From the NCBI RefSeq assembly GCF_004010195.1, contig NC_057755.1, forward strand, positions 4,221,499-4,241,498: 20,000 bases of DNA. Direction: 5' to 3'. Within the stretch, counting starts at the first letter, position 1; the number at the start of each line of letters is the position of its first letter. The position numbers were made by a program, and so were the translations under genes. Source of the stretch: Chiloscyllium plagiosum. Taxonomy: Eukaryota. Below are positions 1 through 20,000 of the stretch, one piece after another. Below the pieces are notes generated by a model, which worked only from the letters and a program-made list of their open reading frames with translations, did no database searches and had not been told where the DNA came from.

Positions 1-830
1 ATTCCAATAGTGGCTAAACCAATGTCCCGCACAGCCACAACATGACCTCACCACTTTTATACACAAGGCTCCGAACAATAAAATAAAGCATAACAATCGC
101 CTTCTTTACTATCCTGTCCTATCCATTTCTGACTCTATTTTCCAGGAACTATGAACCTGCAATCCAAGGTCTTTTTGTTCACCAACACTCCATAAGACAT
201 AACCATTAAGAGTATAAGTCCTGCTATGATTTCTTTTCCAAAATCCAGCACCCCATATCTATCTAAATTAAACTCAAACTGCCACTCCTCAGCCCGTTGT
301 CCCGTGCATTCAAGATCCATTTGTACACTGAGGTAATCATCTTCGCTGTCCACTACACCTCCAACTTTGGTGCCATCTGCAAACTTACTAAATATACCCC
401 CTACGTTCACATCCATATCATTTGTATAAATGATGAAAAGTAGTGGAATGAGTATCGATGTCTGTGGCACACCGCTGGTCACAGGCCTCTAGTCTGAAAA
501 GCAGCACTGTCCCAACACCATCTGTCTTCTGCCTTCAAGTCAGCTCTGTAACCAAATGGCGAGTTCTCCTTGTATTCCATGTGACCCAACCTGGCTGACC
601 AGTCTACCACGGGGAACCTTGTAAAATGTCTTACTGAAGTCCTTATAGATCACATCCACTGCTTTGCACTCATCAGTCCTCTTTGTGATTTCTTCAGAAA
701 ACTCAATCAAGTTTGTGAGACATGATTTCCCACTCATCAAGCCATGCTAACTATCCTTAACCAGTTCTTGCCTTTCCAAATACATGTAAATCCTATCCCT
801 CAGGATTCCCTCCAACAACTCGCCCATCTT
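1..830 (-). mobile_element. CR1-clade LINE ORF2 (reverse transcriptase) fragment, degenerate
   Basis: Minus-strand ORF pieces give CR1 RT motifs: LLEGILRDRIYMYLE, GKSCLTNLIEF, DFSKTFYKVPRGRL, TSGVPQTSIL-PLLFIIYTND, SKFADGTKVGGVVD. Several frameshifts. Confidence 0.9.
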
Positions 831-1327
831 GGGAAATTTTCCCCATTGCCAGATAAAAACCAGTGCTCTAGCTATCCTGGAACAGCTTGGTTCTGAGCAG
901 CATTGTGGAATAGAGATGCAAAAATGCATTCCAGGCAATATGTATCATTGACTCCTGCCCCAATAAAGTTTCATTGCATCAAATCAAACATGGGCCAGGG
1001 CACCTCCTATCGATTCTAATGACCTTCACCCACAACATGCCTCCCTGATGACACATCTTTAAGTGGAAACACTTCGAGGAAGCACTGAGAGAGAAACGAC
1101 AAAGACAGCGCAAAGGAATCTCTCTTTCTATCTCTCACACGATCTCTCTCTCTCAGAAGTCCACCTGACTCTTCTGCTGAGAAAACATCAGGAACACTGT
1201 GGAGCACTTTCATCCTCAGACTACCTGGAAACAGTTCCTGTCTGTATCCTCCTAAAGTCTGCTTTGATTGTCTTCCCTGTTCACTGCCTTCCTGTTCAAT
1301 TTGCATGTCATCTGCAAAGTTGGAAGT

Positions 1328-1596
1328 TATGTCGTAAGAACCCACGTGTCGTGGTTATACTGAGGTCAGGCAGGTGGACCTCAGAGAATATGAGTCCCAT
1401 GATTGGGGTTGTTAATCTGGTACAAGCAGGGAGCCCTAGCTGACAGATAAAAGAAAACGAGTGTCAGGTGTCCTGAAGCTCTGAGACCTGGTTCTGAGGG
1501 AAAAGGAGCAGTGTCACCTCCTTTTTATTTACTTGCCCCATGTAAATAAAAGGTGGCGTGATGATGGGATATCAGTCTGTGTGGAGTTATATTACA
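1328..1596 (+). mobile_element. Probable solo LTR (Gypsy-type), about 270 bp
   Basis: Ends in ATTACA; contains an ATTGG box, a GATAAAA TATA-like element and AATAAA (about 1545); flanked by AAGT at 1324-1327 and 1597-1600 (possible 4-bp TSD; 5' end reads TA rather than TG). Confidence 0.5.
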
Positions 1597-2109
1597 AAGT
1601 CCTGTAAAATTCTGAATATAAGCTGCCACCAGTAAGTCTCAGCTGCCAGGAGCACATGTTGGATATTGTGTCTGTGATGATTGTGAAGTTCAGTGTTATT
1701 TTAACGGATCGATCCTGTGATGCCAGTGCTACTGATATTAACCTTGTATTATAATTTATCACCGAGCTCCACAGGAGTAAGGGAAGGAATATGATAGACC
1801 TTTCAAATATAGAGAAAGTCTAATTTGAAGACGCTGAACCTTTCTTATATAATGTCCATAATTCTCAAGAATCAGCAGAAGCATTGTTCTCCAATCTCTG
1901 TTCAGATCAGTTTTTCCCATCTAGATGTTGAACTTGGAATGGTTTGAACCATATAATCTACACTGCTCCCATTTCCTGTACTTTTTTTTTATTTCTTGTA
2001 TCTCAATCTTCATGAAATCTCAACTGAAATATGCTCTGGTGAATATTTCCAGGATGTGAACAGAGGGACACAGAAGGAAACACCCTAGTTCCAGAGAGCT
2101 TTTCAATGA

Positions 2110-2165
2110 TAGAGAGAGGGGAGAGAGAGAGAGAGAGAGGGAGAGGGAGAGGGAGAGAGAGAGGG
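2110..2165. repeat. (GA)n/(GAGAGG)n microsatellite
   Basis: Seen directly; mirrored by (CT)n at 19966-20000. Confidence 0.95.
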
Positions 2166-2383
2166 ACACGGTAGGTGGCAAGTTGAACCCAACGATCGCC
2201 TTGCTTCTCTACATCTCACATCAGTCGTACAACCAATTGTGTTAACGGATTATGACTTATGACATTGTGATTGAGGGGGTGGCAGTTATACAGTTACAAA
2301 TCACCGTTAGGCCTTAGACATAGTCTTGAAGAACTCCAGCAGTGACGTCTGGAGATTAAATGGCTGGCTTCCAACGAACACAC

Positions 2384-2530
2384 CAGTCACATGTAGTCCA
2401 GACCAGGTACAGACAGTCAATTTCTTTCCGTAAAGGACATTAGTGAAACAATGGGTTTTTACAACAAGTTACAATGGTTTCCTCGTCAGTATTAGAGACA
2501 TAATTCCAATTATTTATTCAACTGAAGTTC
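2384..2530 (-). mobile_element. Old SINE-like fragment (resembles the shark Deu-domain SINE type)
   Basis: AGTCACATGTAG-CCAGACCAGGTA...AAAGGACATTAGTGAA...GGGTTTTTACAACAA resembles a repeat I recall as common in shark genomes. Mirrored at about 19620-19760, with a weaker copy near 7530-7630. Family assignment is from memory. Confidence 0.45.
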
Positions 2531-2564
2531 TGGAATCCATCATGATAAGACTTGTCAGAGGTGG

Positions 2565-2697
2565 TACTGCAGATGTTGGAGATTAGAGTCAAGATTAGAG
2601 TAGGTCATCAGGACGAAGGGCTTTTGCCAGAAACTTCGATTTTCCTACTACTCGGATGCTGCCTGACCTGCTGTGTTCTTCCAGCACCACTCTAATC
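2565..2697 (+). mobile_element. Penelope-like element terminal repeat fragment with degenerate hammerhead core
   Basis: GACGAAGGGCTTTTGCCAGAAAC followed by GATGCTGCCTGACCTGCTGTG; the same unit occurs at 10830-10900 and 19469-19550. Confidence 0.7.
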
Positions 2698-3184
2698 ATG
2701 ATAAGATGACCTGAGCCCATCATAATACTTTGGAAGTATCTGAATATTTAGAACCCAAACGTGATACTTTTGTTCCAATAACCAAAATAAGGGTTTTCTG
2801 TTTTGTTATTTAACATTGAATGTAATATTAATTTGTCATTATTTGGTTTCTGGAAAATGGGAACGTAGACATAATGGGGCTGAAAATTGCATTTAATTGG
2901 ATTGACTGTGAACAATTGTGAGACCATTTCGGTTACCTCTGATTGAGATGGGTTCGTGTATTTGTTCAGTGGGAAGCCTGAAGGAATCATGGATGTGCCG
3001 AGTGAACTGTTTTCCTGTGCAAAGGAATGTATTAAGTAGAAAGGTAGAAGAATAATTTACATGTGTTATGTGTGTGCTTGAATATGTGTGTGTGAAATGC
3101 CTCATTCTTCCACATTATGAGTGTTCTATGAAGAATTCTTCCTCTCACTTAGCCTTAAAGGACGTTGGAATGTTTTGATCCTCC

Positions 3185-3410
3185 AGTGCTCTGGTTTCCT
3201 GCCAAAATCCAAAGATGTGCAGGTTAGGTAAATTGACCAAGCTAAATTGCCCATAGTGTTCAAGTATGAGTAAGTTGGGACATTCGTTGGGGCTAGGTGT
3301 AGAGCAATGGGGTGAAGGAGTGGGCCTAGGTGGGTTGGCCTTCGGAGGGTCGTTGTGGACTTATTGGGCAGAAAGGCCTGTTTCCACATTGTCGGGGATT
3401 CTATTCTCTC
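3185..3410 (+). mobile_element. HE1-type V-SINE, 5'-truncated
   Basis: End of the V domain (GTGCTCTGGTTTCCT...CCAAAGATGTGCAGGTTAGG) and CR1-derived tail (GGACTTATTGGGCAGAAAGGCCTGTTTCCACA); matches the fuller copies at 12046-12344 and 18081-18360. Confidence 0.8.
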
Positions 3411-3414
3411 CTGT

Positions 3415-4530
3415 AGTTTTGGCGAGTGTAAAAGTGGACAAGTCCTGAGGTCTGCAGGAGCCGTAACGAACGAGATGACGATGGAAATTATAAGTACTGT
3501 GATCAAATGTTTAATTCCTCTTCAGCTACCCGATTAGTCAGAGGACTTCAGCACAGCTGATGTGTTTCCACTTTTCAAGAAGGGTGGTGGAGATTCACTG
3601 CGAATTACACGTCAGTGATTCCCAGTGCACGGGAAACTATTAGAGAAAATTCTGAAGGAGAGAATTGATCTCCATTTTGAGAGGCAAGGCTAGATCAGTC
3701 ACTGTGGCTTTGTTACAGGGATGAAATGGCTTACAAATCTGGTGGAGTTTTTCGAGTAGTTGACCGTGTCTGGAGATGAGGGTAGGGCAACTGGTGAGGG
3801 TAGGGTATATGGTTTTCAGCAAGGTATTTGACAAGGCAGCACATGGGAGATTAATAACTAAGGTAAAAGCACATGGCATACAAAATTAATTAATTAGCAA
3901 ATTGGTTCCAAAAGTGGCTCTGTCAGAGGAGGCAGAGGGTGTTGATCGAAGGCTGGATGTGTAATTGGAGACTGGTGTTCAGTGCAGTGGTATACCACTG
4001 GGATGGATGTTGTGTCCCTTACTGTTGGTGATATTCATAAATAATAATGAAGAGTGCATGTTTGTGCATGCACATGCGCCCATGTGTATGTGTGTCTGCT
4101 GTATCTGTATCTGAGTCAGTATGTGTGTTTGTGTGTGTGTGTGCGAATGTGTGTGCTGTACGGAATGAGGGTGGGTGGGGATGATAAATAAGTTTGCGAT
4201 GACAAAAATATTGATCGGATGTTTGACAGTGAGGAAAATATTCTTAGGTGACAAACAGAAATAGTTAGGTTGGTCACATGGGCAGATCAATGGCAGGTGG
4301 AATTTAACCCTGATAAACCTGTAGGTGATACACGTTGTCACAAGTTTCAAGACAAGGCAGTACTCAATGAATGGTATGACATTAGAAAGGGCAAAGGAAC
4401 CAAAATATCTTGTGGAGCTTGTTAACAAATCTCTAAAGGTAGTAGGACAGGTCAGTAGGGTAGTTCAGAAGTCGTATATGATATGTGCCTTTACCATTCC
4501 AGACATCAGAGCAGGGAGGTCCTGTTGGAG
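3415..4530 (+). mobile_element. CR1-clade LINE ORF2 fragment with an internal (TG)n tract (about 4055-4160); cut at 4530 by the ERV LTR
   Basis: KVDKS, ADVFPLFKKGG, GKLLEKILKERI, FSKVFDK, KFA-DDTK-like, SLKVVGQVSRVVQK and REVLLE motifs across frameshifts. Confidence 0.85.
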
Positions 4531-5101
4531 TGAAACTTTATATCCTGTTGCAGGCCCTCTTGGTCCTGGGACTCGACAAAAGAATGACTAGGAGTACAAT
4601 CTGCTTAAAGCAAGTTTACCAGTTTAATAAATTAATAAATAGAAGTAGCCTGGGGTAGATTTGCCAGGCAACATGGAGGTTAAAAGTTTCTGTGTTCCGT
4701 AGAGAAATGGTGCAAATACATTTACGTTTTTTTTTAATAGATAGTACAGCCTTAATTACAAGAAAAGACCAATCATATCTAATAAGGTGAAATGATTGAC
4801 AACAGGCTAATCCAATGATATTTCAAGGGAAACAGATTGTTATGTGCATGTTTACTAGTTCAAGGTTACCTCAAAGACGAAATCACTGTCTTATAATTCA
4901 TATTATGAAAATCCATTATAATCTCTTATCTTCTATTTAGCTTAACTCAACAAAACAGCAGCACAAGTTCACAGAGTCAAGTTCATACTTTCAGACATTA
5001 TGTTGTGTTATTTTAAATTGAAAAGCCATTTCGTGGTTAATAAAAATCTACGTATCCTTGTTGCAACTGATAACAGCCTAAATTCAAATTATAGATCCTC
5101 A
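4531..5101 (-). mobile_element. ERV 3' LTR (left-arm copy, 571 bp)
   Basis: On the minus strand it starts TGAGGATCTATA right after the purine run AGGGAA and ends TATAAAGTTTCA (imperfect terminal inverted repeat). It has ATTGG boxes, an A-rich TATA region and ATTAAA, and is homologous to 16594-17264. Confidence 0.8.
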
Positions 5102-5114
5102 TTCCCTGCGTTGG

Positions 5115-6913
5115 TCATTCTATGACCACACCATAAAGGCATGGACCAAATTAATCCAATTCGGTGGCAGTGAAAGACTGCAATCCTTTCTCTTCCTCTG
5201 AAGAGGAATCAAGGACAGGCGATGATGCTTCCTCATCATCATAAAAGTGAGAAGAAGCATTTTCTGGGTGCAACCAATGTTGTCAATAGAAATTAATATT
5301 TTAGCAATAATACACTTATCAATAGCAATGCTAACAAAATGAGCAAATGAACAATAGCAGCATACATAGCCATATTGATAAACCATAAACCAAAACCCCA
5401 ATCTCCCCACCCTGCATCTTCATTCATTTGGTTGACAGAAATGCGGATGATATCTGTATGTCCAATAATGTTTTCGATAAAGTTAGTGACCCCCATGATG
5501 CACTTCCCTTTGACTATGACACAAACGCCACCTTCCTTCACAATAATGTAATCGAGAGCATAGCAGGTTTTGTTGGGTAAATAGGCACAATTCTGAAAGT
5601 AAGACCCTTATTTCTATTAGGCAGCAGTTGTCTCATTTCATGAAATTGTGGGTCCACAAATATTTTGATGATTAATAACTCCTGAAGTCCCTCTAACGGA
5701 AAGAACACGAAGTGCTGCATATGTTAATGAGTGAGTTTTACTATTTGATAGAAGCTTTGGATCCTTCCATTCTGCTCAAAAGTCAGAAGAAACTGAAAGT
5801 TTGACACGGGAATTTGAATCTCGGTGCCAGGTAATTGGACGGGAACAGGAGTTGGAAATGATGCTTCTACAGATACAACACGTGGAGTACTTGCTATATT
5901 CAGGACAAGATACCTTCCTATAACTGAATAATAATATCCAGGTTAAGTATAGATAATGGAGGGATCTTCCCAATAAAAAGCGGGCCTATCTTTGTGACTT
6001 CCTGAGGTACCTGGGTAATCCTTGATTACATAGTTTGGTCCAAACATAAAGGCTGGAAATTATTCAGTCTAATGAGGTGGGTCTCTTGATAAGAATCGTG
6101 GTCGACCTCGCAGAATGGTTCTACCCATCCAATAACTGGGAAGATATTAGTGCAATTAGGTGTATCGTAATGAAGTTGGTTGTGGCAAACCACCCCACAA
6201 AGGGTTTGAATGCCAGAGGTAAAAGAGACACATTCACTCCTTCAGGGAAATAGTGACAACTGATAAATATAGGCATAGCACAGGGGATACTTTTAGGGAA
6301 TTTTACACTCCAATCCGTGCACACCCATCCCTTACTGTTGTAGCAATTTGAATAGGATATAGCGGATTTATTGGAGGATGTCCATAATCCTGTAAATACT
6401 TTAGAATTATTCGTACCCCCATGTTAGGATTTGGAAGGATAAATGAGGTCAGGGAGTGTATTGCTGAAGTAAAGGCGTAACTTCAACCTCTCCAAATATG
6501 TTATTATGAGTTTCGATGAACAAATTGTTAGTGAAGGATAGCATCCCACCTTTCCTCTTTTACTACATGATCTATCTGAAAGGGGCATGGCTCAGTAGAG
6601 ATGCCCATTGTACAAATGAAATTAAACTGACGTACAACATCTTTAGACGATAAAGACCATTTAGATTTGTTCTGTAAATGAACTGGTCAACCTTTTTGAT
6701 GCAGTTGACCACTGCATTAGTCATTCTTGGTAACATTCAGTCTCTTGGCACACAAGGACATCTTCCTGGCAGAGATGGTACACAGTCTCTGGTTGCTCAG
6801 GATCGCACTGGTAAACTGTCCCTTCTTGTGCTCCAAATCTGGCAATGGCAAGTCCATGCAGCCGAGCAAGTGCGATCTATAATATCTCTCCCCTTCCACC
6901 CCCATTTGCAAGT
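5115..6913 (-). pseudogene. env: ERV env pseudogene (left-arm copy), filovirus-GP2-like TM subunit
   Basis: Minus-strand fragments NICGPTIS*NETTAA, ALDYIIVKEGGVCVIVKGKCIMGVTNFIENI, WGDWGFGLW and a hydrophobic TM anchor; many stops and frameshifts. Confidence 0.88.
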
Positions 6914-7413
6914 NNNNNNNNNNNNNNNNNNNNNNNNNNNNNNNNNNNNNNNNNNNNNNNNNNNNNNNNNNNNNNNNNNNNNNNNNNNNNNNNNNNNNNN
7001 NNNNNNNNNNNNNNNNNNNNNNNNNNNNNNNNNNNNNNNNNNNNNNNNNNNNNNNNNNNNNNNNNNNNNNNNNNNNNNNNNNNNNNNNNNNNNNNNNNNN
7101 NNNNNNNNNNNNNNNNNNNNNNNNNNNNNNNNNNNNNNNNNNNNNNNNNNNNNNNNNNNNNNNNNNNNNNNNNNNNNNNNNNNNNNNNNNNNNNNNNNNN
7201 NNNNNNNNNNNNNNNNNNNNNNNNNNNNNNNNNNNNNNNNNNNNNNNNNNNNNNNNNNNNNNNNNNNNNNNNNNNNNNNNNNNNNNNNNNNNNNNNNNNN
7301 NNNNNNNNNNNNNNNNNNNNNNNNNNNNNNNNNNNNNNNNNNNNNNNNNNNNNNNNNNNNNNNNNNNNNNNNNNNNNNNNNNNNNNNNNNNNNNNNNNNN
7401 NNNNNNNNNNNNN
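6914..7413. other. Assembly gap (500 N)
   Basis: Run of N; the round size suggests a nominal length. Confidence 1.
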
Positions 7414-8154
7414 ACTGAAGTCACTCATTTCTCTGAAAACAGAGTTATAACCCACTGCATTTAGCTGACAAAAGTTTAAAATCAATCAGCTAATATGTAC
7501 GATAACTGTTCGTGGGATGCTAAAACAAGATTTATTGTCCATTCCTTATTGCCCAGAAGGCATTTGGGAATGAATCTGGAGTCACGTGTAAATCAGTGTA
7601 GGTAATGTTCTTCACTTAAGAACATTAATGAAGTAGTTATTCACTTGTTTCACCACCATCATCCCTCCCCCAGATAAGCAATAGCGTTTTCATATTTGAC
7701 ATCAGATTATTTGGATATAATTCGTATTTCTTCTCCTTCCTCGATGAGATTCAAAGGCAGCTCTTCAGAACATGAGCTTGATGGTCTTGGATGTCCGTCC
7801 CGTGATAATCCCACCAGTCTACCATGAATTCCTTGTGCAGTTAGTGAATTATGGCAGACATTTCCCATGAGTAAACAATCCACTTCAGTTCTGAAACACT
7901 TCATGTTTATTTGCCTTTTGAAATAAATAAGCAGAAGATTACAACCTTTAAGGCCATTCCATGTCATTGGAAGTCACGGCATTGCTGCAAACGACAGGTG
8001 CCCCTCCCTTGTATTGGACTGTGTTCATTATGTACAGATTTCTCATCAGTGACTGCGCGAAATATGTCTTTAAGGTTCAGTGGTCTCACGGGCTGAGGTG
8101 AAACCTTGGCCCCTGACTGCAGGAATCAATAAACGTCTCGTCTTTGCTTTCCAG

Positions 8155-8288
8155 CTCGATCCCGGAAATGTATATTTGTGGGAGGGGTGTGCAGATTTGA
8201 AAAATGTCTCGATGATGAATTCGAGTTTGGTAAGGGTTGCAGACAACATCACCTTTGCTGCATGAATATCAATGGACCGCAAGGTTAA
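8155..8288 (+). CDS. Beta-defensin-like peptide, terminal coding exon (signal-peptide exon not found)
   Basis: Acceptor TCTTTGCTTTCCAG ends at 8154. With a phase-1 intron the exon reads xRSRKCIFVGGVCRFEKCLDDEFEFGKGCRQHHLCCMNINGPQG* (TAA 8286-8288), i.e. C-x6-C-x4-C-x10-C-x5-CC, with G-x-C at Cys2 and Glu in the Cys3-Cys4 loop. An in-frame stop upstream at 8130-8132 means splicing is needed. ATTAAA at 8374-8379. Confidence 0.82.
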
Positions 8289-8373
8289 TCTGAGGCTGTG
8301 CTGAAGCTTACTGCAAAATCCTTTGTTATTGGATGTGTCCGCATGGACCCTAAGCCACTGTTTCTGTATCATC

Positions 8374-8379
8374 ATTAAA
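8374..8379 (+). promoter_or_regulatory. Candidate polyadenylation signal of the defensin-like gene
   Basis: ATTAAA about 85 nt after the stop codon, followed by GT-rich sequence. Confidence 0.5.
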
Positions 8380-8473
8380 GGTGTTCACTGTTACTCGCAT
8401 CCCGTGGCCCGTGTCTGATTTCAGACCGTGACCGGTGTATCTGGTTATGTCTTTGGTGTGGGGATAAGGACGC

Positions 8474-8519
8474 GGTGGTGGTGGTGGTGGTGGTGGTGGT
8501 GTGGGGGGGGGTGGGGGGG
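8474..8519. repeat. (GGT)n microsatellite followed by G runs
   Basis: Seen directly. Confidence 0.95.
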
Positions 8520-8559
8520 TTAATGATCAGAAATGGTAGAAATATGGTCACCACTGTCA

Positions 8560-8977
8560 GCTCCTAACTACCCAACTTCATAGAACCATTGTCAACAGAG
8601 CCCTCTTACCTGTGTCTGACCCATTTCCCACCCTTTCAACATCAACCCCTTACCCCTCTTACAGCAGAGATCGATTTCTCCTTGTCCTTACCTACCATAC
8701 CACCACCAGCATCCACATCCAGAAAAACATCAGATCCCATTTATAACACCTCCAGTGAGATGCGACCACCAGACACATATTCCAACTTCCGCAGGAATCA
8801 TTCCCTGTGGGACACCCTGGTCCACTCTTGCTTCACTCCTAAGAGCCCCAACACTTGTCTGGCACCTTCCCTTGCAACCCCCTAAGGTACAACCTGCCAA
8901 TTTACCTCTTCCCCACTCAGTATCCAAGGGCTCAAACATGCCTTTCAGGTGAAGCAACGATTTATCATCACTTTTCA
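8560..8977 (+). mobile_element. Penelope-like element ORF fragment (linker and Cys region before GIY-YIG)
   Basis: Frameshifted peptides FRRNHSLWDTLVHS, GTFPCNP and QGLKHAFQVKQRF resemble the RT-to-GIY-YIG linker of vertebrate Penelope-like elements; ends at the gap. Confidence 0.75.
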
Positions 8978-9072
8978 NNNNNNNNNNNNNNNNNNNNNNN
9001 NNNNNNNNNNNNNNNNNNNNNNNNNNNNNNNNNNNNNNNNNNNNNNNNNNNNNNNNNNNNNNNNNNNNNNNN
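8978..9072. other. Assembly gap (95 N)
   Basis: Run of N. Confidence 1.
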
Positions 9073-9528
9073 GTATTCGAACTAACATTGAACCGCTACG
9101 ATGACGTGTATATTTACATAAATTAAGACCCCTTCCCCAGGGAATATCGTTGGATTAGCCTGTTGTCAATCATTTTATCTATTACAGTTGATTGGACTTT
9201 TCTTGTAATTAAGAATCATTTCCCAGGAAATATCACTGGATTAATCTGCTGGAAATCATGTCATCTTATTAAATGTGATTGGTCTTTTCTTGTAATTAAG
9301 GTTGCACTATCTCTTAAAAACAGACAAAGAATCTCAAAGATTCCAAGGTAATTGCACAACTTCACCACAGAACACAAAAGTTTTAGCCTTTGTGTTGCTG
9401 AACAGAATTGCATCAAGGTGCCTTAATGCAATAAACTAATGACGCTTGCCTTTTTCTAAACTGCATTCCATTGAATATTTTGACCGATTACAAAACAAGA
9501 GGCCTCTCTTGAGGTGTTTGGATCTTCA
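9073..9528 (+). mobile_element. ERV 5' LTR (5' part lost in the gap)
   Basis: Direct-orientation homologue of about 16817-17264: the same two roughly 89-bp ATTGG-containing U3 units (9130-9300), AATAAA at 9430-9435, and an end GATCTTCA matching AATCTTCA of the 3' LTR. Confidence 0.8.
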
Positions 9529-9531
9529 TTT

Positions 9532-9549
9532 TTGTGCCATGTTTCATTT
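9532..9549 (+). promoter_or_regulatory. Possible degenerate primer-binding site (tRNA-His-like)
   Basis: TTGTGCCATGTTTCATTT, 3 nt after the LTR end, matches 11/18 positions of the recalled His PBS TGGTGCCGTGACTCGGAT. The position fits but the match is weak. Confidence 0.25.
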
Positions 9550-10509
9550 CAGCTCAGACAGGTCGTTAACAGCGGTGTAAGAGTTAAATTTCTTTCACTA
9601 TTCGGCCGGCCAGATGTGAACATTTTAAGAGCGTTTGGTTTTCCTCTCATTCAAGTCGTGTCTGACATGACCCCTCCCTGTTTATGTTCCAGTCCAGCTC
9701 AAAAGCATCGCTGTTAACAAGGGTTGTTTCTGGGGGACTATGGGGGTCGTGGGTGGTGGTGGGGAGACATTGACTGAGGTTAGCGTTGCTTTTGTACTTA
9801 GGACAGTGGTTTCCGAAAATTGCTGAACTACGAGGAGAGTGTTGAACTCTGAATCTCCCGAACTTCGTTCATTTCCTGGTTTAAAAAGAAGCTCCAATCT
9901 TTGGATCTTCAGCAGTTTTTCGAGGCTGGTGGCCTCAACAGTTTTAATACAGGCAGTTAACTATTACAGAGATAGGAGCCCCCCCACCCCCCCCACCCCC
10001 GATATTTGTGGCTATTACTGGGGCAGTTGACCCCGATATTTAATACAGGTGGTTGATGTTAATTTACAGTGTATTGACTAAGATTTATCTGCTTATAATA
10101 GATAGAAAGGAGGCCTGGATCTTAATAATAAGTTAATAACTAATAATAATAATACCTTAAAAAATCAATACTGAAGTTGATTAATAAAAGAAAATATTGC
10201 AGTATTTTATAAATAAAGGTTAATTTAGTTTTTAAAAAGAGTTTGCGAAATAAATTAACGTTTGTGGAATCCTGATTGGTGAGTTATTTTTTAATCAGTT
10301 GCTATAAAACTGAAGTAATTTTAAAATGGGTAATTGCATAGACAGAACAGATGATCCATCCCCATCGTTAGTGACATTATGTGAAAAAGCTCGAGATCCA
10401 TGACTGTTTTGAATCTGATTTGCATTTTGAAAATTTAACATGATTTATTTTAATGTTAAGGATCCTTCAGTGATTCTGAAATAAAATATTATCTCCTGTT
10501 CAGTTTACA

Positions 10510-10943
10510 GGTCATAACTGTCCTTACCCCACGTCACCCCAGCTGCAGCTTCCAGCTCAGCAACGCTCTCATGACCTATCCTATCTGCCGATCTTCCATT
10601 CCACCTATCAACTCCACCCTCCTCTCTGACCTACCACCTTCATCCCCACCCCCATTCACCCATTGTACTCTTTGCTACCTTTTCCCAACATCATTTCTGA
10701 CCATCCCCATCCCCATTTACCATCTTCCATCCCCACCCTCATTCACCTGAAGTCCTCTATCCTACTCTCTCTCCACCCCCACCCCCCTCTCATTTATCTC
10801 TCCACCCTGCAGGCACCCTGCCTCTATTCCTGACGAAGGGCTTTTGCCCGAAACAATGATTTTCCGGCTCCTTGGGTGCTGCCTGACCTGCTGTGCTTTA
10901 ATCTCGACTCTGGTTTCCAGCATCTGCAGTGCTTGTTTTTACC
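10510..10943 (+). mobile_element. Penelope-like element 3' region/terminal repeat inserted in the provirus
   Basis: C-rich tract followed by CCTGACGAAGGGCTTTTGCCCGAAAC...TGCTGCCTGACCTGCTGTGC...TTCCAGCATCTGCAGT. Confidence 0.75.
10830..10860 (+). ncRNA. Minimal hammerhead ribozyme core of a Penelope-like element, probably inactive
   Basis: CTGACGA, stem II GGGC-TTTT-GCCC, then GAAAC. The expected cleavage triplet after GAAAC reads AAT rather than GTC. Confidence 0.6.
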
Positions 10944-12045
10944 ATGGCTGCCCTACTGTCAGTTTCTAACAAATACCTTTTATTCTTACGAGAAAGTCAA
11001 CCTTATTCGATTTCAAATCAGTTTAATAAGCAGCAACCTTTTTTGTTTCAGACTCGCTTGTTTCCACTTAATATTAAGTCTGCTGTGTTTAATTGGTGAT
11101 CACTGATAAGCACAGTTGTAGTCTTATTGAGGGAGTCTCCTCCCTCAATGACTATTGAAGTTTCAGTTCAATATTGGATTGCGATAAATCATCTAACAAA
11201 ATTAGAACCCGATGGTTAATATCTGTGTCTTTGGATTCAGCCATTATTCATGCACTAGAAGTTTGCTTTTTCATTTGAACAGACAAAACCTTTTGAGGCA
11301 GCTTCCGTTATTTCACGACCTTTAGCATTGTAAATGTGCAATGACTGGTCAAGACCAATCTTGGACTTTTAGGGTAATTATAGTGGATTTCAATGTTGGG
11401 AACCGTGTACATTTTACGTTTTAAATATTAAATGATGAACAAATGAATTTGCAATTTATATTGATGACTGAAAGAAAATAACATGCGGCATGTTACTTAG
11501 ATACATAGTGTAAAAATAATGACCAGAGATATATTACCACAGAGGAGATCTGCTCTCAAAACAAGAAAAGAGAACTAACCACTGTTGATCCTCCAATGTC
11601 CACAAAAAGAAATGAAAACTTGTTTTCCAGGCTCTTCTTCAGCTGGATCCCCACTCAATAATGGGCAAAGTGTGCTTGGTAACACTCCACTCAATATCCA
11701 CACTAAATTCTATCCACATCATTAGCAGTCTCTAAAAATGTAAAAGGACTACTGACTGACTTAAGCAGTCACCGCTGTCACCCAGAATTCCACCCTTTGG
11801 ACAATAGGGACAGCCAAACACATCAAGGAATAGGTGTTAAATCAATCGCTATTTCATTTGTAGCATCACTGCCCCATTGCCATGGAGTAAGCAGGCTCAA
11901 TAATTTCGCAGCCATGTGATACAGTGACCAGGATGATTGAAAGAGACAAATCACCTATTTTGTTATTCTCCTCTTGCAAATTTTGATTCGCTGAAAATTC
12001 AAGTCCGAAGAGTAACTTTCAGATTATTTATTATTATTTTTTAAT

Positions 12046-12344
12046 TAGATTACATTGCAGTGTGGAAACAGGCCCTTCGGCCCAATAAGTCCACACCGAC
12101 CCGCCGAAGTGCAACCCACCTACATTTACACCTTACCTAACACTACGGGCAATTTCGCATGGCCAATTCACATTTCCTGCACATCTTTGGACTGTGGGAG
12201 GAAACTGGAGCACACGTAGGAAACCTGCGCAGACTCGGGGAGAACGTGCAAACTCCACACAGTCAGTCGCCTGATGCGGTATTTGAACCTGGGTCTCTGG
12301 CGCTGTGAGGCAGGAGTGCTAACCACTGTGCCACCGTGCCGCCC
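12046..12344 (-). mobile_element. HE1-type tRNA-derived V-SINE, full length
   Basis: Minus strand begins GGGCGGCACGGTGGCACAGTGGTTAGCAC (A box), then GGTTCAAATACC (B box), V domain TGTGTGGAGTTTGCACGTTCTCCCCG and tail GGGCCGAAGGGCCTGTTTCCACACTG. Confidence 0.92.
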
Positions 12345-12714
12345 ACTAATGACAATTATGACAATCAAGATTCCAAAATGTATAGTTAGCAACAGGCTTT
12401 AAAGTTAGACAAACATAAATTGTTAAATTGGTTAAATAAGGTTAAAATTAAATTAGAGCCGAGGAGATCAACAACAGAAGGGAACGGAATGATGCAATAA
12501 CAAGGATAAAACAAGGATAAAGCAGTAGAATACAGATTTTAAAAATGTTTTAGTTAGATTCCCACACTGAATTACAGATAATGATTCATTTATTCATTAC
12601 TTTATTATGATACTTTATACTATTTATAATAATCAGTTGTATTCGCCCCAATCAAATTTCATTGGCAGGGTCGCTTGTTTTAATTCCATTGCACATTGTC
12701 AGTGACCTGTCTTA

Positions 12715-13095
12715 TTGCCTCATGGCTAACTTAAAACATGGCTGCATTAATTTATTGTTAATTAAACAATGGAAAGATAACTTACTGTCCAGTTGAAGAC
12801 ATTCTGTATGTGATTGGGGGATTGAACCATGATGCAAGTTACAGGTAAACCAAATTATATCCAGCGCCCTCACGATCCCAAAAGCCATATGCCAGTCCTG
12901 ATATGGTTGATTGGAACCAGGATAGCCAATGGGGGCGGAACCTACTTCATGCACCAACCCGACGACCACTGCTGGACAACCTTTTCCCGAAAATGGGGAC
13001 AGGCAATTCCCAGAACTTCACCTTTGAGACGAGGAACAAGAAAGCAAAATCTCCCAGGGACATACGCCTGGCCCTTGCTTTAACTGTTGAAATGT
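12715..13095 (+). pseudogene. gag: ERV gag 3' remnant (nucleocapsid zinc-knuckle half)
   Basis: 13067-13090 reads PGPCFNC* (TGA where Gly is expected), the first half of a CX2CX4HX4C knuckle. It lies between the LTR and RNase H; the upstream boundary is approximate. Confidence 0.5.
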
Positions 13096-13124
13096 GACCA
13101 AGGCGGAGTAATAAGTTTTTAATG

Positions 13125-13403
13125 GTAGCTCGGAACTGATGTTGGGAATCGGCATGCTTTCATCCTATCAAAAGGAAAATCTACAAATATACACTGACTC
13201 TTCATTGTGTTTTTAAAATGATCCACGATGTTGGAGTTTTGTGGGAACATTGAAGATTTGTAACCACCCAAGGGGGCAGTGTTATAGTAATGCTATTTTG
13301 TCCAATCAATCTGACGCTTTTCAAGATGTTTAGCTCATGCCAATAAAGCTGATACTGTTTCTAAAGTAGTGGGTAAGTATATGCAGCTGCCAAGTAGGCC
13401 GGC
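13125..13403 (+). pseudogene. pol: ERV pol RNase H remnant (gamma/epsilon-like)
   Basis: Across frameshifts: ILSKGKSTN-YTDS, CVFKMIHDVGVLWEH*RFVTTQG, RCLAHANKADTVSK, YAAAK*A, matching the NIYTDSRYAF..HDFG.LW..RGFLT / KC.AH / D.AAK.A pattern. Confidence 0.75.
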
Positions 13404-14630
13404 TTTCACAGCAAACTTCTGAGCCCATTGGGTCCCCCAGCAAAACCCGGTTAGACACAGAATAAGGACGGGTATGCCAGCTCTGGGTAAGGTACAGAAA
13501 TCACCGGGGAATGAGACTATCTGTTCAGTGCCAATTCACAATGTAAAGGTTGATATATCTATTGCTTACTCACTGTAAAAAAGTTTACTGTTTGAATCAT
13601 TTTCCATATTGTTTAGAAATTTGGAAGTAATTTTCAAATGACCATTTCTGAAATGATACAGGCACTTTATATTAAAATATACTACTGACTGAATTATCAA
13701 GTGATTTGAGTTCATACATAGACACTAAGACTAAATGTCGTTGCTTTGTGTTTGCAGCTTATCTGAATGCACACTAGTTGATTTGATTTATCTTTGGACG
13801 GGGCTGTTAGATGTAAGGAGGAATGTCCGGCTGAACTATTACCTTCAATTAGATATTTGATACTGAACAGTGATGGTTTATAATTTTAAGACTGTGCCAA
13901 TGTCCAAATTCAAGGTTCGCTCAATATTAGAAAATGTCAGTGTGGTTTGAAAGCTTTGTGTCATGTTACTATAATTTGGGGACAGCATTGCCCACCAGCT
14001 ACTCATCGCCAACTTTTCTGCTCAAAATGACCATCTGGTTGCTACACTGAATTCTAAATACTGTTAACTACAGCTGTAGGTCGGGCCATTCGATTGGGCA
14101 CGAAGTTGACGTATGATTTTAAAGAGAATACAATATATTGCGGAACTAATCTAAATTTTAGGTAAAATTGATGTTTTTCGCAGCAAACCTTCGAAGACTA
14201 TTACCTCTTAGCAAAGCTGGCTTTATAAAAATAGGATTGTTTAATTCGCCCATGCCAGGGCTCCTCCATATAAAGTAAGAAAATAATGGATAGGAAGGGA
14301 ATCTCTGGTGCAAAGTTTAAAAATAATGAGCCTTTTGCCAGTGTGAGCGATATATTTACTCAAGTGGGCTACATGAGTTTGATTAAATTGAGAATTATTT
14401 ATTTCAAAATTGCTCTTAAGACTTCTAGCCTGCTGATGGGCACACATTATGGCCTCAAATAGGGTACTCCCACGATATTCAAACCAGAATATAGGTGAGT
14501 CCTACTACATGAGTTTGTGTTACTGCTTTGCTGCTGCATATTTTAATTGAGGATGTGTATATTGTATACACTTATATACAAGGAGGGAATGGTTTATACT
14601 TTATTACAATGGACACTCCACGGCCTCATA

Positions 14631-14777
14631 CCCTGATGGGAAGGACCCTTCCAGGTCGTCCTCACCACCCCAACTGTTGCTTAGGTCGCAGAACGTTCTG
14701 GCTGAGTCCATCTCCATCATTGCAAGGTCATCAGAAAAGCCACTTGCACGCGGGATGGAAGAGGAGAGATAATATAG
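14631..14777 (+). pseudogene. pol: ERV pol integrase C-terminal (GPY/F) remnant
   Basis: One frame reads P*WEGPFQVVLTTPTVA*VAERSG*VHLHHCKV, matching the gamma/epsilon-retroviral PRWxGPY/FxVLLTTPTAxKV...WIHxxHxK motif; the stops fall at the R, K and W positions. Confidence 0.9.
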
Positions 14778-16580
14778 ATCGAACTTGCCCGGCTGTGTGG
14801 ACTTGCCATTGCCAGCTTTGGAGCACAAGAAGGGACAGTTTACCTGTGCGATCCAGAGCAACCAGAGACTGTGTATCATCTCTGCCAGGAAGATGTCCTT
14901 GTGTGCCAAGAGACTGAATGTTACCAAGAATGAGTAATGCAGTGGTCAACTGCATCAAAAAGATTGAACAGTTCATTTACAGAACAAATCTAAATGGTCT
15001 TTACCCTGTAAAGGTGTTGTGTGCCAGTTAAATTTCATTTGTACTATGGGCATCCCTGGTCAGCCATGTCCCCTTTTAGATAGATCATGCAGTAAAAGAG
15101 GAAAGGTGGGATGCGATCTTTCACTAACAATTTGTTTCTCGAAACCCATAATAACTTATTTGGAGAGGTTGAAGTTACGCCTTTACTTCAGCAATAGACT
15201 CCCTGACCTCTTTTCTCCTTCTAAATCCTATCATGGGGGTATCGAATAGTTCTAAAGTATTTACAGGATTATGGACATCCTCCAATAAATCCGCAATATC
15301 CTATCCAAATTGCTACAACAGTAACGGATGGGGGTGCACGGATTGGAGTGTACTTATGTAAAATTGCCTACAATTATCCCCTGTGCTATGCCTAAATGTA
15401 TCAGTTGTCACTGTTTCCCGGAAGGACCACACATTCCTTCAGGAGGAATGTGTCTCTATTACCTCTGGTATTCAAATTCTTTGTGGGGTATTTTACCACC
15501 ACCAACTTCATTATGATACACCTAATTGCACTAATATTTTCCCCGTTATTGGATGGGTAGAACCATTCTGCGATGTCGATCACGTTTCTTATCAAGAGAC
15601 CCACCTCATTCGACTGAATGATTTCCAGCCTTTTTGTTCGGAACCAAACTATATAATCAAGGATTACCCAGGTACCTCAGGAAGTCACAAAGATAGGCCC
15701 GCTTCTTATTGGGAAGGTCACTCCATTATCTATACTTAACCTGGATATTATTATTCAGTTATAGTGAGGCATCTTGTCCTGAATACAGCAAGTACTCCAC
15801 GTGTTGTAGCTGTCGAAGCATTATTTCCAACTCCTGTTCCCTGTCCAATTACCTGGCACCGAGATTCAAATTCCCGTGTCAAACTTTCAGTTTCTCCTGA
15901 GTTTTGTGCAGAATGGAAGGATCCAAAGTTTCTATCAAATAGTAAAACTCACTCATTAACATATGCAGCACTTAGTGTTCTTTCCGTTAGAGGGTCTTCA
16001 GGAGTTATTAGTCATCAAAACATTTGTGGACGCACAATCTCATGAAATGAGACAATTGCTTCCTAATCGAGGTAAGGGTCGTGCTTTCAGAATTGTGCCT
16101 ATTTACCCAACAAAACCGCGATGCTCTCGATTACATTATTGTGAATGAAGATGGCATTTGCATCATAGTCAAAGGAAAGTGCATCATGGGGGTCACTAAC
16201 TTTATCGAAAACATTACTGGACAAATAGATATCATCCGCACTTCTGTCAACCAAATGAATGAAGGTGCAGGGTGGGGAGATTGGGGTTTTGGTTTATGGT
16301 ACAAAGGGCTTATCAATATGGCTATGTATGCTGCTATTGTTCATTTGGTCATTTTGTTAGTATTGCTATTGATCAGTGTATTATTGCTAAAATATTAATT
16401 TATATTGACAACATTGGTTTCACCCAGAAAATACTAATTCTCCACTTTGATGATGATGATGCGGAAGCATCATCGCCGGTCCCTGATTCCTCTTCAGAGG
16501 AAGAGAAAGGATTGCAGTCTTTCGCTGCCATAGAATTGGATGAATTTGGTCCATGCCTTTATGGTGTAGTCATTGAATGA
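14750..16580 (+). pseudogene. env: ERV env pseudogene (right-arm copy): Cys-rich SU and filovirus-GP2-like TM
   Basis: Directly follows integrase. Signal-like LARLCGLAIAS; Cys-rich SU fragments; RVKL at 15875-15886 at the furin-site position; Cys at 15905 and 16025; NET at 16046; ISD-like QQNRDALDYII; C-x6-C; Trp-rich WGDWGFGLW; TM anchor; tail ending in TGA at 16578-16580. Start is approximate. Confidence 0.9.
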
Positions 16581-16593
16581 TCAACGCAGGGAA

Positions 16594-17264
16594 GGAGGAT
16601 CTATAATTTGAATTTAGCTGTTGTCAGATGCAACAAGTATATGTAGATTTTTATTAACTACGAAATAGCTTTTCAATTTAAAATAACACAACATAATGGC
16701 TAAAAGTAAGAACTTGACTCTGTGAACTTGTGCTGCTGCTTTGTTGAGTTAATCTAAATAGAAGATAAGTGATTATAATGGATTTTCATAATATGAATTA
16801 TAAGACAGTGATTTCGTATTTGAGGTAAACTTGAACTAGTAAACATGCGTACAACAATCTATTTCCCTTGAAATGTCATTGGATTAGCCTGTCGTCAATC
16901 ATGTCACTATATTACAGTCGATTGGACTTTTCTGCTAATTAAGATACTTTTCCCAGGAAATATCATTGGATTAACCTCCTGTAAATGATGTCACCTTATT
17001 AGATATGATTGGTCTTTTCTTGTAATTCAGGCTGTACTATCTATAAAAAACATAAGTAATAAGTAATTGTCAAATGTATTTGCACTATTTCTCTACGGAG
17101 CACAGAAACGTTTAACCTCCGTGTTGCTTGGCAAATCTACCCCAGTCTACCTCTATTTATTAATTTATTAAACGTGTAACCTTGCTTTAAACAGATTGTA
17201 CTCCGAATCATTCTTTTGACGAGTCCTAAAACCAAGAGGGCCTGCAACGGGGTATAAATCTTCA
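16594..17264 (+). mobile_element. ERV 3' LTR (671 bp)
   Basis: Follows AGGGAA (short PPT-like run); starts GGAGGATCTATA (TGAGG... in the left copy) and ends TATAAATCTTCA (12-bp imperfect inverted termini); tandem U3 units 16861-17030; TATAAAA 17042-17048; ATTAAA 17167-17172. Confidence 0.82.
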
Positions 17265-18665
17265 CTCCAACAGGACCTCCCTATTCTTATGTCTCGAATG
17301 GTAAAGGCACATATCCTATACGCCTTCTGAACGACCCTATTAACCTGTCCTGCTACCTTTAGAGATCTGTTAACAAGCTCCTCAAGATCTTTTGGTTCCT
17401 TTGCCCTACCTAGTGTCGTATTATTCATTGAGTACTGCCTTCTTTTGAAGCTTCTAGTAACCGGTATCACCTACAGGTTTATCAGGGTTACATTCCACCT
17501 GTCATTGATCTGCCCATTCACCAACCTTTCTATTTCTGATTGTCACCGAAGAATATTTTTCTCACTGTCAAACATCCGATCAATATTTGTGACATGGCAA
17601 ACATATTTATCATCCCCACACACACTCAGCCCCTACAGCACACACATTCACAACACACAAGCATACTCTGACACACACAAACACGAACACACAGACTCAC
17701 TCACATACAGACACAACAGACACACACACACATGTGCACACGTGTGCATGCACAAAAAGGCACATTCTTCATTATCATTTATGAATATCACCAACAGTAA
17801 GGGACCCAACATTCATCCGAGTAGTACACCACTTCATCTGATCACCAGCCTTCAATTACACATCCAGCTTTCTATCAACACCCTCTGCCTCCTCTGACAG
17901 AGCAAATTTTGGAACCAAATTGCTAATTAATTGTGGATGCAACGTGCTTTTACCTTAGTTATCAATCTCCCATGTGCTGCCTTGTCAAAGGCCTTGGTGA
18001 AAGCCATACACACTGCATCAGTTGCCCTACTCTCATCGACAGACACGGTCAACTACACGAAAAGTCCCATCAAGTTTGTGAGCGGCACGGTGGCACAGTG
18101 CTTAGCACTGCTGCCTCACAGCACCAGAGACCCGGGTTCAATTCCCAACTCAGGCGACTGACTGTGTGGAATTTGCACATTCTCCCCGTGTTTCCTCTGG
18201 GTGCTCCGGTTTCCTCCCAGAGTCCAAATATGTAAAGGTCAGGTGAATTGGCCATGCTAAATTGCCTGTTGTGTTAGGTTAATGAATGGGAATGGGTGGG
18301 TTACGCTTCGGCGGGTCGGTGTGGACTTGTTGTAAATACTGTAAATAATCTCATCTAATCTCTGTAACAAAGCCGCAGTGACTGATCTAGCCTTGCCACT
18401 CAAAATGGAGATCAATTCTCTCCTTCAGAATTTTCTCTAATAGTTTCCCGTGCACTGCGAATCACTGACGTGTAATTCCAGGTCAATCTCCACCACACTT
18501 CTTGAAAAGTGGAAACACATCAGCTGTGCTGAAGTCCTCTGATTCATCGGGTAGCTGAAGAGGAATTAAAAATTTGATCACAGTACTTGTAATTTCCACG
18601 ATCATCGCCTTGGTTACAGCTCCCGCAGACCTCAGGACTTGTCCACTTTTGGACTCGCCAAAACT
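17265..18665 (-). mobile_element. CR1-clade LINE ORF2 fragment (mirror of 3415-4530) with a (CA)n tract and a nested SINE
   Basis: ADVFPLFKK, DLEELVNRSLKVAGQVNRVVQKAY motifs; (CA)n-rich tract about 17615-17755. Confidence 0.85.
18081..18360 (+). mobile_element. HE1-type V-SINE, present only in the right arm
   Basis: GCGGCACGGTGGCACAGTGCTTAGCAC A box, GGTTCAATTCCC B box, V domain; the matching left-arm site (about 3720-3730) is empty. Confidence 0.9.
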
Positions 18666-18671
18666 ACTGTA

Positions 18672-18885
18672 TAGAATAGAATCCTTACAGTGTAGAAACA
18701 GGCCCTTCGGCCCAACAAGTCCATGCCGACCCTCCGAAGGGCAACCCATACTGGCCCAATACTCTCCATCTAGCCGCAACGAATGCACCCAACCTAGTCT
18801 TACCCGAACATGATGGGCACTTTAGCTTGGTCAATTCATCTAACCTGCACATCTTTGGATTGTGGGAGGAAACCAGAGCACCTGG
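18672..18885 (-). mobile_element. HE1-type V-SINE, 5'-truncated (mirror of 3185-3410)
   Basis: GAAACAGGCCCTTCGGCCCAACAAGTCC tail and AACCTGCACATCTTTGGATTGTGGGAGGAAACCAGAGCAC V-domain end. Confidence 0.85.
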
Positions 18886-19388
18886 AGGATCAAGACATTC
18901 CAACGTCCTTTAAAGCTAAGTGAGAGAAAGAATTCTTAATAAAACACTCATAATGTTGATGCATGAGGCATTTTACACACACACATTCAAGCACATGCAT
19001 GACACATATGCCTCTCACACGTAAATTATTCTTCTACCTTTCTGCTGAATACATTACTTTGTACAGGAAAACAGTTCCCTCGGCTTATCAATGATTCCTT
19101 CAGGCTTCCCACTGAAAAAATACACGAACCCATCTCAATCAGAGGCAACCTAAATGGTTTCACAATTGTTCACAGTCAATCCAATTAAATAAATTTTCAG
19201 CCCCATTATGTCTACATTCCCATTTGGTAGAAATCAAATAATGAGAAATTAATATTACACACAATGTTAAATAACAAAACAGAAAACCTTTATTTTGTTT
19301 ATTGGAACAAAAGTATCACGTTTGGGTTCGAAATATTCAGATACTTCCAAAGTATTATGATGGACTCAGGTCATCTTATCATGGTTAA

Positions 19389-19590
19389 AGTGGCGCTGGA
19401 AGAGCACAGCAGGACAGGCAGTATCCGAGGAGCAGAAAAATCGAAGTTTCGGGCAATAGCCCTTCGTCCTGATGAAGTGCTTTTGCCCGAAACATCGATT
19501 TTTCTGCTCCTCAGATGCTGCCTGACCTGCTGTGCTTTTCCATCACCACTCTAATCTTGACTCTAATCTCCAAAATCCGCATCACCACCT
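19389..19590. mobile_element. Two head-to-head Penelope-like terminal repeats forming a roughly 80-bp-arm palindrome with hammerhead cores
   Basis: 19390-19468 is the approximate reverse complement of 19471-19550; the + arm has CTGATGA (19469)...GAAAC (19489) ATC. Confidence 0.8.
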
Positions 19591-20000
19591 CTGACAAGTT
19601 TTATCATGATGGCTTCCGGAACTTCAGTTTAATGTGTGATTGGAATTTTGCCTCTAATACTATTATTGTCAATTGTTGTAAAAAAAACCCATTGTTTCAC
19701 TCATGTCCTTTTGGGGAAAGAAAACTACTGTCTGTACCTGGTGTGGTCTACATGTGACTGGTCTGTTTGTTGGAGGCCAGCCATTTAAACTCCAGGACTT
19801 CACTGCTAGCGTTCCTCAAGAATGTGTCTGAGGCCTAATTGTGTTTCGTGACTGACTAACTGCCACTCCCTCAATCATAACGTCATAAATCAGAATCCGT
19901 TAACACAATGACTTGTGATGTAGAGAAGCAAGGTAATCTTTAGGTTCAACTTGCCAACTGCCGTGTCTCTCTCTCTCTCCCTCTCCCTCTCTCTCTCTCT

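Follow-up and report, generated by a model that had tools for sequence, protein, structure and literature searches.

Does the short six-cysteine reading frame that lies between two inverted repeat arms in the genome of the shark Chiloscyllium plagiosum belong to a working beta-defensin gene? To address this question, we analyzed a 20,000-nt stretch of contig NC_057755.1 (the window; positions are counted from its first letter), in which a preliminary description had proposed an exon of this kind. Based on sequence comparisons, we consider it reasonably likely that positions 8155-8288 are the last coding exon of an intact two-exon defence beta-defensin gene, which would itself be part of a large, fast-diverging array. 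Here, we describe the exon and the region around it, and then weigh the readings in which it is silent, has another role, or is no exon at all.

The coding exon occupies 8155-8288 on the forward strand: 134 nt, with 43 full codons and a stop, encoding a beta-defensin-type mature peptide, as identified from the frame, Pfam and Atlas searches, and a contig from a second sample. It is preceded by a predicted splice acceptor in phase 1 at 8140-8154 (forward strand), a polypyrimidine tract (10 of 12 pyrimidines) plus CAG, which reads ...gtctttgctttccag and has its last base at 8154. Phase-1 entry leads into an open frame at 8157-8288, closed by TAA at 8286-8288, and a motif scan of this frame places six cysteines at 8169-8261 in the arrangement C-x6-C-x4-C-x10-C-x5-CC, with a net acidic core. 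A putative 3' UTR (8289-8379, forward strand) follows and ends in an ATTAAA polyadenylation signal (8374-8379). The preliminary description had listed the 134-nt length, the acceptor, the phase-1 entry, a 6-4-10-5-CC frame without lesions, the stop and the ATTAAA, and each of these was confirmed in the sequence. Thus, 8155-8288 is a real, undamaged coding exon of beta-defensin type. Upstream, the exon frame is closed by a TAA at about 8130, and there is no ATG between this TAA and the exon; this is therefore not an intronless gene, and an upstream exon is required. The CpG observed/expected ratio is 0.86 in the exon versus 0.43 in the window, a weak difference given the few sites. The region 7414-8500 is present only once in the window. 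A candidate for a decayed second exon near 13758 was rejected, as its score of 30 is below all 40 best scores of shuffled queries (37.5-60).

The first exon had been expected in the assembly gap at 6914-7413 or further upstream. The gap is represented by 500 N, which is not a measured size. We scanned for an ATG, a hydrophobic stretch and a phase-1 donor; on the forward strand this returned two rows, both in one TG-rich repeat, and a looser scan of 1-8154 yielded nothing convincing. Of the 64 ATG-to-phase-1-GT combinations in 1-8154, 34 passed a loose hydrophobicity filter. The best-looking candidate, 6678-6729, was rejected: it has a weak donor and is antisense to an env-like remnant. A hydrophobic stretch in one frame at 9496-9562 (forward strand) is followed by a weak phase-1 donor, has no start codon and may be due to chance; because it lies downstream of the exon, it cannot be the first exon. 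Since the sequenced part of 1-8154 holds no convincing candidate, the gap is the likeliest site of the signal-peptide exon, and perhaps also of a paralogue. The expected placement is thus consistent with the scans, although no signal-peptide exon was seen.

The exon does lie between inverted arms, as first described. Comparison of the window with itself delimits a left arm at 2132-6902, which belongs to an old inverted duplication and runs into the gap, and a right arm at 14752-20000, which runs off the window; the two are 88% identical over 4952 aligned columns. The exon's surroundings are decayed retroelements. Both arms contain a decayed env-like endogenous retrovirus remnant (15100-16398, forward strand; mirror copy at about 5293-6600, reverse strand), and the frame at 16051-16395 has a weak Pfam match to TLV_coat (E 0.0034), the one match among the 39 frames scanned in 9500-16900. 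The window also contains a three-copy LTR-like element (9121-9528 and 16853-17270 on the forward strand, and 4840-4530 on the reverse strand), which carries CCAAT- and TATA-like motifs and has a repeat of about 86 bases inside it. We considered this element as a defensin promoter and rejected it, since no copy is upstream on the exon's strand; because it follows the env-like frame, we read it as LTR-like. One old provirus could account for the copies at 9121 and 16853, as its two LTRs; against this, 38 of the 39 frames between them have no Pfam match. A fragment at 8560-8977 (forward strand) may resemble the end of a Penelope-like retroelement, and one at 135-488 (reverse strand) is a LINE reverse-transcriptase fragment (PF00078 relatives). 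At 19379-19560, two short repeat copies stand back to back in a 182-base palindrome at 85%; in the left arm this repeat occurs once, near 2605-2701.

Independent reads give a second view of the locus. Four of 16 runs were compared with 7414-8470 at an 85% likeness threshold. Run X1 has the same species label, and while the kind of run is not on record, its coverage reaches 30 of 30 bins, as DNA would. One X1 contig (record 7) spans 8017-8370 with four other letters and one gap; within the exon a single difference is listed, a missense change in codon 8; the frame and the six cysteines are kept, and no listed change falls inside the ATTAAA hexamer. Because X1 diverges from the window by less than 1%, and the sole exon change is missense, the intact frame in X1 is a weak sign of selection.

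A second X1 contig (record 6, 309 letters) points to a paralogue with the same intron end but a diverged coding exon. It aligns with 8002-8154 (forward strand), with 20 other letters and two gaps over 153 bases, such that the 3' end of the intron is common to a second locus at about 86% identity. The alignment ends exactly at the acceptor AG (8154), and the remaining 134 letters are unlike the window; an arbitrary break at exactly this position has about a 1% chance. A search for neighbouring paralogues had been suggested, and this contig is paralogue-like in its intron, although its exon part is not alignable. Faster evolution of the coding exon than of the intron is suggested by this pattern, but not proven, since neutral copies at 85.6% would be missed by the 85% threshold across the exon in 37% of cases. 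The arms (88% identical) are about as similar to each other as the window is to the paralogue-like contig (86%). The duplication may therefore extend into the gap, which may then contain both first exons and a twin of the gene in inverted orientation. Rather than standing alone, the gene is probably one of many copies in a large family or array. Further upstream in the intron, at 7702-8025, many X1 contigs stack at 92-100% likeness; this pile is either a low-copy repeat or intron sequence common to further family members.

The RNA comparison was small. In two raw RNA runs from one sample (X5 and X6, about 2% and 6% read, without a positive control), no reads fell on the exon: the four X5 reads that were placed are all on a repeat near 7522-7593, and no X6 reads were placed. 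Run X7 likewise has no contig over the exon. Because so small a part of the two runs was read, from one sample and without a positive control, the zero is no test of expression. It would fit a reading of the exon as an orphan or silent copy: a true exon 2 whose frame is as yet without lesion, but which lost its first exon or promoter, or was parted from it, through the inverted duplication and the insertion of retroelements. Such a copy would explain why exon 1 was not found in sequenced DNA, why no RNA reads cover the exon, and why decayed retroelements lie all round it. However, the acceptor, frame, six cysteines, stop and poly(A) signal are intact, also in X1; CpG is retained in the exon (weak evidence); the gap sits at the expected place of exon 1; and the RNA zeros come without a positive control. 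We therefore regard a silent copy as unlikely, while giving it real weight.

If the gene is live, to which family does it belong? Across 24,736 Pfam models, the sole match was to Defensin_beta_2 (PF13841), with residues 5-35 aligned to positions 2-30 of the 30-position profile. Its score was 14.8 bits (E 0.04), where 22.2 is the cut-off, so that the profile search suggested in the preliminary description names the expected family and no other, but at a score below the curated cut-off. In the Atlas, where scores below 0.9 count as leads only, the top three matches are beta-defensin clusters (0.81-0.83), the second of them the beta-defensin 30 cluster, and all ten of the ten best matches fall in one family/clan; with both defensin families skipped, nothing usable remained. 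PDB sequences gave one weak match (E 0.47) to helianthamide (4x0n), which we take to be an amylase inhibitor with a beta-defensin fold. A word-based homologue search among proteins of 23-76 aa found none, and HMMER over 1.84 billion representatives found no true relative; its single match, a repetitive cation-ATPase-like protein, lacks four of the six cysteines and is spurious. Two single-sequence AlphaFold models were of low confidence (pLDDT 55.0 and 52.9). The first of these, searched for similar folds, gave no Foldseek matches and a best VIA-align Z of 2.5, and thus no meaningful match; because the model is of low confidence, these fold searches are uninformative either way. In all, the assignment to the beta-defensin family is supported by the cysteine spacing, the phase-1 intron and the leads from Pfam and the Atlas, together with record 6, the paralogue-like contig whose alignment stops at this acceptor. 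The exon appears to be a further member of this known family, and close relatives were absent from the protein collections searched.

The charge of the peptide constrains its possible role. The exon peptide has 7 K/R, 5 D/E and 2 H, and its computed charge of +1.9 at pH 7 agrees with the earlier count of 7 K/R against 5 D/E and a net of about +2. The C1-C6 core alone, however, is at -1.1 at pH 7 and -2.3 at pH 8, and the positive charge lies outside the core, chiefly in the N-terminal RSRK. The net charge of the mature peptide thus depends on the cleavage site (+1.9 for the whole exon vs -1.1 for the core), and cleavage behind the RK pair would leave a net negative peptide. In the mechanism we propose, a signal-peptide exon, most likely inside the 6914-7413 gap, would splice to 8155; the precursor would be secreted and then trimmed to about 40 residues, and the resulting peptide would fold via C1-C5, C2-C4 and C3-C6 disulfides (pattern from PMC7203481). 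With its acidic core and basic N-terminal tail, it could act as an epithelial host-defence or immune-signalling peptide, through target binding and leukocyte attraction. Given the acidic core and the +1.9 of the whole peptide, target binding or immune signalling is more likely than strong electrostatic lysis of membranes. In flounder, an anionic beta-defensin both inhibits bacteria and acts as a leukocyte attractant (PMC8698591). The predicted peptide most likely serves host defence and immune signalling more than it acts as a strongly cationic membrane lyser.

A peptide of the same fold could also be expressed for a main job other than defence, for example as part of the sperm coat or egg case in the reproductive tract, or as an enzyme or receptor ligand. 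The acidic core would suit such a role, as would the best Pfam match (Defensin_beta_2), the second Atlas match, whose namesake beta-defensin 30 is in mammals largely epididymal, and helianthamide as the best match among PDB sequences. These scores are weak and cysteine-driven; moreover, the flounder peptide indicates that anionic fish defensins can be antibacterial. We consider a non-defence role improbable.

How readily could such a pattern arise without a gene? The strict six-cysteine motif has one match in the six frames of the window and none in 300 dinucleotide shuffles, and the relaxed motif matches only the same site. For the published lizard spacing, the analytic expectation is 0.0026 per window. 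A chance six-cysteine pattern in non-coding DNA is very improbable: the relaxed motif did occur twice in the 300 shuffles, the scan spans very many windows and no significant homologue or fold match was found, but the joint expectation falls to 7e-5 per window once a phase-1 acceptor is required no more than ten open codons upstream, and to 7e-7 once two glycines are added too, and the second locus (record 6) breaks at the same acceptor.

Returning to the reading of a beta-defensin gene, we compared the exon with known defensins, as described in the accessible portions of the cited articles. Beta-defensins span teleosts to mammals, and a phase-1 intron just ahead of the cysteine region is conserved in beta- and big defensins (PMC7203481). 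The exon has this family mark at 8154, the predicted acceptor. Its spacing fits the lizard motif C-X(6-7)-C-X(3-5)-C-X(8-14)-C-X(5-7)-CC (PMC12278569), and it shares with tetrapod beta-defensins (PF13841, PF00711) the glycines before C2 and near C4; it differs from them in its sub-cut-off Pfam score, its net acidic core, and in being known from the last exon alone. The exon also follows the mammalian two-exon plan in holding all six cysteines and the stop (PMC8231796). The earlier contrast between two-exon amniote and three-exon teleost genes stands for mammals and teleosts; for birds and reptiles it needs qualification, since three exons are drawn for these groups as well (PMC8231796) and the 63 genes of a lizard array have two to four exons (PMC12278569). 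Large beta-defensin arrays are thus already known from the lizard genes, and the locus here probably resembles tetrapod and lizard arrays in its divergent copies. Markers of the reptile cluster are CTSB, XKR6, MTMR9 and XPO1 (PMC12278569).

With teleosts, the exon shares the phase-1 first intron (in sea bass, the first exons are 55 and 58 bp long, both 3n+1; PMC8231796), the mature length of about 40 residues, and the existence of an anionic member (flounder, PMC8698591). In contrast, teleost genes have three exons and few copies (up to seven cited), and the 58-, 112- and 22-bp exons of sea bass defensin-2 place the final CC (Cys58, Cys59) in exon 3 (PMC8231796), whereas here the CC shares an exon with the other cysteines. 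A teleost-type second intron within the mature-peptide region is absent, with the six cysteines and the stop in one open exon. Invertebrate big defensins and beta-defensin-like peptides also have the phase-1 intron before the cysteine module (PMC7203481), and helianthamide resembles the peptide in sequence, if weakly. Big defensins differ in needing an N-terminal hydrophobic domain on upstream exons, while the gene here is known from its cysteine exon; they are reported only from invertebrates and amphioxus in the accessible text of PMC7203481.

In the literature searched, from which supplements and most subscription journals were outside the scope, we found no paper on a shark beta-defensin, though database annotation is possible. 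Several genome papers on sharks and skates show no occurrence of the word "defensin"; in the available portion of PMC10707392 it appears only within a reference, and the list of shark antimicrobial peptides in PMC6795676 (section 14), as far as accessible, does not include a beta-defensin. The exon probably comes from a lineage without a beta-defensin in the literature and collections searched.

We tentatively propose, as a reading that we hold open rather than favor, that sharks have a large, undescribed array of two-exon beta-defensin genes that grew by segmental and inverted duplication, in which introns change slowly while the mature exon diversifies under selection; the exon described here would be live, and its inverted twin and both first exons would lie head to head in the gap. 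What this locus itself contributes is an independent sign that intron ends are common to copies whose coding exon is not alignable. A confirmed shark array would fill a gap, as beta-defensins are placed from teleosts to mammals and none is given among shark peptides in the accessible parts of PMC7203481 and PMC6795676. It would also polarise the evolution of gene structure, and would provide peptides that evolved to work in salt and urea. If the array reading is true, the jawed-vertebrate ancestor would already have had the family, arrays of it and the cysteine module in one exon, and the third exon and small copy number of teleosts would be derived.

Follow-up and report, generated by a model that had tools for sequence, protein, structure and literature searches.

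The 20,000-nucleotide stretch of Chiloscyllium plagiosum DNA analysed here (the window) holds, in the reading to which we give a probability of about 0.85, the broken env gene of an endogenous retrovirus (ERV) copy without pol, a class I pol being found in sister copies; this env likely belongs to a filovirus-related group of Env proteins published in 2024, and its intact ancestor would have relied on an internal fusion loop and the formation of a six-helix bundle to fuse membranes. The env remnant occupies approximately positions 14770-16580 of the forward strand (Table 1). Its retroviral character and its position between a gamma/epsilon-type integrase (IN) tail and an LTR, both claimed in the initial annotation, were borne out: the gene is LTR-bounded here, and class I pol is present in sister copies. 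LTR pairs were found in the window and at loci L039, L043, L044 and L045, the start of the 5' LTR of the window having been lost at a gap of N (8978-9072). The internal region consists of pieces common to other pol-less copies and is interrupted by other repeats, and a tblastn search across the window for reverse transcriptase (RT), RNase H and IN core gave no match, leaving the IN tail as the only trace of pol. Taken alone, the match of this tail to the C terminus of a skate Pol is weak; the matched segment falls within Pfam MLVIN_C, and at L035 the same stretch precedes env. Repeats that we presume to be LINE-like RT fragments and SINE-like elements flank or interrupt the element at 135-488, 3979-4591 and 17168-17897.

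Table 1. Features of the ERV locus in the window (positions in the 20,000-nt stretch)
Feature	Position	Strand	Evidence
Inverted duplicate of env with the start of the LTR	4751-6902	-	90.7% identical over 2194 nt to right arm
5' LTR remnant	about 9121-9470, end approximate	+	79.5% over 259 nt to 3' LTR; matches L043, L039, L035 LTRs
Internal region without recognisable pol	10389-14627	+	blocks 74-89% identical to L043, L031, L040, L038
Integrase C-terminal tail remnant, gamma/epsilon type	14625-14678	+	72% over 18 aa, E=0.016, skate Pol P0019 638-655
env (broken): stretch resembling a signal peptide, with an additional Cys-rich domain of ~85 aa near the N terminus	14778-15066	+	tblastn of P0029, P0068, P0120, P0004, E 2e-7 to 9e-5
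env: SU, with stops and frame changes	15093-15886	+	tblastn of P0001, P0002; stop counts
env TM: Cys-x39-Cys internal fusion loop, hydrophobic Gly/Ala/Ser-rich core	15905-16027	+	60.7 bits to family loop profile
env TM: HR1 with NET sequon, ISD, CX6C, HR2 with NIT	16028-16260	+	Pfam, PDB sequence search, translation
env TM: Trp/Gly-rich membrane-proximal region, membrane anchor, acidic tail	16261-16580	+	tblastn of P0001; translation
3' LTR after purine-rich tract	16595-17267, end approximate	+	matches both LTRs of L043, L044, L045, L039

At least nine stops in the frames counted, together with several frame changes, interrupt env, and the copy in the window is predicted to be non-functional and to yield no protein. 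Within TM a stop (16043-16045) and a frame break near 16060 are followed by a further frame change near 16350; the frame break had been described as shared with a second copy, and both it and the stop recur in the inverted copy (L011), which has the same loop length as the right arm and a stop at the position of the first loop Cys. Translation of the right arm confirmed the Cys at 15905-15907, which makes up a C-x39-C with a second Cys at 16025-16027, and both annotated N-glycan sequons (NET at 16046, NIT at 16210). Between the sequons lie an ISD at about 16114 and a CX6C motif at 16159-16182 that lacks the third Cys, a point absent from the initial annotation. The cleavage site placed there just before the loop has its counterpart in relatives with furin sites (P0001, P0003 and P0005; skate, manta and others), but the window copy has no furin consensus at this position. 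The open piece at 16051-16395 matched Pfam TLV_coat with E=0.0034, a score short of the curated threshold; its best matches among PDB sequences were filovirus glycoproteins (E=1.3e-6 to 1e-3), with 4n21, which we take to be CAS virus GP2 (4e-3), syncytin-2 (1e-2), MLV (0.15) and ASLV (1.0) lower.

The inverted copy belongs to a duplication that reaches the host flank (2132-6902 against 14752-20000), with flanking blocks 82-88% identical. All 150 scored candidates, out of 1337 in the scan of the genome (G000), matched the family, at least 150 matches in all, and the longest open frame among these matches is 311 aa. Of 30 loci compared, 10 (both window arms included) have a common stop, frame break and length of loop, at 92-100% identity, and the outer flank beyond the LTR was common to two of five longer loci tested. 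Because the breaks and the outer flanks are shared, this subfamily was evidently copied together with host DNA after it was broken; the window copy and nine near-identical copies arose in this way, by duplication of host DNA containing an already defective gene. A segmentally duplicated region at about 3.89-4.36 Mb of contig C46 in the same genome holds at least seven near-identical env copies, which lie in either orientation and have flanks in common. In several copies env and the LTRs are kept, no pol is seen between them, and the same internal blocks recur (window 9121-17267; L043, 992-8760; L031, L040, L038), which suggests a non-autonomous subfamily that retained env.

These copies form part of a large class I ERV family. 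RT-RNase H-IN pieces lie upstream of env at L035, L037 and L041, RT/RNase H at L032, and IN at L039 and L021. The sister-copy RT has 40% identity with the class I Pol of a snake, against 24-31% with the avian Pols that it hit (nine of eleven), and the LTR-bounded order of pol then env, with RT nearer class I than class II, is that of a class I (gamma/epsilon-like) ERV; the RT and pol evidence for this comes from sister copies, the window itself carrying the IN tail alone. Directly after the 5' LTR of L043 (1565-1592) is a primer-binding-like site that we take to be of the tRNA-His type, a type of primer site found in fish epsilonretroviruses. A 260-aa open frame at L017 led to an unbroken 561-aa protein of the skate Leucoraja erinacea (P0001, 45% identity), which in turn gave 420 protein matches at E<=0.001. 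Among the 150 matches listed are proteins of other cartilaginous fish as well as Leucoraja (Mobula, Hemiscyllium, Stegostoma), glycoproteins of Mengla, Marburg, Lloviu, Sudan and Ebola viruses, Tapajos virus GP, CAS virus GPC, and squamate Envs (Mabuya Mab2 and Mab3, Anolis, Pseudonaja); the ALV/RSV Env rows used for comparison came from a separate search. Unbroken copies contain Pfam TLV_coat and Ebola-like_HR1-HR2 and have the ISD and heptad repeats of a gamma-type TM.

That retroviruses of sharks and rays possess fusion proteins like those of filoviruses is already in print (Nino Barreat and Katzourakis 2024, PMC11521997), and with the headline finding published the window locus, a dead copy of a known kind, adds only a further such copy. 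In the available part of that paper the ectodomains of cartilaginous-fish ERVs are sister to ebola-, cueva-, marburg- and dianloviruses with a posterior probability (PP) of 0.83, Tapajos virus groups with lizard elements including Mab2 (PP 1), and reptarenaviruses group with tarsier elements; for some shark and skate elements the best reciprocal hit is Tapajos or CAS virus. The part available of PMC11398700 repeats this placement. The published ERVs (from Chiloscyllium, Scyliorhinus, Amblyraja and Leucoraja) share with ours a retroviral context, an Ebola-like HR1-HR2 domain and best hits to Marburg, Mengla, Ebola, Tapajos or CAS glycoproteins, and on this agreement of host genera and best-hit pattern the window env likely belongs to the same group. 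The published treatment differs in covering the ectodomain only, and its accessible portion makes no mention of the fusion loop, the missing third Cys, an SU link to Mab2/Tapajos or an extra N-terminal domain. Excerpts of other papers describe gamma-type Envs in six cartilaginous fish, including CXnC variants (bioRxiv 2021.11.23.469661, the supplements of which may hold the shark Env family), the homology of gamma-type and filovirus Envs (PMC9967133; bioRxiv 2023.10.07.561363) and Mab3/4-like Envs (PMC13568524); the origin of Tapajos GP is not discussed in the available part of PMC8498845. In the literature searched, no paper deals with the extra domain or relates the SU of shark Envs to that of Tapajos/Mab2, although subscription papers and supplements may do so.

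The likeness of TM to filovirus GP2, on which the initial annotation was built, is real. With P0001 as query, the top 41 of 58 matches among PDB sequences can be recognised, from their names or entries, as filovirus glycoproteins (E 2e-17 to 1e-6), followed by syncytin-2 (2e-6), CAS-type GP2 (4e-6), ASLV (4e-4) and MLV (0.014), a ranking that is in part a sampling effect because most fish and reptile gamma-type Envs are absent from PDB and from BFVD, where the top matches are likewise filoviral. A TM hairpin from a low-confidence predicted model superposes on post-fusion models of filoviruses with an rmsd of 2.2-2.5 A (72-98 columns). Foldseek against PDB gave no match at E<=0.001. The ungapped alignment to Ebola GP2 given in the annotation holds on the real sequence, but its 27/72 identities were a product of merging the two copies, the right arm alone giving 24/72 (6/14 + 18/58). 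Over the same 72 columns seven unbroken family sequences gave 23-33 identities to Ebola, 24-31 to Marburg, 19-24 to Tapajos, 15-22 to CAS and 16-21 to ALV, and 27-33 to an ordinary gamma-type TM (P0045). Since the latter scores as high, identity over these columns is not diagnostic, and we do not accept the raw count of identities with Ebola as proving a relationship. Likewise, on a family profile of the HR1-ISD-HR2 core, 19 of 34 gamma-type rows score above the best mammalian filovirus and 13 of 34 above Tapajos, scores inflated by the choice of these rows as hits to P0001; ASLV-like TMs, which keep CX6CC, score lowest (35-52 bits).

More distinctive is the arrangement of cysteines. Counting back from the ISD Asn, the family has one Cys at 30 residues and a second 39-46 residues further upstream; the pair encloses a hydrophobic peptide soon after the cleavage position, as in an internal fusion loop, and is missing in nearly all gamma-type rows. 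The spacing is x44 in filoviruses and CAS virus, x37 in Tapajos and Mab2, x35 in ALV, and x43 in most other copies of the same genome, and C-x39-C is rejected as a family trait, x39 being limited to the dead subfamily and a separate subgroup. The proposal of a filovirus/ASLV-type loop stands for the Cys-flanked architecture. The loop sequence is not Ebola-like: the family loop profile gives 14-22 bits to squamate ERV Envs, 17.6 to CAS virus, 10.3 to Tapajos, 4.6 to Marburg and -0.1 to Ebola. A squamate ERV Env clade (P0041, P0078, P0131, P0036, P0044, P0032) has this fusion-loop sequence in common with the family and CAS virus GP2. The third Cys of CX6CC is present in 34/34 gamma-type rows, the four mammalian filoviruses tabulated, CAS virus and ALV, and absent from all the family rows (0/16 have it), as also from Tapajos, Mab2 and two squamate rows checked. 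The family thus differs both from a canonical CX6CC gamma-type Env and from an Ebola/Marburg-type glycoprotein, with its CX6CC and non-retroviral context, and files as a CXnC variant of gamma-type Env, such variants having been described (bioRxiv 2021.11.23.469661, available part).

By analogy with ASLV TM and filovirus GP2, we hypothesize that the ancestral protein would have been cleaved by furin seven residues before the first loop Cys, that the disulfide-closed internal fusion loop would have inserted into the target membrane, and that TM would then have refolded into a hairpin trimer, or six-helix bundle, fusing the membranes. The absence of the third Cys makes it likely that no covalent bond joined SU to TM, and the same would be predicted for Tapajos GP and Mab2. 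A filovirus-like loop in a gamma-type Env without a covalent SU-TM link would mean that two features usually taught as a pair come apart.

Comparison of known systems over their whole length makes Mab2 Env and the glycoprotein of the snake filovirus Tapajos virus, rather than Ebola, the likely closest relatives. Mab2 (ATY46612.1) and Tapajos GP (YP_010798909.1) share with the family SU homology, a similar N-x-F...Y-G...C-Y motif at the SU start, the Cys-flanked loop and the missing third Cys; they differ in loop spacing and in having CX7C rather than CX6C, lack the extra N-terminal domain, and are identical at only 15-24/72 positions of the TM core. The GP2 of Ebola, Sudan, Marburg, Lloviu and Mengla viruses (22-33/72) resembles the family in loop spacing, HR1 sequon, ISD, GG-x-C loop and HR2 sequon, and differs in its inter-subunit Cys, its loop sequence, the lack of detectable GP1 homology and its place in a negative-strand RNA virus. 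An HR1 sequon is also a common feature of gamma-type Envs outside mammals (PMC9967133). CAS virus GP2 and the squamate Envs (Anolis, Pseudonaja) are alike in fusion-loop sequence, but CAS virus keeps CC, no SU homology was detected for either, and the squamate clade stands apart in the trees. ASLV Env also has its internal fusion peptide inside a disulfide loop (bioRxiv 2023.10.07.561363, available part), with a different spacing, CX6CC, class II pol and the lowest core scores.

The SU, by sequence comparison, is homologous to those of Mab2 Env and Tapajos GP and not detectably to Marburg or Mengla GP1. When SU parts of 14 family members were combined into a profile and compared with 221 non-family proteins, Mab2 ranked first (E=4e-13) and Tapajos GP second (0.0018), followed by a gamma-type Env (0.0026), with Marburg at E>=4.6; none of 300 shuffles reached any of the first three scores, the Lloviu construct (3/300) and Mab3 (4/300) were borderline, and Marburg, Mengla, CAS, ALV and Anolis were at chance. 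The SU of Mab2 alone (phmmer) found Tapajos at 5e-16 and family members from 3.5e-8, and in profile-profile comparison Tapajos/Mab2 reached 88.8%, against 0.2-1.7% for the SU sets of filoviruses, ALV, squamates and gamma-type Envs. Mab2 is the main bridge, direct similarity between family and Tapajos SU being weak (12.6 bits, equal to that of the unrelated gamma-type Env P0069). Full-length Ebola GP1 was compared with the family SU through the search of PDB sequences, in which the SU-side profile had no match at E<=10; AlphaFold models (mean pLDDT 53 for P0002 and 48 for P0163, loop region at low confidence) are too weak for a structural comparison of SU with GP1.

TM trees were built from 76 of 83 intended rows, seven without the anchor motif having been dropped (five own-genome frames, P0020 and P0146), and from a sampling without MLV, syncytins, percomORF, and the tarsier and Varanus elements. 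Under LG+G4 (85 columns) the family, including the window row, formed one clade (97/95) beside Tapajos and Mab2 (88/80), and these grouped with CAS virus and the mammalian filoviruses, five in number (93/83); ASLV-like and squamate rows, and the gamma-type rows (92/93), stood outside this group. In this tree, then, TM does not fall inside ordinary gamma-type or ASLV-type clades, the outcome named beforehand as counting against a filovirus link. A mixture model with 44 rows retained the family (97/95) and its grouping with Tapajos/Mab2 (84/87), with the wider grouping unresolved; with the loop added (31 rows, 129 columns) the tree was nearly a star, with the family at 97/98 and family plus Tapajos/Mab2 at 60/83 as printed. 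Tapajos and Mab2 were therefore the nearest relatives, weakly supported, in all three trees, and a grouping of the family with Ebola/Marburg-type filoviruses was recovered in none of them. AU tests rejected no alternative (family with mammalian filoviruses, p=0.30 and 0.43; family with ASLV-like rows, 0.17; all filoviruses together, 0.09), and TM alone does not settle the sister group. The suggestion that this is a lineage close to the source of filovirus and reptarenavirus glycoproteins is thus upheld in part, by the joint clade apart from gamma-type and ASLV-like rows, a grouping that dissolves under the mixture model. A special closeness to Ebola GP2 is not supported: identity is no higher than to gamma-type TMs, loop and third Cys differ, and SU points to Mab2/Tapajos.

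As regards the nearest relative, and in a manner compatible with our main reading, there is about an even chance that the family, Mab2 and Tapajos GP constitute a single whole-length Env lineage without an SU-TM disulfide, of which Ebola and Marburg are a separate, more distant offshoot. The SU searches with their shuffle control, the shared lack of the third Cys and the node recovered in each tree all argue for this. Against it, that node was never starred, the family-Tapajos link in SU depends on Mab2 as a bridge, Ebola GP1 entered only by way of PDB, SU and TM can recombine, and slowly changing SUs could retain an ancestral likeness that Ebola/Marburg GP1 has lost. That the family is instead the specific sister of Ebola/Marburg/Lloviu/Mengla GP2, and so nearest to the donor of the mammalian filovirus glycoprotein, we regard as unlikely though deserving of attention: it agrees with the published PP of 0.83 (PMC11521997, available part), with the x43 loop (x44 in these viruses) and CX6 spacing, with the filoviral top matches in PDB and BFVD and with the AU tests, but PDB and BFVD are unevenly sampled, none of the three trees recovered it, the loop profile prefers squamate, CAS and Tapajos sequences, the viruses have the third Cys that the family lacks, and SU resembles neither Marburg nor Mengla GP1 nor any PDB chain.

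It is decidedly improbable that this Env is simply one of the usual gamma-type or ASLV-type proteins, without any particular tie to the glycoproteins of filoviruses or reptarenaviruses. The gamma-type rows that outscore filoviruses on the core profile, the collapse of deep nodes under the mixture model and the AU result for ASLV-like rows speak for it; however, those row scores are inflated, a branch separates the gamma-type rows from the family (92/93 and 79/91), nearly all gamma-type rows lack the two loop Cys, ASLV-like TMs are the lowest on the core profile and keep CX6CC, and SU is homologous to Tapajos/Mab2. A filovirus-derived insertion or a host-domesticated, syncytin-like gene, for which the TM similarity to GP2 might speak, is refuted for this locus, and the initial annotation rightly set a free insertion aside, given the LTRs and IN tail here, RT in sister copies, the stops and frame changes in env, and a longest open frame of 311 aa among the 150 matches.

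It is tempting to go further and propose, tentatively and at somewhat less than even odds, that shark and ray ERV Envs, Mab2 and Tapajos GP are one SU and TM lineage in which the fusion loop is internal and SU and TM are not joined by a disulfide, one branch of which carries an extra domain of ~85 residues; that Tapajos virus captured an entire retroviral env; and that the published Ebola/Marburg placement is an effect of the short ectodomain. The question of the retroviral donor of the filovirus glycoprotein has so far been argued from fewer than 100 TM residues, and SU offers independent evidence on it that favours the Tapajos/Mab2 link, which if true would be a modest new refinement for specialists in virus evolution.

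The branch in question, which includes the window copy, has its extra N-terminal domain (Cys-rich, predicted beta, with 6-9 Cys) between the signal peptide and the SU start motif, as in P0002, P0004, P0029, P0068 and P0120, and a furin-like site separates it from SU in four of five such proteins. It was detected in 28 of 46 sequences compared, many of which overlap or are too short, and is absent from P0163, P0007, P0008, Mab2 and Tapajos. No description of it as an Env module was found in the literature searched. A wide fold search gave only a fungal beta-sandwich (1zld, Z 7.3, not significant), and Env-type clusters in the ESM Atlas at 0.87-0.90 provide a lead. Among the relatives, the Stegostoma protein P0020 looks mosaic, with a gamma-type TM front half containing CC joined to a membrane-proximal and anchor region like that of the shark family.
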